A DNA stretch of 64,000 nucleotides, taken from assembly GCA_028286615.1 (NCBI GenBank), contig JAQBRG010000003.1, positions 147,406-211,405 of the forward strand, written 5' to 3'. Every line of letters begins with the position of its first letter. Positions within the stretch are counted from its first letter, which is position 1. Shown one piece after another: positions 1-64,000 of the stretch. The position numbers and the translations under genes are program-made. Origin of the DNA: Parcubacteria group bacterium (GTDB taxonomy: Bacteria > Patescibacteriota > Minisyncoccia > Phycocordibacterales > Phycocordibacteraceae). The notes under the pieces are model-generated. The model saw only the letters and a program-made list of their open reading frames with translations, had not been told where the DNA came from and did no database searches.

Positions 1-222
1 GGCAGCTTCATAGCGACCAGCTCGTTGCAGTGCCTTGACGGCTTTTGAACGAAGAACGATATGGCCGTCATCATTATCATTGCCGAGTTTTCCGGCAATT
101 GGATTCTGGCGTAGCTCCTCGTCAGTTGCCAGTGGAATTTGAACTCCTACCCATTGTTCTCGGATTTCAAGCGGAGCGAGAACTCCAGGCGGAATATCAA
201 TAATGCGAATAGAACTCATCAG
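1..222 (-). CDS. hypothetical protein, 5' portion (ATG at 222, runs off window start)
   Basis: Reverse-complement of 1-222 translates from ATG without a stop (MSSIRIIDIPPGVLAPLEIREQWVGVQIPLATDEEL...). Not in ORF track because it is open at the window edge. Confidence 0.4.
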   Translation of the reverse strand, partial: MMSSIRIIDIPPGVLAPLEIREQWVGVQIPLATDEELRQNPIAGKLGNDNDDGHIVLRSKAVKALQRAGRYEAA

Positions 223-361
223 AGCCTCCTTAGCTGCTGGTTGAAGCCAACATATCATATTCAAAAGCAAAGGCACGCTTTCACCTGGAGACAGGTTCTT
301 CTATGATGTTCCATTCCAGGGTATGTAAGCCTGCTCTTCATTTCCATGCTAGATTTTTGGT

Positions 362-868
362 ATGAGAATCCCAGTTGTTGACCGAAACGATATACAGATC
401 GCGACAAAAGAGCGAGACAATCTCGAACCAGGCGATTTTTACCGTGTCTCGGCACTTTGGCTTACAAATTCAAAAAGAGAAATCCTACTCGCTCAGAGAG
501 CTCTCTCCAAGGAAAATAGTCCTGGGAAATGGGGGCCAGCCGTTGCAGGAACTGTTGAAGAAGGAGAAACATACGACGTAAATATTGTGAAGGAAATTTC
601 CGAAGAAATAGGGATTTTTGTTTCCATAGATCAACTCAGAAGAGGTCCCAAGCTTTTTATTCATACTACAGAAAAAGGTTTCTTCGATCAGTGGTACTTC
701 TATACTGTCGATCTGTCTCTTGAGGAATTCGTTATACAAGAAGATGAGGTAGCTCAGATCCGATGGGTAAGCCAGGATGTTCTTGAGAAATGGTATGCCG
801 AGCATCCGGAAGAGTTTCTATCAAATACTTCTCAGTGGCTTCCCCAACTCCTTTCATATTCTAGTTAG
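362..868 (+). CDS. NUDIX hydrolase
   Basis: Nudix box GTVEEGETYDVNIVKEISEEIGI (GX5EX7REUXEEXGU pattern) seen in the translation. Confidence 0.8.
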   Translation: MRIPVVDRNDIQIATKERDNLEPGDFYRVSALWLTNSKREILLAQRALSKENSPGKWGPAVAGTVEEGETYDVNIVKEISEEIGIFVSIDQLRRGPKLFIHTTEKGFFDQWYFYTVDLSLEEFVIQEDEVAQIRWVSQDVLEKWYAEHPEEFLSNTSQWLPQLLSYSS

Positions 869-967
869 AATCTTGCATCAAGCGTTGATGGATTAAGAAT
901 TGTTTTGAGCAAAAGTAGAACGCTCAATCTTGTGAGATCGAGCGCTGTTCCACTTTCGGTGGAAATT

Positions 968-1099
968 CTATTGGGACCGCCTCTTCTGCAGAAAGCGGTC
1001 GATGAGAGGAGCGAAGATGATGGCGACAACCATAATGCCGCTGACCAGCAGCATGCCGCTCTTTTCGCCGAGCCGGTCACGGATGAGGTCGTACCTCAT
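968..1099 (-). CDS. 43-aa single-TM micro-protein (MRYDLIRDRLGEKSGMLLVSGIMVVAIIFAPLIDRFLQKRRSQ)
   Basis: Hand-translated minus-strand ORF with ATG and TAG and a clean C-terminal hydrophobic helix. No obvious SD. Below the ORF-track size cutoff. Confidence 0.3.
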   Translation of the reverse strand: MRYDLIRDRLGEKSGMLLVSGIMVVAIIFAPLIDRFLQKRRSQ

Positions 1100-1198
1100 G
1101 AAGAGAATCACAGCGTCCCATCACGACCCAGCGTTCGCACACCTGAGCATCAAATACGAAACCCGCCAGAGGTCCTAAGGACTTGGCGGGTGGCTCGT

Positions 1199-1891
1199 TT
1201 AGAGCGTGATGATGCTTTCCCAAGAAGGAGTTGCCCACCCTGGATCGGCGTCAAGCTCGCTGTCGCGCTTCATTTTGATTTTACCGCCATATACATAGAA
1301 GTCCGGGACAAACAGTTTGTGGTTTGTATCCAAGATGCGGGAACCAGATGCGTGCAAGTTGTGGTCGCTAAAGATCTCAGGGTTAATAATCGTGAGAGCA
1401 AGAACCTCTTCAACATTCATTGCGTGTCGAGGCGTGAGTTCGACACCAGCTTTGTAGGGGCTAAGTCCCAGGGACTTGTAGCCGCACTCCACATTAACCA
1501 GAAGATAAGGCGCGGCTGTGGGTCGGTCGGGAGCGTCCACGACATTCACAATATCCTCCGGGTTAAGAAAGCTATGCGATGACTTTCCCTTATATCGCAC
1601 CGTCTGAAGCTGATCTTCAAAGGGCATCAATCCAAACGGAAAAACAAGGACGAGTGGAAGGTTCCTCGACTCGCCAGAAGGCACAGAGATGGAGTCGGGA
1701 ACTTTCTCTCGTAGCAGGAAGAATAAGTCACTAGCCTCCTTTATGAACTTAAAACGGGTGCCCGAAGGACTGAACTTCCTGGCTTGGGCATCTAGGATGT
1801 CCAGCAGCTCTTGGTTGCTATAGCTCGGCATGTCTACCTCTCCTTTGAATTGGACTGAACACATTTCAACATATCTGTTACGTTTTGACAA
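1199..1891 (-). CDS. hypothetical protein
   Basis: 230-aa ORF with protein-like composition. The overlapping plus-strand ORF 905-1582 is low-complexity and preferred as antisense artefact. Confidence 0.5.
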   Translation of the reverse strand: MSKRNRYVEMCSVQFKGEVDMPSYSNQELLDILDAQARKFSPSGTRFKFIKEASDLFFLLREKVPDSISVPSGESRNLPLVLVFPFGLMPFEDQLQTVRYKGKSSHSFLNPEDIVNVVDAPDRPTAAPYLLVNVECGYKSLGLSPYKAGVELTPRHAMNVEEVLALTIINPEIFSDHNLHASGSRILDTNHKLFVPDFYVYGGKIKMKRDSELDADPGWATPSWESIITL

Positions 1892-1900
1892 CTGGCAATA

Positions 1901-2000
1901 GAAAAACCGCCCTTCCGGGCGGCTTCTCTTACTTCTTAACTTCTTTGTATATAACCCGCTGGCGGAGCGTTGGGTCGAACTTCATGAGTTCGATCTTGCG
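1901..2000 (-). repeat. direct repeat copy 1: truncated rpmG 3' end (last 23 codons) plus terminator hairpin
   Basis: 100 bp, 97/100 identical to 2749-2848. Minus strand reads ...LFTRKIELMKFDPTLRQRVIYKEVKK* followed by hairpin GCCGCCCGGAAGGGCGG and a T-run. An upstream in-frame stop shows it is a fragment. Confidence 0.85.
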
Positions 2001-2022
2001 AGTGAACAATTAAATATTTAAG

Positions 2023-2691
2023 TTATTCTGGTATAACCTTCACAAAAGAGTAGCTGCCTTTTGAAAGGTCATATTTCCAGATTTCTTTTGAGGATGTGCG
2101 TGAGAAGCCGTATTCATTAGTCTCATCTATAACAACTTCATACGCAGTAACGTCTATTGAATCTTTATCGTTCCACACATATGAATCAATTACAGGATTA
2201 ACTCCGTTACTGCTTGCAAAGGGTGGCTTAATTGAAATAATTTTTGAATTATTTAGATCAACTAAAGTTATCTTAAAATCTCCACACCCTGCTCCACAAG
2301 CGGTATAACTTCCAAAACTTAGGTAAGCGCTATTGGGAGAGAAAACAGGATTGTCTTTTATAGTTCCAGCAAAGTTTCCAATAACCTTTCCGTTCAAACT
2401 TATATTATAAATTGGGTTTCTGGAGGCTTGACCTGATTCAGAAAAAGATATTTTTGAACTAGTTGTTTGACTTGTAAATACTTTCCTTGTAACACCCTTA
2501 TCTGCAGTTATAGAGAAAATAGGAGCGGGTACATGAAGAGTGTTAGCAGTATGCGATACGGGAGTCGTAGCAGTAGCGTCGGGCAGGCTTACATCTTGTC
2601 GGTTATGAGTAAGCCAGTAGAAAGAAGGTACTCCTAAGATAATGAGGAATATTACAATCAAGATTGCTAGTGTCCGCTTGCTCGTATTCAT
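2023..2691 (-). CDS. signal-anchored secreted/surface protein, AT-rich (likely acquired)
   Basis: N-terminal hydrophobic anchor LAILIVIFLIILGV followed by Ser/Thr/Asn-rich domain. AT-rich codon usage unlike neighbours. Lies exactly between the two rpmG 3'-end repeat copies. Confidence 0.6.
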   Translation of the reverse strand: MNTSKRTLAILIVIFLIILGVPSFYWLTHNRQDVSLPDATATTPVSHTANTLHVPAPIFSITADKGVTRKVFTSQTTSSKISFSESGQASRNPIYNISLNGKVIGNFAGTIKDNPVFSPNSAYLSFGSYTACGAGCGDFKITLVDLNNSKIISIKPPFASSNGVNPVIDSYVWNDKDSIDVTAYEVVIDETNEYGFSRTSSKEIWKYDLSKGSYSFVKVIPE

Positions 2692-2748
2692 TTGTTCTAT
2701 TGTACTACCCCTTCCCTTGGGAAAGGCTTCTATTCAGATATTTCAAAA

Positions 2749-2848
2749 GAAAAACCGCCCTTTCGGGCGGCTTCTCTTACTTCTTAACTTCTTTGTATAT
2801 AACCCGCTGGCGAAGCGTTGGGTCGAACTTCATGAGTTCGATTTTGCG
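2749..2848 (-). repeat. direct repeat copy 2 (intact rpmG 3' end plus terminator)
   Basis: Matches 1901-2000 with 3 mismatches. Part of the functional rpmG gene and its terminator. Confidence 0.85.
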
Positions 2849-2932
2849 CTCAACCTTCTTCTTATTCTTGCGGCTGAAATAGACGTGTTCCGACTTCGTT
2901 GAGCGGAGTTTTATAAGGCGATCCTGTGACAT
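2777..2932 (-). CDS. rpmG: 50S ribosomal protein L33
   Basis: 51-aa translation MSQDRLIKLRSTKSEHVYFSRKNKKKVERKIELMKFDPTLRQRVIYKEVKK. C-terminal (K/R)xELxKFDPxxRxHVxYKExKK pattern typical of L33. Followed by a rho-independent terminator. Below ORF-track cutoff. Confidence 0.85.
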   Translation of the reverse strand: MSQDRLIKLRSTKSEHVYFSRKNKKKVERKIELMKFDPTLRQRVIYKEVKK

Positions 2933-2959
2933 GCAGGGACTATAGCAAGCAGCCAGCTG

Positions 2960-5656
2960 TTACGCAACCGCGGCAACCTTAGGGCGGGAGACGCGCTTGG
3001 CGGTCTTTCGAACCTCAAAGTGTGGTGCGCCTAGCTTGAGTGAGACTTCCACATGACCGCCTTCCATAACACCCTGGTCAACCATGAGAGAGGCTATAGG
3101 GGTAAGGATATGGTCCTGGATAGCACGTTTGAGCGGTCGAGCGCCGTACTGGGGGTTGTATCCCTTATCAGCAAGCCAGGTCTCAACCTCAGGAGCAATG
3201 TTAAGCGTTATACGCTTCTCTCCTAGACGGCGCACAACCTCCGCAACCTGGTTCGTTACAATCCGCGTAATAGTCTCCTTAGAGAGGACGTCGAAGGTAA
3301 CAATGTCGTCGAGACGGTTGAGGAACTCAGGACGGAAGTGGTCTTTGAGTGCAGTCATAACCTTCTCCTTAATTCCTTCGTAGCGTACAGCGTCGTCTGC
3401 GTCGCTATGGGCAAATCCGATACCCGCCATACGGTCTATGAACTCAGCTCCTATGTTAGAGGTTAGGACAATGATGGTGTTCTTGAAGTTAACCTTCCTT
3501 CCCTTTCCGTCTGTAAGGTGTCCGGAGTCGAGCACCTGGAGAAGAATGTTGAACACTTCTGGATGCGCCTTCTCAATCTCGTCGAAGAGCACAACGGCGT
3601 ATGGGCGATGGCGAATGCGTTCAGTAAGAGAACCGGACTCTTCGTATCCAACATAGCCCGGAGGTGCACCAATAAGCTTTGAGATGGAATGCTTCTCCAT
3701 GAACTCGCTCATATCAACACGAACGAGTGAGTCTTTGTCGTTAAACATGAACTCTGCAAGCTGGCGAGAGAGTTCTGTCTTTCCAACACCGGTTGGTCCC
3801 ATAAAGAGGAACGAGCCAATAGGACGATTAGGATCTGAGATACCTACACGAGATCGCTTAACGGCGTTTGTTATAGCCTTAACTGCAGCGTCTTGTCCTA
3901 TAACCGCTTCCTTAAGTGCATCTTCCATGCGAGCAAGCTTTGAAGCTTCTTCCTCGATCATCTTTGCTAGAGGAATACCGGTCCAACGGGAGACAACTCC
4001 TGCGATCTCATGCTCGGTAACTTCTTCGTGAAGGATGCGACGAGACTTCTGAAGAGTCTTGAGGCGCTTCGTCTTGAGTTCGAGTTCCTTCTGAAGATGC
4101 GGAATGCGTCCGTAACGGATTTCTGCCGCAGTTCCAAGGTCTGCTGTTGCTTCAGCGTTGTCTGCCTGTACACGAAGCGTATCGAGTTCGGTCTTTATGC
4201 CACGAATACTCTGAAGGACTTCCTTTTCGTTCTTCCACTTAAGCTCAAGCTCTGAAGTTTTCTCTCGAAGATCTGCAATCTCAGTATCAATCGCCCTCAC
4301 ACGCTCGCGTGCTTCTTTAGCATGCTCACGCTCTTGGCCCGTCTGAGTCTCGTCATCCTTCTTAAGGGCTTCCTTCTCAATTTCAAGTCGGCGAATCTTT
4401 CTATCAGTTTCTTCAAGCTGTGGAGGCTTGTTCTCTAGAGCAATACGGAGACCTGAAGCGGCCTCATCTATAAGGTCTATAGCTTTGTCTGGGAGGAATC
4501 GGTCCGTTATGTAGCGGCTTGAGAATTCAACGGCAGACACAATAGCGCCATCTGTTATACGGACACCGTGGAAGAGTTCGTACTTGTCGCGAAGTCCGCG
4601 AAGGATAGCAACCGCGTCTTCAGTTGATGGCTCGTTCACAAACACTGGCTGGAAGCGACGCGTAAGAGCGGCGTCCTTTTCGATGTGCTGCTGGTATTCC
4701 TTGAGCGTTGTTGCGCCAATCATACGAATCTCGCCACGAGAGAGCGCAGGCTTAAGCATGTTCGTTGCATCCATAGAGCCTTCAGCAGCTCCGGCACCAA
4801 CGAGCGTGTGGAGCTCGTCCACGAAGAGAATAACCTTCCCTTCTGAACGCTCCACTTCTTTCATAACGCCCTTCATGCGCTCTTCGAACTCTCCTCGATA
4901 CTTCGTACCTGCGATCATAAGACCAAGGTCTAGAGAAAGAAGCTCCTTTCCGCGAAGAGATTCTGGAACGTCTCCTGTTGCAATGCGAGTTGCGAGTCCC
5001 TCAGCAATAGCCGTCTTTCCAACACCTGCTTCTCCTATAAGGACAGGGTTGTTCTTGGTGCGGCGAGCGAGGATTTGTATAACGCGTCCTATTTCAAGGT
5101 CTCGGCCAATAACAGGATCAAGCGCATTGTCTGCTGCCATCTTGGTTAGATTGCGCGTGTACTTAGCGAGTGCACGAAAACGTTTAGGTTCTCCGCTCTG
5201 TCCGTCCTTTGATGTTTTAAGTTCTTTAAGTACTGAAAGCACTGTCTCTGCATCAATGCGGAAACGAGATATAACATCCGCTGCAGGTCCTGGGTGTTCG
5301 AGCACCGCCACAAAGAGGTGTTCGGTACCCACAAACGGGTCGTTCATGCGGGCTGCAACTTTTCCAGCAGCTTCTAGCACTTCTGCCAGTTCAGGCGTTA
5401 AGTACAGGTTGTAGCTAGGAGAGAGGGTTGAGGCTGTCTCAGGAATCTCGAGGATCTCAAGAAGCATGTCTGCAAGAAGCATGGTGTCTATGTCCATGCG
5501 GTCGAGCACAGAGAACACGAGACTCTCCTCCTGATGTAGGAGAGCGGTTAAAAGATGAAGAGGGCTCACATGGTTCTGGCCACGTTCAATAGCCAGCTCG
5601 TGTGCCTTCTTTATCGCTTCTTTTGCTTTGGTGGTGAAGTTTTTGAAAGGGGGCAT
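2960..5656 (-). CDS. clpB: ATP-dependent chaperone ClpB
   Basis: 898 aa with N-terminal Clp repeat domain, two AAA+ modules ([10 protein letters not shown] and [10 protein letters not shown] Walker A motifs) and a middle coiled-coil. Confidence 0.95.
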
Positions 5657-5690
5657 AGATATCTATGATGACGTAACCAAGCTACCGTTA

Positions 5691-6464
5691 TTACGGCGCT
5701 GGAGCTAGTAATGTTGAGATCTTCTCGGCGCTCGCAAATATACCCGGGACCGAAGTTGCGATGCCGATAATATCGCCTGAAATGTTAACTGCAGCCGCCC
5801 CTACAGGAACACCGCTGACGTTAGAGTGTATTCCTTCTGTGTCTATCTTGGCAATAATGCCTGTCTGCGCGCTTCCTGTGGCTGTTATCGCAACAAGAGT
5901 CTGTCCTTGCTTCAGGTCTTTAGAACTAATTAAGTCTGGCGAGGGGGCACTTGGAAGCACCGCAGCATCAGCAAAACCATAGATGGTTAGGGTTGCGCCA
6001 GGCTTAGAGAGCGATGCTTGAACCGCGGCTCCGTTAGCGAACTCGATAGTTGCCTCCTTAGGAAGGTTTTGCACAGTTGCCGTTACCACAACCTTCGACT
6101 TTGGAAGGAATGTTCCAACCGCTATTACAGGAGTTGAGGTGCCGTTACCTTTATGAATCTCAACCGTGCGAGCAACGTCAGCGCTAATAGCAGCTGAGAG
6201 AAGATCCTCGTCTCGTATTACTACGGTCTGCGTTTGGGGCTTTGGCGTAACGATAGTTGCAAGAGGCGTACCTGTCGCAACGCGTTCAACCGTGCGTTCC
6301 ACTATTTGATTAACGGTCTGAGTAACGGTTGGTGGAGCTACGTCCAAAAGCGATACGGTTAATACGCAGGTCGCGATTGAGGTTACGAAGTTCACGAGCA
6401 CCATTAGCCAGAGCAACTGTGTTTTTGTTAGGTCCTCGATGTTCATGTACCTATTATAGCTCAC
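5691..6464 (-). CDS. membrane-anchored hypothetical protein
   Basis: N-terminal TM helix then Ala/Thr/Val-rich extracytoplasmic domain. No recognisable catalytic motif. Confidence 0.5.
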   Translation of the reverse strand: MSYNRYMNIEDLTKTQLLWLMVLVNFVTSIATCVLTVSLLDVAPPTVTQTVNQIVERTVERVATGTPLATIVTPKPQTQTVVIRDEDLLSAAISADVARTVEIHKGNGTSTPVIAVGTFLPKSKVVVTATVQNLPKEATIEFANGAAVQASLSKPGATLTIYGFADAAVLPSAPSPDLISSKDLKQGQTLVAITATGSAQTGIIAKIDTEGIHSNVSGVPVGAAAVNISGDIIGIATSVPGIFASAEKISTLLAPAP

Positions 6465-6599
6465 AGGAGATTTCTTTTAAATGTGGGTTAGCTGTAAGTT
6501 TGTCTATTCTTAAATCTCGTTTGACATTTATAAATAGACTTGCAGTATTGCTTACTTTTTGGGATAGTCATGTGGAACGATCTTTAAAAGGAGGAAGTC

Positions 6600-7220
6600 G
6601 TGTTTGAAGCATTTGACCTGTTCATACTTGATCGCTGTTTCGAACCGCTTTCAAGAGAAATCCAGAAAGCCTTCAACATAACCAATTATACCGTTGCGAA
6701 AATCATACTGATGACCGCGACGGCCGTGATTGCAGTTGCGATGATAATTAACTTAACTAATGGTCAGACATTCGGATTTGGCACAACGGTGTACATTGCA
6801 ACAGTTGCCTGGCCGTCCCTGAAACTGGCCATGCGTCTCGAAACTGAGTCGGAGAAGGGTTCTGAGACTCTTCCAAATTTCCGTGTATCGAACCGAAGTA
6901 CAGAGGTCGGACGTATCGTCTTTAATAGAAAGTGGATACTGGCTATATTTATTCTCGCGTTCTTTCTGAGGGTGATCCTTTGGATTACTGCTTCCATTTG
7001 GTTTAAAGATTATGTCCCGCCTCCCCAGCCAGTACAGCACGTAAACACTCCCGACCTTTCAAGTGAGGCGATGAGCAGAATCATGAGCGCATTTGCAGTC
7101 TGTCTCATGACTGTAGAAATCGGGATGTACTTTCTGTCCTGTACGCCTCGTCCAAGACGCAGATTGCACAAAGAAGCGCCCGCGTCGTTAAGGCCGGCAT
7201 TGGTAAAATCCACAAACTAG
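6600..7220 (+). CDS. polytopic membrane protein, hypothetical
   Basis: GTG start preceded by SD AAAGGAGGAAG at optimal spacing. Several hydrophobic helices. Confidence 0.6.
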   Translation: MFEAFDLFILDRCFEPLSREIQKAFNITNYTVAKIILMTATAVIAVAMIINLTNGQTFGFGTTVYIATVAWPSLKLAMRLETESEKGSETLPNFRVSNRSTEVGRIVFNRKWILAIFILAFFLRVILWITASIWFKDYVPPPQPVQHVNTPDLSSEAMSRIMSAFAVCLMTVEIGMYFLSCTPRPRRRLHKEAPASLRPALVKSTN

Positions 7221-7276
7221 AGGCTTATGCCTCGGCACTCGTTATGCGGGTGCTTCTTCTTTATATAAACTGTAAA

Positions 7277-8461
7277 TTAGATTTCGACTGACTTGTTATC
7301 TAGAAATTGCACGGCATTAATAAGCGCTTCTGAAAATCGCATCAAGTCTGCGCCTCGCGTTTCCGGTCCCCAAGATACTCGAAGTGTAGAAACTGCTCGT
7401 GCTTCGTCATTCGTAAGAGCAAGGACAGCACGAGATCCTTCTTCGCTATCAGACTCGCACGCGCTCTTTGTAGAGACAGCAAATCCTGCTTCGTCTAGAA
7501 GTGCTGCAAGATAATCTGTATCACGTCCTATAAAGGAAAGGTTAAGGATGTGGGGTGCCTGTTCCTTCCCTTCGTTAACTTCAACCTTTTCTACTTTCTT
7601 AATACTCTCAAGCAAAGCCTTCCGAGAATTCAGTGCAGACTCTACAAACTTCTCTCTTCCTTTGTCAGCATCCTCAAGAGCAACAACGAATGCGGCCGCG
7701 AGCGCATGAGGTTCGGTACCTGGACGCATGCCTCGTTCCTGTCCTCCGCCACGTATTAAAGGAAGGAGCGGAACATGCCTTGGAGCAATTAATACTCCTA
7801 TGCCTCGGACTCCTCCAACTTTCTGTGCATCGAGCGAAAGCATGTCTGCCCCGAGACGATTTAACTCATAGGATGTAACAAGAGGAGCTTGGCTCGCATC
7901 AACATGGAGCGTTATGTGCTTTCCGTTTTCTTTGTTGTACGCATCAAGCACTCGGCGTACATCTCGTACGTCATACAGCGCACCTGTTTCTCCGCAGACT
8001 AAGTCCATGCATACAAGTACCGTGTTGGGCGTTAGAGAGCTCTTAAGAGCAGCAAGGTCAGCTGCTCCGTCTTTGAGGGTTATGGGAGAAAGAGATACGC
8101 CTCGTTTTCCGAGTATGGCTAGCGCTCCTCCAATAGAGGAGTGCGCGCTTGGCATATACAACACGTGCATGTCTTTTGCTTCCCTTCCTGCTTTAACCAA
8201 AGCTTTTATATGTCCGCGTATAGCTAGTGCATTGGCTTCTGTTGCGTTAGCGGTAAAGATAACGGCTTCTGCTTTGGTACCCGCGAGTTTTGCAATGCGC
8301 GCTCGTGCGTCTTCGAGAATGGCTTTAGCGGCTCTCCCTTCTGTATGTGGAGAAGAAGGATTTCCGAACGCATCGAGCGCAACATCAAATACCCGCTTCG
8401 CACGAGCTGAGGTTGGAGCAGCCGCTGCCCAGTCCAAATAGATTCTTTTACTGCCAAACAT
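7277..8461 (-). CDS. cysteine desulfurase (class V aminotransferase, NifS/IscS/SufS-like)
   Basis: PLP-lysine context SLDAQKVGGVRG, HTEGR motif, C-terminal active Cys region STKSACESDSEEGS. Confidence 0.85.
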   Translation of the reverse strand: MFGSKRIYLDWAAAAPTSARAKRVFDVALDAFGNPSSPHTEGRAAKAILEDARARIAKLAGTKAEAVIFTANATEANALAIRGHIKALVKAGREAKDMHVLYMPSAHSSIGGALAILGKRGVSLSPITLKDGAADLAALKSSLTPNTVLVCMDLVCGETGALYDVRDVRRVLDAYNKENGKHITLHVDASQAPLVTSYELNRLGADMLSLDAQKVGGVRGIGVLIAPRHVPLLPLIRGGGQERGMRPGTEPHALAAAFVVALEDADKGREKFVESALNSRKALLESIKKVEKVEVNEGKEQAPHILNLSFIGRDTDYLAALLDEAGFAVSTKSACESDSEEGSRAVLALTNDEARAVSTLRVSWGPETRGADLMRFSEALINAVQFLDNKSVEI

Positions 8462-8523
8462 ATACCTCTAGCCTGCAGCCTACATTGCAATTATGCAAGT
8501 AAAATGGTCTATTATAAGCATCT

Positions 8524-10002
8524 ATGGCACAAAGCACCCGACCACCGATCGTGGCCGTTATGGGTCATATTGACCACGGCAAATCATCTCTTCTGGATTA
8601 CATCCGGAAGGCTAATGTCACAGCTGGCGAAGCTGGAGGCATAACCCAGCACGTTTCAGCGTACGAAGCTGAGCACGAACACGATGGTGTTACGCGCACC
8701 ATAACCTTCCTCGACACTCCAGGACACGAGGCCTTTCGTGCACTTCGCGCTCGCGGAGCAGCAGCGGCTGATGTTGCTATTCTCGTGCTCGCTTCAGACG
8801 AAGGGGTGAAGCCTCAGACGCTTGAAGCATACGAAGCAATAACCGAGTCTGGTATTCCTTTCGTTGTTGCGCTAACCAAGATGGACAAGAACGGTGCTGA
8901 TGTTGAGAAAGCAAAACTCTCAGCACTTGAGCACGGCATATACCTTGAAGGACTTGGAGGCTCCATTCCCTTTGCAGCAGTGTCTTCAAAGACGGGAGAA
9001 GGAGTTCCAGAGCTTCTCGATCTCGTGCTTATAACAGCAGACCTTGCAGAACTAACCGCAGACCCAGACGCTCCTGCAAGCGGATTCATTCTTGAATCTT
9101 CTCAGGATCCAAAACAGGGTCTTGCCGCCACGCTTATCCTTAAAGAAGGAACGCTTAACACCGGGGACTTTGTTATTGCCGGAAACGCCATTGCTCCCGT
9201 TCGCTTTATTGAAGACTTCAAAGGTGCCCGTCTAGCGAAAGCTATTGCGTCCCAGCCTATTCGTATTTCAGGCTTTTCTATGCAACCGCCTGCAGGCACT
9301 CCGTTCGCTTCTACAAGCAACAAGAAGGAAGCTGAAAAGCTCGCTGCTATGACAGAAACTGCTCCTGCTAAAGTTCGTGACGCTATTACCGAGAACGGAC
9401 ACGCCGTACTTCCTATCATTCTTAAAGCAGACGTAACCGGAAGCATTGAAGCCATCAAGCATGAGCTCGCAAAGATTGCTCATGACCGCGTAAAGGTACG
9501 CATTGTAATTGAAGGTATCGGAGCTGTTGCTGAGAACGATGTGAAGACCGCGCAGTCTGCAGGAGGCACTATTATCGCCTTCCATGTACCGACCGCTTCT
9601 TCTGCTCGCGATCTGGCAGAACGCACAGGCGTAACCATCGATACCTACGACATTATCTACGAACTCAAAGAGCGCGTGGAAGAACTCGTAAAGGAACGTG
9701 CACCTAAGATAACAACGGAAGAACTTCTTGGAGAGGCAAAGGTGCTTAAAGTGTTTAGCTCAGGCGGCAACAAGCAGACTCTTGGTGCTCGTTGGATCTC
9801 TGGCGCCCTAACCGTTGGCAATACCGTTAAGATAGACCGTCGTGGTATTCACGTAGGCAACGCAAAGCTAACCAATCTCCAGGTTGCTCGTTCAGATGTT
9901 AAAGAGATTCATATCGAAGGAGAGTTTGGTCTTCAGATTGAAGGCAAGTACGAAGCAGCTGCAGGAGACTCTCTTATCGCCTTCCGCATGACCGAAAGCT
10001 AA
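8524..10002 (+). CDS. infB: translation initiation factor IF-2 (short form, G domain to C-terminus)
   Basis: G1 motif GHIDHGKSSLLD, DTPGHEAF, TKMDK. Followed by rbfA as in the canonical operon. Only 492 aa, so it lacks N-terminal domains. Confidence 0.9.
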   Translation: MAQSTRPPIVAVMGHIDHGKSSLLDYIRKANVTAGEAGGITQHVSAYEAEHEHDGVTRTITFLDTPGHEAFRALRARGAAAADVAILVLASDEGVKPQTLEAYEAITESGIPFVVALTKMDKNGADVEKAKLSALEHGIYLEGLGGSIPFAAVSSKTGEGVPELLDLVLITADLAELTADPDAPASGFILESSQDPKQGLAATLILKEGTLNTGDFVIAGNAIAPVRFIEDFKGARLAKAIASQPIRISGFSMQPPAGTPFASTSNKKEAEKLAAMTETAPAKVRDAITENGHAVLPIILKADVTGSIEAIKHELAKIAHDRVKVRIVIEGIGAVAENDVKTAQSAGGTIIAFHVPTASSARDLAERTGVTIDTYDIIYELKERVEELVKERAPKITTEELLGEAKVLKVFSSGGNKQTLGARWISGALTVGNTVKIDRRGIHVGNAKLTNLQVARSDVKEIHIEGEFGLQIEGKYEAAAGDSLIAFRMTES

Positions 10003-10003
10003 T

Positions 10004-10342
10004 ATGAGCGACCGAGATAATCGTGCGCTCTCTATAATCCTCGAAAGCGCTGGTGCATACATTTCGCGCGAAGCAGGACGCAACACGCTAATTACGCCTA
10101 CTCGCGTGATGCTCTCGAGCGATCGCAAGGACGCAACTATTTTTGTAAGCGTGTTCCCTGATGGCGAGGAGAAGCAGGCGCTTTCCTTCCTCATTAGACA
10201 TAAGGATATGTTCCGCAACGAACTTAAGAAGACTCGTCTTATGCGACTTCCCTTCATACACTTCGAGATAGATTATGGCGAAAAGAACCGCCAGCATTTG
10301 GAAGAGATTTCCAAGGACTTAGATATAGAACCTGAGGTATAG
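10004..10342 (+). CDS. rbfA: ribosome-binding factor A
   Basis: 112 aa. Position immediately after infB. RbfA-like KH fold signature (NTLITPTRVMLSSDRKDATIFVS). Confidence 0.8.
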   Translation: MSDRDNRALSIILESAGAYISREAGRNTLITPTRVMLSSDRKDATIFVSVFPDGEEKQALSFLIRHKDMFRNELKKTRLMRLPFIHFEIDYGEKNRQHLEEISKDLDIEPEV

Positions 10343-10376
10343 CGCCCTAGGCTTAAGCACGATAATATCGGGGTAC

Positions 10377-10453
10377 GGCCTGGTGGCGAAGTAGATTAAC
10401 GCGATGGATTGCAAACCCATTATGCGCGGGTGCGATTCCCGCCCAGGCCTCCA
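10377..10453 (+). tRNA. tRNA-Cys (GCA)
   Basis: Hand-folded cloverleaf: acceptor GGCCTGG/CCAGGCC, anticodon loop TTGCAAA, T-arm GCGGG-TGCGATT-CCCGC, 3' CCA encoded. Irregular: 3-bp D stem, A:C at anticodon-stem base, G at position 55. Confidence 0.6.
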
Positions 10454-10498
10454 AATAACGTCTTGATAATTATTTGATCTCCATATGCTTATGCTGGC

Positions 10499-10996
10499 TT
10501 GATGCCAAAGTATAAGTATAAAAACGATCGATGGAGTGAAGAGAATCTGCGCAAAACAGTTGCGGAGTCACTTAGCATTCGTGAGTGTCTAGAAAAATTG
10601 GGTCTATTTCCTGGAGGTGGAAACTATAGTCAGTATCATTTTCATATCAATAAATACGACATAGATACTTCTCATTACACTGGGCAGGGTTGGCGTAAGA
10701 ATAGAAGAGTGCCTAAAGAACCTTTATACAGTACAGAAGAATTATTTATTGCCGGTGTCCCACGTTCTCGGAGGAATCTCAAGAGGAGATTATACGGAGA
10801 AGGTTTCAAACTACCTAAGTGCGAAGAGTGCGGATGGGCTGAAGTAAGCCCAGACGGCCGCTTGCCTTTGGAGCTTGATCACATAAATGGAGACAATATG
10901 GATAACAGGATAGAGAACCTTCGTATCCTGTGCCCAAACTGTCATAGTTTGAAACCTACCCACAGAGGCAGTAACATGGGCAGAAGGCCGGGGTGA
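10499..10996 (+). CDS. HNH endonuclease (homing-endonuclease-like), AT-rich
   Basis: C-terminal HNH motif CEECGW...LELDHINGDNMDNRIENLRILCPNCHS. AT-rich codon usage. Sits between two tRNA genes, and its stop codon lies inside the 5' acceptor stem of tRNA-Leu. Confidence 0.8.
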   Translation: MMPKYKYKNDRWSEENLRKTVAESLSIRECLEKLGLFPGGGNYSQYHFHINKYDIDTSHYTGQGWRKNRRVPKEPLYSTEELFIAGVPRSRRNLKRRLYGEGFKLPKCEECGWAEVSPDGRLPLELDHINGDNMDNRIENLRILCPNCHSLKPTHRGSNMGRRPG

Positions 10997-11074
10997 TGAA
11001 ATTGGTTAGACATTACAGACTTAAACTCTGTCGGTAGCAATACCATGCGGGTTCGAGTCCCGCCCCCGGCACCA
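10987..11074 (+). tRNA. tRNA-Leu (TAA), type II with long variable arm
   Basis: Acceptor GCCGGGG/CCCCGGC, anticodon stem ACAGA/TCTGT with loop CTTAAAC, variable arm ~15 nt, T-arm GCGGG-TTCGAGT-CCCGC, CCA encoded. The alr ATG overlaps the terminal A. Confidence 0.8.
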
Positions 11075-12231
11075 TGGAATTTTTAAATAAACTTCGTGCT
11101 TTCAAGAACAGGTTCTCGCACTACAGCCCACTAGTAGAGGTTGGAATTTCCCGTGCGAATCTTCTGCACAATCTCCACACCTACCAGGAGTCTTATCCAA
11201 ATCTTAAGTTCGCACCGGTACTTAAAAGCAACGCATACGGACATGACTTAGGTCTTGTGGCTCGCCTACTTGATAAAGAGGACATCGCCTTTTTTATGGT
11301 GGACTCGTTCTATGAGGCACGAAGATTGAGAGGCGCGGGAGTACGCTCTCGTATTCTTGTTATGGGCTACGTGCGTCCAGAAGATATAGTTCGCACTTCT
11401 GTTACAAACGTAGACTTTGCTATAACTGACCTAACACAACTCAAAGAGGTCTCCACTCTTCTTACGCACCCAACACGTATACACCTCAAGCTCGATACTG
11501 GGATGCATCGCCAGGGCATAACTCCGGAAGACCTGGCTGAGGCTATTAGCTTAATAAAGCAGAATTCAAACCTAGAGCTTGTTGGTATCTGTTCTCATTT
11601 TGCAGACGCTGATACAGACAATTCTCCTCATGCCCGTATGCAGGTTAAACGCTTCCAGGAAGCTTCTCTAGTGCTGTCTGAGGCATTTCCTCATATCGAG
11701 TACAAACACCTCGCAGCAACCAAGGGAGTGCGGTATGCAGAGGAAGCAGGAACGAACGTGGCCCGTCCCGGTATCGGTCTCTATGGTTTTGATACTTCCC
11801 CCTCGCATAGCACGCCTCTTAAGCCAGTTCTTGAGCTTCGAGCGATTATTGGGTCTGTACGCACAGTGTCTCCTGGAGAGACGGTTGGATACAACGCGAC
11901 ACACGAGGTTACAAAGGAGTCTCGCATAGCAACTATCCCAGCTGGATACTTTGAAGGCGTAGACCGAAGACTGTCTGGAAAAGGCGTGGTGCTAGTTCGA
12001 GGAGTTGTTTGTCCTATTGTTGGGCGGGTATCCATGAACATGATTAGTGTAGACGTTACGGGCGTTCCTGAGGCAGCTCCAGGAGACTCTGTAGTCCTCA
12101 TCAGCCGCAACCCAGAGGATTTGAATAGCATTCCTCACATTGCCGAAGCCGTAAGCACCCCAGAGTACCGGGAGAGCGAGTACGTCCTTCTCACTCACAT
12201 TCCCCAGCATCTGAGACGTGTGGCTGAATAA
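11074..12231 (+). CDS. alr: alanine racemase
   Basis: PLP-lysine motif VLKSNAYGHD. 385 aa, typical Alr length and C-terminal domain. Confidence 0.9.
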   Translation: MEFLNKLRAFKNRFSHYSPLVEVGISRANLLHNLHTYQESYPNLKFAPVLKSNAYGHDLGLVARLLDKEDIAFFMVDSFYEARRLRGAGVRSRILVMGYVRPEDIVRTSVTNVDFAITDLTQLKEVSTLLTHPTRIHLKLDTGMHRQGITPEDLAEAISLIKQNSNLELVGICSHFADADTDNSPHARMQVKRFQEASLVLSEAFPHIEYKHLAATKGVRYAEEAGTNVARPGIGLYGFDTSPSHSTPLKPVLELRAIIGSVRTVSPGETVGYNATHEVTKESRIATIPAGYFEGVDRRLSGKGVVLVRGVVCPIVGRVSMNMISVDVTGVPEAAPGDSVVLISRNPEDLNSIPHIAEAVSTPEYRESEYVLLTHIPQHLRRVAE

Positions 12232-12232
12232 G

Positions 12233-12262
12233 AAAAAGAGGATTCCAAGAATCCTCTTTTTC
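12233..12262 (+). terminator. rho-independent terminator after alr
   Basis: AAAAAGAGGATTC-CAAG-AATCCTCTTTTTC hairpin plus T-run. Confidence 0.75.
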
Positions 12263-12279
12263 TAGTATGGTATGTCTTG

Positions 12280-12352
12280 TCCGCCTGCCTGGATTCGAAC
12301 CAGGGACCATCTCCTTAAGAGGGAGTTGCTCTACCAACTGAGCTACAGGCGG
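12280..12352 (-). tRNA. tRNA-Lys (CTT)
   Basis: Minus strand: acceptor CCGCCTG/CAGGCGG, D-arm GCTC-AGTTGGTA-GAGC, anticodon loop CTCTTAA, T-arm CCTGG-TTCGAAT-CCAGG. Confidence 0.75.
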
Positions 12353-12400
12353 GTTAAGATGAATCCTAGCACAAGGAGTTAGTTTGGTTCAATAGGAAAT

Positions 12401-12481
12401 GCTGGAGTGGCGAAATGGTATACGCGCTTGCCTTAGGAGCAGGTCCCTTCGGGGGTGGAGGTTCAAGTCCTCTCTCCAGCA
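12401..12481 (+). tRNA. tRNA-Leu (TAG), type II
   Basis: Acceptor GCTGGAG/CTCCAGC, anticodon stem CTTGC/GCAGG with loop CTTAGGA, long variable arm CCC-TTCG-GGG, T-loop TTCAAGT. Confidence 0.75.
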
Positions 12482-12564
12482 CACTTGACAATACTTGGTA
12501 TTGTGTGATATATTTTAAAGTGGAAGACATTGCTATTTGATGTCCAAATGAAAGGTTCAATCTC

Positions 12565-13680
12565 ATGGCCACCGTGCCTCACAGTACTGCGACTAAAGTG
12601 CGGATCGAGATTTATTGGATCACGGTCGCCCTCGTCACCCTCCTGCCGCTCGCTAGCCTGTCTCTGCCAACTCTTCTGATGGGCGTTCGGTTTACTGTCG
12701 TGCACTGGGCCTTCACGGTTCTGCTCGCGGCATACTACCTGACGTCAATCATGTTCGTTCAAACGAATGAACGAGGAGGTATCACAGTCCTCGAAAAGCC
12801 GGCACGAGAAGTTGGGCCGGGAATGTATTTCGTGCCCCGCTTCCTGATGGAACTCTTTACGATTCCAATCTCGACTCAGCAGGATCAATTCCCTGCTGAT
12901 CCGGAGCTCATCTCTAAAAGGCCGGATGAATTTGGCCTGAAAGAAAACGAGCTTCGTCCAATTCGTGCTACCACTGCTGCCGGAAGAATCGTTCCAGGTG
13001 ATGATCTTCAGAACGAAGACCCCCTTAACACGCGACTCACGCTTGAGCTCACCTACAGCATTCGCTGGAGACTCCGCGAAAAAGGATTCTTCGATATGTA
13101 TGTTTCTATCCCAGGCAGAACCTGGGACGACATGCGTACGGAAATCCGTCGGCAGATGCGCGATACGTCAGAATCTGAACTCGTTGAAGAAGTCAGTAAG
13201 CGGACGCCGTTCGAAGTGAACGGCGACATTCAGGTTCTTAACGCGGAGCTTGAACGCGAGGTCCAAACTGGAGTTTCTGATTGGGGTATCGATATCCTCG
13301 AGGCCCGACTGCAAACTCCGGATTTCTCGCACGACGTCAGCAAGGCTCTCTCCAACATTGCCACCAACCGCGCCGAAGCACAGGCAACTGCTGCTAAGGC
13401 GCAAGGTGAGCAACAACGTCTGATCCTTGAAGGCGAGGGTCAGGCTCAAGCCCGCGAAAGGCTGGCAACCGCTCGACAAGCTGAAATCGCCGCAGAAGGC
13501 AAAGGCCTCAAAGAAGCAGCTGATGCTTTGGAAATGCCCGGCGCCGACTACTACGCGGGCGAGATCGTCAAAACCGCTGTCGGTGAAGGTGACCTGATCA
13601 TCGGCACTGACGGCATATCCCAAATCGCCGGCCTCGGAAAATATATCTTCAAAGGCAAAAACGGAAAGGACAACACCTGA
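12565..13680 (+). CDS. SPFH/band-7 (stomatin/prohibitin/flotillin/HflKC family) membrane protein, GC-rich
   Basis: N-terminal TMs, SPFH core (VLEKPAREVGPGMYFVPRF...TQQDQF) and C-terminal Ala/Gln/Glu-rich coiled-coil. Visibly GC-richer than flanking core genes. Confidence 0.8.
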   Translation: MATVPHSTATKVRIEIYWITVALVTLLPLASLSLPTLLMGVRFTVVHWAFTVLLAAYYLTSIMFVQTNERGGITVLEKPAREVGPGMYFVPRFLMELFTIPISTQQDQFPADPELISKRPDEFGLKENELRPIRATTAAGRIVPGDDLQNEDPLNTRLTLELTYSIRWRLREKGFFDMYVSIPGRTWDDMRTEIRRQMRDTSESELVEEVSKRTPFEVNGDIQVLNAELEREVQTGVSDWGIDILEARLQTPDFSHDVSKALSNIATNRAEAQATAAKAQGEQQRLILEGEGQAQARERLATARQAEIAAEGKGLKEAADALEMPGADYYAGEIVKTAVGEGDLIIGTDGISQIAGLGKYIFKGKNGKDNT

Positions 13681-14483
13681 TGAGCATAAATGGCTCAGTG
13701 GTTGGTACGGTTGTCATCGTTCTCATCTGCATCGTTGCAGCGGGCGCGCTGATTCTAACCAGATGGAGGCCCGCACGGGGTATCCGTCTGCCGCGTATCA
13801 ACTTCAGGGGAATGTTTGGTGGCGGAGGCGGGCATGCGCCCGCAGCTGCTGCTCACGCCCCTGCCGCGCATGGTCATGGTGGACACGCGCCTTCTCCAGG
13901 CAACTGGGGTATGGTCGCCGTCCTCCTAGGCCTTGCGATACTGCTCGCCGCAATCGGTATCCTTTCGGGGAGATCGCCTTCCGTCGAGTCTATCGGCACC
14001 GTGGTCAAGAACGGCTGGTTCTGGATCCTACTTTCTTTCATCGTCCTGTTCGTGACCGCCTCGCTGATGCCCTCGGGCAAAGGTACGGCTTACACGCTCC
14101 TGGCGGTGATTGGGTTTCTCCTGCTTCTCGCCGCGGGAAGCACCGTGCAGGTGGCCGTTTCAGATACACAATCTGAGCATGCCGCACAGCAGACTGAACC
14201 TCCCATGAGCGATGCGTCGACCATGGGCCTGCATTGCCAAGGCGAAGGCGTACCTCTCAAGGAACTCGTTCCTGGAGAAGCTATCACCGTCTATCTGCCG
14301 GACTTTAAGGGAATTGAAAACTTCCCGAACGTCCGTAGCGGCCTCATCAGTCTTTGTTCCTTCAGTGACGAGACTCTGTGCGCAAGCCCAGATAACCCGC
14401 TGAAGCTCAGTTCTGAGCTCAGGGCCGTTAAGAATATTTCGGACCACAACATCAAGTATTCCTGCACCTATCATCCGTCGTAA
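13680..14483 (+). CDS. membrane protein with Gly/His/Ala-rich low-complexity linker and C-terminal soluble domain (possibly NfeD-like partner of the SPFH protein)
   Basis: ATG overlaps the upstream TGA (TGATG coupling). Several TM helices. GGGGGHAPAAAAHAPAAHGHGGHAPSPG tract. The NfeD assignment is inferred only from the common SPFH-NfeD operon arrangement. Confidence 0.5.
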   Translation: MSINGSVVGTVVIVLICIVAAGALILTRWRPARGIRLPRINFRGMFGGGGGHAPAAAAHAPAAHGHGGHAPSPGNWGMVAVLLGLAILLAAIGILSGRSPSVESIGTVVKNGWFWILLSFIVLFVTASLMPSGKGTAYTLLAVIGFLLLLAAGSTVQVAVSDTQSEHAAQQTEPPMSDASTMGLHCQGEGVPLKELVPGEAITVYLPDFKGIENFPNVRSGLISLCSFSDETLCASPDNPLKLSSELRAVKNISDHNIKYSCTYHPS

Positions 14484-14504
14484 GTACGCCGGACCAAAAC
14501 AAGA

Positions 14505-14542
14505 GTCGCCCCTGTCTTCGGACACGGGCGACTTTCTTTTAT
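14505..14542. terminator. bidirectional rho-independent terminator
   Basis: GTCGCCCCTGTC-TTCG-GACACGGGCGAC with T-runs on both strands. Closes the SPFH operon and the minus-strand pilin-like array. Confidence 0.75.
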
Positions 14543-14802
14543 CCAGCACCAACCGTAGCTTTCATAATCGCGATAATAGAGTTGGCAGCAAATATAATAG
14601 CGAGCCCCACAAGTCCCCAGATCATGTGCATCTTTCCATCGCTTCGTTTCTCTTCGTCTGCTGAGTTAGCAACGAACTGAAAGATTCCCCACAAGAACAG
14701 CACGAACGCTGCGAGACTAATAAGCGTAATAATCGGATAGAGGATAGCGTTCGAGAACTTCTCAATCATAGGAGAGAGTATGCTTGTGGTTGCTTGATTC
14801 AT
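14539..14802 (-). CDS. pilin-like small 2-TM protein, paralog A (no signal peptide)
   Basis: Shares the conserved helix-[S/A]DEEK..GK-helix module with the next four genes. Confidence 0.6.
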   Translation of the reverse strand: MNQATTSILSPMIEKFSNAILYPIITLISLAAFVLFLWGIFQFVANSADEEKRSDGKMHMIWGLVGLAIIFAANSIIAIMKATVGAG

Positions 14803-14865
14803 TCCCTAATACTAACAGAACCCCGCGCCAAGAGCGCGGGGTTCTGCGTGGAGAAATCTAACGTG

Positions 14866-15228
14866 CTAGCGAGTTGTTGGTGCTACAGGAAGCTCGCTTC
14901 CGCGTGGACTGTTGTTATCAAGCTTAACGGTTCCGGTAAGGATGTTAACGAGTCCCCAAACAGATGCCATAACGAAGAATCCAATAAGGCCGTAGAGCAT
15001 GAGGCTCTTTCCCTTGCCCTGCTTCTCTTCGTCAGAAGCTCCTGCAATGAAGTAGAGGAATACTCCCCAAATAAACACGATGAATGCGAGTGCGAATACG
15101 AGAGGCACTGCAACCGTGTTAATGAGGTTGATAACAAAAGCCGCGAGGCTTTGAACGCTAGTAACCGTCTGCGCGGACGCAAGAGCGGGGAAAAGGAGTG
15201 CAGCACCGATGTAACCAATTTTCTTCAT
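14866..15228 (-). CDS. pilin-like small 2-TM protein, paralog B (signal peptide ...ALASA|QT)
   Basis: Conserved module FALAFIVFIWGVFLYFIAGASDEEKQGKGKSLMLYGLIGFFVMASVWGLVNIL. Confidence 0.65.
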   Translation of the reverse strand: MKKIGYIGAALLFPALASAQTVTSVQSLAAFVINLINTVAVPLVFALAFIVFIWGVFLYFIAGASDEEKQGKGKSLMLYGLIGFFVMASVWGLVNILTGTVKLDNNSPRGSELPVAPTTR

Positions 15229-15314
15229 AGTAATGATAGGTAGTAAGTACTTCTTTAGAATAGACCGGAATGGAAACGCGTCAATAGACCTCTAGCGACT
15301 ATGGGGAAAAGATT

Positions 15315-15764
15315 TTACCCCTCCGCGTAGTCGAAATCAGAGGTACAAGGTGCTCCATCAAATGTTGGGATGCAGGGACGATTCTGTGAACCGAACCCGA
15401 ATGTGTTAACGAGCAAGTTAACAAGTCCCCATAGAGAAATCATAACGGCAAATCCGATGATACCGAATGTGATGAACTTAACGCCGTCTGCACGCTTCTC
15501 TTCGTTAGCAGCACCTGCGATGAAATAATTGAAAACTCCGAAAAGGAAGACAATGAATGCAACCGCAAAGATTAATGGAACGAGTACGCGGTTAAGGAAC
15601 GATACAAAGGAGGTGATGAGCGAACTTACGTTCGTTGCATCAATCTTTTGCGCGAACGTAACAAGCGGCATGGAGACAAGGAGTGCGAGTGCGCCTAAGC
15701 GGTAGAAGTTCTTCATATAAGGACAGACTAGCAGGGATATGGTCTTGAACAAGCTGTTATGCAC
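15315..15764 (-). CDS. pilin-like small 2-TM protein, paralog C (true start probably internal Met at about 15716)
   Basis: Module FAVAFIVFLFGVFNYFIAGAANEEKRADGVKFITFGIIGFAVMISLWGLVNLL. Signal peptide LALLVSMPLVTFA|QK. Overlaps paralog D by 8 nt. Confidence 0.65.
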   Translation of the reverse strand: MHNSLFKTISLLVCPYMKNFYRLGALALLVSMPLVTFAQKIDATNVSSLITSFVSFLNRVLVPLIFAVAFIVFLFGVFNYFIAGAANEEKRADGVKFITFGIIGFAVMISLWGLVNLLVNTFGFGSQNRPCIPTFDGAPCTSDFDYAEG

Positions 15765-16236
15765 CTGAGCCGGCTACTGCACCCGCAAAACTGCTTACCA
15801 GGAGGTTCACAAGCCCCCAGACCGAGAACATCACGAAGAACGCGATAACCCCCCAAAGCATCAGATTCTTGCCCTTTGCGCGACCCTCCTCGCTTTGATC
15901 CAAGAAGAAGAATTGCACCATACCGATTAAGAAGGCTATAAATGTAAGCGCGTATATGAGCGGGACGACGCTGTTACTTACGAAAGGCACTATCACTTTG
16001 TATACCAAGCGTGCAAAAGTATTATTTACCTTTCCTGTTGAAACCACCTCGCTAACCTCGCAGTTATTGTTAAAACTACAATCGCTTACGCAGCGATAGC
16101 CGCCTTCATAAAAACGACAAGAGGTGCCATCAGGACAAGCACTTACGCACGTCTCAGCTGCTTGAACACTTGGTAGGTTCGGAAAGGCGAAAACACCCAG
16201 AAGGAGTATCGATAGACCAAAAAAACGCAGACTCAT
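15757..16236 (-). CDS. pilin-like small 2-TM protein, paralog D with Cys-rich insert
   Basis: Signal peptide, then CVSACPDGTSCRFYEGGYRCVSDCSFNNNC, then the conserved module. Overlaps paralog E by 4 nt. Confidence 0.65.
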   Translation of the reverse strand: MSLRFFGLSILLLGVFAFPNLPSVQAAETCVSACPDGTSCRFYEGGYRCVSDCSFNNNCEVSEVVSTGKVNNTFARLVYKVIVPFVSNSVVPLIYALTFIAFLIGMVQFFFLDQSEEGRAKGKNLMLWGVIAFFVMFSVWGLVNLLVSSFAGAVAGSGA

Positions 16237-16622
16237 AGAGTATTTGCTGTTGCTTGGATAACAGCACTAATCGCCTGGGCTCCAAGGAGAATAAGTCCGC
16301 CGATAACAGTCCAGATGAGCATGGAACGTGCATTCTTAAGCTCTTCCGCATTTCCCTGCGCGAGCACGAATTTAAACCCGGTGTATACCAGCATAAGTAC
16401 TAGGACAATAGTACCTATCTCAATAACCGCGCTCAGAATAACGTTCAACAAGTCGTTGAGATTATTAATATTCTTAAGCGGATTCTGTAAACCTGTTGAT
16501 GGTCCAGGATTAACCGAGTCAATCTCTTTATTTCCTGGATTCACTGAGTCCACCTCAGCTGCAGCGAAGAAAGGTACTGAGAATGTAGTTGCCAGAAGAA
16601 AGATAAATAGAATTCGATACAT
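16233..16622 (-). CDS. pilin-like small 2-TM protein, paralog E (divergent; start taken at internal Met MYRILFIF)
   Basis: Signal peptide, tandem EVDSVNPGNK/EIDSVNPGPS repeat, divergent version of the 2-helix module. ATG lies 5 nt after the stop of the upstream SBP-like gene. Confidence 0.55.
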   Translation of the reverse strand: MYRILFIFLLATTFSVPFFAAAEVDSVNPGNKEIDSVNPGPSTGLQNPLKNINNLNDLLNVILSAVIEIGTIVLVLMLVYTGFKFVLAQGNAEELKNARSMLIWTVIGGLILLGAQAISAVIQATANTL

Positions 16623-16626
16623 AGTG

Positions 16627-17934
16627 TTAGTGGAGTGCGGCATCAATACTTTCGCTTGCGGACAGCAGCGCCTCATGCACTTGCTGGCGTCCGCTCGTTA
16701 TGTTTCCAATCATAGCAGCGAAGACACTATCGGTTTGTGGAGGTGCTGGGGACAGCCACACCTTTGCAACCAGCACTTCTGGATAAAAGACCGGTTCATA
16801 AAGATCGTCTAGCGAAGGCGTGAGCGCTGAGCGAAGAGCAGGAGCCATGCCAAGCGCACGAGCAACACCAGGAGCGATTGCTTTTCCAGTTAGTCCTGAG
16901 GCAACACGATACGCGCCGGTTGCATTTCGAGCAGTCTTTGGAATTACAAAAGCGTACACGCGTCCATACGTAGTGCGTGTGGCTGCGGTTGAAGGTTGTG
17001 GCACTACGCTCATATCAAAATCAAGATTCGGGTTCGCAGCTTTGAGTGAGTTGCGTTCTGATGCGTAGCCGAAGTAGAGCGCCAGGTCTCCTGAGAGAAA
17101 GGCTTGTCTCGCATCTGGGAGCGAACGATTCCAGGAATACACGGTTTTTGCAGGATTAGAAAACTCAGTATAGAAGCGAATAGCTGATTCGCTTCCACTG
17201 GTGCCGAAGTTTCCGTCTGTTTGTTTTGAGAGGGTTGAATACACTCCTCCTCCAGCGTCTCTGCTTGTTATGGCAGCTCCAGCTTGAAGAAGAAGGAGCG
17301 AGAGGATAGCCCGAGAGTTCCCTCCGTTCTCATAACTTCCAAACGAAACGAGACTGCGCGTTATGGTCTGGCCATTCGTTTGCTGCACGATACGAGGTGC
17401 AAGACCCATAACCGCTTCCCAGGTCTGAGGAGGCTCAGCAACACCGCTGGCAGACAATATAGAGCGGTTGTAGTACATAACAAGCGGATCAATAGCGAAT
17501 GGAATGCCGTAGCTTCCCGCACTGGTTAGATATATTTCTGAAACCGGAAGGAAAGAATCCTTGAAGGTACGTTCTGAGATGGTGGAGAGCGGTATGGGAG
17601 AAAGCTTGTTCTCTTCTTGAGCTAACTGCTCTTGCGATATAAGAAGGAGGTCGGGACCGTTGCCTGAAGCAATGGCATCTGCAACCTCCCCATCGAAGTT
17701 CGAGATTGATTTCTCTACGTACGAAACGGTTGCATATTCCTGATGGTCACGTCTGAGTTCGCTTAGTTGTACTTGGAGCACTTCTTCTGGAAGCGTTCCC
17801 CAAATAGTAACGGCACCTAGTGGCTTTACGCTTGTACCGAAACCTTTGAAGGTTGCAAAGAGAACAAGGCCGATAACCGCAAGAAAGCCGAAGACGGAGA
17901 GAAGGATAATCTGAAAGGGTCGTTGGGTTTGCAT
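16627..17934 (-). CDS. membrane-anchored extracellular solute-binding-protein-like protein (SBP family 1-like)
   Basis: N-terminal TM anchor. Body resembles sugar-type periplasmic binding proteins (DLLLISQEQL, GIPFAIDPLVMYYN). No permease or ATPase adjacent. Confidence 0.65.
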   Translation of the reverse strand: MQTQRPFQIILLSVFGFLAVIGLVLFATFKGFGTSVKPLGAVTIWGTLPEEVLQVQLSELRRDHQEYATVSYVEKSISNFDGEVADAIASGNGPDLLLISQEQLAQEENKLSPIPLSTISERTFKDSFLPVSEIYLTSAGSYGIPFAIDPLVMYYNRSILSASGVAEPPQTWEAVMGLAPRIVQQTNGQTITRSLVSFGSYENGGNSRAILSLLLLQAGAAITSRDAGGGVYSTLSKQTDGNFGTSGSESAIRFYTEFSNPAKTVYSWNRSLPDARQAFLSGDLALYFGYASERNSLKAANPNLDFDMSVVPQPSTAATRTTYGRVYAFVIPKTARNATGAYRVASGLTGKAIAPGVARALGMAPALRSALTPSLDDLYEPVFYPEVLVAKVWLSPAPPQTDSVFAAMIGNITSGRQQVHEALLSASESIDAALH

Positions 17935-17940
17935 AGAAAG

Positions 17941-18471
17941 TTACGGAGCTGTAAACACAATACTATAGTGGTGTGGGCCTGCACGGAAATCTTTAACCTT
18001 ATGGAAGCCCCCTGTAATAAAAAGTTCTTCAGCAACATGCTCGGGTACCACGCGATGCGGAAGCGGACCCATACCTCCATATGCTCCTGCCCAATCTATA
18101 ACAAGTAACCGTCCTCCCGGCTTTAAGATGCGTTTGATTTCTGCAATTGCTTCCTGTTGGTGATCAAGTTGAAAGAGCGTGTTCGAAAGAATAACCACAT
18201 CAAGTGCGTGGTCTTTGAGCTTCGTACCTCCTGCTGTCTCGAAGTTCCCCCAAACGGTTTCGATATTCTTGAATCCGCGCTGCTGTGCGAGATCTCGAAT
18301 ATGCTTAAGAATATCTTCTTGGATATCAACGGCATACACGCGTCCCTCGTCTCCAACCATAGCGGCTGCAGCAACAGCGTAGTGTCCAGACCCAGCACCC
18401 AGGTCTCCCACTTTCATACCTTCTTTAAGACCCAGCTGCAGAACATTGCTCTGCGGGTTAGAGAAATTCAT
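17941..18471 (-). CDS. class I SAM-dependent methyltransferase
   Basis: Motif I VGDLGAGSG, motif post-I VYAVDIQED, LLVIDW. Start placed at internal Met because the longer ORF would overlap the upstream gene. Confidence 0.7.
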   Translation of the reverse strand: MNFSNPQSNVLQLGLKEGMKVGDLGAGSGHYAVAAAAMVGDEGRVYAVDIQEDILKHIRDLAQQRGFKNIETVWGNFETAGGTKLKDHALDVVILSNTLFQLDHQQEAIAEIKRILKPGGRLLVIDWAGAYGGMGPLPHRVVPEHVAEELFITGGFHKVKDFRAGPHHYSIVFTAP

Positions 18472-18532
18472 TACTATAAAAATAGCACGGGCCACGCGAT
18501 GCGCAGCCCGTGTTGGGGACGAAATACGTATT

Positions 18533-18718
18533 CTAGGATTCAATGCGGTTTCCTTCTGAGTCTGCGACCCACCCCTCCTTGACGCTCTTGGCCACCTTGA
18601 GTGCTTGAACTCGATCGGGGTAGTCAGCAACGACTCGCTTTTCCCCGGCAACCACCCTGTACATGCCCTCGGGAGCTTTTAGCTCGTGACGCATAGGCGT
18701 CCTTCTAATAACAGTCAT
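18533..18718 (-). CDS. hypothetical small protein (61 aa), GC-rich
   Basis: ORF-track ORF. Composition protein-like. Preceded by a near-perfect hairpin CCCGGTGT-atatc-ACACCCGGG. Confidence 0.4.
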   Translation of the reverse strand: MTVIRRTPMRHELKAPEGMYRVVAGEKRVVADYPDRVQALKVAKSVKEGWVADSEGNRIES

Positions 18719-18844
18719 TGGCTTACTCCTTGCTGCCCGGGTGTGATATACACCGGGAACTTCTTGCTGTCTACAGTTACAGATAAAGAATCGACCCCAA
18801 CATGCGTGAGCAGGCTGAGGTCGAGATTGGGTAACCGAAACGTC

Positions 18845-19312
18845 TTAGTGCGGTTGCTGCGGTCCGGGTTCTCCTTCTCTAAAACCAACTATTATTACGC
18901 GACCCTGTGGCGGAGCTTTGACATAGCCCATAGTCCAGTCCGGCGCAACATAGCATCCGCGTTCTTCCTTGCCGTCCGGAAGTTCCTTGCACATTTCAGC
19001 CTGAAACAGCGCGAATGTGATTTGGTGAAGCAGCGCTGATTCGCAATAGAGGTCACGAAGGCTTACGGCAGGCGCTCCGTCACTGTTGCGCTCTGCCTCA
19101 TCGATCTTTACTCCCACGTCGGCAGCTATCTTTGAGTAGCGAGCTGCAAGCGTAATCAGCTGCTTAATGCCCGTTGTGGCGGGACCGACAGGTGTTATCT
19201 CGCAATCTGCGGGTGGCATACTGTCAATAGGTATGTAGTCCTCGGGTTTAATCGAGGCAAGATCCGCAAGGATTCGATTGAGCACATGGCTCGAAGTCGT
19301 GATGTCAGACAT
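18845..19312 (-). CDS. hypothetical protein (155 aa), GC-rich
   Basis: ORF-track ORF. No recognisable motif. Confidence 0.45.
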   Translation of the reverse strand: MSDITTSSHVLNRILADLASIKPEDYIPIDSMPPADCEITPVGPATTGIKQLITLAARYSKIAADVGVKIDEAERNSDGAPAVSLRDLYCESALLHQITFALFQAEMCKELPDGKEERGCYVAPDWTMGYVKAPPQGRVIIVGFREGEPGPQQPH

Positions 19313-19386
19313 TCAAGTTCCCCAAAATAGAAAATTGCAGGCACAGTTACAGCCTGCAATTACTATATAATATAAATATTTCTTGT

Positions 19387-21855
19387 CTAGAGCGCGACCA
19401 TCGACGCGATACTGTCTCCCTCGCGCATCTTCATGATGCGTACCCCCTGTGTGGCACGTGAGAGCGAAGGAATCTCTCCAGCTGAACAGCGGATAACCTG
19501 TCCTTTCTTAGAAATAACAACGATTTCCTCTTCCTCGCCTTCAATACCAAGAAGCACCTTGGCACCGATAATCTTTCCGGTCTTTGGCGTAACCTCGGCA
19601 GTCTTAATACCTGAGCCTCCACGTCCCTGTACTTTGTATTCGCTAAGAGGTGTCTTCTTGCCGTATCCCTTATCCATAATAACGAGGAGGTCTGCCTTCT
19701 TAACACCTGCCGGCACTACTTCAGCAGAAACGATGAAGTCACCTTTCTTAACGGTCATACCGCGCACTCCAGCTGCGGTGCGGCCCATGGCGCGTACTTC
19801 GCCTTCGTCAAAGCGGATACTCTGTCCTTCAGACGTAACTATAGAAATGCTTTCTCCTTCAGAAGCGAGGTGTGCGGACACGAGACGGTCTTTGCCCTTA
19901 AGGGCGATAGCGATGATGCCGGAGCGGCGTACATCAGAGAAGCTCTTCGCTTCAACCTTCTTAACAACACCCTCGTCTGTAACAAGGAAGACGGACATCG
20001 CGTCGCGTGCGGCTCCCTTAGGTATCGCGAGTACGCTCGTTACCTTCTCTTCGCCTCCAAGCTGCAAGAAGTTCATGATGCTCTTGCCCTTCGTTGCTTT
20101 CTTTCCTTCAGGAAGCTCGTACATCTTGAGCTGGAATGCTTTGCCTTGGTCTGTGAAGAAGAGGAGCTCGGAGTGTGCTGAAGCTTTGAGGAAGTGCGTA
20201 ACCACATCTTCTTCCTTGGTAGACATGTCTATAACACCCACGCCTCCACGCTTCTGAACTTTGTACTCGTCTGGGTTCGTACGCTTTACGTAGCCGCCTG
20301 CAGTGAGCACGAGTACAGACTCTTCGTCTGGTACGAGGTCTTCTACAGAAATATTCTTTACGCCTCCCTTAACAATCTTGGTACGCCTGTCGTCTCCATA
20401 CTTGTCTCGTACATCAACGAGCTCTGCGCGTACAACGGTAAGGATGTTCTTCTCGGAAGAAAGGATCTTCTTGAGGCGCGCGATTATGATCTGGAGTTCT
20501 TTGAGTTCGTCCTCAATCTTCTGGCGCTCAAGGCCTGCAAGCGTCTGGAGACGCATCGCAAGAATGGCTGCCGTTTGAATTGGTGTGAACGCAAACTTCT
20601 TTATGAGCGCTTCGGACGCGGTTGGTACGTCTTTGGATGCGCGGATTATCTTAATAACCTCATCGATGTGATCGAGCGCTTTAGAAAGTCCGAGGAGAAT
20701 GTGTTCGCGTTCTTCTGCTTTGCGAAGTTCGTACTCGGTTCGCTTACGCACCACAATCTTTCTATGGGCAATAAAGCTTTCAAGCATGCCCTTAAGAGAA
20801 AGGGTCTGCGGTACGCCATCAACAAGCGCGAGCATGTTGTAGTGGAAGGTGCTCTCGAGTTCGGTGTACTTATATAGGTTGTTGAGAACGGCCTGAGGGT
20901 GCGCCGTTCCTTTAAGCTCAACGACCACGCGAATGTCGCTGGTTGATTCGTCTCTAAGATCCTTGATGCCTTCAAGCTTCTTGTCTCGTACGAGGTCTGC
21001 GATGCGGGTTATAAGGTCTGCTTTGTTAACGCGGAAAGGAATGGAGGTAATAACAATGTTAGTTCCCTTCTTCTCTTCAATTATTTCAGCCTCTCCACGA
21101 ACCACAACGCCGCCACGTCCGGTTGCGTATGCTTGTTTGATATCTGTCTGGTTAAACGCGATGCCTCCCATTGGGAAGTCTGGACCCTTCACGTATTCAA
21201 GAAGATCTTCGGTTGTTGCTTCAGGCTCATCTATGAGACGAGTTGTTGCGTCAACAACTTCGCGCAAGTTGTGCGGAGGAATGTTGGTGGCCATACCGAC
21301 AGCAATACCAAGTGCGCCATTCAAAAGAAGGTTAGGAGCAGCAGCTGGAAGCACGGTTGGTTCCTGTTTAGATCCGTCGAAGTTAGGTGCCCATAGGACG
21401 GTTTCCTTTTCGAGGTCTCGGAGCATTTCGTCTGCCAGGCGAGACATCTTAGCTTCGGTGTACCTGTATGCAGCGGCTGGGTCTCCGTCGATAGAACCAA
21501 AGTTTCCCTGTCCAGAGACAAGCGGATAGCGGGTTGAGAAGTCCTGCGCGAGCTTAACCATCGCATCGTACACGGAAGCGTCTCCGTGCGGGTGATAGGA
21601 ACCGAGCACCTCTCCGACAACGGTAGCTGACTTACGGAACTTGGCCGTAGGAGTGAGGCCGGTCTGGCGCATCGCGTAGAGAATGCGGCGGTGCACAGGC
21701 TTGAGTCCGTCACGCACATCAGGAAGCGCGCGCGAAGTTATAACCGTCATGGCGTAGTCGATGTACGACTGACGCATCTCAGACGTAATCGACTGATTGA
21801 TGATGTTTATGCGCGGAGTCTCTTCAGGAGCCGGTACTACTTCTTTCTTAGCCAT
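19387..21855 (-). CDS. gyrA: DNA gyrase subunit A
   Basis: N-terminal [34 protein letters not shown] with active-site Tyr region, and beta-pinwheel C-terminal repeats. 822 aa. Confidence 0.95.
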
Positions 21856-21860
21856 ACAAA

Positions 21861-22220
21861 TTAAAACGGTATCACCGTGCGGGTGTCTTCTTTAGTATCA
21901 AAAGTCGAAGTCTCTTTCACATCAACCACGGTTAGCGTTGGTTTTGTTGAAGTTGCACCAACCGCAGCGCCCGCGGCTCCAAGAAGCTGAGAGAACCCGG
22001 TCTTCGTTTCTGTGTATGCCTGCTTCACATCGCTTCCCGTTCCTGTGTTTGAAGCAACCTGTGTTGGAGCAAGCGTAAGAGCGCCTGAGCTTGCCATAGC
22101 AGCAGCCCATCCAATAGCAACGAGACCTGTGAGAAGGCCTGATGTAGCAATGGCAATACGATGCCTGACATGGTCTGGCTTTTCTCGTAGACGATCGATG
22201 TGATGGACTAGGGTAGCCAT
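21861..22220 (-). CDS. small membrane protein, hypothetical
   Basis: One TM helix followed by Ala/Thr/Gly-rich segment. Immediately upstream of gyrA. Confidence 0.5.
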
Positions 22221-22225
22221 ACTAG

Positions 22226-22915
22226 TTAGGGAGTTATCACTATGATAGCACCGTCCTTTTCTGCAGCATCCTTCTTCTTAAGAGTGAGCTTGTCCAACCT
22301 CTCTTCCTTGCCGCTGCCCTCCTCCTTTATAAAGGCTTCGAGTGCCTTTGGTTCCCCCATCCCATTCCAATGCATTGGGATGATGATCTTAGGCTCGAGG
22401 GACACCGCAAGCTTTGCCGCTTCCGCTGCGTTGAGCACCCCGTCGCCCCCAACCGGGACGAACAAGATGTCGATCTCATCAATTGCTTCGCGCGCCTCAT
22501 GTGACAATACGGTATCAGAAAGCGCGCCTAGGTGCACGAGTGTCATTCCTTCGAGAGTAACGGCGTATACCGTGTTAACCGCATCGAGTTTTGCGAGCTC
22601 TCCTTTCTTAGTAGCGAGGCCGTACTGGCTCTTCGTTAGGAAGCCCTGGATAGTTACGCCTGAGTGCTCGTATTCGCCAGGGCCAATAATAGCGAACGGT
22701 TCCTTTCCTCCGAAAGAAACCTCATCCACGCCGTTCATATCTGGATGGTTGCGGGTTACGAGCGCAATGTCTGCTCCAAAGCGCACAGCAGGAAGAGTCC
22801 CGCCTTTAGAGATGGGATCGAATACGAGGGTTAGGTCCCCGAACGTAACTTTGAAGCATTGCCCGCCGTGGTGGGTGATGACCATTACATGAATTATACC
22901 CTGAACACTGTGCAC
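22226..22915 (-). CDS. metallo-beta-lactamase-fold hydrolase
   Basis: N-terminal ITHHGGQCFKV..DLTLVFDP matches the MBL-fold beta-strand/His motif region. Start may be the internal Met MVITHHG. Confidence 0.7.
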   Translation of the reverse strand: MHSVQGIIHVMVITHHGGQCFKVTFGDLTLVFDPISKGGTLPAVRFGADIALVTRNHPDMNGVDEVSFGGKEPFAIIGPGEYEHSGVTIQGFLTKSQYGLATKKGELAKLDAVNTVYAVTLEGMTLVHLGALSDTVLSHEAREAIDEIDILFVPVGGDGVLNAAEAAKLAVSLEPKIIIPMHWNGMGEPKALEAFIKEEGSGKEERLDKLTLKKKDAAEKDGAIIVITP

Positions 22916-23038
22916 AGGCGAGTCCTTGCAGCTTCATGAAGTAGGCATAGAGTAGAGAGGTTCGAGGTGCCTTATACAGGAAGACCTCAACACGTATCGA
23001 AGGGACATCCTGTCTTTTCGAGCAACTGGAGCCAGACC

Positions 23039-23179
23039 ATGAACAGACCACCGCCGTCCGTGAGCGCCGTCGCTCAAGCCCCTGCCGCACCGAGCATCTC
23101 CGCCCTGGCCGCTGACCGCGCCACCGAGCACCCCGACGTCGACCGCGGCCGCCACGCTGGGCACATCGCCGGCGGCTAG
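23039..23179 (+). CDS. 46-aa Ala/Pro-rich micro-ORF in GC-rich island
   Basis: ATG with GGAG 9 nt upstream. Followed by a 15-bp perfect palindrome and a terminator. Confidence 0.3.
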   Translation: MNRPPPSVSAVAQAPAAPSISALAADRATEHPDVDRGRHAGHIAGG

Positions 23180-23205
23180 CCTCCACTCCTGGATGATCTA
23201 GCCGC

Positions 23206-23252
23206 ATCAAAGGACTCTGTGGTGCGACGTGTGAGGCCTCGCACCACAGAGT
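23206..23252. repeat. 15-bp perfect inverted repeat (GGACTCTGTGGTGCGA..TCGCACCACAGAGTC)
   Basis: Seen directly. 11-nt loop. Could be a hairpin terminator or a protein-binding palindrome. Confidence 0.7.
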
Positions 23253-23443
23253 CTGGATCTCTTCATTCTTCTACTCCAACCACTATCTAGCTCTGCTACG
23301 ATACACAACGCCACGCTTCCCCAAGCGCGGCTTTTTCATTTTATTGACCCGACCCTAAACCCGTGTTAATCTACTCCCATCGCGTCTTCGGGCGCGCTGT
23401 TTATTTCACAACAGAATATAAATCTGAAGAGGGACGTTTACGC

Positions 23444-23587
23444 ATGAGCGGATACAGTCAACAGCAAAAACAAATGCAGCCTCTCCCGGACAAGGTGCGG
23501 GAACAACCCGTCACCGGTCACGGCAGCAAGGGCGCCGGCGTTCACCCGCAGCCGCATCAAGGCACCGCGGGTCGTTCCATCCGCTAA
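23444..23587 (+). CDS. 47-aa Gln/Pro-rich micro-protein (MSGYSQQQKQMQPLPDKVREQPVTGHGSKGAGVHPQPHQGTAGRSIR)
   Basis: Promoter-like TTGACC-17-TAATCT upstream. SD GAAGAGGGA about 9 nt before ATG. Confidence 0.35.
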   Translation: MSGYSQQQKQMQPLPDKVREQPVTGHGSKGAGVHPQPHQGTAGRSIR

Positions 23588-23696
23588 GGCGGGGATCTAG
23601 ACCAAAATATCGGTCTAGCTAGTCTGGCTTCGCGCCTGCTAGATACCGGGAGGAGCAAGCAATTGCTTCTCCCGAAGACCGCCAACAGCAAAAGGG

Positions 23697-23822
23697 ATGG
23701 ACTACATGTTTAAAGACCTTCCACAGCAACGGCCGCAAGACTTTCCGCTTCCGAGAAGCGCCAAGCAGCCGCAACACCAAGGCAAGCTTCTGGAACCCAA
23801 GAAGAAAACGGGGAGCCAATGA
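23697..23822 (+). CDS. 41-aa Gln/Pro/Lys-rich micro-protein (MDYMFKDLPQQRPQDFPLPRSAKQPQHQGKLLEPKKKTGSQ)
   Basis: Followed directly by the perfect hairpin GGGGAGCCAA-tgat-TTGGCTCCCC. Shares a QPxHQG-like motif with the previous micro-ORF. Confidence 0.3.
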   Translation: MDYMFKDLPQQRPQDFPLPRSAKQPQHQGKLLEPKKKTGSQ

Positions 23823-24026
23823 TTTGGCTCCCCGGACTACCCTCTTCAGATTAGCTCTTTCACAAAGTCCACCACGGTGGGCTTTTGTTATATAGCCTAT
23901 TTACTTACTTTCTTAGCCTTTTAACCCATATACCTATTGACATTTGATATCTAAAGTGCTATCGTTCATTCCAGAGAAAGGCTCGCGACCCGCGACCCTC
24001 TACCTTGATATTTAGGAGAGACATGA

Positions 24027-25094
24027 GTGAATAAGTCCCAAACCGAAGCTCGCCCCAATCTTGCTGACGCTCTCCAAGGAGAGGCCGTGATGCCCCCGCT
24101 CTGCTTCCGCATGAACGGTACGGGCAAGCTGGAAGAAGGCATCGAGCTTGAGATGAGCCACCCGCTTCTGTCAGTCGGCAAGATGGCCCTGTTCTTCAAC
24201 AACGCGTCCTACGTGTTGCGGAATCTGAACAACGGCTGTCTCTATCAGCCGCAACCCGAGAAGAACACCGGCCTCGTTCGGCGCGCCGTGGTCGAATGGA
24301 AGGAACTGGAGGGCAAAAAGCCCTTTCCGCTCCTCACTCGTCCGCAAGGCCAGACCGAAAACCTGTTGGCCCACGTGTGCGCCAACATGGAACTGCCCGT
24401 CGGCGCTCAGCTGAAGGAACGGTTCTATGCCGGCATCATCACCACGGCCAGCGTCATCGGCACCGATAAGCTCGGTCGCGAAATGCTCCTTTCCTTCGGG
24501 AAGGGCGACATCGCGGACGTGTTCTACAAGGACGGCAGCGTGAAGCGCGTCGTTCGCGAGAACGATGCTCTGGTCGTCGACGTCCTCACCATCGAGGACC
24601 AAGCCGACCTGCGCATCGACCGCGTGCGGAACGAACTCACCGCCCTCGAAAAGATGCCAGTCGGTGACGAACGCGCCAAGATGGAGGACGGCCTCTACCA
24701 TGAGGTCATCACCATCCTGACCATCGGCGGCAAGCGCTCCAGCTACATCTTGAAGTCGGCCTTCGACTTCCTCGATGACGCCTGCGACGAGAGCAAGCTG
24801 CGCGCCGGCGTTCGCGCCCGTGCGCTCGATATGCTTCGGCAGATCGACCCGGCCTATGCGCTGCGCTTCGGCATCAGCACACAGGCTGGCGGCCCTTCCA
24901 AGCGTGGGTCCGGTGATTTCACCACTGCCTCCGTGCCGTCTTCGGACAGCATGGTCCGCAAGGGTCCACCGGCGGCTCGAAAGGCCAAACTGGCTGAACG
25001 CGCCAACCGCGACCGCGAAGCTCGTTCGCGCATGGCTGGCTCCTCGGGAGGCGGCAAGCAGGACAAGGGCGGTAACAAGAAGAAGGGCAAGTAA
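24027..25094 (+). CDS. hypothetical 355-aa protein with basic disordered C-terminal tail, GC-rich
   Basis: GTG start 6 nt after SD TAGGAGAG. Promoter-like TTGACA-17-TATCGT upstream. C-terminus KGPPAARKAKLAERANRDREARSRMAGSSGGGKQDKGGNKKKGK. No recognised domain. Confidence 0.65.
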   Translation: MNKSQTEARPNLADALQGEAVMPPLCFRMNGTGKLEEGIELEMSHPLLSVGKMALFFNNASYVLRNLNNGCLYQPQPEKNTGLVRRAVVEWKELEGKKPFPLLTRPQGQTENLLAHVCANMELPVGAQLKERFYAGIITTASVIGTDKLGREMLLSFGKGDIADVFYKDGSVKRVVRENDALVVDVLTIEDQADLRIDRVRNELTALEKMPVGDERAKMEDGLYHEVITILTIGGKRSSYILKSAFDFLDDACDESKLRAGVRARALDMLRQIDPAYALRFGISTQAGGPSKRGSGDFTTASVPSSDSMVRKGPPAARKAKLAERANRDREARSRMAGSSGGGKQDKGGNKKKGK

Positions 25095-25371
25095 TAGCCC
25101 CTCCTAAATACAATATCCACTGAACCTTATAAGGCCCTCGACGTATCGAGGGCCTTAATCTTTATCTACATATGCTACGTCCCCTACAGATCCTTGAGTC
25201 CAGGCATCAAGGGCGCTCAACTTCAACATTGGGCGCCTTTTCTTTTACTTAAAATTAGAACATATCCACAGGCTCTTGACAATTCATGAAGCTCGTGATA
25301 ATTTCCTCTCACCGACTGCTTGAGGCGCGAGCTTTAAGAAGGGACGGTACGAACCTCGAAGGAGACGACCC

Positions 25372-25656
25372 ATGAAAAGGCTCCATCTCATCGGCGCGAT
25401 AGCGGCGATGTCTTGTCTGACGACGGCGCGCGACGCCGCAATGGCCGGCAGCGACAGGGTGCATTCCAAGACGACGACCGACGACGGCACCGCCATGACC
25501 AGTATCAGCAACGGCATCGGCAACACCGGCGGCGCGGGCGGCCACATCACCGGCCATGACCCCTATGTGAACCTGACCTCCATCGCGCATCCGCTCGACG
25601 AACTCGGCCGCGGCGCCGACTCGGCCGATCCGGACATCACCGTCCTGCTGAACTAG
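25372..25656 (+). CDS. small secreted protein (signal peptide, Gly/Thr/Asp-rich mature part), GC-rich
   Basis: N-terminal signal MKRLHLIGAIAAMSCLTTA. Promoter-like TTGACA upstream. Followed by two strong hairpin terminators. Confidence 0.55.
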   Translation: MKRLHLIGAIAAMSCLTTARDAAMAGSDRVHSKTTTDDGTAMTSISNGIGNTGGAGGHITGHDPYVNLTSIAHPLDELGRGADSADPDITVLLN

Positions 25657-25668
25657 AACCTGGTCGCC

Positions 25669-25766
25669 GACGGCTCTGTCTGAGTCATCTCAGACAGAGC
25701 CAGGCAAAAGTCCTCAAGGCAAAGCCTCGAGGCACGGGCGCACGATTTCTTCGGATCTCGTGCGCC
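25669..25766 (+). terminator. two consecutive rho-independent terminators
   Basis: GGCTCTGTCTGAG-tcat-CTCAGACAGAGCC and GGGCGCACGA-loop-TCGTGCGCCC followed by a T-run. Confidence 0.7.
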
Positions 25767-25895
25767 CTTTCTCTTTACCTATATATGTGCTACAAATCCC
25801 CTATCGCGAGCGCGTATATAAGCCGCGAGAGGGCTATCCCTGGGAGCGCAAGCAAACAGTACCCTCCGCACACAACGCGCCGCACTTTTTAATTC

Positions 25896-27041
25896 ATGCC
25901 TGAAGAAACCGCTTCCCCGGAGGCGCTTGAGGAGCGTAAGCCCTCAGCTCCGGTAAGCACTATTACAATTGAACCCGGCCATCCAATGGCGGGGATGATT
26001 GACGCTATCGTCACTCCTCCTCGTGTTGGAGACTTGGTTGAAGGAACCATAATCGAGCTCGTCCGCGGACGTCTCTATGTAGACCTTCCTCCATTTGGTA
26101 CGGGTATTATCTACGGCCGCGAGTATCTCAACGCTGCAGACGTGCTTCGCAAGGCAAACCCTGGAGACACCATAACCGCAAAGGTTGTGGACGTTGCTGG
26201 TATCGAAGGATACATCGAGCTTTCCCTTAAGGAGGCTCGCCAGGCAGCTATCTGGGGCGAGGCTGAGCAGGCTATCGTTGCACAGACCATCTACAACATT
26301 CCTGTTGAAGAAGCCAACAAGGGCGGTCTTATCCTTTCATGGCAGGGCATCCAGGGATTCCTTCCTGCATCCCAGCTTTCAAAGGACCACTACCCACGTG
26401 TTCCTGAGGGAGACAAGGACAAGATCTTCTCTGAACTTCAGAAGCTTGCCGGCGTATCTCTCGCCGTTCGCATCATCACAGCCGATCCTAAGGAAGGAAA
26501 GCTTATCTTCTCTGAGCGTGTTGGAGACGAGGAGCAGGAGAAGGCAAACCTCGTAGACAAGTACCAGGTTGGCGATGTTGTTGAGGGAGAAGTTACAGGA
26601 GCTGTAGACTTCGGTGTCTTTGTGAAGCTTGAGACCGGACTTGAAGGACTCGTACACATCTCAGAGCTCGATTGGGGACTCGTTGAAGACCCACGCGTAC
26701 TCTTCAAGGTTGGCGACGCCGTTAAGGTTAAGGTTATTGAAGTTAAGGACGGAAAGATCTCTCTTTCTATCAAGGCACTCAAGGAGAACCCTTGGAAGAC
26801 CGCTTCAGACCGTTACAAGAAGGGTATGGATGTTACCGGCGTTATCATCAAGTACAACAAGCACGGTGCACTCGCTTCTATTGAAGAAGGCGTTGCCGGT
26901 CTCGTACACATCAGCGAGTTCGCTACTCCAGCAGAACTCCGCGAGACACTTGAACTTGGAAAGACGTATCCGTTCAGCATTACCCTCTTCGAACCAAAGG
27001 ACCAGCGCATGACGCTCTCCATGATTGAGAAGAAGAAATAA
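25896..27041 (+). CDS. rpsA: 30S ribosomal protein S1 (four S1-domain form)
   Basis: Repeated S1 domains (GxV.G.V....fGvFV.L..g.eGLvHiSE). 381 aa. Confidence 0.9.
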   Translation: MPEETASPEALEERKPSAPVSTITIEPGHPMAGMIDAIVTPPRVGDLVEGTIIELVRGRLYVDLPPFGTGIIYGREYLNAADVLRKANPGDTITAKVVDVAGIEGYIELSLKEARQAAIWGEAEQAIVAQTIYNIPVEEANKGGLILSWQGIQGFLPASQLSKDHYPRVPEGDKDKIFSELQKLAGVSLAVRIITADPKEGKLIFSERVGDEEQEKANLVDKYQVGDVVEGEVTGAVDFGVFVKLETGLEGLVHISELDWGLVEDPRVLFKVGDAVKVKVIEVKDGKISLSIKALKENPWKTASDRYKKGMDVTGVIIKYNKHGALASIEEGVAGLVHISEFATPAELRETLELGKTYPFSITLFEPKDQRMTLSMIEKKK

Positions 27042-27056
27042 GGAAGACAGATAAAA

Positions 27057-27090
27057 GAAACCCCCGACTTGGTCGGGGGTTTCTTTTATT
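27057..27090. terminator. bidirectional terminator between rpsA and pth
   Basis: GAAACCCCCGAC-TTG-GTCGGGGGTTTC flanked by A-runs and T-runs. Confidence 0.8.
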
Positions 27091-27688
27091 TCGCAGTGTT
27101 CGCTTCGAGCATCGCTTTCTCTATCCCGTCTGTTACGAAATACCTCGCAGCAACAGCAGCGCGCTTGAGTACCTTCTTAAGCTCAGCCTCTTCAGTTGGT
27201 TTGAACTTCCCTATTACGTGATTGATTACCCTGTCTTCTCCCGAAACCTTCTTAACTTTTCCTTTTGCAGTTGCGCCTGAGATGCCAATCTTCATCTGAG
27301 CGAATTCCTTGGTCTTGAGAGTGCGCATAACGCTTTCGATACCTTTGTGTCCTCCGCTACCTCGTCCAAAGGTTGTCATCTTGATAGTACCGAGAGGAAG
27401 ATCTAGTTCGTCTCGGATAATAAGAAGTTTCTTAGCGGCTGGCTTGCTGCGCACAAGTGCTGCTGCGGATGTGCCCGAGTGGTTCATATATACCTCGGGA
27501 AGTACGATACTAACCTTCTCTCCTCCTATAGTTCCTTCTGCAACAAGTGCTTGAGCCGTCTTCTTAAGTTTGAAATCTGTAAATCCTTCTTCTGAAGCCA
27601 GGAGTTCTGCAACCATGCGCCCAGCGTTATGCCGGGTTTTTGCGTATTCGCCTCCGGGATTCCCAAGACCCATGATTACGTATGCCAT
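27086..27688 (-). CDS. pth: peptidyl-tRNA hydrolase
   Basis: N-terminal GLGNPGGEYAKTRHNAG and catalytic His region. 200 aa. Confidence 0.9.
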   Translation of the reverse strand: MAYVIMGLGNPGGEYAKTRHNAGRMVAELLASEEGFTDFKLKKTAQALVAEGTIGGEKVSIVLPEVYMNHSGTSAAALVRSKPAAKKLLIIRDELDLPLGTIKMTTFGRGSGGHKGIESVMRTLKTKEFAQMKIGISGATAKGKVKKVSGEDRVINHVIGKFKPTEEAELKKVLKRAAVAARYFVTDGIEKAMLEANTAK

Positions 27689-27721
27689 TAGAAAGATTGT
27701 ATCAGGTTTAAGAAAAAGGAT

Positions 27722-27749
27722 TTGACTAGAGAGTATGGGAGCGTATAAT
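27722..27749 (+). promoter_or_regulatory. near-consensus sigma70-type promoter (TTGACT-16 nt-TATAAT)
   Basis: Seen directly. Points away from pth toward the 3' end of the convergent MazF-like gene. Confidence 0.6.
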
Positions 27750-27756
27750 TCTTATA

Positions 27757-27875
27757 CAAATGCCGAGAGGCATCGGAGACTTCTGGCGCGAGCTGGGAGA
27801 TCGCAAGCCAACGAAGGTCACGTACCGTCGTTGGCCAAAATAGCAACAAGCCCCTGTTATGCAGGGGCTTGTTGG
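27757..27875 (+). ncRNA. candidate ~120-nt sRNA (promoter to terminator unit); alternatively a 27-aa micro-ORF MPRGIGDFWRELGDRKPTKVTYRRWPK
   Basis: Bounded by the promoter above and the hairpin AAGCCCCTG-ttat-CAGGGGCTT at 27848-27869. No SD before the internal ATG. Confidence 0.3.
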
Positions 27876-28262
27876 TTAAAATAAAAGTCTTTTGATTCTT
27901 TCTTTCATTAAGGAGAAGTCTGGCCGATTCATCTTTCCTATGTAGCGGTTAAATCTCTTCGTGCTTATTAAGTGCACATGAGTTATTAAAGCCACCCATT
28001 TATCACCTTTATTTTCAAATAAAAAATAATAAGGGAGATCTTTAAAGGTTGAGGTTGTGGGTACGATGAGTGCCAGACCTTTTCCAAACGTTTTGAGCAC
28101 AATTATTGGCCTTTCGTATAAGGCTTTCTTACCGTCTTGCTCGTCGCCTATATTTAAGCCTACTGAGCACCACCATATATCTCGCTCATACACGATCAAC
28201 TCAGATTTTTCTTCTTCTATTCTTTTCTTCTGCTCATTCCACGCATCAAAATCCTTTTGCAT
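27876..28262 (-). CDS. MazF/PemK/Kid-family endoribonuclease toxin-like protein, AT-rich, no cognate antitoxin gene seen
   Basis: ERDIWWCSVGLNIGDEQDGKKALYERPIIVLK...LIVPTTS matches the MazF/PemK pattern (DIVW..., G.EQ.G.RP.VVL, V.P.TS). AT-rich. Confidence 0.7.
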   Translation of the reverse strand: MQKDFDAWNEQKKRIEEEKSELIVYERDIWWCSVGLNIGDEQDGKKALYERPIIVLKTFGKGLALIVPTTSTFKDLPYYFLFENKGDKWVALITHVHLISTKRFNRYIGKMNRPDFSLMKERIKRLLF

Positions 28263-28353
28263 TGCACTAACCTACAATATTGCGATATGAACAAGATGGT
28301 CGCGTAATAAGAAAAAGTTGACGCGCCGAAAGAGAGGAATACAATGAGCGGTA

Positions 28354-28893
28354 ATGCGAACCTTGCGAGAGATACTTTCATTCGTCATCCTCGCCGTCAT
28401 CATTGTTGTTCCTATCCGTTTGTTCATCGCTCAACCATTCGTTGTTGAAGGTGAAAGCATGCATCCTACGTTTGAAAGCGCTGACTATCTCATCGTTGAC
28501 GAACTCTCCTACCATCTCCACGCACCGCAACGCGGCGACGTTATTGTTTTTAGATATCCAAACGATCCGAAAGTGTTTTACATAAAGCGCATCATCGGTC
28601 TTCCTGGAGAAACCGTGAGTGTTAAGGATGGGAAGACAACTGTTAAGAAAGTTGATGGTACTGAAATCGCACTTGATGAGCCGTACGTAGTCTCTGAAGA
28701 CGCCACATACACCAACGACAGCGTTCTTGGTGCAGACCAGTACTTTGTTATGGGAGACAACCGTCCTCGCAGCTCAGATTCTCGTATCTGGGGACCACTC
28801 CCTAAGAAAGATATTGTAGGTCGTGCTTTCATACGCCTTCTTCCTGCAGGATCAATAGGTATTCTTCCCGGAAGAATCGAACTACCACAATGA
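28354..28893 (+). CDS. lepB: signal peptidase I
   Basis: S26 motifs GESMHPT (Ser box), RGDVIVF, GDNRPRSSDSR. Confidence 0.85.
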   Translation: MRTLREILSFVILAVIIVVPIRLFIAQPFVVEGESMHPTFESADYLIVDELSYHLHAPQRGDVIVFRYPNDPKVFYIKRIIGLPGETVSVKDGKTTVKKVDGTEIALDEPYVVSEDATYTNDSVLGADQYFVMGDNRPRSSDSRIWGPLPKKDIVGRAFIRLLPAGSIGILPGRIELPQ

Positions 28894-30056
28894 GTACAAC
28901 CGCCTCCGTACCTGCCGGCGTACGGCCAGACGAACTTTTGAAGCGTGCGCACGCTATCGGCAACTATTACGGCTTCACGCCGCTTTCAGTCCTTGCTGCA
29001 AAACAGAAAGGGCATGGTGCTCGCGCTCCCTATCCTGAGAACATGGGACTGGACGCGCTGGATCCTGTTGCCCGCGAAGTTGTTACACTTCTCAAGCAAG
29101 TGCGAGACATGGGTCTAGCTCCTTCTAAAGAGCGCCCTCTCTTCCTTTGGCACTCTAATGCTGCATACGGACGTCCTGCACCTAAGCAGATAATTATCCA
29201 GTTCCATATTCTTGGTGTAGAGCATGCTATAGCTGACGCGGTACTTATTCGTGCAGTTCGGGCACTAACCATGGACTTCGCAAAAGGCGACGTACGCTTA
29301 CGTGTGAACAGTATGGGAGACAAAGAGACTCGTGGACGTTTCGCACGTGAACTTGGCACCTTCTTCAGAAAGCATGGAGCAACTCTTCCTGCAGACTGCG
29401 TTTCTTGCGCACGCACCGACGTGTTCCAGGCAGCGGAGCTTCTTGTATCAAACAAGGATGCAGAACTCCCTTCTCCAACAGACCATCTTTCTGAAGCCAG
29501 CCGCAAACATTTTGAGAATGTTCTTGAATACCTTGAAGAGACCGAGACTCCGTACGAACTTTCTCCAGATCTCCTTTCTCGCGGTACCGCGTGGAGCGAA
29601 ACCTGCTTTGAGATAACAGGCAACAGCGGAGCGCTTCCATTTCATGCATGGGGTTCACGATATTCAGAACTTGCTCGTCCTTTCTGGAAGAGTCCAGGAA
29701 CGTCTATTGGTGCGGTTATTCGTATCCAGACTGAAGGACGCGAGACTATCGCTCCTATTAAAGAACGTACGAATCCTCGTTTCGTATTCGTACACATTGG
29801 AGACGAAGCAAAGCGCGAGAGTATGAAGATGGCAGACGATCTCCGTCGTGCACGTATTCCTATGACCCAAGCAATTGGCATCGCCTCTCTTACCGAACAG
29901 ATGCGTCTTGTTGATGAGACCGATCCTCCATACCTGCTTATTATGGGTCGCAAGGAAGCTCTAGACCGCTCCGTTATTCTTCGTGAGCGCGCTACTTACA
30001 CCGAGTCTGTTATTCCTCTTGATTCTCTTATAGATAGATTGAAGATGGTTGCGTAA
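28890..30056 (+). CDS. histidyl-tRNA synthetase-like protein with degenerate catalytic motifs (HisZ-like paralog or highly divergent HisRS)
   Basis: C-terminal class-IIa anticodon-binding domain (RFVFVHIGDEAKRESMKMADDLRRARIP...LLIMGRKEALDRSVILRER). Middle resembles HisRS (VNSMGD..R..F..L). Motif 2 region reads LFLWHSNAAYGRP instead of FRYERPQxGRxR. ATGA overlap with lepB. Confidence 0.6.
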   Translation: MSTTASVPAGVRPDELLKRAHAIGNYYGFTPLSVLAAKQKGHGARAPYPENMGLDALDPVAREVVTLLKQVRDMGLAPSKERPLFLWHSNAAYGRPAPKQIIIQFHILGVEHAIADAVLIRAVRALTMDFAKGDVRLRVNSMGDKETRGRFARELGTFFRKHGATLPADCVSCARTDVFQAAELLVSNKDAELPSPTDHLSEASRKHFENVLEYLEETETPYELSPDLLSRGTAWSETCFEITGNSGALPFHAWGSRYSELARPFWKSPGTSIGAVIRIQTEGRETIAPIKERTNPRFVFVHIGDEAKRESMKMADDLRRARIPMTQAIGIASLTEQMRLVDETDPPYLLIMGRKEALDRSVILRERATYTESVIPLDSLIDRLKMVA

Positions 30057-30143
30057 AGCTTTGCTGCAAAGCAGGATTGACATATCAAACATTAAAATGT
30101 ATGGTGCGTTTTAGGAATTCACTGGCTGAAGGAGTCTTTTGTT

Positions 30144-30446
30144 ATGTTCGCGATAAAGAGTATCGATCGTGATACCGGCCTTAACGGTTCGGTATATGTC
30201 TTCGCCTGGGCCGGGTTGCTGTTTTGGGGCATAGGAGCGGCGCAGTCACATCAAATTTTCGCCAACACCAGCGATTATTTGGCAGGTTATGGCTTTGCGG
30301 CTTTCCTTGCTGGCTTCGCCGGCATGACGTTCGCCGCTAACGTCTATGTGAATGACAAGCTCCTCTCGTTCTTCGGAGCCGTAGCGCTTGTCGGGCTATT
30401 TATGTGCGCTGCCGGCTTAGGCATGGAAGTCTATCGGAACTCTTAA
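30144..30446 (+). CDS. small membrane protein, hypothetical
   Basis: SD AAGGAG before ATG. Three hydrophobic helices. Terminator hairpin follows. Confidence 0.6.
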   Translation: MFAIKSIDRDTGLNGSVYVFAWAGLLFWGIGAAQSHQIFANTSDYLAGYGFAAFLAGFAGMTFAANVYVNDKLLSFFGAVALVGLFMCAAGLGMEVYRNS

Positions 30447-30585
30447 ATACCGCGCCCGAGATTCGTACAGGATCTCGGGCGTTCTCATATTAGTACCTCT
30501 GGATTGAAGCTCTTTTACAGAACTTGACAAAAGTGTAACTTATATGTATCTTATAGACAGGGTTAACTTGGATAAGGAGCCATCT

Positions 30586-30909
30586 ATGATGGTTGTTTCC
30601 GCAAAGAATCTGAACTCGATCGATTGGGTCGCCATTTTCTTCGGCGTCCTGCTGCTGGCTCTCGCCGGCCTCATCGCCTACGGCACGTTTCCATTGCCAG
30701 GTGTGACGGGAATCGATATGGACATCTTCCACGTGATGTTCGGACTCGGTCTCGCCGACATGGGGGTCGCGATCGGCATCCTGCTGCTGCTCTTGGGCAC
30801 CTGCCGCAAGCAAGCAGCCGAGATGCTCACCGTCCCGCTGCTTCTCATCGCGGCCGGAGGTATGCTGGTTGCAGCTCTCGCCCTCGGACACATCGCCGAG
30901 CTGATCTAA
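30586..30909 (+). CDS. small GC-rich membrane protein, hypothetical (start at second in-frame Met with SD AAGGAG)
   Basis: Promoter-like TTGACA upstream. Three TM helices. GC-rich codons. Terminator hairpin at about 30931-30968. Confidence 0.55.
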   Translation: MMVVSAKNLNSIDWVAIFFGVLLLALAGLIAYGTFPLPGVTGIDMDIFHVMFGLGLADMGVAIGILLLLLGTCRKQAAEMLTVPLLLIAAGGMLVAALALGHIAELI

Positions 30910-31016
30910 GCCAGCACAAGGTCATCGGCAAACGCTCGCGTTCCCCCTCCTGGGACCGCGAGCGTTTTAACATCATTTCTGGACAGAAAACCTATATCTA
31001 TGCTATTCTCGGCCCT

Positions 31017-31277
31017 ATGAGTAACGCAACACGCGTAGAGGTTCGTCGCGGCAAGAACGAGAGTTCTGCTTCGCTTCTTCGACGTTTTTCCCGCCGCGGC
31101 CAGACCTTGGGCCTTGTTCGTGCGCTTCGCAAGATCCGCTACTACAGCCGCACCAAGTCTAAGAACGTGCAGCATGCCCGCGCCATGGTTAAGGGCGAGC
31201 GCATCGCTGAATACAACGAGCAGGTTAAGCTCGGCAAGATCGATCCAGCGGCTCGCAAGACCCGCGGCCGAAAGTAA
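31017..31277 (+). CDS. rpsU: 30S ribosomal protein S21 (with C-terminal extension)
   Basis: VEVRRGKNESSASLLRRFSRR..GLVRALRKIRYYSRTKSK aligns to the S21 consensus V.VR.NE...AL.RFKR. The ORF-track ORF 30624-31277 is an upstream over-extension of this gene. Confidence 0.7.
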   Translation: MSNATRVEVRRGKNESSASLLRRFSRRGQTLGLVRALRKIRYYSRTKSKNVQHARAMVKGERIAEYNEQVKLGKIDPAARKTRGRK

Positions 31278-31305
31278 AAGCGCCACTCGGCGCTTTTCGC
31301 CTTTT

Positions 31306-31728
31306 ATGTCTACCACTCTCGATACCCGTAACTTAACGCGCCAAAAGGCACCCTCCTTCCCTTTCAAAGAGGCAGCTGAACTCGTACTCCCTGGCTGGGA
31401 AGTATCTCTCGCATTCCTTGGAGAGACTCGTGCACAGAATATGAACGTCGCACTTCGAAAGAAGGATTACGTACCAAACGTACTGTCGTATGAGACCGGA
31501 AGCAGGTCTGGAGAGATTGTTATTTGTCTTCAAGAAGCGAAAAGACAGTACAAAAAATACGACATGACATACCCTCATTTCGTCGGTTTCTTGTTTATCC
31601 ACGGTTGTTTGCATTTGAAGGGTACACAACATGGGACTACAATGGAAAGTAAGGAACGAGCATACCTAGCTCGCTTCATCTCTACTCCCAAAAAAACTAA
31701 TGGCACGACGAATCGCAACAGGCATTGA
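31306..31728 (+). CDS. ybeY: endoribonuclease YbeY (rRNA maturation factor)
   Basis: HGCLHLKGTQHG matches the H..HG.LHL.GYDH zinc motif. 140 aa from internal Met of the 204-aa track ORF. 29-nt overlap with ftsA. Confidence 0.8.
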   Translation: MSTTLDTRNLTRQKAPSFPFKEAAELVLPGWEVSLAFLGETRAQNMNVALRKKDYVPNVLSYETGSRSGEIVICLQEAKRQYKKYDMTYPHFVGFLFIHGCLHLKGTQHGTTMESKERAYLARFISTPKKTNGTTNRNRH

Positions 31729-32866
31729 TATCGGAACACACCACACGAAAGTGGTGGTGGTTGAAGAGGTGCACGGTCCTGAAGGAGTCTCTCTCCATAT
31801 CATCGGTACAGGCCTTGCAGAGACCAAGGGGCTGCGACACGGGTACGTAGTTGATGCGGAGGACGCAGCAGCAAGCGTACGCGCTGCACGCCAGCAGGCA
31901 GAACAAACAGCGCACCTCCCCATTAAGAAAGGCTTCCTTGCTATTGGCGGCGTATCCCTCGACGAGGTACGCGCATCAGGGGAAACCATAATCTCTCGTG
32001 CAGACCAGGAGATTACCGATCTTGATGTAGACAAGGTTCGTGAAGCAGCACGTCAGGCTGCAAGTCCTCATTTCATAAACCGCACCGTGCTTCACGAGAT
32101 TCCTCTGGAGTTCCGCGTAGACGGCTCTAAGTCTCTTGGCGAACCAATCGGCATGAGAGGCACACGCCTTGAGGCAGACTTCCTTTTCATAACCTCTCTG
32201 TCCCAGCATGTGGATATGTTGGAGCAAGTAACAGAAGCTGCTGACATTGAAGTTATAGACCGCATGGCCTCTCCTCTCGCTGGCTCGTACGTAACGCTCG
32301 CAAAGGATCAGAAGATGAAAGGATGCGTACTTGCTAATATCGGAGCCGAGACCGTATCTATCGTTGTGTACGACGAAGGCCTACCTATTTCTATAAAAGT
32401 GTTCCCTATTGGCTCAACGCACATAACAGATGATCTCGCGCTTGGTTTCCGTATCTCTCTTGAAGACGCAGAACGATTGAAGCTCGGACGCCTTGGAGGC
32501 AGCATGTACCCTCGCAAGAAAGTTGAAGAGATTGTTACCGCACGCTTCCGCACCATGTTCGACCTTATAGACAAGCATCTCAAGCAGATTGGCAGACGCG
32601 CGGCTCTTCCTGCCGGCATTATTATTTCTGGAGGCGCTTCAGGCCAAGGAACTATTTCAGATATAGCCAAAGGTTCTCTTAACCTCCCTTCTCGTATTGC
32701 AGATCTCCGCCTCTCAACAGATGTGAAGGTGCGTGATGCAACCTGGGCTGTTGCGTATGGTCTAGCTCTCTGGGGTCTTACTGGAGACACTGATACACCT
32801 AAGAAGCGGAAGTTCGGAGATGTTCTTTCTTCAGCACAACAGTTTCTTAAACAATTCCTCCCCTAG
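31700..32866 (+). CDS. ftsA: cell division protein FtsA
   Basis: Actin-like ATPase. N-terminal GIDIGTHHTKVVV phosphate-1 motif. Directly upstream of ftsZ. Confidence 0.9.
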   Translation: MARRIATGIDIGTHHTKVVVVEEVHGPEGVSLHIIGTGLAETKGLRHGYVVDAEDAAASVRAARQQAEQTAHLPIKKGFLAIGGVSLDEVRASGETIISRADQEITDLDVDKVREAARQAASPHFINRTVLHEIPLEFRVDGSKSLGEPIGMRGTRLEADFLFITSLSQHVDMLEQVTEAADIEVIDRMASPLAGSYVTLAKDQKMKGCVLANIGAETVSIVVYDEGLPISIKVFPIGSTHITDDLALGFRISLEDAERLKLGRLGGSMYPRKKVEEIVTARFRTMFDLIDKHLKQIGRRAALPAGIIISGGASGQGTISDIAKGSLNLPSRIADLRLSTDVKVRDATWAVAYGLALWGLTGDTDTPKKRKFGDVLSSAQQFLKQFLP

Positions 32867-32919
32867 ACAATTTTATAGATTCCTCTAAGTTTACGTTTAG
32901 GGAAGAAGAGGAGGACGAT

Positions 32920-33087
32920 ATGGGTTTGACCAAGTCTGAGGTGCGCTGCTCAACAGAGATCCGGATCGTGCATCGACCCATCGATGAGATCGAGAAAGAT
33001 CCCGAGACCCACAGAAGCTACATGCGAACATCGTGTGGACTTTGCGGGAAGTTTATCGGCGACAAGCCGTTAGATATAGTTCGGTAG
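32920..33087 (+). CDS. 55-aa Cys-containing micro-protein between ftsA and ftsZ (MGLTKSEVRCSTEIRIVHRPIDEIEKDPETHRSYMRTSCGLCGKFIGDKPLDIVR)
   Basis: Strong SD GAGGAGG 5 nt before ATG. C10/H18...C39-x2-C42 could form a small zinc-binding site. Below the track cutoff. Confidence 0.35.
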   Translation: MGLTKSEVRCSTEIRIVHRPIDEIEKDPETHRSYMRTSCGLCGKFIGDKPLDIVR

Positions 33088-33276
33088 AGCATGCCGACAA
33101 ATCGAATTGCTTTGGTATTTGGGGAAACTAACCTCAAATACCAAGGCAATTTTGCTTTTTATACTGAAATCCAGGCATTTTTTAGAACACAAAAGTTAAG
33201 TAAGTCAGTATTTGCAAGCTGGAAAGCACTGGTATGATAAGCGTTACGTAGTTTAACGGCCCCCTATATACCCCTT

Positions 33277-34539
33277 ATGTCCAAGCGCGTAGAACCTGAG
33301 ATCGAAACCTTCGCCCGAATACGGGTTGTTGGTGTGGGCGGTTCCGGATGCAATGCCGTGAATCACATGGTTAATTCGAAGGTTAAAGGTGTTGAGTTCA
33401 TCGCAGTTAACTCTGACGCACAGGACCTTCATCGTTCTCTCGCCAAGCGCAAGATCCACATCGGCAAGAACCTAACCCGTGGACTCGGTACAGGTATGAA
33501 CCCCGAGCTCGGCAAGCGTGCAGCTGAAGAGACTCGCCAGGAAATCCAGGAAGCTCTCCAGGGTTCAGACATGGTATTCATCACCTGCGGAATGGGAGGC
33601 GGAACCGGAACCGGCGCAGCACCTGTTGTTGCGCGTATCGCAAAAGAGATTGGTGCTCTCACCATCGCTGTTGTTACTCGCCCATTCTCATTCGAAGGTC
33701 TTCAGCGCAAAGAGCTCTCTGAGCGCGGACTCGCAGAACTCAAGAAAGAAGTAGACGCGTTCATCGTTATTCCTAACGACAAGCTTCTTTCAATTGTTGA
33801 GGCGCAGACAACTGCAAAGACTGCATTCGCTATGGCCGACGAAATTCTTCGCCAGGCTGTTGAAGGTGTGTCTGACATCATCACCACTCCAGGAGAGATC
33901 AACACGGACTTCAACGACATCAAGGCCATCATGGAAGGCGCAGGTCCTGCACTCATGGGTATCGGTATTGCAGACGGCGATCGCCGTGCACAGGACGCAG
34001 CGGCTCAGGCTGTTAACTCTCCTCTCCTTGATGTATCTATTACGGGAGCCAAGGGCGTACTCTTCGTTGTTGCCGGTTCAGACGATCTCGGTATTCTCGA
34101 AGTCCAGGAAGCAGCCAAGGTTGTGTCCGATTCCGTGGACAAGAACGCAAAGGTTATCTTCGGTATCATGCGAGACGACAAACTCAAGAAGGGCCAGGTT
34201 CGCATCATCGTTATTGCTACCGGATTCCCCGAGCAAGATGTTGAAGGCGGAATCTCCCAGGCATCAGTTGAGCGTTCTCTCTTTGCCATGCCAGCAGTTG
34301 AGCAAGAAGAAACTCGCGGCAAGATTTTTAACGATGTAATGAAGCGTCCAGCTCCAGTTGAAGAAGCACCTCGCGAGGAGGCTGCTGTCCAGGAGCCAGT
34401 ACGTCGCGAAGAACCAATCGTAACGGCACAACCACAGCGTCGCGATGAACCACCCGCTAAGATAACTCCTCCTGCAGTAGACGAGGACGAAGAAGCTTGG
34501 GGAGCAATTCCAAACTTCCTCCGCCGACACAAGAAGTAA
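33277..34539 (+). CDS. ftsZ: cell division protein FtsZ
   Basis: Tubulin signature GGGTGTG, T7 loop NVDFAD-like region (NTDFND), disordered C-terminal tail. Confidence 0.95.
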   Translation: MSKRVEPEIETFARIRVVGVGGSGCNAVNHMVNSKVKGVEFIAVNSDAQDLHRSLAKRKIHIGKNLTRGLGTGMNPELGKRAAEETRQEIQEALQGSDMVFITCGMGGGTGTGAAPVVARIAKEIGALTIAVVTRPFSFEGLQRKELSERGLAELKKEVDAFIVIPNDKLLSIVEAQTTAKTAFAMADEILRQAVEGVSDIITTPGEINTDFNDIKAIMEGAGPALMGIGIADGDRRAQDAAAQAVNSPLLDVSITGAKGVLFVVAGSDDLGILEVQEAAKVVSDSVDKNAKVIFGIMRDDKLKKGQVRIIVIATGFPEQDVEGGISQASVERSLFAMPAVEQEETRGKIFNDVMKRPAPVEEAPREEAAVQEPVRREEPIVTAQPQRRDEPPAKITPPAVDEDEEAWGAIPNFLRRHKK

Positions 34540-34557
34540 GCTTACGTAACATATGCC

Positions 34558-34586
34558 GAAAATACCCACGACAAGTGGGTATTTTC
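34558..34586 (+). terminator. rho-independent terminator after ftsZ
   Basis: AAAATACCCAC-gaca-AGTGGGTATTTTC. Confidence 0.8.
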
Positions 34587-34887
34587 TTAATGATTTACCT
34601 ATCAATATTTTATAAGTCTCACAGGGTCTGATGTATTAGTTTCTGTCGTGTTAAGGAGAATGGAAATGGAAACATAACCTTCCTTAGTGTCTGGAAACAC
34701 AGAAAGAAAAGGAAGTAAATATAAAATCCCTCATTACTGAGAGATGTTATATAGTGCCCGCTTTCTGCGTATAGGACTTTCCTCGGCTGAATAAAGCTTT
34801 CGCTTCACGAGCACTGAGACAGTATAGGGAAAGATCCAAAAGTTTTCAAGAGCTGCTTTACTTCTTCTTTTGCTATACTCATAGCCT

Positions 34888-35814
34888 ATGCACGATCTCA
34901 TAATAATCGGAGGAGGACCGGCCGGCATTGCAGCTGGAGTCTATGCCTCACGTAAGCGTTTAAAGACAGTCGTTCTTGCTGAAGAGGTTGGTGGCCAGAG
35001 CACGGTATCTGAGGGTATTGAGAACTGGATAGGTACGGTTTCTATACGTGGCTCAGAGCTCGCAAAATCGCTCCGTACGCACCTTGAGGCCTATAAAGGT
35101 GACGTGCTCACACTTGAGGAAGGAGAGCGCGTAGAGAGGCTTGAGAAGGCAGAGGGGGGCTTCACCGCAACCACAGCCAAAGGCCGCACCTTTACGGCCC
35201 GCGCTGTCCTTATAGCCTCAGGCGCAGGCCGCCGAAAGCTTGATGTTCCAGGAGCAGATCTCTTCGAGCATAAGGGCGTTACGTACTGCGCATCGTGCGA
35301 CGGCCCTATATTCGCAGGCCAGGACGTTGCGGTTATCGGAGGCGGGAACGCAGGCTTTGAAAGTGCTGCCCAGCTTCTTGCGTACGCAAAGTCCGTAACC
35401 CTTATACATCGACGTTCTACATTCAAGGCAGACGCTATAACCGTACAGAAAGTGCTGGCACACGAGCACGTGTCCGTTCTAACGGATACAGAACCTATTG
35501 AAGTTAAGGGAGACAAGTTTACGAGCGGACTTGTTGTACGCGATATAAAAACAGGAGAAGAAAAAGAGCTTCCCGTAACAGGCATCTTCGTTGAAGTTGG
35601 TGTTATCCCAAACACACACTTTGCAAAGGAATTGGTGCAGCTTGATGAGGTTGGACGCGTTGTTACAGACCCCAAGAACCAGCACACGAGCGTGGATGGC
35701 GTGTGGGCTGCAGGAGACTGTACCGACGAGCTCTACCACCAGAACAACATCGCAGCAGGAGACGCGGTTAAGGCACTTGAAGATATCTATCAATGGCTCA
35801 TGGCGCATTCTTAG
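34888..35814 (+). CDS. trxB: thioredoxin reductase
   Basis: FAD motif IIGGGPAG, redox-active CASCDG, NADPH-binding GGGNAG. Confidence 0.9.
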   Translation: MHDLIIIGGGPAGIAAGVYASRKRLKTVVLAEEVGGQSTVSEGIENWIGTVSIRGSELAKSLRTHLEAYKGDVLTLEEGERVERLEKAEGGFTATTAKGRTFTARAVLIASGAGRRKLDVPGADLFEHKGVTYCASCDGPIFAGQDVAVIGGGNAGFESAAQLLAYAKSVTLIHRRSTFKADAITVQKVLAHEHVSVLTDTEPIEVKGDKFTSGLVVRDIKTGEEKELPVTGIFVEVGVIPNTHFAKELVQLDEVGRVVTDPKNQHTSVDGVWAAGDCTDELYHQNNIAAGDAVKALEDIYQWLMAHS

Positions 35815-35825
35815 ACAGGCATAAA

Positions 35826-35858
35826 GAAAGACCGCGATCCTCGGGATCGCGGTCTTTC
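35826..35858 (+). terminator. rho-independent terminator after trxB
   Basis: AAAGACCGCGATCC-tcg-GGATCGCGGTCTTT plus T-run. Confidence 0.8.
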
Positions 35859-36090
35859 TTATTAACGTGGAGTAGTGCTTACGCAGCCTCTTCCTCGACA
35901 GTCTCCGGAGCTGCTTCTTCGGTAGGAGCCTCTACGACTTCCTCACCTTCAACCTTTACTTCATTCTCATCCATGTGTTTGTGGGAGAACGACTCTGTTC
36001 AAAAAAACAAAGCCGTCCAAAATTAATTGGCTGGCAAATCCGACCTATATCCGCATTATACCTTCCCAAGCTTAAAATACAATGAAGGAA

Positions 36091-37293
36091 TCATACCCCG
36101 TTCATCTGCCAAATGAGGGAGGCGACGTTCCTTGGCCTCCCTTCAAAGGGTAGGTGGTGGTTGTCAAAGAACGGCATACTGTTGCACTCGAGGATGCCAC
36201 ACCTGTCCTGCTCTTTCCATGAGCGAGATATGTCCGCGATTATGAAATCGATACCCGCGATTGGAGCTTTGAGTACTTTTGTAACTTCTTCAAAGAGCGC
36301 GACGTTGTCTGGATGCACTTCGTCAGTTACATCAGCAGTTGTGCCCCCTACGCTCCAGTTAATCTTTGGGTGCAGGTTAGCCCACTGCCCATTTTTGAGC
36401 ACGGTATTGAAATCAAACCCCTGCCACGCGAGCTCTTTCTTTGCCGCATCATCTAGATTTACATGATGGAAATACGGTCCTTGGCGTTGCGGATTCTTAT
36501 TCTCTTCAGCAGCTAGCTCAGTTACGGTATGCACCCCGTCTCCTATAACGTGCGGCTGGTCTCTACGTAGCGCTGCTGCAAACTTCCCGTCTACCGTCGT
36601 TGCCCTGTATACAGGTCCAACAAGTTCTTCTTCAATAACAACGCGGGGAGCAATCTGTTTTGCAATACTAAATCCTCGAGCAAGTTCTGCTTCGTCTTTA
36701 ATGTGGAGAATGGTGTGGCGAGACCCTGAACCCGAAAAGGGTTTTGCAATAACAGGAGGGGTTACGTTTTTGTATATCCGTAGGGCTGCCTTGAGTGAAT
36801 CTGCAGTTCCTCCTTTGGCAATTGGAAACCCAAGCTTTCGAAACTTGTCTTTAAGTACCGCTTTGTTGTCCATCCACTCAACACGGTCTATATCCCGAGG
36901 AGGCATGGGGATGCCCTCGTAGCAGATAGTGCGGCCGTTCGGGAGACGAGCGAGGAATATATTGCGCGGCAGACCAAAGAGACGAATCTCAGATACTTCA
37001 ATCCCCCTAGTCTTTGCTTCGTTCCAAAGCATTAGCGCAAGGAGCTGTGTGTGTTCGTCGGGCTCCATAACCCGCTCTGCAACACCCAAGCGTGTAAGGG
37101 CGCGGAATATAAGTGGCGTGAGGCGTCGCTCTACCGCATTTCCTATATTCGCGAAAACACGCGATCCAGGGAAACGAATCTGGGGAAACGCAAAAAGTTC
37201 GTCCACAAGAATGGACGAGTACGTAAACTGATGGAAGACAGCGTCGCCTCCACATTCTTCGCAAGGAGGGGGTTTAGGAACATTCACGGCCAT
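36091..37293 (-). CDS. ATP-grasp domain protein (RimK/cyanophycin-synthetase-N-terminal-like)
   Basis: VIAKPFSGSGSRHTIL (phosphate-binding loop context), GPVYRATTVDGK, GIDFIIADISRSWKEQDRCGILECNSMP. Substrate unknown. Confidence 0.55.
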   Translation of the reverse strand: MAVNVPKPPPCEECGGDAVFHQFTYSSILVDELFAFPQIRFPGSRVFANIGNAVERRLTPLIFRALTRLGVAERVMEPDEHTQLLALMLWNEAKTRGIEVSEIRLFGLPRNIFLARLPNGRTICYEGIPMPPRDIDRVEWMDNKAVLKDKFRKLGFPIAKGGTADSLKAALRIYKNVTPPVIAKPFSGSGSRHTILHIKDEAELARGFSIAKQIAPRVVIEEELVGPVYRATTVDGKFAAALRRDQPHVIGDGVHTVTELAAEENKNPQRQGPYFHHVNLDDAAKKELAWQGFDFNTVLKNGQWANLHPKINWSVGGTTADVTDEVHPDNVALFEEVTKVLKAPIAGIDFIIADISRSWKEQDRCGILECNSMPFFDNHHLPFEGRPRNVASLIWQMNGV

Positions 37294-37311
37294 GATGCTG
37301 CCCAGTATAAC

Positions 37312-38010
37312 TTATCCAAGCGGGAGCGTTGCCGCTCCGTCTTTAATTCTATATTCGTTAACAGTGTTATGTGCAAAACGAGTAGGTTCAGGGAGGCGAT
37401 GCTTGCGCACGCAGCTCCACACAAGCTCAACCGCTTCTTCGAGAGTTATAAGGTGTCCTGGGGAGACAAATATTGGTTTAACTCCACGCTTGGTACGCAG
37501 TGCCATCCCAATAACCTCGTTTGTCTTGAGATCTATGAGAGGCGAAGTTGAGCCAGCTTCAGTGTCTGGTCCTTCGTAGAATCCAGTTAGTACACTCTTG
37601 GCACATCCAATTGTTGGAATACCGAGTTCAAGTCCAAGGTGTGAAGCGATACCAAGTCTTCGTGGGTGCGCGATACCAACCCCGTCTACAACTAAGACAT
37701 CTGGTTTAGTTTTCAGTTCTTCCCACGCATCAAGCAGCATGGGGATTTCTCGAAACGAGAGAAGACCTGGTACGTATGGAAAAGGTATGTCTCGCTTAAC
37801 AACCGCATGATCTAGGAGTTCGAGTGTTGGATATGAGAGCGTAACGAAGCCGGCAAAGCCTTCCTTTGCAAAGCGGTTCATAGATACGTCGCACCCACCT
37901 ATGAGCACAGGTCTCTTTTTAAGCGGTACGAGACTCACCTTCTCACGCAACTCTTTCTGGAGCGCAACAGCTTCTTTGGGCGTTACGCTCCAAGAGTGAG
38001 ACATAATCAT
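37312..38010 (-). CDS. nfi: endonuclease V
   Basis: GCDVS...PYVPGLLSFREIP...PDVLVVDGVGIAHPRRLGIASHLG...PTIGCAK matches Nfi catalytic motifs. Confidence 0.8.
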   Translation of the reverse strand: MIMSHSWSVTPKEAVALQKELREKVSLVPLKKRPVLIGGCDVSMNRFAKEGFAGFVTLSYPTLELLDHAVVKRDIPFPYVPGLLSFREIPMLLDAWEELKTKPDVLVVDGVGIAHPRRLGIASHLGLELGIPTIGCAKSVLTGFYEGPDTEAGSTSPLIDLKTNEVIGMALRTKRGVKPIFVSPGHLITLEEAVELVWSCVRKHRLPEPTRFAHNTVNEYRIKDGAATLPLG

Positions 38011-38076
38011 TGCTCATGGTACCAAATCGCAATGAATCTTTTATGAGCAAGAAAGGGTCTTCTATATGAAAATGTG

Positions 38077-38161
38077 CGGAGAGGGGGAGATTCGAACTCC
38101 CGATACCTTTCGGTATGCCGGTTTTCGAAACCGGTCGTTTCAACCACTCACGCACCCCTCC
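38077..38161 (-). tRNA. tRNA-Ser (CGA), type II
   Basis: Minus strand: acceptor GGAGGGG/CCTCTCC (one G-U), anticodon stem CCGGT/ACCGG with loop TTCGAAA, long variable arm, T-arm GGGAG-TTCGAAT-CTCCC. Confidence 0.8.
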
Positions 38162-38239
38162 AGGTAGAGCTATAACTTGAGTATCCTAGCATTTTCGCCT
38201 CGGAAAATGTAGGATAGCCAAGTGCTACCTTCAGTTGGA

Positions 38240-38311
38240 GGCCCTATCGTCTAACGGTTAGGACGCCCGCCTTTCACGCAGGAAATCGGGGTTCGATTCC
38301 CCGTAGGGTCA
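38240..38311 (+). tRNA. tRNA-Glu (TTC)
   Basis: Acceptor GGCCCTA/TAGGGTC, D-arm GTCT-AACGGTTA-GGAC, anticodon loop CTTTCAC, T-arm CGGGG-TTCGATT-CCCCG. Confidence 0.8.
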
Positions 38312-38317
38312 CAAATA

Positions 38318-38346
38318 GAAAAACCGCCCGAGTGGGCGGTTTTTCT
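38318..38346 (+). terminator. rho-independent terminator after tRNA-Glu
   Basis: AAAAACCGCCCGAGTGGGCGGTTTTTC. Confidence 0.8.
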
Positions 38347-38363
38347 GTGTACACGCTTTCTTC

Positions 38364-38717
38364 CTATTCCTGTGCTTCGAGTTTAACAGCAGCTTCAGGA
38401 GTTGAGACTGCCTTACTCATAACCAATGCTTTCGCGATAGCCATAGCAACAAGCCAGTACACAACCATTGCAAGTACCGTTGTCCATTCAAATACGCTTC
38501 CTGATACCTGCGTAACACGGAAGACGCTAATGAAAGGCGCTACGAATGGATACGTAATGGTGTAGATGAAACTCGTGAAGCCTGCGCCTGCATTTGCTCC
38601 AAGGAGCTTGAGCACGAAGCGGAATGCGAGCAATGCTTCGAGAAGACCGAACACGTACCAGATTATCTGGGTGCCACGATACAGCGGCTTAGTGCTAGGA
38701 GCGATAGTTGAATCCAT
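38364..38717 (-). CDS. YggT-family membrane protein
   Basis: Two YggT-like repeats (LLEALLAFRFVLKLL... and VLAMVVYWLVAMAIAKAL). Confidence 0.65.
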   Translation of the reverse strand: MDSTIAPSTKPLYRGTQIIWYVFGLLEALLAFRFVLKLLGANAGAGFTSFIYTITYPFVAPFISVFRVTQVSGSVFEWTTVLAMVVYWLVAMAIAKALVMSKAVSTPEAAVKLEAQE

Positions 38718-38777
38718 GGGAGAAAGTTAAGTAACTAATACTTGTTAACAATGGCACGGTACACATGAAGCTTGCGT

Positions 38778-38933
38778 GATTAACGAGCACCTTTTCCTCC
38801 CGTTGCTTTGTTAGAAGATCCTGCGCCTCCTTTATGGTCTATACGTCCTGCACCCGGCTTTCCATTTGGCCCTTCCCTTTTTGCTTTCTGTCGCTCGTCG
38901 TCTTTAGTGTGTGGTCCAAGTATTTTCTCAGGC
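38778..38933 (-). CDS. 51-aa basic Gly-rich micro-protein with KGG motifs (stress-protein-like)
   Basis: Hand-translated: MPEKILGPHTKDDERQKAKREGPNGKPGAGRIDHKGGAGSSNKATGGKGAR. Weak SD. Below track cutoff. Confidence 0.35.
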
Positions 38934-38979
38934 ATAGGACATTAGTATCGTCCTTTGTTCCTGATACTTGTATGAAGCA

Positions 38980-39402
38980 CTAGCTTGGAAGTACGTCCTT
39001 GCGAGCTGCTACATGCTGCGCTCCATATACGGAGATGTACAGAAGGCCAGCAATGAGACCCATGTGGGAAACGAACATGCCCATCTGCATCTGGTCCGCA
39101 AAGTTATGGTAGAAGACAAGCGCAAGAATGAAGGTAAGAGCAGCAAGGACACACGCTGCTCTTCGTGTCTGCCATCCGATGATAAGAGATACGCCTGCAA
39201 TAACTTCAATCAAGAAGGCAAGGAACACTGCTACGGTTGCGAATGGAAATCCTGCGGCTGCAGTCATACCTACCTCCATTATGAATCCTTGAGTTCCAGG
39301 AATCTTGAAGGATGCTCCCATAAGGAATAAGAGGCCGAAGATCACGCGTCCTGCAACTGGAGCCCAATTCTCATACACACGGCAATACGGAATAAGTCTC
39401 AT
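38980..39402 (-). CDS. DoxX-family membrane protein
   Basis: Four TM helices with DoxX-like spacing (RVIFGLLFLMGASFK...AGFPFATVAVFLAFLIEVIAGVSLIIG). Confidence 0.7.
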   Translation of the reverse strand: MRLIPYCRVYENWAPVAGRVIFGLLFLMGASFKIPGTQGFIMEVGMTAAAGFPFATVAVFLAFLIEVIAGVSLIIGWQTRRAACVLAALTFILALVFYHNFADQMQMGMFVSHMGLIAGLLYISVYGAQHVAARKDVLPS

Positions 39403-39473
39403 AGATGTTTAGTTAACTTTCTTCCAAAAGAAGCAAAGCTAGAAATATGATAGCAAAGAATAGAAATGGGAAA

Positions 39474-40094
39474 CTAGTTTTGCAGCTCTTCTTTTGAAAT
39501 AGCTCCCTCTCGCAGTACGTTTAACCTTTCTCCCGTAAAGGAGACAACGGTTGAAGGGATTCCTCCCGAAAGCGGTCCTGCATCAATAACAAGATCAATG
39601 TGCGGAATATGAGAACCAAACTGTTCTAGAATCTCGCGCACCGTGCTTCCTGTTATGAGTCCGCTCCTGTTCGCAGACGTTGCTGTATAGGGTCTCTTAA
39701 ACGCTTTTGAAAGTGCAGCTGTAAAAGGGTGGTTTGGAACTCGTATGCCGAGCGTGCCATGGAGCATCAATTCTTCTGGTAGCTTGTCTATTCCGGGTAG
39801 CACCAATGTTAGAGGTCCTGGCAGATACCGGCTCGCGAGATGCTTTGCCTGTTCTGAAAGAATTGCGTAGCTTTCTATAGAAGCCACATCAGGCACTATT
39901 ACAGAGATTGGCTTCTTCTTTTCTCTTCCCTTTAGATCACGGAGTTTTTCAAGCGCACGAGTATTAAGTGCGTCTACAGCTAGTCCGTAAATAGTATCTG
40001 TTGGGTAGAGAACGATACCCGCTTTACTCAAAGTTTTCGCTGCGAGTTTCGCTGCTTTCTCTACTCCCACGTCTTCAAGATTGACGATCTTCAT
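39474..40094 (-). CDS. tsaC: L-threonylcarbamoyladenylate synthase (YrdC/Sua5 family)
   Basis: VLYPTDTIYGLAVDA signature. Start set at internal Met MKIVNLEDVG because the longer ORF overlaps tRNA-Val on the opposite strand. Confidence 0.8.
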   Translation of the reverse strand: MKIVNLEDVGVEKAAKLAAKTLSKAGIVLYPTDTIYGLAVDALNTRALEKLRDLKGREKKKPISVIVPDVASIESYAILSEQAKHLASRYLPGPLTLVLPGIDKLPEELMLHGTLGIRVPNHPFTAALSKAFKRPYTATSANRSGLITGSTVREILEQFGSHIPHIDLVIDAGPLSGGIPSTVVSFTGERLNVLREGAISKEELQN

Positions 40095-40139
40095 AGGTTG
40101 AATGGTAGCTCTAAACGCGCTATTCTGCGAGCATTCTTG

Positions 40140-40212
40140 AAGCGCGATTAGCTCAATTGGTAGAGCGTTTCTTTGACGTAGAAAAGGTAGCAAGTTCGAA
40201 TCTTGCATCGCG
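40140..40212 (+). tRNA. tRNA-Val (GAC)
   Basis: Acceptor GCGCGAT/ATCGCGC, D-arm GCTC-AATTGGTA-GAGC, anticodon stem TTTCT/AGAAA with loop TTGACGT, T-arm GCAAG-TTCGAAT-CTTGC. Confidence 0.85.
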
Positions 40213-40224
40213 CACACAGATTTT

Positions 40225-41091
40225 ATGGAAAGAACAGTAATCTTTTATCACGGTAATTGCCCCGACGGTTTTGGGGGGGCTTATAGCGCGTGGAAAAAGT
40301 TTGGCGATTCAGCTGAATACATCCCTCTTAAACGCGGAGTTCCAGAGCCAGAAGATTTCAAGGGAGCCACGGTGTTTTTCATAGACTTCACTTACCCACA
40401 GGAAATCATGGATCGCTTCCTTGCTGAAGCAGGGGGATTAATAGTGCTTGATCATCATGAAGGTATCCAAGATGTGGTTGAGAGCATGCCTGAGCATGTG
40501 TATGACGTAAGTCGCTCGGGCGCCACAATCGCATGGACATACTTCCATCCTGATACAGAAGTGCCAACGTTGCTTAACCATATCGAAGACGACGACCTTT
40601 TCCGCTTTGCACTCCCTGATACCAAGCCTCTTATGGCGTACATAGGGGTACATCCTTTTACATTTGAGTCTTGGGACGAGCTTGCAGCAATACTCGACGA
40701 TCCAGGACGTAAAGGAATCTTTCTTGAGAAAGCGCGTGCGTATCGCGAATACTTTGACCTTCTCATTGCGCAGGCAGTTGAGCGTTCTAAGCTAGTCTCA
40801 TTCGAAGGACACGAAGTATATATAGGACAGACGCAGCCCATGAAGCCCATGGTTTCAGCGCTCGGAAACGCACTCGCTCGCAAGCAACCTCCTTTCGGCA
40901 TGATTCTCCAGCCTCGAGAGAATGGCATGAGCGTTTCTCTGCGTGGAGATGGCAGCATAGACCTCACCCAGATCGCTAAGAAGTACGGAGGAAATGGACA
41001 TCCTTCTTCAGCAGCCTTCTTCCTTCCTTGGGGCACTCCTATTCCTTGGGAAGCGGTAGAAGAAAAGACCGATGAGGATACTCGCGATTGA
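40225..41091 (+). CDS. DHH/DHHA1-family phosphoesterase (NrnA-like)
   Basis: DHH motif LDHHEG. DHHA1 GGNGHPSSAA. N-terminal YHGNCPDGFG metal-binding region. Confidence 0.75.
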   Translation: MERTVIFYHGNCPDGFGGAYSAWKKFGDSAEYIPLKRGVPEPEDFKGATVFFIDFTYPQEIMDRFLAEAGGLIVLDHHEGIQDVVESMPEHVYDVSRSGATIAWTYFHPDTEVPTLLNHIEDDDLFRFALPDTKPLMAYIGVHPFTFESWDELAAILDDPGRKGIFLEKARAYREYFDLLIAQAVERSKLVSFEGHEVYIGQTQPMKPMVSALGNALARKQPPFGMILQPRENGMSVSLRGDGSIDLTQIAKKYGGNGHPSSAAFFLPWGTPIPWEAVEEKTDEDTRD

Positions 41092-42247
41092 AACCTCGTG
41101 TGACGAGACCGCTGTTTCTATTCTGGAAGCAGAGGGTACTGAAGAAAATGCGCGCTTCCGTGTACTCGGAAATGCGCTTCTCTCTCAGATAGATATGCAT
41201 AGAGAGTACGGTGGCGTGTTTCCAGCTGTTGCTAAGCGCGAGCATGCAAAGAATTTAGTACCCTTGCTCGCAGCTGCACTTGAAGAAGCCGAACTTCTTA
41301 AAGAGGATACTCAGTCCATTCCAGACGATATACGTACTCAGGTTTCAGATCTTCTTGCTCGAGAGCCTGAACTGCCTGAAGCTTTTCTTTCTTTCATAAC
41401 TGAATGCGAGCCTGCTGAGATAGATGCAATTGCCGTTACAGCAGGCCCAGGTCTTGAACCTGCGCTTTGGGTTGGAATTAATTTTGCACGAGCTCTATCC
41501 CTTGTTTGGAACAAGCCACTTATTGCGGTTAACCACATGGAGGGACATCTTCTTTCAGCTCTTGCAAGAAACGAAGACGACACGCTTTCAATTACAGACG
41601 TCGATCTTCCTGTTCTTGCTCTCCTTATATCCGGCGGACACACTGAACTTGTTTCTATGCCTACGTGGCACTCGTACGAACTTATAGGATGCACACGAGA
41701 CGATGCTGCGGGCGAGGCATTCGACAAGGTTGCGCGCATGCTCGGACTTCCCTATCCAGGCGGTCCTGAAATTTCGCGCATTGCACACGCTTCAAGGAAT
41801 AGTGGCGAGAGCATACATACATTTCCTCGACCTATGATTAAGGATCCTCACTGCGACTTCTCATTCTCCGGACTCAAAACTTCGGTCATGTATCTCATTA
41901 AAGGAATGCCTGAATTAACTCAAGAAGACAAAGAACATATTGCTCGTTCGTTCGAGGACGCTGTTGCAGATGTGCTTTATGCAAAGACCTCACGCGCATT
42001 GCTTGAGACAGGAGCCAAGACACTTGTTCTTGGAGGAGGAGTCTCAGGCAACACGCACATTCAAGAAGTATTTACTGCAAAGCTTGCAGAAGACCATCCT
42101 GAAGTTGCGTTTCGTATTCCTACTCGCGAGCTCACTACAGACAACGCCATTATGATAGGTATCGCCGGATACTATAGAGCGCTTAAAAATGAGTTCACAG
42201 ATTCAAGCACTCTCGTCGCTAATGGCAACCTTTCCTTAGCAAAATAG
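41072..42247 (+). CDS. tsaD: tRNA N6-adenosine threonylcarbamoyltransferase TsaD (Kae1/Gcp)
   Basis: ILAIETSCDETAVSI N-terminus, metal-binding H..H (NHMEGHLL), ASKAT fold. 391 aa. Confidence 0.9.
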   Translation: MRILAIETSCDETAVSILEAEGTEENARFRVLGNALLSQIDMHREYGGVFPAVAKREHAKNLVPLLAAALEEAELLKEDTQSIPDDIRTQVSDLLAREPELPEAFLSFITECEPAEIDAIAVTAGPGLEPALWVGINFARALSLVWNKPLIAVNHMEGHLLSALARNEDDTLSITDVDLPVLALLISGGHTELVSMPTWHSYELIGCTRDDAAGEAFDKVARMLGLPYPGGPEISRIAHASRNSGESIHTFPRPMIKDPHCDFSFSGLKTSVMYLIKGMPELTQEDKEHIARSFEDAVADVLYAKTSRALLETGAKTLVLGGGVSGNTHIQEVFTAKLAEDHPEVAFRIPTRELTTDNAIMIGIAGYYRALKNEFTDSSTLVANGNLSLAK

Positions 42248-42285
42248 AGGCGAATTGAGCGTTTTTCTGCTATATTCGCCTATAT

Positions 42286-44472
42286 ATGGACGAGAAGTTC
42301 AAGAGCCCCTATAACCCGAAGGAGACCGAGGCACGCCTATATAAGGCGTGGGAGGAGAGCGGGTATTTCAACCCAGATAATCTGCCTGGAAAGAGAAAGA
42401 AGCCGTACACGATTATGATGCCGCCGCCAAACGCGACAGGTGTGCTTCACATGGGTCACGCGTTGATGCTTGTTATTCAAGACATCCTCATTCGCTACAA
42501 GCGTCTTCAGGGATTTGAGACTCTTTGGCTTCCAGGCACAGACCACGCAGCAATCGCAACCCAATCTAAAGTTGAGAAGGACATAAGCAAGAGCGAAGGT
42601 AAGAGTCGCCATGATCTTGGGCGAGAAGAACTGCTAAAGAGAATTGGTACCTATGTTGAAGAGAGTCGAGATACTATTCGAAACCAGATACGCGTACTGG
42701 GTTCTTCTTGCGATTGGTCTCGCGAAGCATTTACACTCGACGAAGAACGAAACAAAGCGGTGAACGAGTTGTTCAAGCGCATGTACCAGGCAGGACTTAT
42801 ATACCGCGGACATCGCATTGTTAATTGGGATCCAAAGGGGCAGACAACAATTTCAGACGACGAGATCGTGCACGAAGAACGCGCAGGAAAACTCTATACC
42901 TTTAAATACAGCAAGGACTTCCCTGTCTCCATTTCAAGCACTCGTCCCGAAACAAAAATTGGCGATGTTGCCGTTGCCGTACACCCAGACGACGCCAGGT
43001 ATCAAGAATACATCGGCAAGACATATGAGATGGAATTCTGTGGTGCACAGCTTTCAATACGAATTGTTCCTGACGAGGCCGTTGATCCCGATTTCGGTAC
43101 TGGTGCTCTTGGTGTTACGCCAGCACATAGCCAAATAGACTGGGAGATACGTGATCGTCACGCGCTGCCTGTTATTCAGGTTATAGATGAACGTGGTCGC
43201 ATGACCCGCGGAAACGAGTCAGTTAACGGAAAGAAAATATCAGAAGCACGTGAAGCAGTTGTTGCGTGGTTACGCGAAGAAGGACTGCTTGAGAAAGAAG
43301 AAGATATTATGCAGAACATCGCTACCGCAGAACGTACCGGCGGCACCATCGAGCCGCTTCCAAAGTTGCAGTGGTTTGTTGATGTGAACAAAGAATTCGC
43401 GCTCGATCATTCAGATATTCCTGGTATTAATGCAGGCGAACCCGTTACACTTAAGGAAATAATGAAGAAGGCCGTTGAAGGTAACGGCATACGTATTATT
43501 CCTGAGCACTTCAACAAAACGTACTTCCATTGGATAGATAACCTTAGAGACTGGTGTATTAGCCGACAGATCTGGTACGGACACCGTGTTCCTGTGTGGT
43601 ATCGAGGCGAGGAGATAACTATCGGAGAGGCTCCTGAGGGAGACTGGGCAAAGGATGGGTGGGTACAAGACGAAGACACGCTTGATACCTGGTTCTCCTC
43701 TGGCTCATGGACCTTCTCAACACTTGGCTGGCCCGAGTTCAAAAAGGATCTTGAACGTTTCCATCCAACCGACGTTCTTGAAACCGGGTACGACATTCTC
43801 TTCTTCTGGGTTGCCCGCATGATTCTCATGAGCGGATTTGCTTTGGGACAGGTTCCATTTAAGAACGTGTATCTGCACGGCATTGTTCGAGACGCGAAGG
43901 GACGCAAATTCTCTAAGTCTCTAGGAAACGGTATTGATCCCGTTGAGATGGTTGAGAAGTTTGGTACGGACGCTGTTCGTATGGCGCTTATTATTGGCAA
44001 CACGCCGGGTACTGACTCACGTCTTTCCGAAGACAAGATTAAGGGCTACAAGAATTTCGCTAACAAGATCTGGAATATCTCCCGATTCATTCTTGAGAAC
44101 ACTGAAGGCGCTGACGCTAAAGCGTCTCTTACGGAAGCGGATCAAGCCCTCCGCGAAGAATTTACCGCACTCGCTGCGGACATAACCTCAGACTTTGACG
44201 AGTTCCGTGTCTATCTCGCTGCAGAAAAGGCATACCATTACGCATGGCACCGTCTAGCAGATGAGGTCCTTGAAGAATCGAAGGCTATATTCTTAGGAGA
44301 AGACGAAGCAGCAAAAGCTTCACGCAAAGCGGTGCTTCTTTCACTCTTACATGACGTCCTCATTATTCTTCACCCGTTCATGCCGTTTGTTACTGAAGAA
44401 ATTTGGCAGAGCCTTCCAGACGCTAAAGACGAAGCCAAGTTCTTGATGGTTGCACGTTGGCCTGAGGCATAG
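42286..44472 (+). CDS. valS: valyl-tRNA synthetase (short form)
   Basis: PPPNATGVLHMGHAL (HIGH motif, ValRS-type PPPN context), KFSKSLGNGIDP (KMSKS). 728 aa, seemingly without the C-terminal coiled-coil. Confidence 0.9.
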   Translation: MDEKFKSPYNPKETEARLYKAWEESGYFNPDNLPGKRKKPYTIMMPPPNATGVLHMGHALMLVIQDILIRYKRLQGFETLWLPGTDHAAIATQSKVEKDISKSEGKSRHDLGREELLKRIGTYVEESRDTIRNQIRVLGSSCDWSREAFTLDEERNKAVNELFKRMYQAGLIYRGHRIVNWDPKGQTTISDDEIVHEERAGKLYTFKYSKDFPVSISSTRPETKIGDVAVAVHPDDARYQEYIGKTYEMEFCGAQLSIRIVPDEAVDPDFGTGALGVTPAHSQIDWEIRDRHALPVIQVIDERGRMTRGNESVNGKKISEAREAVVAWLREEGLLEKEEDIMQNIATAERTGGTIEPLPKLQWFVDVNKEFALDHSDIPGINAGEPVTLKEIMKKAVEGNGIRIIPEHFNKTYFHWIDNLRDWCISRQIWYGHRVPVWYRGEEITIGEAPEGDWAKDGWVQDEDTLDTWFSSGSWTFSTLGWPEFKKDLERFHPTDVLETGYDILFFWVARMILMSGFALGQVPFKNVYLHGIVRDAKGRKFSKSLGNGIDPVEMVEKFGTDAVRMALIIGNTPGTDSRLSEDKIKGYKNFANKIWNISRFILENTEGADAKASLTEADQALREEFTALAADITSDFDEFRVYLAAEKAYHYAWHRLADEVLEESKAIFLGEDEAAKASRKAVLLSLLHDVLIILHPFMPFVTEEIWQSLPDAKDEAKFLMVARWPEA

Positions 44473-44519
44473 CGTCTATCCCCCATTAGTTAGTACTGCG
44501 GGCGGTATACAATATAGGC

Positions 44520-45227
44520 ATGCCTTCTGTTGAAGTTATTCTCTACGCGCTCCTAGGCGGTATTCTTCCCGCACTCGTGTGGTTATGGTTCTTGTTGCGT
44601 GAGGATGCGCGATGTCCCGAACCTAAACCCATTATCGCTCTCGCTCTTTTGGCGGGCATGATTGCCGTACCACTCGTTCTTCCTTTGGAACAGATTGCCG
44701 CGTCTCTTCTTCCTACAGGACTCTCAACTATTGTTGCGTGGGCAACCATTGAGGAGACGGTTAAGTATTTGCTGGCTGCAGTGTTCATTCTCTGGAGACG
44801 CGAGGTTGATGAATCTATCGACCTTGTTATATACATGTTCACAATTGCGCTTGGGTTTGCTGCACTTGAGAACGCCCTCTTCCTTGTTGCACCGTTTTCA
44901 GGAGGAGATGTGCTTGGCGGATTGGTTACTGACAACCTTCGCTTCCTTGGTTCAACATTGCTTCATGTTATTGCATCTTCTGCGATTGGGTTCGCGCTCG
45001 CGCTCTCCTTCACAAAGCCTCCGTATCTCAGAACTGCGTTCGCTGCAGCCGGACTTATCCTTGCTATCGCATTGCATGCCCTATTTAACTTTCTTATAAT
45101 TGAACAGAGTGGTTCAACCACCCTCTTAGCATTCTTTCTCGTATGGAGTAGTGCAATTGCTTTCTTTGCTCTCTTTGAAACCTTGCGCTATTTCCGTTAC
45201 CGACATTTACCAAACAACACTTGTTAA
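44520..45227 (+). CDS. PrsW-family intramembrane metalloprotease
   Basis: EETVKY (EExxK), FAALEN (FxxxE) and HALFN motifs in a polytopic membrane protein. Confidence 0.75.
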   Translation: MPSVEVILYALLGGILPALVWLWFLLREDARCPEPKPIIALALLAGMIAVPLVLPLEQIAASLLPTGLSTIVAWATIEETVKYLLAAVFILWRREVDESIDLVIYMFTIALGFAALENALFLVAPFSGGDVLGGLVTDNLRFLGSTLLHVIASSAIGFALALSFTKPPYLRTAFAAAGLILAIALHALFNFLIIEQSGSTTLLAFFLVWSSAIAFFALFETLRYFRYRHLPNNTC

Positions 45228-45233
45228 CCTGCA

Positions 45234-45740
45234 GTGACTTCTATGAAAAAACGCTCTTCATTCTTCGATCGACTCTCCGGCGGCACCCAGCTTACGGATG
45301 ACTACGAACCATACGAGGATGACCTGTCGCACACGCCAGGGCGTACCGTTACGCCTCAGGCAGGCCGACAGCCAGTTATGGCTCCTATGCCTATTGAAGA
45401 CGACCAGACTGATGGCCAGCTGCCGGTTGATGTACACCAGACTCCTAACGAGATTGTTATCCGTACTTTCATTGCAGGAGTACGCCCTGACGAAATGAAC
45501 GTTTCTATAAGTCGCGACATGGTTGTTATTGAAGGATCCCGTGACGAGCGCGATTCTGTATCTGATACCGACTACTTTACCCGCGAACTCTTCTGGGGCT
45601 CGTTCTCTCGCACCATTCTCCTTCCCCAGGAAGTTGATGTTGAGAATTCTTCAGCAGGTTCTAAGGACGGTCTTCTTACTATTATCCTTCCGAAGCTTGA
45701 TAAGGCACGACAGACAAAACTCCGCATTAAGGCTGGATAA
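45234..45740 (+). CDS. Hsp20/alpha-crystallin small heat-shock protein
   Basis: Alpha-crystallin domain (VDVHQTPNEIVIRTFIAGV...GLLTIILPK). Confidence 0.85.
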   Translation: MTSMKKRSSFFDRLSGGTQLTDDYEPYEDDLSHTPGRTVTPQAGRQPVMAPMPIEDDQTDGQLPVDVHQTPNEIVIRTFIAGVRPDEMNVSISRDMVVIEGSRDERDSVSDTDYFTRELFWGSFSRTILLPQEVDVENSSAGSKDGLLTIILPKLDKARQTKLRIKAG

Positions 45741-45753
45741 GCCAAAGGTAAAG

Positions 45754-45782
45754 AAAAGGCCCGCAAACGCGGGCCTTTTCTT
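45754..45782. terminator. bidirectional terminator
   Basis: AAAAGGCCCGC-aaac-GCGGGCCTTTT. Confidence 0.8.
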
Positions 45783-46864
45783 TAATGTGTTTCTTCCCTG
45801 AGAGTTGGCGGAGTTGTTACTTCTTCAACAACAAACGGAATACGCCCAATAACCTGTCCGCTTGGTGTCTTAACCATCACGCGCCATTTACCCGCAGCAA
45901 GACTGCTTCTTTCAGAGTACCCTCGATACCCTTCTGCCCTTCCTCCAGATATAGGGAATGTTACGCGTCCTTCAGTTACCCATTTATTCTTCTCGGTATC
46001 ATAGTGTTCCCATTCGTGTATGGTGCTTGTTGAGAATTTAATAGGAGCAAAGATTGAGGTGAACGCATAGAGTGTTTCGCCCGGCGCCACATGTATCACT
46101 TGAGATCTCAGACCCCACCACATACGAGACGCTTCTGTTTGTACAACGTAGCCCTCTGCCGTATGCGAAACCGCGTGATATATATTGCCCTCTTTGAGTG
46201 TTAGAGGAATAGGCGGAACAAGACCAATGAAGTATGAGACTACAACAACAATTACTATTGCGAGAGACGAGCCAATAATGGGCGTGAGGCTTTCCTTTAA
46301 GCGAGTCTTTCCTGTTCTCCAAAGCAAGAACATGAAGAGTGCAAATACTGCAACCGAGATGACGCTTGAGCCCAGGAACACAATTGGACCAAGCTCATGC
46401 ACCAGAAGTGGGAGCGCGAATATGCTGTATGCGTAGAGCGTAAAGAAAAGGAGTACAGCAAGAAATACTGTGCGGTCTCTATATTTCCTGAACCACTCGT
46501 TCCCCAGGAACACGAGACCGATAAGCACGAGGAATGGCCAAGATACTGCAACAACCGAACTCTTGGTATAGAAGATAAGGAAGCCTGAGAGCAGACTTCC
46601 AAGCAGGTATTGCGCAGCAAGAGGCAGCACAACACGAAGCGTACTCAAAAAGAGTTTTGGCTTCTCTCCTCCCTTGGTATACGCGAGATGGCTGCCAAAC
46701 ACGCAGACCGCTGCTCCTATGAGATACCCTGCGAAGAGCAGGTTAACGATGGAGATGTCGAGGAGTGTGAACGTAAGGAGGTCTGTTATAAATCCTCCAA
46801 CGAAAAGGACCCCGCCTAAGTGACGTTCGTTCTGTTGTATCCACGAAATGAGAGACTTAAACAT
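45782..46864 (-). CDS. polytopic membrane protein with C-terminal soluble beta-rich domain, hypothetical
   Basis: Six or more TM helices then a ~130-aa hydrophilic domain. No confident family call. Confidence 0.5.
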   Translation of the reverse strand: MFKSLISWIQQNERHLGGVLFVGGFITDLLTFTLLDISIVNLLFAGYLIGAAVCVFGSHLAYTKGGEKPKLFLSTLRVVLPLAAQYLLGSLLSGFLIFYTKSSVVAVSWPFLVLIGLVFLGNEWFRKYRDRTVFLAVLLFFTLYAYSIFALPLLVHELGPIVFLGSSVISVAVFALFMFLLWRTGKTRLKESLTPIIGSSLAIVIVVVVSYFIGLVPPIPLTLKEGNIYHAVSHTAEGYVVQTEASRMWWGLRSQVIHVAPGETLYAFTSIFAPIKFSTSTIHEWEHYDTEKNKWVTEGRVTFPISGGRAEGYRGYSERSSLAAGKWRVMVKTPSGQVIGRIPFVVEEVTTPPTLREETH

Positions 46865-46887
46865 GCTTTAAGTATAAAGCATTCTGG

Positions 46888-46960
46888 TGCTTGAGACCGG
46901 GGTCGAACCGGTGACCTCACCCTCTTCAGGGGCGCGCTCTACCAACTGAGCTACTCAAGC
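46888..46960 (-). tRNA. tRNA-Phe (GAA)
   Basis: Minus strand: acceptor GCTTGAG/CTCAAGC, D-arm GCTC-AGTTGGTA-GAGC, anticodon loop CTGAAGA, T-arm CCGGT-TCGACCC variant. Confidence 0.85.
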
Positions 46961-46994
46961 GTTGCGGCTACTTTAGCACACCGGGGCCTGATTT

Positions 46995-47300
46995 TCACTT
47001 ATTCCCGTATGCTGCCTGGTACTCCTTAATGAGTACATCTATCTGTTCTTTTGAGGGTACGCCAAAGCCGGCAGGAGATGCCTGCTGGCCACTAAACAGG
47101 GCCATGAGAGGCTGAATATAGGCACTGAGGAAGAAGATAGGTACACCGAGGATAATGAGCCAGAGTAGGATTTTTGCTACGAGACCAAGTACCGCATCTC
47201 TGCGAATAAGTTTGAGCAGACGATTATTCTCCTTCGCTATCTCAATATTCTCCTCAAGCAAATCTTTGAGCTCCGCAATGTCTGGTGTTGGCGACTCCAT
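46995..47300 (-). CDS. small membrane protein, hypothetical
   Basis: One central TM pair (LGLVAKILLWLIILGVPIFFL) flanked by charged termini. Confidence 0.5.
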   Translation of the reverse strand: MESPTPDIAELKDLLEENIEIAKENNRLLKLIRRDAVLGLVAKILLWLIILGVPIFFLSAYIQPLMALFSGQQASPAGFGVPSKEQIDVLIKEYQAAYGNK

Positions 47301-47326
47301 ATTTTCAGTAGTATATCACTGCCTTA

Positions 47327-49033
47327 CTAGAAACTTGGCGGAGGGGGTGGCGGTGGAAACAGCTCCCTCATCCGAGCTTGCCATTCTTCCTCAGATTCAT
47401 TTTCAAACCTTGCCGTTGAAGGCGGTGGGGGTGGGGGTTCGAAAGCTGGGACTTCAGGTGTCTGCTGAAGAGGAAAACGTTCTGCGATAATCTTCTCTCC
47501 AAGACTCCTGAATCTGTCTTTCCCTTCAGACTGATACTCTTCGACGCTATCAATCCTTCTACCCAGATCGTAAGAAGACTCCGTTCCTGAATTTATTAAG
47601 CCGTGTCTTTCCTTCCAATTTAGGAGCGCAGCAGTTGGATCGCCTCCTTTGTAATACTCAACTTTCGAGGGTCTCTGTTCTGGATACTTCGTGTAATACG
47701 ACTCCCAAAAGTCTTGAGAGGATACCGTGTTTTCTGCTTCTTTGAAGCGAGTTCCTGAACTTTCAATGATACTGTCAGCAACTTCTTGTTTTCTTCGCTT
47801 AACATCCTCAGGACCAGAGTCACGATAATATTTTCCGAAATCTTCAGCGTTACGAGAATTTCTTAAGACAGCTTGTTGGAGCTTAGGGTCTTGAACACCG
47901 AAGCGGTCTTTTAGTATCTGTGCAGCTGCTTCATGATTATCCTTTCGGTCGTCATATGTATCTAGCCACGCATAGAAATCATCTGAGTCTAGAAGAGTGT
48001 CTATATTATTCTTAACCTCTTCGTTCTCAATTGGCTGTTTATGCTCATCAAGTGCATAGCGCGATCCTGTCTCGCTATCTACTTGCGCTTCTGCAGGGAT
48101 AAATACAATACCAGCATTAATATTCATTCCTCGATCAAGTTCAGAGTCTGAAAGAATCCAGGTATCGTTATTCTTAGTGTCTCCCCCTTCAGATAACTTT
48201 CCAATGAAGCGATGCTCAGCTGCAATATGAGCCGAGGGAAAGGCAATAAATATCTCATTGCTTTTCTCGGAACCGTAATATTTGTCTGCTACTTCTTCAG
48301 TGGCAACATGGACTGCCGCACGATCTGCATAGCCATCAAATGCGCTCGATAGAGAGGTCTCAAGACGCTTTTCTGCATCATCCCTGGATTCTGCTTTATC
48401 AAGCTTCAGCGCCTTAGCGACGGCTTCTTCTTTTCCATGTTCCATTGCAGTTATGGCGAGAGACGATTTCAACTTTCCGTCTTGCATCATCTGCATGAAG
48501 CCGTTGGCATATTCTCCCTTCCCCTTAGTGTGCTCAAACATACCTGTATGATCTCTGATACCCTGTCGTGTTACATGGGTAACCATCGCGCTCGGAAAAC
48601 GCTTTAGCAAAAGTGCATAATCTTCCATGGAAAGAGATGCGAGATGTTCCTCGGTAAAGGCCTTTTGCATCTCTTCAGGGTTTCCAGTGGATTCAGCCCA
48701 ACGTTGTTTTTCTTTAGAGTAGAACTCGTCTAGAAGGCGCTTTGGTTCCGAGAACTGAGAAGGGATACTCGAGTCAGGAGCATCCGGAGAGAGTCTTTTC
48801 TTAACCTCAGTCCATTTATTTAAATCTTGTACCTTATCAAGACCTGTTTCATTAAGAGACGTTAGATCTCCCTCAAGCGCTTGATACGTATTAACAGTTT
48901 CTTGAGCAGATTCGCTAAGACTTGATGCGCTGCTCTCTGCGCGAGATTCACGTATCTTTGCAGCTACTTCATTTCTCTCCTCTGCGTGTTCTTGCTTGGA
49001 GAACTCTTTAATAAATTTGGGCAGCTCGGACAT
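47327..49033 (-). CDS. acidic 568-aa soluble protein with two C-terminal poly-proline tracts, hypothetical
   Basis: No TM or signal peptide. Highly charged. C-terminus AFEPPPPPPSTARFENESEEEWQARMRELFPPPPPPPSF. Confidence 0.6.
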   Translation of the reverse strand: MSELPKFIKEFSKQEHAEERNEVAAKIRESRAESSASSLSESAQETVNTYQALEGDLTSLNETGLDKVQDLNKWTEVKKRLSPDAPDSSIPSQFSEPKRLLDEFYSKEKQRWAESTGNPEEMQKAFTEEHLASLSMEDYALLLKRFPSAMVTHVTRQGIRDHTGMFEHTKGKGEYANGFMQMMQDGKLKSSLAITAMEHGKEEAVAKALKLDKAESRDDAEKRLETSLSSAFDGYADRAAVHVATEEVADKYYGSEKSNEIFIAFPSAHIAAEHRFIGKLSEGGDTKNNDTWILSDSELDRGMNINAGIVFIPAEAQVDSETGSRYALDEHKQPIENEEVKNNIDTLLDSDDFYAWLDTYDDRKDNHEAAAQILKDRFGVQDPKLQQAVLRNSRNAEDFGKYYRDSGPEDVKRRKQEVADSIIESSGTRFKEAENTVSSQDFWESYYTKYPEQRPSKVEYYKGGDPTAALLNWKERHGLINSGTESSYDLGRRIDSVEEYQSEGKDRFRSLGEKIIAERFPLQQTPEVPAFEPPPPPPSTARFENESEEEWQARMRELFPPPPPPPSF

Positions 49034-49156
49034 AGATGTACCTAGTATATCTTGAATATAAGGGTGCTCTCGGCAGGAATCGGACCTACATTACCTCGTT
49101 AGGAGTGAGGAGTTCTATCCATTGAACTACGAGAGCGATACCACGAGACTAGCACA

Positions 49157-49190
49157 AAACCCCGCCAGCCTCACGGCCAGCGGGGTTTTG
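49157..49190 (-). terminator. terminator after glutaredoxin gene
   Basis: AAAACCCCGC-loop-GCGGGGTTTT. Confidence 0.75.
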
Positions 49191-49201
49191 CTGTATCTGC
49201 C

Positions 49202-49444
49202 TTATGCAGCGATTCCGAGTGCTGAAGAAAGACGGGCTTTATCAAAACCAATTACCATCTCGTCTCCGATGAAGATAACAGGTACTCCCATCTGTCCACT
49301 CTTCTCAATCATCTGCTGACGCTGTTCGAGGTCTGCAGCAACATCGTGCTCAGTGTATGCAATATTGTTCTCCTTGAAGAAATCCTTGCTCATCTGGCAG
49401 AAGTGGCAAGAAGGGGTGCTGTAAATAGTTACGGTCTTATCCAT
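49202..49444 (-). CDS. glutaredoxin-like protein
   Basis: CHFC active site in an 80-aa thioredoxin-fold protein, and GVPVIFIGDEMVIGFD. Confidence 0.8.
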   Translation of the reverse strand: MDKTVTIYSTPSCHFCQMSKDFFKENNIAYTEHDVAADLEQRQQMIEKSGQMGVPVIFIGDEMVIGFDKARLSSALGIAA

Positions 49445-49479
49445 AGGTCAGTTATTTAGTGTTGCCGAATTATACCACC

Positions 49480-50001
49480 CTACTTTTCCTCTGGGTACTG
49501 GGACAAGTACGCGCGCATATCTGCCCTACTTTTAATTGTAACGAGAGGTCCTTTGTACGTATTGAGAAATGCTCGTATTTTTGGTCCTGTTCTAAACGTG
49601 CGCAGTATAACCTCAGACGTAAAAGCCAGATCTTCCCAGAAAGAGACTTCCGCATGTCTATGATCTTGTCTTAGGACTCTTGAGATGTGGTTGTATACCC
49701 TTTCAAACAAAGGGATATCCACGAAGATTAAGAGTTCAGCACGGGCAGCAATGTCAGACTGAGCCTTTCCGTAGAACCCATCTGACACCCACGCATCCTG
49801 GCTTATAACCTCGTGTGTTTTCTGTTTAACGTATGCACGAACTACCTCTCGTTTCTCTACCTCAGACCTTTTAACATGCTGTCCATTAGCTTCAAACCAG
49901 AAACGATCTAAATGAATATGAGGAATATGTAGTCTGCGAGAAAGCTCTCGAGCGAGCAGGCTTTTGCCGCTTGCTGGAAGTCCTATGATACTTATGCGCA
50001 T
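49480..50001 (-). CDS. P-loop NTPase, adenylate-kinase-like (FlaR/topology-modulation-like)
   Basis: Walker A GLPASGKS. Short alpha/beta kinase fold size. Confidence 0.6.
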   Translation of the reverse strand: MRISIIGLPASGKSLLARELSRRLHIPHIHLDRFWFEANGQHVKRSEVEKREVVRAYVKQKTHEVISQDAWVSDGFYGKAQSDIAARAELLIFVDIPLFERVYNHISRVLRQDHRHAEVSFWEDLAFTSEVILRTFRTGPKIRAFLNTYKGPLVTIKSRADMRAYLSQYPEEK

Positions 50002-50013
50002 AGTGTCTCTCTT

Positions 50014-50394
50014 CTACCAGAAACCAAACCAGCCGAAGAACCGCTTCTGCCACGGAATCTTGGGAGCGGTTGTTGTTGCTTCTCCCGGCACCACGATAAT
50101 AACCTCCTCTCCAGGACGAGCTACACCATGAGTCTGGCGAAGGGTGGCTTCCTGTCCTCGCTCGGTCTTAAGCTCTGCGAGGTTCGCAGAAAGAGTTCCG
50201 CGACGTTCCTCAAGAACTGCGAGCTGGGCTTTTGTGTCTCGGACTGCGTGGCGGGCAATCTCCTCTTTTCGCACGATGCCCCATAGGAGAAATAGAATCC
50301 AAAGCAATGCGAGAGCGAGTACGCCAGCAAGAGCGTACTCGCCTACACGTTTTTTGGTTGGCTTCCGAGGCATGGCTTCTAGTATACCAAGCAA
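50014..50394 (-). CDS. septum formation initiator (FtsB/DivIC-like)
   Basis: N-terminal TM, heptad coiled-coil (LAVLEERRGTLSANLAELKTER), conserved GEEVIIV C-terminal segment. Confidence 0.6.
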   Translation of the reverse strand: MLGILEAMPRKPTKKRVGEYALAGVLALALLWILFLLWGIVRKEEIARHAVRDTKAQLAVLEERRGTLSANLAELKTERGQEATLRQTHGVARPGEEVIIVVPGEATTTAPKIPWQKRFFGWFGFW

Positions 50395-50575
50395 AAAATT
50401 ACCTTGTCCTTAATCCACTGATAAAGACATGGGTAGCTTGGTCTCAAAATGAGATTGCTGTGAACCCTATTTATAGCCATGTTTTACAATTGTGGAAAAC
50501 TTGCCTCAATATAGCTGATTTGTTATACTTGCAGAACACTCGGGAACCGTCACGCTTCGTGGCGGTTTTCTTTAT

Positions 50576-51187
50576 TTATCCATCTGTTTCTTCGCCTTTT
50601 TCAATGGTTCGCTGCCAATTCTTGATATGGATGAATTGGACTCGTCTTTGATCTAGGTCCTCACGTTCAATTATCGCCTTGAGTCGTGTTGAGAATCGAT
50701 TTTTATTGAAAAAATCCTTATTTTGACTGGACACAATTCTAACAGTGGCACCCTTCTCTAAGAGTTTTTCAATCAGGTATGCAAAATCTCCATCTCCCGT
50801 GAAAATCAAAGCTTGGTCCCCTTCTCTTATGGTTTCCAAGGCGTCGACAGTTAGTTCAACATCACAGTTAGATTTCTGATTCCCTTTTACCGTTTCTTTG
50901 TACGTAAAATCGCCGTGGCATTTGGGGCAGGCAACCTCAATCTCCTTAATCGTATTCGGATGAATGTGAGTTAGTTTAGTTCTGACGACATAACCCATTT
51001 CTTCGATTCTCTCGAGCTGCTCCTTCTCTTTCTCGCCCTTATGACCTTTATAGAAAAAGACAGAAGTACATGACCACTTATCGTTTACAAGCAGTTCATA
51101 GAGCTTTGACCAATCAATAGAAAAGCCAAGTACATTCTTGGTTGTACCCGTGGTATTCGGTACGTCTATGAAGGCAAATCTCCGCAT
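50576..51187 (-). CDS. NYN/PIN-like domain protein (LabA/DUF88-like) with CxxC...C zinc ribbon insert
   Basis: MRRFAFIDVPN N-terminus and FTGDGDFAYLIEKLLEKGATVRIV are NYN hallmarks. ACPKCHG...C insert. Confidence 0.6.
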   Translation of the reverse strand: MRRFAFIDVPNTTGTTKNVLGFSIDWSKLYELLVNDKWSCTSVFFYKGHKGEKEKEQLERIEEMGYVVRTKLTHIHPNTIKEIEVACPKCHGDFTYKETVKGNQKSNCDVELTVDALETIREGDQALIFTGDGDFAYLIEKLLEKGATVRIVSSQNKDFFNKNRFSTRLKAIIEREDLDQRRVQFIHIKNWQRTIEKGEETDG

Positions 51188-51241
51188 TCGGACATTATAC
51201 GCCTGTTCTTAATTACAGCCCACTATTAGAGAAATGCTCGA

Positions 51242-53047
51242 TTATCTATCCGAATCCTGCACCATCTTCATAAACACCTCCTGTGGTATTTCCATCTTTG
51301 AGTGTGCTCCACGTCTCTTCTTTCCCTTCTTCTGCTTCTCGAGCAGTTTCATCTTTCGCGTAATATCGCCTCCGTAGAGGTATCCGGTAACATCCTTACG
51401 CATAGCAGAGATGCTCTTAGAAGACACGATACGTCCTAGCGCATGAGCCTGGATCTTAAGCACGAACATCTGCTTTGGAAGAATGTCATGGAGTTTCTCA
51501 ACCATCTTCTCTCCTTCAAGCTCAACACGGCGTCTTGAGACAACGCGTGCGAACGCTGGCACCGCTTCTTCTGCAACGAAGATCTCGAGCTTAACCACAT
51601 CTGCTGGTCTGTCGTCTAGGAATTCGTATGAAAGAGATGCGTATCCTGAAGACGCGTTCTTAACCTTATCGAAGAAGCCACGCATAAGCTCGCGAAGAGG
51701 CATTTCAGCCGTAAGCTCTATGCGTCCGTCTGGATAGGTCTGGGTGTCCTGTACATCGCCTTCATGGTCATGGAAGAGCTGTATGAGGTTTGAGAGCGAG
51801 TCTGGAGGTGTAATGAGGATAACCTTCACCCACGGCTCTTCAATGGCTGCTATGTCTCCGTATGCTGGGAATTTGGATGGCGTGTACACGGTCTCACGCT
51901 TCCCTTGCTTGTCCGTAACGTGGTACGCGATTGTGGGAATGGTAACGATGAGCTCCAGGTCGAATTCGCGCTTCAAACGCTCGGTAATAATCTCAAGATG
52001 GAGCATGCCGAGGAACCCGCAACGGAATCCGCGTCCGAGCACGCCGGAAGACTCCTCTTCAAAAGAGAGCGAGGAGTCCGTCAGGCGAAGGCGCTCCAGA
52101 GACTGGCGAAGCTCGGTAAGGGAGTCCTGGCTTTCTGGATACACTGATGCCCACACAACGGGGCGAGGACGTATGAACTCGGAAAGCGGCGGAAGCGATC
52201 CGCGCTCAGTCGCTATCGTATCGCCAACAGCAACCACGCCTGCTTCCTTTATACCGGTAACCACGTACCCGATCTCTCCTGCGGAAAGAGATTCTGTCGG
52301 TGTCTCGTCTGGCATGAATATGCCGGTCTCAAGCGCGGAAAATCGTTTGTCAGCTGCTTTGAATTCAAGTGCGTCTCCCTTTTTAAGCTCGCCGTCAAAG
52401 ACGCGTACGAAGACCGCAATACCGCGGTGCGTTGAATATGAAAAGTCGAAGATAAGCGCGCGTGCTTCATTCTTCTCGCTCGGGCGTGGCTGCGGCACGT
52501 CCCGCACTATTCTTTCAAGAAGTGCTCCGACTCCTTCTCCTGTGCGTCCAGACACTCCTAGAATACTATCTGGATCGATGCTCAGAAGTTCAGCAAGTTC
52601 AAGCGCAACTTCGTCAGGACGCGCGGCTGGAGAATCTATCTTGGAGAGCACGGGAATGATTATGCATCCTGCATCGCGAGCCATGCCGAGCGTAGTCAGG
52701 GTCTGCGCCTGGATACCCTGGGTGCAGTCTACGAGGAGAATAACGCCCTCAACAGCTGAAAGCGCCCGAGACACCTCATATGCGAAGTCTATGTGCCCCG
52801 GCGTATCGATGAGATTCATGATGTAGTCCTGTCCGTCGGTAGCCTTGTACTTCATGCGGGCCGGCTGCATCTTGATGGTGATGCCGCGCTCTCGCTCAAG
52901 ATCCATTTTGTCTAGGACTTGGTCTCGCATCTTTCTCGCTTCAATAGTGCCAGTACGCTCAAGAAGTCGATCCGCGAGGGTCGACTTTCCATGATCTATG
53001 TGTGCAATTATCGAAAAGTTACGTATCTGGTTAGTCATTGAGGGCAT
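51242..53047 (-). CDS. lepA: elongation factor 4
   Basis: NFSIIAHIDHGKSTLADRLL G1 motif, DTPGHIDF, unique LepA C-terminal domain. 601 aa. Confidence 0.95.
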   Translation of the reverse strand: MPSMTNQIRNFSIIAHIDHGKSTLADRLLERTGTIEARKMRDQVLDKMDLERERGITIKMQPARMKYKATDGQDYIMNLIDTPGHIDFAYEVSRALSAVEGVILLVDCTQGIQAQTLTTLGMARDAGCIIIPVLSKIDSPAARPDEVALELAELLSIDPDSILGVSGRTGEGVGALLERIVRDVPQPRPSEKNEARALIFDFSYSTHRGIAVFVRVFDGELKKGDALEFKAADKRFSALETGIFMPDETPTESLSAGEIGYVVTGIKEAGVVAVGDTIATERGSLPPLSEFIRPRPVVWASVYPESQDSLTELRQSLERLRLTDSSLSFEEESSGVLGRGFRCGFLGMLHLEIITERLKREFDLELIVTIPTIAYHVTDKQGKRETVYTPSKFPAYGDIAAIEEPWVKVILITPPDSLSNLIQLFHDHEGDVQDTQTYPDGRIELTAEMPLRELMRGFFDKVKNASSGYASLSYEFLDDRPADVVKLEIFVAEEAVPAFARVVSRRRVELEGEKMVEKLHDILPKQMFVLKIQAHALGRIVSSKSISAMRKDVTGYLYGGDITRKMKLLEKQKKGKKRRGAHSKMEIPQEVFMKMVQDSDR

Positions 53048-54734
53048 TATCGATAGGCGAGCCGTACGGTTTGAGGGCCTTGGTTGAGGTGAGTTTCCTC
53101 AACGAATCAACTAGATCCCTGAATTCTTGGTTTGCGAGAAGCGCCAAAACCGCGGCAGCCACGATAAGACCTACCATACCAGCCAGGAAGCCTTCAGCAA
53201 AGACAGTCACAAGCGTGGTAAGCGGAGCCAGATTTCCAACGAACGAGAGCACGCCATATGCCGCTGCCCCGCCCATGATAGCGGCGGCCATACCCTCAGA
53301 CATAGGTCGAATGAGCGAACGCCCAACACGAGGTGCAACGCGGCCTAGAGTTACAAGCGCCAACACCCCCATAACTAACTGCCCAATACTTGAACCAACC
53401 GCTATCAGCACAATCTCTGCTCCCGGGATGTCTCCAATACGAAACAGAGACTCAAAGAAGAACCGCACCTGAGGATATGCAGATGCAAGCATCAACATGC
53501 CGCCTGCTCCGAGCACCGATACAACCGCACCCGCGCTCTGAATAAGAAGCGGGTTCCAAGAACGATTTGCGGCGTAGAAGGCGCGCGAAGCAAGCAGCAC
53601 GAGCCCCTGCGCCATAAGCGCAAGAGCTAATGTTGCTAGAATTGCCGCCGTGAGGCGAGTAGCGTCCCAGTCAAAGGCACCGGAACCCAAGATGATACGC
53701 ACAAGGTGCGCACGAAGAACCAAGATAAGCACCGAAGCAATCGCGGACCAGAAGATGATATGTCTCGCCGCCGTTACAAGAGTTGTCTTGAACTCGTCGA
53801 AACGTTTCGCTCCCATGTGTTCAGCCATAACCGGGAACGCAGCAGTTGCGTAAGACGCACCAATAAGCGCTAGAGGTACAGACGCCAAGTTCGCACCAAG
53901 CGTGAACACAGAGATACCTCCCTCCCCACTTCTTGCCGCAAGCGTAGTTAGCGCAAGCATCGACAGAGATCCCATACCAAGCGCAAGCGAACGTGGTACC
54001 GAGTCTTTAATAACAGGCCAAATAGTTTTAGCTTTTGGCAGCACAAGACGCGGCAACAGTTTCGCTTGAGCCAGGACCGGCACATGGATTAACAAGTGCG
54101 CGATAGCTCCTCCAATAACGCCGTACCCGATACCGGGGAGTCCATATATAGGATAGAGAAATACCGTACCTATAATAATTCCCACGTTGTAGAGCACCGG
54201 CGAGAGCGCGAACAATACGAACCTTCGGTTAACCTGCGTAACACTCGTGAATATTCCAGAGAGTCCAAGCAATATTGGCTGCACAAGAAGAAGACGAGAC
54301 AGGAACACGAAGCTTGCAGCTTCTGGCAGATTCTTAAATGCGGGGAACAACTGGAACAAGAAGAACGGCGCAAACACCGCGAGTACTGCACAAAGAACAC
54401 CTCCTCCTAGTAATAGGAATGAGGTGGTCTCTGATATGAGTCGCTTCGCATCTGCCTTCCCTTCTCCTGCAATACGCGGGATAAGCACGTAGGCCGACAC
54501 AAGAGATGCGACAAGTGCGAACACAATGTCAGGCACCTTGAATGCCGCGTAGTACAAGTCGAGCGTCTGTCCTGCACCGAAGTGATGGGCGAACAATCTA
54601 TCGCGAAGCAGTGCGAGCAGCTGGGACGCGAGAGTGAGGCCGGCAAGCAGATACGCAGCCTGGTGAAGGCCGCGTATCGGTGCCGCAACACGCCGGATCG
54701 GCGCTGCAATACTTTCAATGATAGTTCGCACCAT
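53031..54734 (-). CDS. murJ: lipid II flippase MurJ
   Basis: 14-TM MOP-superfamily profile. 567 aa. Overlaps lepA by 17 nt. Confidence 0.85.
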   Translation of the reverse strand: MVRTIIESIAAPIRRVAAPIRGLHQAAYLLAGLTLASQLLALLRDRLFAHHFGAGQTLDLYYAAFKVPDIVFALVASLVSAYVLIPRIAGEGKADAKRLISETTSFLLLGGGVLCAVLAVFAPFFLFQLFPAFKNLPEAASFVFLSRLLLVQPILLGLSGIFTSVTQVNRRFVLFALSPVLYNVGIIIGTVFLYPIYGLPGIGYGVIGGAIAHLLIHVPVLAQAKLLPRLVLPKAKTIWPVIKDSVPRSLALGMGSLSMLALTTLAARSGEGGISVFTLGANLASVPLALIGASYATAAFPVMAEHMGAKRFDEFKTTLVTAARHIIFWSAIASVLILVLRAHLVRIILGSGAFDWDATRLTAAILATLALALMAQGLVLLASRAFYAANRSWNPLLIQSAGAVVSVLGAGGMLMLASAYPQVRFFFESLFRIGDIPGAEIVLIAVGSSIGQLVMGVLALVTLGRVAPRVGRSLIRPMSEGMAAAIMGGAAAYGVLSFVGNLAPLTTLVTVFAEGFLAGMVGLIVAAAVLALLANQEFRDLVDSLRKLTSTKALKPYGSPIDNALND

Positions 54735-54740
54735 GAGGTG

Positions 54741-57191
54741 TTAACGAGCAGGCGTTGCTGTAGCTGGCTTGTTTGCCGGCTCAGTTATCGTCTGAGGGAT
54801 TCCGAGCGCGCCAAGTCGTGAAGGAGGGAACGGATTCTTTCCTAGACGAAGTTGGGCGAGATCTGGAGCAACTGCCGTAGCGTTCTCAGGTGAGAGCGCA
54901 GACACGGCTTCAAGCTGTGCGATAGCAAGATCGTTCTGCTTGTTCGTTGCGTACATAACCGCAAGGAAGAAACGAGCGTTTGCGTACTGAGGGTTGAGAT
55001 CAACCGCACGAGCGAGAGCCTGGATTGCTCCTGGAGTATCTCCGTTAGCTGAGCGCAAGATACCAACCTGGAAGAGCACGGTAGGGTCCTGCGGCGCAAA
55101 GTACGCAGCAGCCTCTGCAGCCTGGAGAGCTTCCTTTGCTTTGCCTTGCTCAGCCTTGAGCTGGGAAAGAAGGAAGATTGCCTGGGTGTAGTCGTGCTTC
55201 AGGTTAATAGCCTTAACGAGCTGTTCTTCAGCACCTGCACTGTTCTTCTTAGCAATCTCGAGCTGTGCGAGTACGTACGGCAAGGATGGGTTTGAAGGGT
55301 TCAGATCAACTGCCTTCTGGTACGCCGTCTTTGCGTTGTCGTATGCACCTTCGATGTTAAGAGGAACAACAGTCTCGTACACATTGCCGAGCATTGCCCA
55401 GTTCTGGTAGTTGTCGGGACCGAGGCGAGTTGAAGTAAGCGCTGCTTCAATGCTTGAAGACAGTGCTGTCTGGAACTGCTGCTGTGCGTCTGAAGGGGTT
55501 AGCTTCGTGTCTGCAGCAATCTGTGCCATGTGCGCAATACCAACCGCTGAAGCGAGACGGTATGTCCTGTCTGCTGGAGAGAAGAGTATTGAGCGAGCTA
55601 CAGCGGTGTCTGCCTTTGCTAGATCGTTGCTGTTAAGGGCAACAGAGGCTTCGCTGTATGCAACAGAGGCGAGGTATCGCTCTATAACAACGTATGCAGC
55701 GCCAACAGAGGCGAGCAAGAGAAGCGTGAGGCCAAAGACAATAACGAATCCAACGCGAGGACTTCGGGCGAACACAATTCCCCACTCATGTGCCTTCGCG
55801 CTATAGCGAAGAGACGAGATGAAGAGTCCTGCTAGCAAGAAGCCAACGGTAATAACAATGGGACCCGGCACCGTGAAGATGGTAAGTGCGAACACGAAGA
55901 GTGCACCGGTAAAGGATGCAACAGATGTGAAGCGTACGAACGCATCGTTCGGCTGTCTAAACAGCAGTGCGCGAAGACCAAAGAAGATAAAGAGACCGAG
56001 GAAGGCAAGCCATGCGAGCGCTCCAATGATGCCGGTCGTAACGAACGAGGTAGGAATGTATCCAATACCTGAAGTGAAGTCTATGTTCCAGAACACGGTG
56101 TCGTTAAGGCTGCGGTCACGGAACTTCAACCATTCTTCGTTGAAGGTACCGGGACCCGATCCAAAGAGTGGTGAGGAAGCGTACGTGTGTCCGCCAATAG
56201 CGAGCGTGGACTGCCATGATGGACGAACGTCAATAACGTTCGCACCAAAGGCTCCAGCAAGCGCGTTACCGATGGTTGAGCCGCCGATAAGGAAGAGCAA
56301 CGCGATAACGAGCGATACAAGCGGTACGGCAAGCGAGTGTGTCTCGCCTGACATAGGCTCTGTATCGTTTTCTGCGAGCAACATCGCTACTCCATCAAGA
56401 TCTGCCTCGGCGCCTGTTGCGCGGTGATGCATGATCGCTTCAATGAAGAGACCAAGAGACACGAGCGCAACCATTGCCCAGACAACTGCTGAGTTAACGA
56501 GTGCAAGAACCAATAGACCTACTCCAATACCCACGAAGAGCGCGATGCGCACCTTCTTGGTTGGCGTGAGGAAACGAAAGGCAAGAAGCGTAAGAGCAAC
56601 ACCAAGACCAACCAACATGCCGAGGTCCGCAAAGGAACCAATAAGGTTAGTGGTTGGCGAGATGAAGTTTGGCGCTACTTTGCCAGCAATAATGAAAACC
56701 AACTGCACTACAAGCACGAGGCCGAGCAATACCGCCCCAACTTTAAAGAAGGTGCGGTAGTGGCCTGTACGCCTGAACGCAAGCGCGGTTAAGCTTGCTA
56801 GTACAGCCGTAATAAGCACGAACCCAAGCGTATCTGGTTCAAGCTCTGTTCCGAAGAAGGCTCGTGAGAGTCCAGCTCCAGAGAAGAACGCTGAGAGAAG
56901 ATATGCAGCAGGCACGATCCACAGAGCCCCAAGCAGAGTCGCAGGTGGAACGATAACGTTTCCACGAGTGAGGCGCGCAAGGATGTAGAGCGCAAGTGTA
57001 ATAAGACCGCCGATAGCAAGAACGGAGACCTTCGTATACAGGAACGGAATCGTTGCTGTAGGTATGAAGGCTACGCTCGCCAATACGGCGGTAGCAAGAA
57101 GAGCCCAGATTGTTCCCAAATCAAACGACAACCGTCTGTTTCGAGGAGCAACCGTCACGGATGTATCCATAACGTTATATTTATTTAGCAC
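54741..57191 (-). CDS. O-antigen-ligase-like (Wzy_C) polytopic membrane protein fused to C-terminal TPR repeats
   Basis: About 12 TM helices with Wzy_C-like loop (GGHTYASSPLFGSGPGTFNEEW). C-terminal 250 aa are TPR-like (AYQKAVDLNP..., LARAVDLNPQYANARFFLA). Confidence 0.7.
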   Translation of the reverse strand: MLNKYNVMDTSVTVAPRNRRLSFDLGTIWALLATAVLASVAFIPTATIPFLYTKVSVLAIGGLITLALYILARLTRGNVIVPPATLLGALWIVPAAYLLSAFFSGAGLSRAFFGTELEPDTLGFVLITAVLASLTALAFRRTGHYRTFFKVGAVLLGLVLVVQLVFIIAGKVAPNFISPTTNLIGSFADLGMLVGLGVALTLLAFRFLTPTKKVRIALFVGIGVGLLVLALVNSAVVWAMVALVSLGLFIEAIMHHRATGAEADLDGVAMLLAENDTEPMSGETHSLAVPLVSLVIALLFLIGGSTIGNALAGAFGANVIDVRPSWQSTLAIGGHTYASSPLFGSGPGTFNEEWLKFRDRSLNDTVFWNIDFTSGIGYIPTSFVTTGIIGALAWLAFLGLFIFFGLRALLFRQPNDAFVRFTSVASFTGALFVFALTIFTVPGPIVITVGFLLAGLFISSLRYSAKAHEWGIVFARSPRVGFVIVFGLTLLLLASVGAAYVVIERYLASVAYSEASVALNSNDLAKADTAVARSILFSPADRTYRLASAVGIAHMAQIAADTKLTPSDAQQQFQTALSSSIEAALTSTRLGPDNYQNWAMLGNVYETVVPLNIEGAYDNAKTAYQKAVDLNPSNPSLPYVLAQLEIAKKNSAGAEEQLVKAINLKHDYTQAIFLLSQLKAEQGKAKEALQAAEAAAYFAPQDPTVLFQVGILRSANGDTPGAIQALARAVDLNPQYANARFFLAVMYATNKQNDLAIAQLEAVSALSPENATAVAPDLAQLRLGKNPFPPSRLGALGIPQTITEPANKPATATPAR

Positions 57192-57381
57192 CTAATAACC
57201 TATTTATTATAGCGTGCAATGGGTCCTTGTTTTGGGGGTTTGTGGAGAAAGCCTCAACAACTCACGCAGTCATGACAATTTCCTTAAAAATGGTATGTTC
57301 CATACGGAGTCGTTTGAAAAGTTCGGTTTGATGCCGCACACCTGGCAGACCCAGGTTCCATAGACGCTCCAGGAGACTACT

Positions 57382-57972
57382 GTGAAGAAATGGAACAGGA
57401 CCACCATTCATTGGCCGATGCAGGACTACATTTCAGCGGATTTCCCGCCCCTGCCCGGTCGCGGAAAACCCACCACAATCACATGGAAAGACGGATCGGG
57501 ACATCCAGACGAGCCGGTGTACACCCAGTGCAACTGCATTTCCATTAGTGCTTCGTCTGGGCTTTCTCGATACGCGGAGCTTGAATTAGACCTCTTGGCG
57601 TTGTCTGCCGATGGTCGTAAGGGAAGGGTACCGACTTTCGACCTCCACAAAGCGATAGTGGACCGACTTGAGCAATTAGTCACGGATCATCCTGAAATCA
57701 TCCTGCTCTCCGAAGGTCGTTATAAGCCGGTTGTGCGACTTCCCTTGCGCAACGGGGAGCAATTCTGTGAGCGAGCAATCGAATTCGTGAGTGACATCTT
57801 CAAGAACCTGGGTCTTGAAGATCCCAAGGGACACTTACGTGCGAACTTCACCATCACCCAGGAGACCTACGTCCTCGCGAACAACAGAGAAGAGCGGCCC
57901 AGCATGCGATACGAGGACTGGCTCCGTAACAAGTACGGCCTGAAGTTGCTCATACTCAATTCCGGCAACTAG
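57382..57972 (+). CDS. hypothetical protein (GTG start, SD CCAGGAG)
   Basis: ORF-track ORF. Somewhat GC-rich. Followed by the terminator GACCGCC-ccaca-GGCGGTC. Confidence 0.5.
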   Translation: MKKWNRTTIHWPMQDYISADFPPLPGRGKPTTITWKDGSGHPDEPVYTQCNCISISASSGLSRYAELELDLLALSADGRKGRVPTFDLHKAIVDRLEQLVTDHPEIILLSEGRYKPVVRLPLRNGEQFCERAIEFVSDIFKNLGLEDPKGHLRANFTITQETYVLANNREERPSMRYEDWLRNKYGLKLLILNSGN

Positions 57973-58061
57973 AGCTCCCGAACTAAACTGACCGCCCCAC
58001 AGGCGGTCGCTTTTTATATAACAAACGGCACAAACCCGCCGTGAGGCGGGTTTGTGCATGT

Positions 58062-58398
58062 TGTTGGATCTGGCCGATAAGCCGAGTTCTGTCGTAAGCC
58101 GAAGCCTACGGACGACCATCTATCTGGGACTGATGTTGCCAACAGCCTCGAGCGGCGCTCCTCATTGCTGAGGCACGGCCTTGCACAGAGGTAAGGATTT
58201 TGCCGTTTCAGCCTGAGATCGCTCTCAGGACACTCTACGAGAGAGTTCCTAGCTTTTCAGCATCGGACGTTTCTGTTCGCACCTCGCGCCTTGCGGCGGA
58301 CGGGGGTTACCCGCTACCCTTCTGCAGCATTGCTGCTGCCTGAGCTCGGACTTTCCTCCCCCTAGCGAGCTAGGGAGCGATCGTCTGGCCAGGTCCTT
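58062..58398 (-). ncRNA. rnpB: RNase P RNA (bacterial type A)
   Basis: Minus strand contains GGAGGAAAGTCCGAGCTC (P4 5' strand region) and ACAGAACTCGGCTTATCGGCCAG (P4 3' strand / P1). P1 pairing GGACCTGGCC/GGCCAGATCC. Terminator hairpin CACAAACCCGCC-gtga-GGCGGGTTTGTG downstream. Overlapping track ORFs are spurious. Confidence 0.75.
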
Positions 58399-58469
58399 AT
58401 TTCTTATACCATACTTGCTAGGAGTGTGTAAATGTTGTATAGATGATGTAGACATTGAAAGGGCTGCAA

Positions 58470-59120
58470 ATGCGCATGAATCTGGAAGAACGGTGGTCTC
58501 AGCTCTGGAAAGAGCTTAAAGGTAGGGGCGACGGCAAAGCGCTCTACGCCATGCTTGTTCACTGCTATGGCGAGAGAGGTCGCGAGTATCACAACCTCAG
58601 CCATCTCGAGCACTGCTTCGAGGAATTGGACGAAGTTCGTTCTCTGGCCCTCAATCCAAGCATGCTTGAGTTCAAGCTATGGCTGCACGATGTCTTCTAC
58701 ACCATCGGCCCAAAAATTCCGGGCCTGGAAGGAGATGAGGAGGCCAGTGCCGAAGCTGCTTATAACATCCTTATCGATGGCGGCATGGGTTATCACGCAG
58801 CGAGTGACGCGTATACGGGCATTCTGTGCACATTGCATAACGAGGAACATTCTCCCTCTACCACAGATGACCGTCTTCTAGTCGACATTGACCTAGCAAT
58901 CCTGGGACAGCGGCAGGAGCGATTCGACGAGTACGAGCGACAAATCCGCCAAGAATATGACTGGGTGCCAGAGGGCATCTTCCAAAAACGTCGGGCGGAG
59001 ATACTCACCGGCATGTACCAGCGACCCCACCTCTACTACACAGAACATTTTCAGAAAAAGTACGAAGATCAGACTCGCAAAAACCTGGCTCGTTCAATTA
59101 AAAGACTTCAGTCCTCTTAA
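58470..59120 (+). CDS. HD-superfamily-like metal-dependent phosphohydrolase (COG4339-like), tentative
   Basis: YHNLSHLEHCFEEL...WLHDVFY resembles the H..H....D pattern of HD-type hydrolases. Start at ATG 58470. Confidence 0.45.
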   Translation: MRMNLEERWSQLWKELKGRGDGKALYAMLVHCYGERGREYHNLSHLEHCFEELDEVRSLALNPSMLEFKLWLHDVFYTIGPKIPGLEGDEEASAEAAYNILIDGGMGYHAASDAYTGILCTLHNEEHSPSTTDDRLLVDIDLAILGQRQERFDEYERQIRQEYDWVPEGIFQKRRAEILTGMYQRPHLYYTEHFQKKYEDQTRKNLARSIKRLQSS

Positions 59121-59138
59121 AACGGAAACTGAAGTTGG

Positions 59139-59209
59139 CCTCGCGTCTCCCATGACGCGAGGTTTTCTTTTATAAACAACAAGAGCCGCGTGAAGCGGCT
59201 CTTGTTGTT
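59139..59209. terminator. two back-to-back terminators (plus-strand gene and nrdJ)
   Basis: CCTCGCGTC-loop-GACGCGAGG-TTTTCTTTT and AACAACAAGAGCCGC-gtgaa-GCGGCTCTTGTTGTT. Confidence 0.75.
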
Positions 59210-59221
59210 TATAAATCTAAG

Positions 59222-61600
59222 CTAGACAATCTCGCAGGTTCCAGACACACACGCGAGTTCCTTCTTGAGTTCGGTCTCATCTACGCGCTCGTAGAGCATG
59301 AGCTTTGCGTAATCGATCTCTGGGAAGTTCTTCATGCGAGTCTCGTACTCAGCCTTAGTTATTGGCTCGTACGGAGCGAGGCGATAAACGTGGTTGTCGC
59401 GTGGAAGGAATGAGAGTCCTCCAACCTTCTCCCAGTTCTCGTATACCCAGTTAGCAACCTTGATCCACTCATCATCTCCAACTGAGACTGTTACGGATGG
59501 GTTGTGCTCGGTGAAGTTCTCTTTCACAACCTTCCAGTGTTCGAGCTGGTCTAGGGCCGTTATGTCGTTCTTCGAGATAGCACCGTCTGGAGCTTTGACC
59601 GGGAACTCCATAACATAAGTGTTCGCAGTATCCATAGACTGTCCAACTTCTGGGAAGTATGGGACGCCTGCGTCACGCATGAACTTGAAGAGTGAGTCGG
59701 TTGCGCTGATGCGGATGCGACGTACGTAGTACGGAGCGTGGCGAGGGTGCATACCTGAAGCCACGTCGAAGGTCTGAGAAACAGTTCCAGATGGCTTTAC
59801 GCAGGTAATAGCGTTTGAGCTGTTGATACCGAAACGTTCTGAGTACTTCTTGTTGATCTTGATAGTCTCAAGACGCATTGCGTTAAGCGTACCAGCGTCT
59901 CGTGCAACCTTTGAGTCCCACTGTCCTGTTACAGACACTCCAAGAAGGCGCTCCGCTTCACAGTTCTCAGTCCATTCCTTTGAAAGGTAGCTGAAGTTCG
60001 TGAGGGTTGATTGGTAGGTACCGAGGATAGTTGCAAGACGTGCTTTGCGAACGAGGCTTTCCTTAGTATCTGTTGAGCGAGCGATAACTTCCGTAAGGTT
60101 ACAGAACTGCTTGCTCTTGAGGATAATCTCGCCACATGGGTTAGTTCCTGCAGGGCCAGAAATCTTTCCGTTCTTAACGTAGCCTGTCTGTTCCCAAAAG
60201 TTAATACGGCGCTCAGGAAGCTGCTTGATAAGCATGCCGCGATTGAAGATACCGCGCTCTCCTGAACCAGACTTCATAAGAGCAACCCACTCGTCCATGA
60301 ACTCTTCGTTCGTTGGCTTCTCGTTGTATACCGCAGAGTTGTTAGCGATTGAGCGCTGAGGATTAGTGTTCCAGAACTCTCCCTTCTTAGCATCGCGTAC
60401 GAGATCGTCATCAAGATCCGAAAGGGAAATCATGGCGCTGCGGCGAACCCCACCAGCAACAACACACTCGCCTATCTTACAAATGATGTCGTGTGCATCG
60501 ATGTTGCGGAGGCGACGGCCCTGGCGAGACATAATACGCTCACGAGAGAACGCGAGGAGGCTGCGAAGAGGCTCAGGTCCTGATGCCTTTCCACCCATAA
60601 CCTTAAGACGTGCTCCCGCAGGGCGGATTTGAGATAGATCGAATTCAATATCAGAACCTGCGTACCAAGTCTTAAGTCCAAGAGTTAGAGCGTCACACCA
60701 TCCTTCCTTAGAGTCTCCAACAACATGTGTTGGAAGCTTCTCTCCTGTCTGAGGAGTGATCTGTGGGAGCGCCTGAATGTTTGCACTTTCAACCGTGTAT
60801 CCAACGCCAGTACCCTGCATTGAGATGTACATAATTTCAGCAAAGTCTCCGAGCTTTGAAGGTGCGATGTATGAACAGTTGTATCCAGGTACATTGCAGC
60901 GACGCACTGCGTCTCCTGCGAACTGCATAAGGCGCATGGACGGCATAACTTCCTGCTTGAGAATAGCTTCGCGTACCTCCGCGTACTCCTTAGCAGTTAG
61001 TTTGTTCCCAAGATTCTCACGCATGAAATTCACATAACGGTCTACGGTCTCCACCCACGTCTCGCGACGTCCTTCTGAAGGGTTCCATTTCGCATAGCTA
61101 CGAAGGTATACGAATTCTCCGAGTGCGTTGTTCTTAAAATATTTCTTACTCTCCTCTGCAAGTGCCCGAACTTCTGCAGGAATCTCAATACGCTCAGAAC
61201 GCATCTGGTTCCGCTTGTCGCGGTACAGGATGTACGCCTTTGCAGTTGCGGTGAAATCCTGGAGCATGAGCTGCTTCTCAACAGAGTCCTGGATTCCTTC
61301 AACCGTTGGGAGGAAGTTCTTGTACTTCTTAGCAAAGCGCGCGAGCTCTCCTGCTACTTGATGCGCAACGAGCGTAGCTGAATCTTCATCTCCTTCTCCT
61401 GCTGCCTGCATCGCCTTGTGCACGACACCTACGAGTTTCTCAAATGAGAAAGGTACGAGACGTCCGTCGCGCTTTTCTATTTGAGGAATATTCTCGCGAT
61501 ACCGTCTTGTCTCTTTTGACTCAACTACAGGAGTTTGAGCTGCTTGAGTAACAGTCCTGGAGACAGTTTTTCGCACCGGTTTTTTTGCGGTCTTAGGCAT
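59222..61600 (-). CDS. nrdJ: adenosylcobalamin-dependent (class II) ribonucleotide reductase
   Basis: NPCGEIILKSKQFCNLTEV active-site cysteine context typical of monomeric class II RNR. 792 aa. Confidence 0.8.
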   Translation of the reverse strand: MPKTAKKPVRKTVSRTVTQAAQTPVVESKETRRYRENIPQIEKRDGRLVPFSFEKLVGVVHKAMQAAGEGDEDSATLVAHQVAGELARFAKKYKNFLPTVEGIQDSVEKQLMLQDFTATAKAYILYRDKRNQMRSERIEIPAEVRALAEESKKYFKNNALGEFVYLRSYAKWNPSEGRRETWVETVDRYVNFMRENLGNKLTAKEYAEVREAILKQEVMPSMRLMQFAGDAVRRCNVPGYNCSYIAPSKLGDFAEIMYISMQGTGVGYTVESANIQALPQITPQTGEKLPTHVVGDSKEGWCDALTLGLKTWYAGSDIEFDLSQIRPAGARLKVMGGKASGPEPLRSLLAFSRERIMSRQGRRLRNIDAHDIICKIGECVVAGGVRRSAMISLSDLDDDLVRDAKKGEFWNTNPQRSIANNSAVYNEKPTNEEFMDEWVALMKSGSGERGIFNRGMLIKQLPERRINFWEQTGYVKNGKISGPAGTNPCGEIILKSKQFCNLTEVIARSTDTKESLVRKARLATILGTYQSTLTNFSYLSKEWTENCEAERLLGVSVTGQWDSKVARDAGTLNAMRLETIKINKKYSERFGINSSNAITCVKPSGTVSQTFDVASGMHPRHAPYYVRRIRISATDSLFKFMRDAGVPYFPEVGQSMDTANTYVMEFPVKAPDGAISKNDITALDQLEHWKVVKENFTEHNPSVTVSVGDDEWIKVANWVYENWEKVGGLSFLPRDNHVYRLAPYEPITKAEYETRMKNFPEIDYAKLMLYERVDETELKKELACVSGTCEIV

Positions 61601-61721
61601 ACGCGAGATGAAGATTAACTATAATAGGCGCCGAGCATCGAACGAGTATTGGAGTCGACGTAGAGACTATTCTACCGTCGCTTCATGCAGCACCCTAACT
61701 GGGGATACTTCACTAAGAAAT

Positions 61722-62207
61722 TTATTTCGCAGACCGCAAGGGCTCGGAAAGATCCGTACCTTTTTCCCATCCCTGTTCCTTCGCATATCCAGCTTTGGTC
61801 TCAAGTACATATCGAACCGGCATTGGGGGATAAAAAGAATCTGGGTACGTTGAAGTTGCTACGTTGGCATCAATCTTAACTATCTGTTTCGTGTCCGATA
61901 GCCAAACAATGTCTATGGGGACAAGCATATCTTTCATCCAGAACCCGTACTTCTCTGCCTCGGGAAATACAAATAGCATCCCGTACCCTGCTGGCACATT
62001 TGCTCGTCCTCCCAGTCCCCGCTCCATAACAGCTGGCTCGCTAACAATCTCTATATTGGAAAGGGGAGTCGAGGTTGCCTGTTTCTCTTGCGGCTCTGTC
62101 GTATAGGACACAGGCGCTATAGCGTATTTAGCGTATAAAAGACATGCACTAGCTACGAGTGCGAGACCGAGAACACCATAAAGGACATGTCTCGGTGTAA
62201 AAGACAT
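61722..62207 (-). CDS. DUF192-family protein (membrane-anchored)
   Basis: GMLFVFPE..YGFWMKDMLVPIDIVWL...VRYVLE matches the DUF192/COG1430 conserved core. Confidence 0.65.
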   Translation of the reverse strand: MSFTPRHVLYGVLGLALVASACLLYAKYAIAPVSYTTEPQEKQATSTPLSNIEIVSEPAVMERGLGGRANVPAGYGMLFVFPEAEKYGFWMKDMLVPIDIVWLSDTKQIVKIDANVATSTYPDSFYPPMPVRYVLETKAGYAKEQGWEKGTDLSEPLRSAK

Positions 62208-62214
62208 ACCAAAG

Positions 62215-63231
62215 CTAGTTAGTCACCTCAGCAGCTTGGGCAGTTTCGATAATGGGGGCCGGTGCGAACACACGATCGAATACTACATAGAGTCCGCTCA
62301 TGAGAAGTACGAGGAAGCTGAGCGCGAAGACGCGGCGGGTGTGGTGGGTACGGAATTCCCTTCCGATCATTATGAGAAAGGCGAGAAGAAGGAATCCGGC
62401 GACAATCTGGTATACGGTTCGTAGGGTGTTCTTCGGAGACGCGGCTGCGTGTGCAATTGGAGAAGCTTCAGGTTGGACGGTTGGAGCAACTTGAGCAGGC
62501 GCTACCGGCTCTTCTTTTGGTGCTGTTTGTATAGCAAGCTTCTTAGGAGCTCCCGCGACAATCTTTTCAGACTCAGCTGAAGAACCTAGAACCTCCTCTC
62601 GTCTTTCGGCTGTTGCTATTTCTTCAGCTGGAACCGTAGCGCTAGCTGTTTTTATAGGAGCTGCACTTTGAGAACGTGCTGGGGTGCCGAACATCTGTAC
62701 AACGAAGATGGCTTTCTTTCCCTTATACTCGCCTTCAGCGGTTGCAATGCCGATCTCTGTAAAGTGCCCGTTCATGATGTTTGCACGGTGCGTAGGCGAA
62801 TTCATCCAGGCCTTCTCAACATCTTTTGAGTCTGAGAAATCAACTGCAAGATTCTCTCCTGCGTAAGAGAATGAGTATCCAACCTGCTTGAACCAAGACC
62901 ATGAGGTTAGGCCCTCAGGAGACGTGTGGGCAAAGTATCCCTTTGCTGCCATATCGTTAGCTTTTGCTTGTGCTGCTTCAGCAAGTACGGGGTTAACCGT
63001 AAGGGTTCCAAGGTCTTCAGTTGTCCGTTCTTTGTTCGTGAGATCTACAAGCACTGAGGAAATAACAGCTGCCATCTGACCTCCTTGAAGTGCAGGGAGT
63101 GCAAAGATGAATGCGAGTGCGAACACACTCACAATAGCGATTGAAAGCGCTGCTACGCCAATGGTAGAAAACAGGTTACTTACATGCTTCTGAGCATGTG
63201 CTGTAAGAGGAGATGTTCGTTTTTTAGCCAC
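62215..63231 (-). CDS. CAP/SCP/PR-1 (YkwD-like) domain protein with C-terminal TM helices
   Basis: CAP motifs (GYFAHTSPEG, GENLAV, WMNSPTHRANIM). N-terminal anchor, Ala/Pro-rich linker, two C-terminal TM helices. Confidence 0.7.
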   Translation of the reverse strand: MAKKRTSPLTAHAQKHVSNLFSTIGVAALSIAIVSVFALAFIFALPALQGGQMAAVISSVLVDLTNKERTTEDLGTLTVNPVLAEAAQAKANDMAAKGYFAHTSPEGLTSWSWFKQVGYSFSYAGENLAVDFSDSKDVEKAWMNSPTHRANIMNGHFTEIGIATAEGEYKGKKAIFVVQMFGTPARSQSAAPIKTASATVPAEEIATAERREEVLGSSAESEKIVAGAPKKLAIQTAPKEEPVAPAQVAPTVQPEASPIAHAAASPKNTLRTVYQIVAGFLLLAFLIMIGREFRTHHTRRVFALSFLVLLMSGLYVVFDRVFAPAPIIETAQAAEVTN

Positions 63232-63267
63232 GGAAATATTTTACCACACGACTAGGATACGACAAGA

Positions 63268-63299
63268 GCCGCATCCCCAAAAGGGAGCGGCTCTTGTGG
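63268..63299. terminator. hairpin terminator between minus-strand genes
   Basis: ACAAGAGCCGC-loop-GCGGCTCTTGT. Confidence 0.6.
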
Positions 63300-63320
63300 A
63301 TTACTTTAAAACGTAATCTC

Positions 63321-64000
63321 TTATGGAAGCTGAGGCATTGGTAGGTTGAGCTCAGGGCAGTTGATCATGTTGATCTTCCACGCTGTGGTCTTGTACACAT
63401 AGCCGGTTGGCGTGTGGTTAGTAGCTAGACCAAACGGAACCCAAGGATTGAGAACGTCTTCGAAGTACTTAATTTGGAAAGCGTTTACCGCTGCCGTTGT
63501 AAGCGCGTCGAACATACCGTTAACACTGAGGTCCGTACCCATCTCTCCGTTGAGGAAGGACTTAAGGTCGTTCACGTCAGCTGAGTCGTTTGCCTTGTTC
63601 TCACGCATGAAGGTGTCGATGAGGATGCCACATGAGGCACCGAGCACCTCGCCTCCAGTTGAGTTTCCAAGTACTGATCCACTACTGCGGCTTCGGGAGC
63701 TGCGTGAGCTTGAAGTGTCTGCAGGTGTCTGGTTTCCATCACCCGGAGTTTCAGAAACTGCGTCAGGCTCGAAGTCGTAGGTGGTAGTAGTTGAGTTGAT
63801 TCCGCTCTGGATACCAATAACGAACTTGTCTACATCTCCAACATATCCGTCAGGACCAGGCTCGCCTACACGTACTCCCATAAGACCGCCAGGAGAAAGG
63901 ATGCGAGCATTTGGATAATCTAGAAGAATTTCATTCCAGGTACGAGTAGCTGTACCGCTTTCACCAACTACGGCTGCGTCAGGACCTGTCGCGGTTGTTG
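63321..64000 (-). CDS. hypothetical secreted/surface protein, 3' portion (reading frame likely continues beyond window end)
   Basis: ORF-track ORF from Met at 63881. Ser/Thr/Gly-rich with an SRSSRSRSS tract. The upstream frame may remain open to 64000. Confidence 0.4.
   Translation of the reverse strand, partial: TTATGPDAAVVGESGTATRTWNEILLDYPNARILSPGGLMGVRVGEPGPDGYVGDVDKFVIGIQSGINSTTTTYDFEPDAVSETPGDGNQTPADTSSSRSSRSRSSGSVLGNSTGGEVLGASCGILIDTFMRENKANDSADVNDLKSFLNGEMGTDLSVNGMFDALTTAAVNAFQIKYFEDVLNPWVPFGLATNHTPTGYVYKTTAWKINMINCPELNLPMPQLP

Follow-up and report, generated by a model that had tools for sequence, protein, structure and literature searches.

The end of rpmG, the gene for ribosomal protein L33, is present twice in the 64,000-nt stretch of Parcubacteria DNA analyzed here (the window), and the two copies enclose a single gene of foreign composition. 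This structure is a genuine scar of insertion, of a type already known. As its origin we tentatively prefer a single insertion event that was anchored by homology and brought in DNA from a conspecific or very closely related donor, narrowly ahead of insertion by an integrase supplied in trans.

Across the 64 kb, a repeat search detected only one long direct repeat, at positions 1896-2000 and 2744-2848 (105 nt, spacing 848). Pairwise alignment revealed four mismatches between the copies (1899/2747, 1915/2763, 1965/2813 and 1995/2843; 96% identity) and a longest identical run of 49 nt. The first-pass annotation had described a duplication of 100 bp (1901-2000 and 2749-2848, 97/100 identical), which was confirmed and extended to these limits. 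Further copies, a search for which had been proposed there, were sought using a 63-mer taken from the repeat; it matched only the two known sites, and there was no match in 100 shuffles. Copy 2 (2744-2848, reverse strand) comprises the last 23 codons and stop codon of rpmG (2848-2777) followed by 33 nt with the terminator. Copy 1 (1896-2000, reverse strand) is a displaced rpmG tail (2000-1929) with a second terminator. It encodes the same 23 residues as the end of rpmG (RKIELMKFDPTLRQRVIYKEVKK, then a stop), and an in-frame TAA upstream closes its frame, as expected from the earlier description of a truncated tail. A strong hairpin with a GNRA-type loop was predicted in each copy. That of copy 2, the rpmG terminator (2755-2770, reverse strand), reads CCGCCC-GAAA-GGGCGG followed by a T-run (dG -24.9 kcal/mol, z -6.3), and that of copy 1 (1907-1922, reverse strand) reads CCGCCC-GGAA-GGGCGG. 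Judged from the sequence, the copy 1 terminator probably now stops the transcript of the inserted gene and insulates the next gene. All four differences between the copies are silent: two are synonymous, one exchanges one GNRA loop for another and one lies in the T-tail.

The intact rpmG (2777-2932, reverse strand) encodes 51 aa. Its product matched Pfam Ribosomal_L33 over the full length (PF00471; E = 9.6e-12, 45.5 bits, cutoff 25), and the gene aligned over its full length to rpmG of relatives. Further, it is adjacent to clpB (2960-5656, reverse strand, upstream of rpmG; 898 aa; Pfam AAA_2, ClpB_D2-small and Clp_N), and the clpB-rpmG order was conserved in 78 of 80 related loci. The claim that copy 2 belongs to an intact 51-aa L33 gene with its terminator was thus substantiated. 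The relatives carry a single copy at this locus, which rules out two ancestral rpmG paralogues. The GenBank annotation lacks rpmG: the accessions pass from MDB5264729 (the inserted gene) to MDB5264730 (ClpB), and L33 is absent from the protein collection. In practical terms, the public annotation of this Parcubacteria genome omits rpmG.

The insert between the copies is 743 bp in length (2001-2743) and contains one ORF, hereafter the cargo gene (2023-2691, reverse strand; 222 aa). The 52-nt leader (2692-2743, reverse strand) contains a small hairpin, and its -10-like box (TACAAT), which ends 9 nt before the ATG, may mark a promoter; a scan for consensus promoters detected none in the leader. 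On the distal side, a 22-nt spacer (2001-2022, reverse strand) ends at the 2000/2001 junction, which has no counterpart in rpmG and at which the trailer of the cargo gene is fused to rpmG codon 29. No microhomology at this junction was evident from reading the sequence on the window side. The GC content of the insert is 0.37 (window, 0.50) and that of the cargo gene is 0.38; the GC3 of the cargo gene is 0.29, compared with 0.49 for clpB and 0.49-0.57 for the neighbors. The insert thus contains, as originally described, a single AT-rich gene.

The first-pass annotation had described the cargo protein as secreted; we correct this to a single-pass membrane-anchored protein of approximately 220 aa with a partial beta-propeller, and it is a member of a sizeable uncharacterised family. 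A transmembrane helix at the N-terminus is joined to an ectodomain rich in beta-structure, with partial propeller blades; its AlphaFold2 model (pLDDT 88) matched beta-propellers in Foldseek (TM about 0.35). A word-index search had suggested an orphan gene, and an exhaustive HMMER search overturned this. There were 126 representative-cluster matches at E <= 0.001 and 54 at E <= 1e-10, the best being 46% identical (phmmer). The homology was full-length (HMM score 226 bits) with conserved motifs that included SPKExWxYDL. In the family alignment, FSPNxxY, CGAGC and VIDSYxW of the cargo protein correspond to the consensus FSPDxxYF, CGAxC and IESYxW. No Pfam or PHROG match was obtained for the protein, and a viral-contig scan was likewise negative; a phage origin is therefore unsupported.

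We compared the rpmG locus with that of relatives, as the first-pass annotation had suggested. Neither the cargo gene nor the duplicated rpmG tail was found in any of 78 related species, and no member of the cargo family was present in 80 related loci. In all close relatives, synteny stops at the rpmG terminator, which is the repeat boundary 1896/2744. The region past the terminator is hypervariable as far as a convergent tRNA-Trp gene; in relatives the length of the gap after rpmG lies between 8 and 7211 nt, and singleton genes occupy it. In the window, the first gene of this region past the repeat is a DUF5701-like gene (1199-1831, reverse strand; 210 aa; PF18959, E = 4.4e-06, just under the cutoff), of which there were no homologues in 80 related loci and whose 210-aa start is backed by a Logan gene call. 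The region also contains a NUDIX hydrolase gene (362-868, forward strand; Pfam NUDIX), and four relatives carry NUDIX genes in the same spot. The rpmG-to-tRNA-Trp interval is thus a clade-wide spot of gene turnover in Paceibacteria-like genomes, useful for strain typing and for the study of gene flux in rarely cultivated organisms.

No related species shares this rpmG terminator or spacer, and over the same coding stretch the nearest one is approximately 18% different by hand count. Because the terminator is lineage-specific and yet the two copies differ at only 4 of 105 positions, both copies probably come from one species-level lineage and not from a conserved attP. The four variant positions, when compared with relatives, did not separate a donor copy from a resident copy. 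A pattern scan for the L33 C-terminus identified only two Hainich contigs (83.5% DNA identity), and neither a conspecific genome nor an empty-site allele was found. Exact-protein look-up of L33, the cargo protein and ClpB returned no contigs on record, and that of the NUDIX protein alone led to a contig (L081).

A collapsed-read artefact had been named as one result that would overturn the original interpretation. It is contradicted by the four mismatches between the copies, which a collapsed repeat would not retain, and by an independent Logan contig (run SRR13312974). This contig is identical to window 1-1945 and ends 30 nt past the copy 1-specific base 1915, as expected of a k = 31 graph when both repeat variants are present in the reads. 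Further, it joins the flank-side variants of copy 1 to the DUF5701-like gene and breaks exactly where the second variant must exist. A subtler artefact would be that an empty site and a separate molecule or strain variant were misthreaded through the 49-nt core common to both copies. The window belongs to a 278-kb contig of a metagenome-assembled genome with the locus-tag prefix JWN64, and at k <= 49 the integrated state and an empty site plus an 848-bp loop would share the same k-mer graph; moreover, the cargo protein is without a Logan record, although neighboring genes from the same run have them. However, the 2000/2001 junction must be present in the reads under either threading, and a free replicon of 848 bp is implausible. 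We regard misthreading as very improbable.

From the observed repeat and its limits, the two rpmG copies, the foreign composition of the insert, its absence from relatives and the hypervariable setting, we infer the donor, the intermediate and the enzyme as follows. A unit of approximately 0.85 kb, consisting of the last 72 nt of rpmG, the terminator, the 52-nt leader, one foreign gene and the 22-nt trailer, would have been inserted by recombination anchored in the rpmG tail, and the 105 nt common to the incoming DNA and the chromosome would thereby have come to be present twice. As a result, rpmG would have stayed intact with its terminator, the new gene would have received the second terminator, and the old tail would have become a dead copy before the next gene. 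The donor, a conspecific or a very close relative, would already have had the cargo gene directly after its own rpmG terminator. Host recombination would have made the join in a single event, either by one crossover of the Campbell type with a fragment that had circularised or by insertion of a fragment with one-sided homology and one illegitimate joint at 2000/2001; an rpmG-specific integrase would be required by neither. Known minimal homology lengths make a 49-nt identical run sufficient for RecA-type pairing. Because the 1896/2744 boundary is where homology between genomes ends, only the illegitimate joint at 2000/2001 needs explaining, and four silent differences of four are what is expected of two working alleles. 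The failure to find a recombinase in the scans described below, the lack of recurrent use of rpmG and the free turnover of genes in the region also argue for homology-anchored insertion. Against it, the topology is exactly that of integrase insertion into a gene 3' end, and the process calls for an intermediate that is out of the ordinary, namely a fragment that circularised or one that joined at one side only. Further, the 16-nt tRNA-end repeats at the nearest cargo homologue (described below) are too short for homologous recombination, and a GC3 of 0.29 means that the cargo gene itself would be a recent arrival in any donor of 50% GC.

The silent differences also bear on whether the tail was duplicated in situ. 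Replication could have switched template, for example when the terminator hairpin stalled it, and re-entered 105 nt upstream after copying foreign DNA, or a staggered break could have been filled in; the copies would at first have been identical and diverged later. Such an event dispenses with both a circle and a recombinase, one boundary lies directly after the strong hairpin and T-run, and a single occurrence fits the absence of the structure from all 78 relatives. However, the coding part of copy 1 should then drift, and the probability that all four differences would be silent if one copy were a drifting pseudo-copy is approximately 0.02-0.04. The age implied by a divergence of 3.8% also conflicts with the unameliorated GC3 of the cargo gene. 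In addition, 105 nt far exceeds any known transposon target-site duplication, and there are no terminal inverted repeats at the insert ends. We consider duplication in situ unlikely. A transposon or insertion sequence, which is defined by a 2-15 bp target duplication, terminal inverted repeats and a transposase, was rejected on the same two features and on the lack of a transposase. An integron gene cassette was rejected as well, because the 22-nt trailer has no attC-like palindrome and no integrase was found.

The first-pass annotation had read the layout as the footprint of site-specific integration. The parts of that reading that stand are the topology (a restored target, with the partial copy displaced to the far end), the foreign insert, absent from relatives, and the intact rpmG. 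According to this explanation, a tyrosine or serine integrase would have acted on an attP carrying a replacement rpmG tail and terminator, and the unit would be a non-autonomous mini-element mobilised in trans or what is left, in CIME-like form, of a larger element that decayed. Several integrase families target the rpmG 3' end in streptococci, where tandem accretion and decayed elements also occur, and silent differences also fit an element-borne replacement tail under selection. The parts that fell short concern the enzyme, the recurrence of the site and the terminator. The insert contains no recombinase gene, since its single ORF is without a Pfam match (the earlier statement that it lacks an integrase was correct), and none lies beside it (DUF5701-like, NUDIX and ClpB by Pfam). 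A motif scan of all window ORFs with crude regular expressions, which reached approximately 160 nt to the left of position 1, was negative. For the relatives, the 20 largest of the mid-sized ORFs in the variable region were scanned individually against Pfam and yielded no recombinase, and none was among the best 25 families from a pooled scan of all 140 such ORFs. None of the 78 related loci contained a second direct rpmG tail. The repeats of the unit are att-like; neither the window nor the relatives yielded an ICE or IME that uses the rpmG tail. Moreover, a travelling attP would not show 96% identity across a lineage-specific terminator, and the non-coding DNA of the insert, at 52 + 22 nt, leaves little space for arm sites. 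Site-specific integration is a serious possibility, which we rank a close second to homology-anchored insertion.

Repeats of tRNA ends in relatives bear on the same question. The closest homologue of the cargo protein (46% identical) is encoded between exact 16-nt copies of a tRNA-Ala 3' end, in the order repeat, about 50 nt, gene, 15-22 nt, repeat, a geometry very close to that of the rpmG unit. Further, 7 of 44 relatives carry extra copies of the tRNA-Trp 3' end in the same intergenic spot as the rpmG unit, beside a conserved three-hairpin module that matched no Rfam family. On sequence grounds, the tRNA-Trp duplicates and the tRNA-Ala case suggest that sequence-directed insertion is active in this clade, and both speak for an integrase. 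However, the three-hairpin module is absent from the rpmG-tail unit. Flanking repeats as a trait of the cargo family were rejected, as none was found in five members (P0003, P0004, P0005, P0009 and P0013), some on short contigs. More speculatively, CPR bacteria may harbor a class of tiny integrative cassettes, non-autonomous and with one gene each, that are bracketed by copies of the 3' end of a small conserved gene (rpmG in the window, tRNA-Ala and tRNA-Trp in other genomes) and moved by a recombinase encoded elsewhere, and that would shuttle genes for partial-propeller surface proteins between strains; the three-hairpin module would be the recognition structure of its tRNA-targeting members. 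We consider such a class rather doubtful.

If homology-anchored insertion is correct, the locus is a clean and datable case in which a reduced CPR genome gained one surface-protein gene with an essential ribosomal gene undisturbed, and in which, with the terminator duplicated, every transcription unit has a separate stop. If an integrase acted in trans, the targeting of the rpmG tail would reach from Firmicutes to CPR, and miniature integrative cassettes would be indicated.

In Streptococcus, ICEs and IMEs with tyrosine integrases insert at the rpmG 3' end (Ambroset et al., 2016, PMC4701971; Coluzzi et al., 2017, PMC5357655), and for these elements decayed integrase-less remnants and tandem accretions have been described (PMC4701971, PMC5357655). 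The present unit resembles these elements in the gene and the end that are used, in direct repeats derived from the tail and in the intact target. Unlike them, it resides in a member of the CPR, is only 0.74 kb in length with a single gene, and has no integrase, relaxase or other element gene that we could find; its repeat, at 105 nt, extends over a lineage-specific terminator, and use of rpmG was not recurrent in 78 species. The mini-islets at tRNA 3' ends in relatives and at the closest cargo homologue (L087, L007, L014, L040 and others) are 0.17-0.93 kb in length, single-gene or gene-less, and without an integrase inside. Like the rpmG unit, they are bracketed by direct repeats that copy the 3' end of the conserved gene beside them, and one of them holds a gene of the cargo family. 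An IS200-like Y1 transposase was observed in L007. In contrast, their repeats are 15-18 nt in length and accompanied by the three-hairpin module, whereas the rpmG unit has a 105-nt repeat without the module.

The prophages phage 21 and e14 insert within the protein-coding gene icd of E. coli and bring a replacement 3' end. As in the rpmG unit, they leave a long 3'-end duplicate with mostly silent differences from the host copy, and the gene is functional after insertion. In contrast, they are prophages, whether complete or defective, and have an integrase beside the attachment site, and none was found at the rpmG unit. Flexible genomic islets lie at recombination hot-spots between conserved genes and turn over by homologous recombination in the flanks and by homology-facilitated illegitimate recombination. 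Those arising by double-crossover allele replacement leave no duplication, whereas the rpmG unit needs a single crossover or a one-sided join. The rpmG unit is otherwise like such islets: no integrases were found, it lies at the edge of a clade-wide rpmG/tRNA-Trp hypervariable spot with singleton genes, and one end of its repeat is the point where homology between genomes stops.

Window positions 1896-2000 and 2744-2848 form a direct repeat of 105 nt (96% identity; start-to-start spacing 848 nt). A repeat search detected no other long direct repeat across the 64-kb window, and a 63-mer taken from the repeat had no further match in the window beyond the two copies (0 in 100 shuffles). The copies differ at four positions (1899/2747, 1915/2763, 1965/2813 and 1995/2843), and therefore the 97/100 identity given for 1901-2000 in the first-pass annotation was exact. 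The minus strand is the sense strand for every gene involved. Along this strand, clpB (5656-2960) is followed by intact rpmG (2932-2777; 51 aa; Pfam L33, E 9.6e-12) and its strong terminator hairpin (2770-2755), then by a 52-nt leader, the inserted cargo ORF (2691-2023; 222 aa), a 22-nt trailer, the duplicated final 23 codons of rpmG with stop codon and terminator (2000-1896), and a DUF5701-like gene (1831-1199). The repeat runs from exactly rpmG codon 29 to 11 nt past the terminator stem. The copy at 1896-2000 is indeed the truncated rpmG tail described previously, encoding the same 23 residues with the frame shut by a TAA just upstream; the description of one AT-rich gene between the copies likewise held, with a single 222-aa ORF in a 743-bp insert (2001-2743; GC 0.37 versus 0.50 for the window). 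The hairpins of both copies fold strongly, with GGAA and GAAA loops, each of the GNRA type. A terminator just downstream of tRNA-Glu (38314-38346) is 82% identical to that of rpmG and shares its CCGCCC/GGGCGG stem, with a different loop. rpmG (2777-2932) is missing from the public annotation of the MAG, in which MDB5264729 (cargo) is followed directly by MDB5264730 (ClpB); the 51-aa L33 sequence was also not in a 15-billion-protein collection.

In this arrangement, rpmG would retain its C-terminus and terminator after the insertion. The leader contains a -10-like TACAAT ending 9 nt ahead of the ATG; the cargo transcription unit would start with this candidate -10 and end with the duplicated terminator, and the DUF5701-like gene would retain its original upstream region. 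As all of these would be kept, the insertion was probably close to neutral for the neighboring genes.

The window lies in a 278-kb Parcubacteria-group MAG contig (proteins MDB5264727 to MDB5264730), and an assembly artefact was considered because the cargo protein had no record in the Logan collection, though that holds 985-bp contigs. A 2106-bp Logan contig from run SRR13312974, an independent single-run assembly, was identical to window 1-1945 and ended exactly 30 nt past base 1915, which is specific to the truncated copy. In a k=31 graph, such a break occurs where two distinct predecessors lead into the 30-mer that follows. The break shows that both repeat variants occur in the reads of this run, with the variants of the truncated copy joined to the DUF5701-like flank. 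Further, a mis-threaded repeat cannot produce the 2000/2001 junction. Given this junction and the Logan contig, an artefact is very improbable.

We compared 80 clpB loci of species-representative Patescibacteria genomes (ClpB identity 79-85%). The clpB-rpmG order was kept in 78 of them, and synteny with the window extended over ~10 kb upstream and, in all close relatives, ended at the terminator of rpmG. The first-pass annotation had suggested comparing the rpmG locus among relatives; the insert was absent from them, and none carried an rpmG-tail duplicate. A second direct copy of the tail was found in 0/78 related clpB-rpmG loci, the only extra matches being the palindromic terminators themselves. 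Neither a member of the cargo family nor a DUF5701-like gene was detected in the 80 loci. Downstream of rpmG, the relatives possess a variable stretch and then a conserved block (a transmembrane protein, a small protein and a second transmembrane protein, followed by putative miaA, peroxiredoxin and parB, the last three identified by eye), which was not found anywhere in the 64-kb window. The far border of the variable stretch is a convergent tRNA-Trp, with 8 to 7211 nt between the rpmG stop and the tRNA-Trp 3' end (44 loci), and its content is nearly all singleton genes (pilins, NUDIX, HIT, HAD, MFS, beta-lactamase-like, HNH and others). The Logan contig contains a putative tRNA-Trp 3' end ~130 nt left of window position 1, near-identical to that of one relative (L007). 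The window thus appears to share the plan of the relatives, tRNA-Trp side included, and its variable stretch comprises a 96-aa ORF, a NUDIX gene, the DUF5701-like gene, the displaced, dead tail of rpmG and the cargo gene. This stretch covers window 1-2743 and ~160 nt leftward (L081:1-161). Another interval, between tRNA-Cys and tRNA-Leu(TAA) (10453-10987), holds a 165-aa ORF (10499-10996) with a CPNCH...H stretch, HNH-like when read by eye; the gap is 8-170 nt in most relatives and about 500-580 nt in four (L020, L025, L028 and L033), suggesting a recurrent small insertion.

The terminator after rpmG was different in every related species, and the nearest species differed by roughly 18% in the coding part of the repeat (72 nt; hand count), whereas the two copies differ at only 2/72 coding and 2/33 non-coding nt. 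This comparison indicates that both copies derive from one species-level lineage. Each of the four differences is functionally silent: two are synonymous codons (Lys AAA/AAG and Leu CTT/CTC), one is a GNRA-loop base and one a T-tail base. Such a pattern has a probability of about 0.02-0.04 under random substitution. It suggests, weakly with four differences, that both copies were functional alleles during their divergence, as opposed to one gene and one drifting pseudo-copy. One repeat boundary coincides with the end of homology between related genomes, and thus the sole illegitimate joint is 2000/2001. An in-situ template switch would not require an enzyme. It is nevertheless unlikely in view of the silent differences and of the GC3 of the cargo gene, which is low at 0.29 (clpB, 0.49; DUF5701-like gene, 0.57).

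A word-index homologue search with the cargo returned only itself, and an exhaustive HMMER search yielded 126 representative clusters (54 at E <= 1e-10; best identity 46%), ruling out an orphan gene. The family alignment showed proteins of ~220 aa that combine a transmembrane helix at the N terminus with a low-complexity linker and a conserved beta-rich domain (motifs FSPDxxYF, CGAxC, IESYxW and SPKExWxYDL). The AlphaFold2 model (pLDDT 88) consists of antiparallel sheets that partially match beta-propeller blades (TM about 0.35). No match was detected in Pfam, PHROG or viral contigs, leaving a phage-borne gene unsupported. The cargo is therefore a predicted membrane-anchored, partial-propeller surface protein. 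A second family member in run SRR13312974 (P0004, 35% identical) lies on a contig (L090) distinct from the NUDIX/DUF5701-like contig, and therefore the family is not confined to a single organism of that community. A more distant member, P0020 (L082:1-5815; also L083 and L084), lies within a run of small same-strand genes parted by a recurring 28-56-nt motif (...GGTTCCCACGTCGTACCAGACGGCCA...), with an opposite-strand gene weakly matching Zn_ribbon_recom at one end; this layout resembles a cassette array. Two other low-GC genes in the window (27876-28262, GC 0.37; 50576-51187, GC 0.41; window 0.50) may also be recent acquisitions.

The viable readings have a common core, which we consider highly probable: a ~0.85-kb unit, made up of an rpmG tail, its terminator and the cargo, was inserted through a recombination event in the tail of rpmG. 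The first-pass annotation had read the locus as a footprint of site-specific integration. Its topology, which is the canonical one for integrases, and the foreign nature of the insert support this reading, as does the use of the rpmG 3' end in streptococci as a target of ICEs and IMEs with tyrosine integrases of several families (PMC4701971, PMC5357655). Att-like repeats also flank the closest cargo homologue, P0002 (46% identity), on Hainich groundwater contigs L086 and L087 (same DNA). P0002 lies 320 nt downstream of tRNA-Ala(TGC). The terminal 16 nt of this tRNA occur there in three exact copies (L087: 365-380, 637-652 and 1452-1467), and P0002 is located between copies two and three. Internal repeats of 29 and 30 nt, both exact, and an inverted tRNA-end copy (423-445) are also present in L087:306-1467. 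Further, the final 16 nt of tRNA-Trp recur as one or two additional direct copies within the variable stretch of 7/44 relatives, on the strand of the tRNA; about 4e-4 per locus is expected by chance (our own arithmetic). These copies lie 168-932 nt from the tRNA (L007, 12182-13185; L014, L022, L040, L043, L056 and L080). They indicate that sequence-directed insertion without a resident integrase is common in the rpmG-to-tRNA-Trp spot. In L007, the tRNA-Trp ends bracket 916 nt whose sole gene encodes the one IS200-like Y1 transposase noted (12316-12990). Recombinases were sought with Pfam in the 20 largest candidate ORFs from variable regions of relatives, in the best 25 families listed for all 140 pooled variable-region ORFs, and by scans with crude motifs, and none was detected. 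It is a real possibility that a miniature or decayed element was moved in trans by an integrase or another site-specific enzyme; against this stand the single rpmG event among 78 species, the long, lineage-specific repeat, and the absence of a recombinase and of the tRNA-side module. For these reasons we tentatively favor a one-off insertion of conspecific DNA, which would have been anchored by homology in the rpmG tail.

The tRNA-side module is an element of ~75 nt with three hairpins (GAGCA, P1, TCCGCAAG-GTGTACWG, P2 of 5 bp with a TGTAA loop, GAWA, P3, GG). A pattern scan gave 16 matches in 12/95 loci, including L007:12170-12262, L014:11630-11737, L022:17942-18034, L040:14665-14773, L056:5870-5976, and L087:563-652 and 1425-1467, and also L009, L042, L058, L076 and L077. 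Most copies terminate in the last 15-18 nt of the adjoining tRNA (Trp or Ala) and the rest in other sequence, and the module is co-located with tRNA-end duplicates in many Paceibacteria-like genomes. P2 shows compensatory changes at 4/5 pairs, none broken, and Rfam contained no matching family. The module could be the end of a miniature tRNA-targeting element family, a single-stranded-DNA hairpin site or a small RNA, and may be more novel than the rpmG islet.

The tRNA-side insertions in relatives have 15-18-nt repeats at the tRNA end and do not use the rpmG end. The geometry of the P0002 islet (repeat, 50 nt, gene, 15 nt and a 30-nt module, repeat; spacing 815 nt) is almost identical to that of the cargo unit. 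In streptococci, rpmG-targeting elements also occur as tandem accretions and decayed forms (PMC4701971, PMC5357655). An islet of this type, bracketed by direct repeats and located at a conserved gene's 3' end, is of a known kind; the present one is unusual in its lack of an integrase, its small size, its long repeat and its CPR host.

What the first reader, a model, noticed from the sequence alone, without database searches (positions are those of the whole stretch)
10377..11074. AT-rich HNH endonuclease gene wedged between tRNA-Cys and tRNA-Leu, its stop codon inside the tRNA-Leu acceptor stem
A free-standing HNH nuclease ORF (CEECGW...DHINGDNMDNRIENLRILCPNCH) with AT-rich codons occupies the spacer between tRNA-Cys (10377-10453) and tRNA-Leu-TAA (10987-11074). 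Its stop TGA overlaps tRNA positions 8-10. The tRNA-Leu CCA end in turn overlaps the alr start codon.

This looks like a homing-endonuclease-type mobile gene that has invaded a tRNA operon. The tight overlaps imply that its translation and tRNA processing are coupled, with RNase P cleaving right at the stop codon.
Basis: partly seen in the sequence, partly recalled or inferred. Interest (0 to 1): 0.55.

Follow-up and report, generated by a model that had tools for sequence, protein, structure and literature searches.

The report
Homing nuclease gene abutting tRNA-Leu
A small selfish nuclease gene sits directly in front of the tRNA-Leu(UAA) gene of this ultra-small (Patescibacteria) bacterium; its relatives occupy the same spot next to tRNA-Leu genes in many other such bacteria and in phages, which makes it a chromosomal example of a mobile-gene type so far described in phage tRNA clusters.

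Summary
tRNA-Cys(GCA) lies at 10377-10453, and an intact 164-aa HNH nuclease ORF at 10502-10996. tRNA-Leu(UAA) lies at 10987-11074. The stop TGA occupies tRNA positions 8-10, and the alr ATG shares the last A of CCA.

The homing-endonuclease reading is well supported.
- **Patchy occupancy:** among 11 syntenic relatives the trnC-trnL spacer is occupied in 4 and empty (11-59 nt) in 6, including a pair 91% identical in host proteins.
- **Changed neighbour:** in that pair three other tRNA genes are identical, but the tRNA-Leu(UAA) next to the nuclease differs at 16 positions.
- **Constant partner:** 75 of 80 metagenomic homologues lie 0-35 nt upstream of a tRNA-Leu(UAA), whatever lies further upstream.
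- **Phage relatives:** homologues in phages, including cultured ones and T5 hegA, also sit beside tRNA genes, mostly tRNA-Leu.
- **Foreign composition:** in three of the four occupied loci GC3 is far below that of host genes; in the window the difference is slight.

The claim of designed translation/RNase P coupling is not supported. The stop position varies freely across the family, and RNase P would cut 7 nt before the stop. The same arrangement was already discussed for T4 segB.

Verdict: a new member of a known kind. The family-wide link to trnL(UAA) in cellular genomes appears undescribed in the papers I could search.

The parts
10377..10453 (+). tRNA-Cys(GCA), CCA encoded. It is the upstream flank of the insertion.
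   Evidence: ARAGORN; Rfam tRNA 58.3 bits. The synteny infB-rbfA-trnC-[HNH]-trnL(UAA)-alr is conserved in relatives.
10474..10531 (+). RNA hairpin spanning the start codon of the nuclease ORF. The AUG at 10502 sits at the loop/stem junction. It may occlude translation initiation.
   Evidence: strand folding gives dG -21.9 kcal/mol, z -3.7, 0 of 200 shuffles as stable. Hairpins near the start also occur in L001, L004 and L027 but not L014, so this is suggestive only. A similar hairpin was described for T4 segB (PMC2330249).
10502..10996 (+). Free-standing HNH endonuclease gene, 164 aa (ATG 10502; an in-frame TTG lies at 10499). The last 10 nt, including the stop, lie inside the tRNA-Leu gene.
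   Evidence: ORF list. 100% identical to protein P0001 of a Parcubacteria MAG, with 6643 homologues. Pfam HNH; phrog_10822 E 5e-43. Cores intact in 84 of 84 homologues, with pN much lower than pS.
10532..10681 (+). N-terminal three-helix module (residues ~11-60), a presumed DNA-binding domain. Longer family members carry two or three copies.
   Evidence: AlphaFold model, pLDDT >90 here, helices 13-22, 26-32 and 39-51. Repeats visible in the ~275-aa homologues in alignment A1. No Pfam match. DNA binding is inferred.
10811..10975 (+). Zinc-finger HNH (beta-beta-alpha-Me) catalytic domain: C107xxC110, D126-H127, N139, C144xxC147-H148.
   Evidence: These residues are invariant in 28 sequences. Pfam PF01844 covers residues 108-152. 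Best Foldseek matches are the McrA and Cap5 HNH domains. 47% identical to the T5 hegA HNH domain.
10949..10977 (+). Promoter-like site (TTGAAA-17-TAACAT) inside the 3' end of the ORF, ending 9 nt before tRNA-Leu +1. It could drive tRNA-Leu transcription. Unproven.
   Evidence: Consensus scan, 9 of 12 matches; 5 sites found in the region against 3.1 expected. Conserved in WIN, L001, L004 and L014, but the Leu codon that forms the -35 element varies across the wider family.
10987..11074 (+). tRNA-Leu(UAA). It is the constant partner of the nuclease family and the presumed homing target or co-converted flank.
   Evidence: ARAGORN; Rfam 53.5 bits. 75 of 80 metagenome homologues lie 0-35 nt upstream of a tRNA-Leu(UAA).
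10994..10996 (+). Stop codon TGA of the nuclease ORF, equal to tRNA-Leu positions 8-10.
   Evidence: Sequence. The same TGA is present in empty-site alleles. Stop position varies across the family. The window copy has an 11-nt junction instead of 13 nt, which puts it in a different frame from its relatives.
11074..12231 (+). alr (alanine racemase), the downstream flank. Its ATG shares one base with the tRNA CCA.
   Evidence: Pfam Ala_racemase_N and Ala_racemase_C. The overlap is conserved in relatives that lack the nuclease.

Best explanation
The ORF is a free-standing HNH homing endonuclease gene, a selfish mobile gene lodged in the short spacer directly 5' of the single-copy tRNA-Leu(UAA) gene.

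**Inferred mechanism.** The protein combines an N-terminal helical DNA-binding module with a zinc-finger HNH nuclease. It recognises the conserved trnL(UAA) gene region in genomes that lack the insert and nicks or cuts there. Recombinational repair from an occupied allele then copies in the nuclease gene along with part or all of the adjacent tRNA-Leu gene (co-conversion).

**Expression (inferred).** The insert has no stop codon of its own before the tRNA, so the ORF reads into the tRNA until it meets any stop triplet. It is most likely transcribed with the infB-rbfA-trnC-trnL-alr unit. RNase P cleavage at tRNA +1 would then separate the ORF from its stop codon. Together with a hairpin over the start codon, this should keep nuclease expression low.

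**Shown:**
- nuclease family membership and intact catalytic residues;
- insertion polymorphism at one locus;
- a changed tRNA allele next to the insert;
- foreign base composition;
- family-wide adjacency to tRNA-Leu genes in bacteria and phages.

**Inferred:**
- DNA cleavage and its target;
- homing itself;
- co-transcription;
- the effect of processing on expression.
For: 1. **Nuclease identity.** Pfam HNH; phrog_10822 at E 5e-43. Cys4, DH, N and H are invariant in 28 sequences. The model has pLDDT 87 with a helical N-domain and an HNH domain.
2. **Occupied versus empty site.** WIN, L001, L004 and L014 carry the gene between trnC and trnL(UAA). L005, L007 and L010-L013 have 11-59-nt spacers.
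3. **Scattered on the host tree.** Occupied genomes are scattered on the IF2+Alr tree. L012 (empty) and L014 (occupied) are 91% identical in these proteins.
4. **Changed tRNA allele.** Between L012 and L014, tRNA-Cys, tRNA-Lys and tRNA-Leu(UAG) are 100% identical. tRNA-Leu(UAA) has 16 differences, many of them compensatory (Fisher p 4e-10).
5. **Parallel case with another nuclease family.** A LAGLIDADG ORF lies directly upstream of, and reads into, tRNA-Cys in L010 and L013. It is absent from L011, which is 95% identical to L010. Only tRNA-Cys differs between L010 and L011 (5 positions).
6. **Metagenome homologues.** 75 of 80 loci have tRNA-Leu(UAA) 0-35 nt downstream on the same strand, and three of the other five end at the contig edge or in repeats that start with tRNA-Leu sequence. 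The upstream neighbour varies (trnC on either strand, other tRNAs, other genes), and so does the downstream context.
7. **Phage homologues.** 24 of 32 directly adjacent tRNAs are Leu(UAA), against 11 of 217 non-adjacent tRNAs in the same loci.
8. **Cultured phages.** SP22 and mistaenkt copies end 1 nt before tRNA-Leu(UAG). GodonK and S-CRM01 copies start just after a tRNA-Leu gene. The T5 hegA HNH domain, in the T5 tRNA region, is 47% identical.
9. **Composition.** HNH GC3 is 0.34-0.40, against 0.43-0.67 for flanking host genes. HNH GC is lower than the flanks in 48 of 53 loci.
[quoted passage not shown] Its ORF is severed from its stop codon by tRNA-Arg processing, and its start is sequestered in a hairpin (PMC2330249).
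Against: - No cleavage activity, target site or transfer event has been observed. Everything mechanistic is inferred from comparison.
- HNH amino-acid identities among the four syntenic copies (58-74%) are similar to host-protein identities (63-71%). HNH GC tracks host GC (r 0.90). Long vertical residence with repeated loss is therefore as compatible with the data as repeated gain.
- All 84 cores examined are intact and under strong purifying selection. This could mean a host-useful function. The sample is biased, because only the best-scoring hits were kept.
- The 16 tRNA differences could reflect escape mutations or relaxed or accelerated evolution rather than co-conversion. No donor allele was found; the nearest allele in my set is 85% identical.
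- tRNA-Leu alleles from occupied and empty sites show no diagnostic difference in my small empty-site sample (n=7).
- In this window the compositional anomaly is weak (z -1.5).
Confidence: 0.7

Rival explanations
1. Domesticated resident gene. An old HNH gene is inherited vertically at this locus and kept because it serves the host, for example in DNA repair or recombination or in regulating the tRNA operon. Its absence in some relatives reflects simple loss.
For: - The gene sits at the same locus in relatives whose HNH identity (58-74%) is similar to host-protein identity.
- Cores are intact in 84 of 84 copies. pN is 0.04-0.3 while pS is saturated.
- HNH GC correlates with host GC (r 0.90).
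- The family is very large, with 6643 hits.
Against: - The gene is missing from 7 of 11 syntenic relatives, including one 91% identical to a carrier.
- GC3 is 0.15-0.3 below host genes in L001, L004 and L014.
- The adjacent tRNA allele changes with presence or absence.
- Homologues sit in phage tRNA clusters.
- An unrelated LAGLIDADG nuclease shows the same architecture at tRNA-Cys, which fits selfish elements rather than a shared host function.
Confidence: 0.15
2. Designed coupling of translation and tRNA processing. The exact overlap of the stop codon with tRNA positions 8-10 is a functional device linking nuclease synthesis to RNase P cleavage.
For: - The overlap is real.
- ORF read-in to the tRNA occurs in 52 of 79 loci.
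- Stop-codon removal by tRNA processing was proposed as a control for T4 segB.
Against: - The stop position is not conserved. It falls at about 20 different tRNA positions, or before the tRNA in 27 of 79 loci.
- The window's frame differs from its closest relatives because of a 2-nt shorter junction.
- The TGA at positions 8-10 pre-exists in empty alleles.
- RNase P would cut 7 nt upstream of the stop, not at it.
- Any down-regulation is a generic result of abutment, not of this particular overlap.
Confidence: 0.05
3. Conflict module. The host keeps the nuclease because it cuts incoming phage DNA at phage-borne tRNA-Leu(UAA) genes. Alternatively, the gene is a remnant of phage DNA carrying a tRNA-Leu plus nuclease cassette that replaced the host tRNA gene.
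For: - Phage homologues lie next to phage tRNA-Leu(UAA) genes.
- A phage assigned to a patescibacterium carries tRNA-Leu(TAA) (bioRxiv 10.1101/2024.03.08.584096).
- The tRNA-Leu allele in L014 is foreign-looking.
- There is a weak NCBIfam hit to the HNH part of ZorE.
Against: - The ZorE hit scores 24.8 bits against a 600-bit cut-off, so it reflects only the generic HNH motif.
- No other phage genes flank the insert; infB, rbfA and alr are host genes.
- The best phage homologues are only 37-51% identical.
- There is no defence-island context and no experimental evidence.
Confidence: 0.1

Closest known systems
Phage T4/T6 SegB, a free-standing GIY-YIG homing endonuclease in the tRNA gene cluster (PMC2330249; PMC13096335)
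   Same: - A free-standing nuclease gene wedged between tRNA genes.
- It cuts inside tRNA genes of relatives that lack it and drags flanking tRNA genes along.
- Its ORF is severed from its stop codon by maturation of the downstream tRNA.
- Its start codon lies in a hairpin of about -20 kcal/mol.

The window shows the same anatomy.
   Different: - SegB belongs to a different nuclease superfamily (GIY-YIG, not HNH), so there is no homology.
- SegB is phage-borne, whereas this gene is chromosomal in a bacterium.
- SegB homologues show no tRNA isotype preference, whereas this family is tied to tRNA-Leu, chiefly UAA.
- Activity is demonstrated for SegB and only inferred here.
[quoted passage not shown] 2004, as cited in PMC2330249)
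   Same: - These are HNH enzymes encoded among tRNA genes.
- The hegA HNH domain is 47% identical to residues 78-162 of the window protein (E 1e-20).
- The T5 hegC and hegD ORFs overlap the downstream tRNA genes.
- Reduced expression through tRNA processing was proposed for them too.
   Different: - Only the C-terminal half is homologous. The T5 hegA N-terminus carries other helix-turn-helix (HTH) domains (annotation).
- hegA neighbours tRNA-Ile2, not tRNA-Leu.
- They are phage genes.
- Equating hegA with F-TflI rests on naming order in the record and was not checked.
HNH endonuclease genes of Ounavirinae coliphages (e.g. Escherichia phage mistaenkt gp113, SP22 S22E157_0480) and other cultured phages (Gordonia GodonK gp149, Synechococcus S-CRM01 g201)
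   Same: - These are full-length homologues, 36-41% identical over 86-100% of the protein.
- The mistaenkt and SP22 genes end 1 nt before a tRNA-Leu gene inside a tRNA cluster.
- The GodonK and S-CRM01 genes start just after a tRNA-Leu gene, and their ORFs run into the next tRNA.
   Different: - The partner is tRNA-Leu(UAG) or (CAA), not UAA.
- They are phage genes.
- They are annotated only as 'HNH endonuclease' or 'hypothetical'. I found no functional study of them.
Intron-encoded HNH homing endonucleases: I-HmuI, and the HNH genes in group I introns of Patescibacteria tRNA-Asn (PMC13011429)
   Same: - They have HNH catalytic cores.
- They home to conserved genes, and tRNA genes are targets in the same phylum.
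   Different: - There is no intron here. Rfam finds only the two tRNAs, and the tRNA-Leu gene is uninterrupted.
- Structural similarity to I-HmuI is not significant (Foldseek E 2.6).
- The cited paper does not mention free-standing nuclease genes beside tRNAs (0 occurrences of 'free-standing').

Membership tests
HNH / His-Me finger endonuclease superfamily (Pfam PF01844) | Sequence match above the curated threshold. | tested here: met
   PF01844 at 28.2 bits against a 21.4-bit cut-off, residues 108-152. PF13392 (HNH_3) scores 24.4 against 24.8, just below its cut-off.
HNH / His-Me finger endonuclease superfamily (Pfam PF01844) | Catalytic His (general base), Asn and metal-binding His, plus the Cys4 zinc site in the zinc-finger subclass. 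| tested here: met
   D126-H127, N139, H148, C107/C110 and C144/C147 are invariant in a 28-sequence alignment.
HNH / His-Me finger endonuclease superfamily (Pfam PF01844) | Beta-beta-alpha-metal fold. | tested here: met
   The AlphaFold model has strands 124-127 and 140-143 followed by helix 145-149, with pLDDT >90. The best Foldseek matches are the HNH domains of EcoKMcrA, ScoMcrA and Cap5, at probability 0.96-0.99 but E only 5e-3 to 0.2.
PHROG phrog_10822 (phage HNH endonucleases) | Full-length profile match. | tested here: met
   E 5.1e-43, 148.5 bits; residues 8-161 against profile positions 4-156 of 245.
Free-standing homing endonuclease gene (functional class) | Presence/absence polymorphism at one homologous locus in close relatives. 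| tested here: met
   4 occupied, 6 empty and 1 ambiguous among 11 syntenic loci. L012 (empty) and L014 (occupied) are 91% identical in IF2+Alr.
Free-standing homing endonuclease gene (functional class) | Co-conversion or divergence of flanking markers linked to the insert. | tested here: inconclusive
   tRNA-Leu(UAA) shows 16 differences between L012 and L014, against 0 in three other tRNAs. This fits co-conversion, but no donor allele was identified, and escape mutation is an alternative.
Free-standing homing endonuclease gene (functional class) | Site-specific cleavage of the allele that lacks the gene, and preferential inheritance. | not testable with these tools
   Needs a biochemical cleavage assay and a genetic cross or transformation.
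Free-standing homing endonuclease gene (functional class) | Not embedded in an intron or intein. | tested here: met
   Both flanking tRNAs are complete and uninterrupted. There are no intron families in Rfam at E<=0.1.
SegB-like GIY-YIG endonucleases | GIY-YIG catalytic domain. | tested here: not met
   The Pfam scan finds only HNH families. The gene resembles SegB in arrangement but is not a member.
Zorya type II ZorE / IscB (NCBIfam hits) | Score above the equivalog cut-off. | tested here: not met
   ZorE scores 24.8 bits against 600, and IscB 15.8 against 175. Only the HNH motif matches.

The most novel reading that the evidence does not exclude
The nuclease and the tRNA-Leu(UAA) gene form one mobile cassette, a 'tRNA-allele drive', that moves between Patescibacteria and their phages and replaces the resident essential tRNA gene each time. 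Hosts may retain it because the enzyme also cuts phage DNA at phage-borne tRNA-Leu(UAA) genes, so a homing endonuclease would double as a defence. Together with the LAGLIDADG/tRNA-Cys case, this would make the 5' edges of tRNA genes a general landing pad for selfish nucleases in these tiny genomes.
Probability: 0.12. Interest if true: 0.75.

Novelty: new member of a known kind. Interest (0 to 1): 0.45.

Why it matters
Free-standing homing endonucleases beside tRNA genes have been studied in phages: T4 SegB and the T5 Heg enzymes.

This locus shows the same element type living in the chromosome of a reduced-genome bacterium, at an essential single-copy tRNA gene. Its family counts thousands of members and stays tied to one tRNA identity, tRNA-Leu and mostly UAA, across both Patescibacteria and phages.

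**What this offers:**
- A natural system for studying how a nuclease recognises a tRNA gene as DNA.
- A way to ask how selfish genes persist in genomes under strong streamlining.
- A test of whether tRNA alleles are exchanged between these bacteria and their phages.

**Practical consequences:**
- Gene callers extend these ORFs into tRNA genes, producing artefactual C-terminal tails such as 'RGGEIGIHATLKTL'.
- tRNA-Leu(UAA) phylogenies in this phylum may be confounded by co-conversion.

Tried and rejected
- **Promoter inside the ORF's 3' end as a family-wide feature.** TTGAAA-17-TAACAT (10949-10977) is conserved in the four syntenic copies. Across 84 loci, however, the Leu codon forming the -35 element is TTG, TTA, CTN or ATG, and the scan hit is at chance level. 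I kept it only as a local possibility.
- **Sequence search of the PDB with the family profile.** Only marginal McrA hits (E 0.19-0.4).
- **Foldseek against the PDB.** Generic HNH domains only; I-HmuI is not significant.
- **NCBIfam.** The ZorE and IscB hits are far below cut-off, so defence-system membership is rejected.
- **Paralogues in the window.** None. The best other tblastn hit has E 0.17, and it falls in an ORF (50576-51187) with an NYN domain, not an HNH domain.
- **dN/dS.** No pair has usable synonymous divergence; copies are either identical or saturated. I report only pN against pS.
- **Diagnostic differences between occupied and empty tRNA-Leu alleles.** None seen with 7 empty alleles.
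- **L008 198-nt spacer as a group I intron or nuclease remnant.** No Rfam family at E<=1 and no homologous ORF. It remains unexplained.
- **Literature.** I found no paper describing free-standing nucleases beside tRNA genes in Patescibacteria. The searched library is incomplete.
Full report
**1. What is in the sequence**

ARAGORN and Rfam agree on tRNA-Cys(GCA) at 10377-10453 and tRNA-Leu(UAA) at 10987-11074. Between them lies one long ORF, 10499(TTG)/10502(ATG)-10996 on the + strand. It is identical to a 164-aa hypothetical protein of a Parcubacteria-group MAG.

The ORF matches Pfam HNH above threshold and phrog_10822 'HNH endonuclease' at E 5e-43. Read directly:
- The stop TGA is 10994-10996, which is tRNA positions 8-10.
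- The tRNA 5' end falls inside codon AGG (10985-10987).
- The alr ATG (11074) shares its A with the tRNA CCA.

The flanking genes are infB, rbfA and alr.

'AT-rich' is weak in this genome. The ORF has GC 43.6% against 49.8% for the window (z -1.5, fourth lowest of 48 ORFs). GC3 is 0.40-0.41 against 0.43-0.54 in its neighbours.

**2. The protein**

In an alignment of 28 family members, the two CxxC pairs, D126-H127, N139 and H148 are invariant. An AlphaFold model (pLDDT 87) shows an N-terminal three-helix module and a C-terminal beta-beta-alpha domain.

The nearest solved folds are the HNH domains of McrA enzymes and Cap5. I-HmuI is not a significant match. Longer homologues (~275 aa) repeat the N-terminal module two or three times. 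This is the modular pattern expected of a DNA-binding domain, but DNA binding is an inference.

**3. Empty and occupied sites**

A scan with Alr recovered 11 Patescibacteria loci with the synteny infB-rbfA-trnC-trnL(UAA)-alr-trnK-trnL(UAG).
- The nuclease gene is present in the window, L001, L004 and L014.
- In L005, L007 and L010-L013 the trnC-trnL spacer is only 11-59 nt.
- L008 has an unexplained 198-nt spacer.

On an IF2+Alr tree the four carriers are scattered, each next to non-carriers. L012 (empty) and L014 (occupied) are 91% identical in these proteins.

This is not met. The gene is patchy. Its GC3 is 0.34-0.37 in L001, L004 and L014, where host genes have 0.51-0.67. Across 53 loci with enough flank, the nuclease gene has lower GC than its surroundings in 48.

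**4. A signature on the neighbouring tRNA**

Between L012 and L014, tRNA-Cys, tRNA-Lys and tRNA-Leu(UAG) are 100% identical. The tRNA-Leu(UAA) that abuts the nuclease differs at 16 positions, many of them compensatory pairs (Fisher p 4e-10). L012's allele is the ordinary one for the clade, 95% identical to L008's. L014's has no close relative in my set.

The same pattern appears with a different nuclease. L010 and L013 carry a LAGLIDADG ORF (Pfam LAGLIDADG_3) directly upstream of tRNA-Cys. It reads into the tRNA in L013 and right through it in L010. L011 is 95% identical to L010 and lacks this ORF. Between these two genomes only tRNA-Cys differs, at 5 positions in its 5' half, while three other tRNAs are identical.

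This is what co-conversion during homing, or target-site escape, would produce. It is hard to explain if the ORFs were ordinary host genes.

**5. The family follows tRNA-Leu**

The family is large: 6643 hits, mostly Patescibacteria.

*Metagenome loci.* Of 80 loci carrying homologues 46-59% identical to the window copy, 75 have tRNA-Leu(UAA) on the same strand starting 0-35 nt after the conserved end of the protein. In two of those 75 the listed distance is 127 or 62 nt, but L059 carries a tRNA-Leu 5' fragment directly after the ORF. Of the five without a called tRNA, three end at the contig edge or in repeats that begin with tRNA-Leu sequence. Only two (L067, L096; GC-rich, non-Patescibacteria-like codons) lack it.

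The upstream neighbour varies: trnC on the same strand in 38 loci, trnC on the opposite strand in 16, other tRNAs, or other genes. What follows the tRNA also varies. The constant partner is therefore the tRNA-Leu(UAA) gene, not the operon.

*Viral contigs.* Among IMG/VR homologues (37-51% identical; 60 distinct sequences), 24 of 32 directly adjacent tRNAs are Leu(UAA). Only 11 of 217 other tRNAs in the same loci are (p 2e-18, not corrected for relatedness). In these contigs the nuclease gene is usually just downstream of the tRNA.

*Cultured phages* show the same picture:
- In Escherichia phages SP22 and mistaenkt the homologue ends 1 nt before tRNA-Leu(UAG) in the tRNA cluster.
- In Gordonia phage GodonK it lies between tRNA-Leu(UAG) and tRNA-Glu and overlaps the latter.
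- In Synechococcus phage S-CRM01 it starts within tRNA-Leu(CAA) and ends in tRNA-Ile.
- In Vibrio phage D69 it overlaps the downstream tRNA.
- The T5 hegA HNH domain, in the T5 tRNA region, is 47% identical to residues 78-162.

**6. The stop codon inside the tRNA**

The C-terminal tails of many family members ('...RRRGGEIGIHATLKTL') are simply the translated 5' half of tRNA-Leu(UAA).

Across 79 loci the stop lies inside the tRNA in 52 and before it in 27. Inside the tRNA it falls at positions 8, 11, 13, 16, 20, 34-36, 45, 51 and others. In L001 and L014 the stop is the TAA anticodon itself. Stops before the tRNA lie 2-98 nt upstream, within 36 nt in all but one case.

The window copy has a junction 2 nt shorter than its relatives. 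This shifts the frame onto the TGA at positions 8-10, a triplet that also exists in empty alleles. The specific overlap is therefore incidental. What is conserved is the abutment.

If the ORF is co-transcribed with the tRNA, RNase P cleavage at 10986/10987 would remove the stop codon. No + strand terminator-like site lies between rbfA and alr. In addition, the start codon lies in a hairpin (dG -21.9 kcal/mol, z -3.7). Similar hairpins occur in some relatives but not all.

Both features were described and interpreted as negative controls for T4 segB, and proposed for the T5 tRNA-region endonucleases (PMC2330249). Here they are inferences.

**7. Selection**

All 84 cores examined are open. Synonymous sites are saturated (pS 0.55-0.86) while pN is 0.04-0.3. 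The protein is under purifying selection. This fits an element kept active by repeated homing, and it equally fits a host-useful gene.

HNH identities among the syntenic copies (58-74%) resemble host-protein identities, and HNH GC tracks host GC (r 0.90). Long residence within lineages is therefore likely. I cannot separate repeated gain from repeated loss.

**8. Verdict**

The best reading (confidence about 0.7) is a free-standing HNH homing endonuclease gene whose homing site is the tRNA-Leu(UAA) gene region.
- It works like T4 SegB but belongs to a different superfamily.
- It is homologous to HNH genes of phage tRNA clusters, including T5 hegA.
- A host-domesticated gene (0.15) and a conflict or defence role (0.1) remain possible.
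- The designed-coupling idea is unlikely (0.05).

It is a new member of a known kind. In the papers I could search, I found no description of the strict link to tRNA-Leu in thousands of Patescibacteria genomes, or of the parallel LAGLIDADG/tRNA-Cys case. That is the part worth following up.

Noticed in passing
L010:3105-3899 and L013:3104-3832: A LAGLIDADG endonuclease ORF (Pfam LAGLIDADG_3) lies between rbfA and tRNA-Cys. It reads into tRNA-Cys in L013 and right through it in L010. It is absent from L011, which is 95% identical to L010, and only tRNA-Cys differs between those two genomes. This is a second nuclease family with the same tRNA-abutting architecture.
   Followed up: partly
L008:3715-3912: The 198-nt spacer between tRNA-Cys and tRNA-Leu(UAA) ends with a near-copy of the tRNA-Cys 3' end (GATCCCGCTCGGGCCTCCA). 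This looks like an att-type duplication or a remnant of an insertion. There is no Rfam hit and no homologous ORF.
   Followed up: partly
window 11072-11076; also L010-L013: The alr start codon overlaps the encoded CCA of tRNA-Leu (CCATGG or CCATGA). The overlap is conserved in relatives with and without the nuclease. One transcript therefore cannot yield both a mature CCA end and an alr mRNA with an intact AUG, unless alr is made from unprocessed RNA or the tRNA 3' end is rebuilt.
   Followed up: partly
L059:1209-1330 and L051:1380-1613: After the nuclease ORF comes a 22-nt tRNA-Leu 5' fragment (GCCGGGGTGGCGAAATCGGTAG), then ~105 nt, then the full tRNA. In L051 this ~127-nt unit repeats in tandem to the contig end. 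The repeat boundary in the D-arm could mark a break point (compare SegB-driven amplification, PMC13096335) or an assembly artefact.
   Followed up: no
window 10949-10977: A promoter-like TTGAAA-17-TAACAT lies inside the nuclease ORF's 3' end, 9 nt before tRNA-Leu +1. It is conserved in the four syntenic copies but not family-wide. It could restore tRNA-Leu transcription after insertion.
   Followed up: partly
alignment A1 (P0018, P0024, P0031, P0052, P0060, P0065, P0074): The ~275-aa forms of the family carry two or three copies of the N-terminal helical module. They end with their own basic tail (NQKRRK...) rather than translated tRNA. One is named as coming from Kofleriaceae. Two GC-rich metagenome copies (L067, L096) lack any adjacent tRNA-Leu.
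   Followed up: no
L193 (phage T5 20000-50000): In the T5 tRNA region, the ORFs hegC, hegD and T5.069 each overlap the 5' end of the downstream tRNA gene by 14-24 nt (tRNA-Ser, tRNA-Gln and tRNA-Asn). hegC lies just downstream of tRNA-Leu(UAG).
   Followed up: no
window 2023-2691 (-) and 50576-51187 (-): These are the two lowest-GC ORFs in the window. The first has 37.5% GC and no Pfam match. The second has 41% GC and an NYN (predicted nuclease) domain next to lepA. Both could be foreign genes.
   Followed up: partly
L012:3386-3774: L012 has ~390 nt between rbfA and tRNA-Cys that its 91%-identical relative L014 lacks. The region holds a 148-aa minus-strand ORF with coiled-coil-like repeats that overlaps tRNA-Cys on the opposite strand. 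I did not identify it.
   Followed up: no
L007:3427-4000: About 570 nt separate tRNA-Leu(UAA) from alr in this relative, where the others have 0-3 nt. No ORF there resembles the nuclease.
   Followed up: no

Follow-up and report, generated by a model that had tools for sequence, protein, structure and literature searches.

The window, i.e. the whole 64-kb stretch of DNA that was analysed, contains a cluster of seven co-directional minus-strand genes which encode, in this order, a methyltransferase (MTase), a solute-binding protein (SBP) and five small pilin-like proteins, PilE, PilD, PilC, PilB and PilA (Table 1); this is the gene set, at the same coordinates, that an earlier note on this DNA had delineated. 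The cluster is conserved and chromosomal, and its host is an ultra-small, Kaiserbacteria-related member of the Parcubacteria/Paceibacteria. The close packing reported for the first genes was borne out by measurement: 6 nt separate the MTase stop codon from the start of SBP, 4 nt lie between the SBP stop codon and the start of pilE, and pilD shares 4 nt (ATGA) with pilE. An 8-nt overlap also proposed between pilC and pilD did not hold, since it needs a GTG start at 15764; with the conserved pilC start, the ATG at 15716, the signal peptide is canonical and a 40-nt spacer to pilD remains (median of 38 nt in 74 loci).

Table 1. Genes, candidate regulatory elements and predicted hairpins in and around the cluster (window positions)
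Feature	Position	Strand	Details
Hairpin between pilA and the convergent gene 13680-14483	14504..14535	.	-29.8 kcal/mol, z -6.3; predicted bidirectional terminator
Five-pilin block	14539-16622	minus	five co-directional small genes
pilA (last position, 87 aa)	14539..14802	minus	best PF18895 match, E 1.3e-10
Extended -10-like element TGTTAGTAT	14809..14817	minus	6 nt before pilA ATG
Hairpin after pilB	14815..14847	minus	15 predicted pairs; -30 kcal/mol, z -5.3
pilB (position 4, 120 aa)	14866..15228	minus	PF18895 E 2.5e-10
Sigma-70-like promoter TTGACG-N16-TATTCT ahead of pilB	15257..15284	minus	consensus match
pilC (position 3, 133 aa)	15315..15716	minus	PF18895 E 3e-6, 27.7 bits vs 26.6 cut-off
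Extended -10-like element TGCTAGTCT	15725..15733	minus	8 nt before pilC ATG
-35-like hexamer TTGTTC before pilC	15747-15752	minus	paired with TGCTAGTCT
pilD (position 2, 159 aa)	15757..16236	minus	PF18895 E 1e-7
pilE (position 1, 129 aa)	16233..16622	minus	PF18895 E 7.5e-8; TrbC sub-threshold, E 0.001
SBP, membrane-anchored, family-1 (MalE/GacH-like), 435 aa	16627..17934	minus	SBP_bac_1 E 3e-19; SBP_bac_8
MTase, class-I SAM-dependent, 176 aa	17941..18471	minus	Methyltransf_31 E 1e-21; Methyltransf_11
Extended -10-like element TGCTATTTT	18479..18487	minus	7 nt before MTase ATG
GC-rich hairpin upstream of MTase	18486..18512	minus	terminator-like; -23.9 kcal/mol, z -3.7
Signal peptidase I gene	28354-28893		

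All five small proteins score above the Pfam gathering threshold of 26.6 bits for PF18895 (T4SS_pilin; 27.7-41.7 bits, E 3e-6 to 1e-10), a match far beyond chance that upholds their assignment to the T4SS pilins; PF18895 is the VirB2-like pilin family of Patescibacteria (PMC12102498; PMC10633639). The nearest other curated families are likewise conjugation pilins (TrbC, Mbov_0395 pilin-like, TraQ), all below threshold, and the best NCBIfam match of every one of the five is NF045849, 'pilin-like conjugal transfer protein', at 21.9-33.9 bits (cut-off 40), the upper value being that of PilA. Direct similarity to VirB2 was not found, as TrbC stays below its cut-off and hhalign probabilities do not exceed 21%; neither did a Foldseek search of the pilin model return a significant match, nor a sequence comparison with solved pilins any match.

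The paralogs are 23-33% identical within the array, and four of the five were judged by eye to carry signal peptides (positive n-region, hydrophobic core, AxA site). The predicted build of a leader followed by two helices around a loop agrees with the AF2 model of PilB (pLDDT 76; helices 2-19, the signal, 25-62 and 67-97). A shared C-terminal module ending in WGLVN[IL]L, which had been attributed to all five, is present with that ending in PilB, PilC and PilD only, PilA and PilE ending otherwise. Outside the core the proteins diverge: PilE, PilD and PilC have N-terminal regions that are hypervariable in both length and sequence. PilE consists of a signal peptide, a variable N-terminal region with two imperfect DSVNPG-type copies (the decapeptide repeat seen earlier), a conserved NPL..(I/L)..L motif and the two-helix core, and its orthologs span 85-338 aa, with 27% identity in the N-terminal region versus 57% in the core. 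PilD holds the six-Cys insert ETCVSACPDGTSCRFYEGGYRCVSDCSFNNNC, also recognized before, which is lineage-specific (six Cys in only 3 of 50 orthologs); several PilD orthologs among those listed have no signal peptide. In PilC, signal peptide and core are followed by a C-terminal tail holding a Cys pair, two Cys being present in 26 of 50 orthologs and located in that tail among the orthologs listed. PilB is the most conserved paralog, with orthologs that are 58-73% identical, nearly constant in length and in some cases named 'pilin' by NCBI, and its core identity reaches 67%, versus 53% for SBP across relatives. PilA is the two-helix core alone, without signal peptide.

The two genes that precede the pilins also encode what their first reading suggested, a membrane-anchored SBP-like protein and a small SAM-methyltransferase. 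The N-terminal helix of SBP (residues 6-28; no Cys, no lipobox) is as conserved as the globular part, and hhalign matches the protein to E. coli MalE with 93.7% probability across the N-lobe. Its predicted model, mediocre overall (pLDDT 64.6) and with a second lobe of low confidence, has GacH and MalE as top Foldseek matches (E about 1e-16). E102 and D149 occupy the positions of MalE D65 and E111, being acidic and invariant in 20 aligned sequences; the equivalent of MalE W62 is replaced. The closest solved structure to the MTase is 3DH0, an uncharacterised SAM MTase, and its NCBIfam matches are ArsM/UbiE-like only, all sub-threshold.

When the MTase-SBP-pilin synteny was checked in relatives, the arrangement proved to be conserved: 555 related stretches were matched in a one-genome-per-species collection, and gyrA followed by MTase, SBP and pilins is kept in all 80 loci examined among them, where the contig reaches. 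More distant members (SBP 38-39% and GyrA 64-68% identical) retain SBP and pilins; the MTase is absent from one genome, L090, that keeps the rest of the cluster, and SBP and pilins are still together where a transposase has replaced the MTase. The wider neighbourhood, including gyrA, IF-2, S1 and Pth, is itself syntenic across the lineage, and conserved adjacency alone is therefore weak evidence for a joint function. Gaps among MTase, SBP, pilE and pilD lie between -4 and +10 nt in 85-100% of loci (medians of 2 nt for MTase-SBP in 79 loci, 2 nt for SBP-pilE and -1 nt for pilE-pilD, the last within +/-4 nt in every one of 74 loci), whereas the gyrA-MTase spacer ranges from 8 to 2076 nt (median 426 nt).

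The earlier view of the whole set as a single operon is contradicted by conserved promoter-like elements inside the cluster and a conserved hairpin 3' of pilB, which indicate that it is not a simple single operon. Judged by consensus matches, on which the promoter and leaderless assignments are based, TGCTATTTT is a candidate promoter for a leaderless MTase-SBP-pilE-pilD transcript, TGNTANNNT being found 5-8 nt upstream of the MTase start codon in 41 of 46 related loci. The hairpin just upstream is probably the terminator of the preceding small gene and has an equivalent in most of 30 relatives compared, differing in sequence with pairing kept. TGCTAGTCT together with TTGTTC would similarly serve pilC (TGNTANNNT 5-9 nt upstream of the start codon in 36 of 40 loci). 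The pilC-pilB spacer is unstructured (z +1.9), and in 45 of 50 related spacers TTGACN-N16-18-TANNNT occurs about 35 nt before the ATG. After pilB, a putative terminator or attenuator hairpin recurs (z below -2 in 92% of 49 loci, again with differing sequences and pairing kept), and TGTTAGTAT is a candidate leaderless promoter for pilA, TGNTANNNT preceding that gene in 39 of 50 loci and lying 6-8 nt from the ATG in 38 of those. The strong bidirectional terminator postulated at the array end is in keeping with the hairpin predicted there, its counterparts downstream of the last pilin having z below -2 in 88% of 48 loci. The conservation and near-constant length of PilB, together with its own candidate sigma-70-type promoter and the hairpin that follows, suggest that it is the major subunit.

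As the earlier note had remarked for VirB4, VirB6 and VirD4, neither these nor any other T4SS gene was found when the window ORFs of at least 150 aa (about 45, nearly all non-overlapping candidates) were scanned against Pfam, leaving flanks of 14 kb and 45 kb around the cluster without a T4SS gene among the ORFs scanned. The possibility that the array belongs to an ABC-transporter locus receives no local support, as the same scan found no ABC permease or ATPase, and neither these nor T4SS genes recur within the 10-kb flanks of 10 relatives. Because no T4SS gene was found nearby, the T4SS link comes only from family membership and the literature, in which four related, cluster-carrying C7867 genomes are VirB4-positive, with VirB4 elsewhere than in the cluster (Table S1 of PMC12102498).

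The account that we favour, with moderate confidence, is that the array supplies the pilins of a T4SS whose genes lie elsewhere, and that an orphan ligand-binding receptor is produced along with them. The pilins would be inserted into the membrane, four of them being trimmed by signal peptidase I (a gene for which is in the window), and recruited, by a VirB4/VirB6-type T4SS whose genes are in another part of the genome, to form a pilus or conduit for host-cell contact. PilB would be the major structural subunit, expressed from its own promoter plus read-through from upstream; PilE, PilD and PilC would act as minor or tip subunits that direct variable, repeat-rich or Cys-rich extracellular parts toward the partner cell; and PilA, a core without leader, may stay in the membrane as a base or initiator. 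SBP, translated from the tightly packed message that also yields PilE and PilD and tethered to the outward side of the membrane, would bind a ligand that is most likely carbohydrate-like and derived from the host or its wall, functioning with the minor pilins as receptor or adhesin and not within a local ABC importer. The MTase would be co-expressed with the cluster and can be lost. The whole may constitute an epibiont-host contact system.

A rather unlikely alternative, though the most serious one, is that these genes are neighbours without a joint function, SBP working for a sugar ABC importer, the MTase being a housekeeping enzyme, and both sharing with the pilins a compact, anciently fixed unit. 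Lineage-wide synteny extends to clearly unrelated housekeeping genes, the MTase is dispensable in L090, and SBP has a predicted normal family-1 fold with both MalE-like acidic ligand positions kept, so that it could serve an importer encoded elsewhere in the genome; orphan SBP genes are, moreover, common in monoderm bacteria. Against this stand the constancy of the internal gaps next to the variable gyrA-MTase spacer, the persistence of SBP with the pilins after a transposase replaced the MTase, and the lack of any recurring permease or ATPase in relatives' flanks or among the window ORFs scanned.

We consider it improbable that the five two-helix proteins are resident membrane proteins forming with SBP a T4SS-independent envelope complex, e.g. 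an uptake channel that depends on the binding protein or a scaffold in the membrane, although T4SS genes are missing from the ORFs scanned and from relatives' flanks, direct VirB2 homology is unproven by hhalign, Foldseek and solved-pilin comparisons, PilA and several listed PilD orthologs have no signal peptide, the five distinct, individually conserved paralogs resemble a hetero-oligomer, and the SBP membrane helix is conserved like the globular part. The nearest curated families are nevertheless all conjugation pilins, and we know of no transporter class with two-helix subunits of this kind. In other genomes, furthermore, PF18895 members are found within T4SS clusters and, like VirB4 and VirB6 there, are essential (PMC12102498, PMC10633639).

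Very improbable is a rapidly diversifying array arisen by recent tandem duplication for antigenic or host-range variation, as proposed for Bartonella/Anaplasma VirB2 and suggested for Patescibacteria: the low identity among paralogs, the hypervariable N-terminal parts and a sixth or seventh copy in some relatives would fit it, but each position has its own ortholog in the order E-D-C-B-A lineage-wide (E 77/77, D 61/74, C 69/74, B 64/73, with pilA closing the array in nearly all complete arrays), cores are 50-67% conserved and the paralogs have distinct conserved regulatory signals. These features point to old sub-functionalisation instead of recent turnover, and the 'diversified array' of the earlier note is too simple a description of what appear, from sequence comparison, to be ancient positional orthologs.

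Among known systems, MalE/GacH-type family-1 SBPs share with the present SBP the SBP_bac_1/8 match, the Foldseek similarity and the two conserved acidic ligand positions; the latter differs in its uncleaved N-terminal membrane helix, its identity of about 16-19%, the non-conservation of W62 and a locus without permease/ATPase genes. ChvE, the sugar SBP through which VirA is activated in Agrobacterium, and PrgZ, the family-5 pheromone-binding SBP of pCF10, are likewise periplasmic-binding-fold receptors functionally tied to a T4SS; these operate, however, in signalling or in uptake via separate ABC transporters, neither of them is translated together with pilins, and the present locus has neither sensor kinase nor permease.

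The pilins resemble VirB2/TrbC (PF04956; Agrobacterium T-pilin, RP4 TrbC) in their small size, in the AxA-Q type site of the Sec leader and in a pair of hydrophobic helices flanking a short loop, but they fall below the PF04956 cut-off, the loop is longer in them and acidic/basic (DEEK..GK), long variable extensions occur at the N- or C-terminus of some, and no virB3 or virB4 adjoins them. The Mbov_0395 family of Mycoplasma ICEs (NF045849) is also two-helix, about 80 aa long and from a wall-less monoderm T4SS; the present genes, in contrast, are five paralogs, not on an ICE and below that family's cut-off. Bartonella and Anaplasma T4SS loci carry several divergent VirB2 copies in tandem too, thought to serve antigenic variation, whereas the present copies are old, ordered and individually conserved.

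Also among the closest known systems are the VirB2-like arrays of Patescibacteria, of which 441 with 2-11 genes are known from 383 assemblies, often adjoining virB4 and commonest in Microgenomatia and Saccharimonadia (Quinonero-Coronel et al. 2025, PMC12102498); in Southlakia epibionticum ML1 a six-pilin array within a T4SS locus is essential (Wang et al. 2023, PMC10633639). Since such tandem PF18895 arrays are published, the pilin reading, though right, has no novelty, and the claim that this is not a described system fails for the array. Full-text literature searches found no description of its coupling to SBP and MTase, and SBPs go unmentioned in the main survey (PMC12102498); only this coupling appears unreported. 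The present array shares with the published ones PF18895, tandem divergent paralogs (about 25% identity), a monoderm ultra-small host and a chromosomal location, and it is set apart by lying neither in nor near a T4SS locus, by belonging to the class Paceibacteria, by being joined to an SBP and an MTase gene, and by members that are fixed positional orthologs with candidate promoters of their own.

The five small genes that close the cluster encode members of the T4SS-pilin class to which the earlier note had assigned them. Against the Pfam model PF18895 (T4SS_pilin), whose gathering cut-off is 26.6 bits, pilA scores 41.7, pilB 40.7, pilC 27.7, pilD 32.4 and pilE 32.8 bits, so that all five lie above the threshold. 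The likeness to TrbC/VirB2 that had also been proposed is seen as sub-threshold similarity, but no protein reaches the PF04956 cut-off of 27.9 bits (best pilE, 19.7 bits, E 0.001; pilA 15.4; pilB 13.7); the families that rank next after PF18895 are other conjugation pilins, all sub-threshold, namely PF04956, NF045849 (Mbov_0395 family pilin-like conjugal transfer protein) and IncI1 TraQ. The alignment displays two hydrophobic helices around a short charged loop, as in PF18895 proteins of ~80-160 aa, and the five paralogs in a row, at pairwise identities of 23-33%, form a tandem divergent array as in the published description. By simple rules rather than a dedicated predictor, pilB, pilC, pilD and pilE carry a positive n-region, a hydrophobic core and an AxA-type site, and pilA is without a signal peptide. 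An AF2 model of pilB built with 38 orthologs (pLDDT 76) comprises a signal helix (residues 2-19), a helix (25-62), a four-residue loop (63-66), a second helix (67-97) and a disordered tail, and thus predicts the hairpin expected of the pilin family. Canonical VirB2/TrbC proteins polymerise into extracellular pili and are cyclised in some members. Profile alignment (hhalign) of each positional family with seven annotated plasmid VirB2/TrbC proteins gave probabilities of at most 21%; therefore, while PF18895 membership is demonstrated at the level of profile scores, direct homology to canonical VirB2 is not. Sequence and profile searches of solved structures with the pilB orthologs and pilA matched no pilin. 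The alternative that pilA is VirB3-like was rejected, since this protein has the best PF18895 score of the five and no VirB3 match.

Features of the pilin-array cluster and of its surroundings in the window
Feature	Position	Strand	Remark
MTase	17941-18471	minus	176 aa
SBP	16627-17934	minus	435 aa, N-terminal hydrophobic helix
pilE	16233-16622	minus	small pilin-like protein
pilD	15757-16236	minus	small pilin-like protein
pilC	15315-15716	minus	small pilin-like protein
pilB	14866-15228	minus	small pilin-like protein
pilA	14539-14802	minus	small pilin-like protein
Hairpin, pilB-pilA spacer	14815-14847		-30 kcal/mol, z -5.3 (folding)
TYTCCMC region 3' of pilC	15295-15314		
TYTCCMC region 3' of pilB	14849-14865		
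Convergent ORF	13680-14483	plus	267 aa
Alanine racemase	11074-12231		
tRNA-Leu(taa)	10987-11074		
HNH-endonuclease ORF	10499-10996		
Signal peptidase I	28354-28893		
Sua5/YrdC-family ORF	39474-40217	minus	called from GTG start
tRNA-Val	40142-40215	plus	
Unmatched ORF	47327-49033	minus	568 aa

The seven genes are co-directional, running on the minus strand from 18471 down to 14539, and most details read earlier from the sequence stand: the 6-Cys insert resides in pilD, two tandem DSVNPG decapeptides in pilE, and folding returns a terminator-like hairpin 3' of pilA. The packing is tight, with an overlap of 4 nt between pilE and pilD and spacers of 4 nt (SBP-pilE) and 6 nt (MTase-SBP). The WGLVN[IL]L ending claimed for all five proteins is present in the alignment of pilB, pilC and pilD but not in that of pilA and pilE. 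An 8-nt overlap between pilD and pilC had to be abandoned, for it needs a GTG codon, whereas with the conserved ATG at 15716 the protein opens with a canonical signal peptide, and ~38 nt is the usual spacer length in 74 related loci. The SBP sequence is identical to MDB5264745.1 (locus tag JWN64_316) from a 'Parcubacteria group bacterium' MAG.

A scan with an alignment of SBP orthologs over one genome per GTDB species yielded 555 related stretches, and the best 80 were taken with 10-kb flanks. The synteny of the array is kept in every one of these best 80 loci with sufficient contig: gyrA, MTase, SBP and then five to seven PF18895-like genes follow one another on the same strand. Three more distant members, in which SBP is 38-39% and GyrA 64-68% identical to the window, retain SBP and four to seven pilin genes. 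In one of these three, L090, an opposite-strand IS200/IS605-type Y1 transposase gene (7226-7882) occupies the place of MTase between gyrA and SBP, and SBP with seven pilin-like genes is kept. Between gyrA and MTase the distance is large and varies among loci (median 426 nt); the median spacers are 2 nt from MTase to SBP, 2 nt from SBP to pilE and -1 nt from pilE to pilD, and do not exceed 15 nt in 85%, 96% and 100% of loci, respectively. Many records with the cluster (L003, L007, L014 and others) are titled 'uncultured Candidatus Saccharibacteria bacterium' and another (L040) 'Bacillota bacterium', so that the submitters' taxon labels look unreliable. Two contigs of a single MAG, BP5.bin105 (L077 and L080), each bear an MTase-SBP-pilin copy, which suggests a strain mixture or a duplication in the bin.

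The product of SBP is, by profile and model, a family-1 ABC-type solute-binding protein with a bilobal MalE-like fold. It matches SBP_bac_1 and SBP_bac_8 above cut-off (70.6 and 69 bits, E ~1e-19), and its AF2 model, of mediocre confidence (pLDDT 64.6) and weak in residues 184-271 and 377-402, matches GacH, Thermotoga MalE and MBP (E ~1e-16, TM ~0.5). The hhalign probability against E. coli MalE is 93.7%, over the N-lobe only; two residues that do not vary in 20 aligned sequences, E102 and D149, coincide with the MalE ligand residues D65 and E111, which is indirect evidence that a small ligand may be bound in the inter-lobe cleft, and the counterpart of MalE W62 is replaced. Conservation of the membrane helix roughly equals that of the globular part, a pattern compatible with, though no proof of, a specific membrane partner. 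The main rival to the interpretation developed below holds that this protein belongs to a distant ABC importer and that the tight packing reflects genome compaction. The family assignment is what such a reading would predict; neither BPD_transp nor ABC_tran occurs among the scanned window ORFs or the recurrent flank families of relatives, so that the membership of an ABC-transporter locus that would have told against the earlier note is not seen locally. We regard this rival as unlikely. The neighbouring MTase is, as judged from generic families, a class-I SAM-dependent methyltransferase (Methyltransf_31, 77.5 bits; Methyltransf_11, 63.2 bits) with the glycine-rich SAM motif DLGAGSG and a structure-database match to 3DH0 (E 3e-22); NCBIfam offered no equivalog-level match.

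Nearly all non-overlapping window ORFs of at least 150 aa (~45) were compared with Pfam. Those with a match are housekeeping genes, among them ClpB, IF-2, alanine racemase, an SPFH protein, GyrA, S1, Pth, signal peptidase I, FtsA, FtsZ, a class-I tRNA synthetase, LepA, MurJ and ribonucleotide reductase, and about a dozen are without match. Among these ~45 ORFs we detected neither a permease or ATPase of the ABC type nor VirB4, VirB6 or VirD4, as the earlier note had observed for the last three, and the patescibacterial (MPF-FATA-like) T4SS locus with VirB4 plus TrsD, VirB3 and VirB6 is likewise absent from them. Comparison with Pfam of 100 proteins encoded in the flanks of 10 relatives returned the same housekeeping neighbours only, with no T4SS link visible locally: the virB3, virB4 or other T4SS neighbours typical of canonical VirB2 do not recur within 10 kb in these relatives. 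Such surroundings would suit a T4SS-independent membrane complex; on the other side, four cluster-bearing relatives (C7867-001, -004, -007 and -008, Parcubacteria bacterium) are VirB4-positive in Table S1 of PMC12102498, and therefore the T4SS machinery is most probably encoded elsewhere in these genomes. We hold the T4SS-independent complex to be distinctly improbable. According to the same paper, virB4 of Paceibacteria tends to lie close to dnaA and dnaN.

Several further features of the window were recorded. The 267-aa protein encoded convergently to pilA combines an N-terminal hydrophobic segment with a low-complexity stretch rich in His, Ala and Gly, more hydrophobic segments and a C-terminal part that contains Cys; neither Pfam nor NCBIfam matches it, and it is conserved beside the SPFH gene in some relatives. 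The 568-aa ORF is equally without a match in these databases. The tRNA-Leu(taa) gene ends on the first base of the alanine racemase ATG, and the HNH-endonuclease ORF, which lies between tRNA-Cys and tRNA-Leu(taa), overlaps the latter by 10 nt. The tRNA-Val gene overlaps the 5' end of the Sua5/YrdC-family ORF, whose true start is probably further downstream.

Across relatives the five pilins are, as far as alignments tell, positional orthologs: the first gene is pilE-like in 77/77 loci, the second pilD-like in 61/74, the third pilC-like in 69/74 and the fourth pilB-like in 64/73, and the final array gene is pilA-like, preceded in roughly a quarter of loci by a short additional pilB-like copy. 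That each position keeps its own ortholog disfavours recent diversifying duplication as the origin of the 'diversified array', and on this ground a recent-duplication or antigenic-variation model was rejected. Median pairwise identity is 83% for GyrA, 68% for MTase, 67% for the pilB core, 57% for the pilE core, 55% for the pilA core, 53% for SBP, 52% for the pilD core, 50% for the pilC core and 25-27% for the N-terminal parts of pilE, pilD and pilC. In relatives, pilE ranges from 85 to 338 aa, its extensions consisting either of Cys-rich modules or of low-complexity repeats of Gly, Pro, Ser and Thr; only 3/50 pilD orthologs share the 6-Cys insert seen in the window; 26/50 pilC orthologs carry two Cys, placed in the C-terminal tail in the orthologs listed; and pilB is Cys-free and nearly constant in length.

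Transcription of the cluster as one operon, as had been proposed, is called into question by the second strong hairpin, between pilB and pilA, and by conserved internal promoter-like motifs. An extended -10-like element, TGNTANNNT, precedes the MTase ATG by 5-8 nt in 41/46 loci and the pilC ATG by 5-9 nt in 36/40, and lies before the pilA ATG in 39/50 loci (at 6-8 nt in 38 of these); such positions suggest that the MTase, pilC and pilA transcripts may be leaderless. The pilC-pilB spacer is unstructured and contains TTGACN-N16-18-TANNNT ~35 nt before pilB in 45/50 loci. A GC-rich hairpin occupies the pilB-pilA spacer in 92% of loci and the region 3' of pilA in 88%, its pairing kept and its sequences differing, and folding of the related loci disclosed no comparable hairpin 3' of pilD or pilC. 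The simplest reading is a set of predicted nested units, in which MTase-SBP-pilE-pilD would be read through pilC and pilB, further transcripts would begin at pilC and at pilB, transcription would end or be attenuated 3' of pilB, and pilA would form a short unit of its own. Under this scheme pilB would be the most highly expressed gene and, because of this predicted expression together with its conservation, we infer that it encodes the major subunit. A hairpin upstream of MTase is unlikely to be an operator, as its arms vary between genomes with pairing retained. Directly 3' of the pilC and pilB stops lies a pyrimidine-rich motif, TYTCCMC (e.g. TTTCTCCAC, TTTTCCCCA), ~42-47 nt upstream of the next -10-like element and present in 25/50 and 31/50 related pilC-pilB and pilB-pilA spacers (L002-L081), respectively; it may act as an upstream element of the promoter or as a site for a regulator. 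Of 53 gene starts in the window, ~17 are preceded at 5-8 nt by a -10-like hexamer and only 6 by a Shine-Dalgarno-like motif; leaderless mRNAs may be common in the source genome.

On balance we lean towards the reading that the cluster would provide five VirB2-like subunits, one of them major and four specialised, for a T4SS whose genes lie elsewhere, and would co-produce a receptor that acts with the minor subunits. SBP would be this outward-facing, probably carbohydrate-binding receptor, and together with the minor pilins it might serve host recognition or substrate capture. The lineage accounts for about 555 matching stretches when each species is represented by one genome. In it an orphan receptor of the sugar-binding type is firmly tied to the array, and this linkage, along with five fixed and individually regulated paralogs, argues for a hetero-oligomeric structure of one major and several specialised subunits rather than for interchangeable variants. 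A bolder proposal, which we consider a long shot, is that the VirB2-like pilus/T4SS of this large Paceibacteria lineage works with a dedicated membrane-tethered MalE-like receptor made in fixed ratio to the minor pilins. Such a ligand-directed apparatus would serve to recognise a glycan of the host or, where the two cells meet, to take up a nutrient derived from it. Because the ligand of the soluble domain is open to biochemical identification, the apparatus would also offer a tractable handle on what the essential T4SSs of Patescibacteria do.

In a survey based on PF18895, Quinonero-Coronel et al. (PMC12102498) counted 441 pilin-gene arrays, each of 2-11 members, across 383 assemblies, the members of one array being ~25% identical; Wang et al. 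(PMC10633639) described several predicted pilin genes in a row within an essential T4SS cluster of Southlakia epibionticum; and a 2025 review considers patescibacterial T4SSs unique among monoderms in their potential for conjugative pili. In the single species in which this was tested, epibiotic growth requires the patescibacterial T4SS and its VirB2-like pilin array. Some pilB orthologs are already named 'pilin' by NCBI. The earlier opinion that this is not a described system consequently fails for the pilin array itself, which is of a known kind, and seems to hold for its coupling to SBP and MTase: the terms 'substrate-binding', 'solute-binding' and 'SBP' do not occur in PMC12102498, and a full-text literature search combining Patescibacteria/CPR, VirB2/T4SS/pilin and binding protein found none. 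What appears unreported, for a large Paceibacteria lineage, is the fixed architecture of five paralogs with nested regulation, together with a conserved SBP (with MTase) that is coupled to them in translation. Should the coupling be merely positional, the cluster would be one more example of the published kind of array; should the receptor indeed work with the pilus, it would be the first binding-protein-coupled T4SS pilus.
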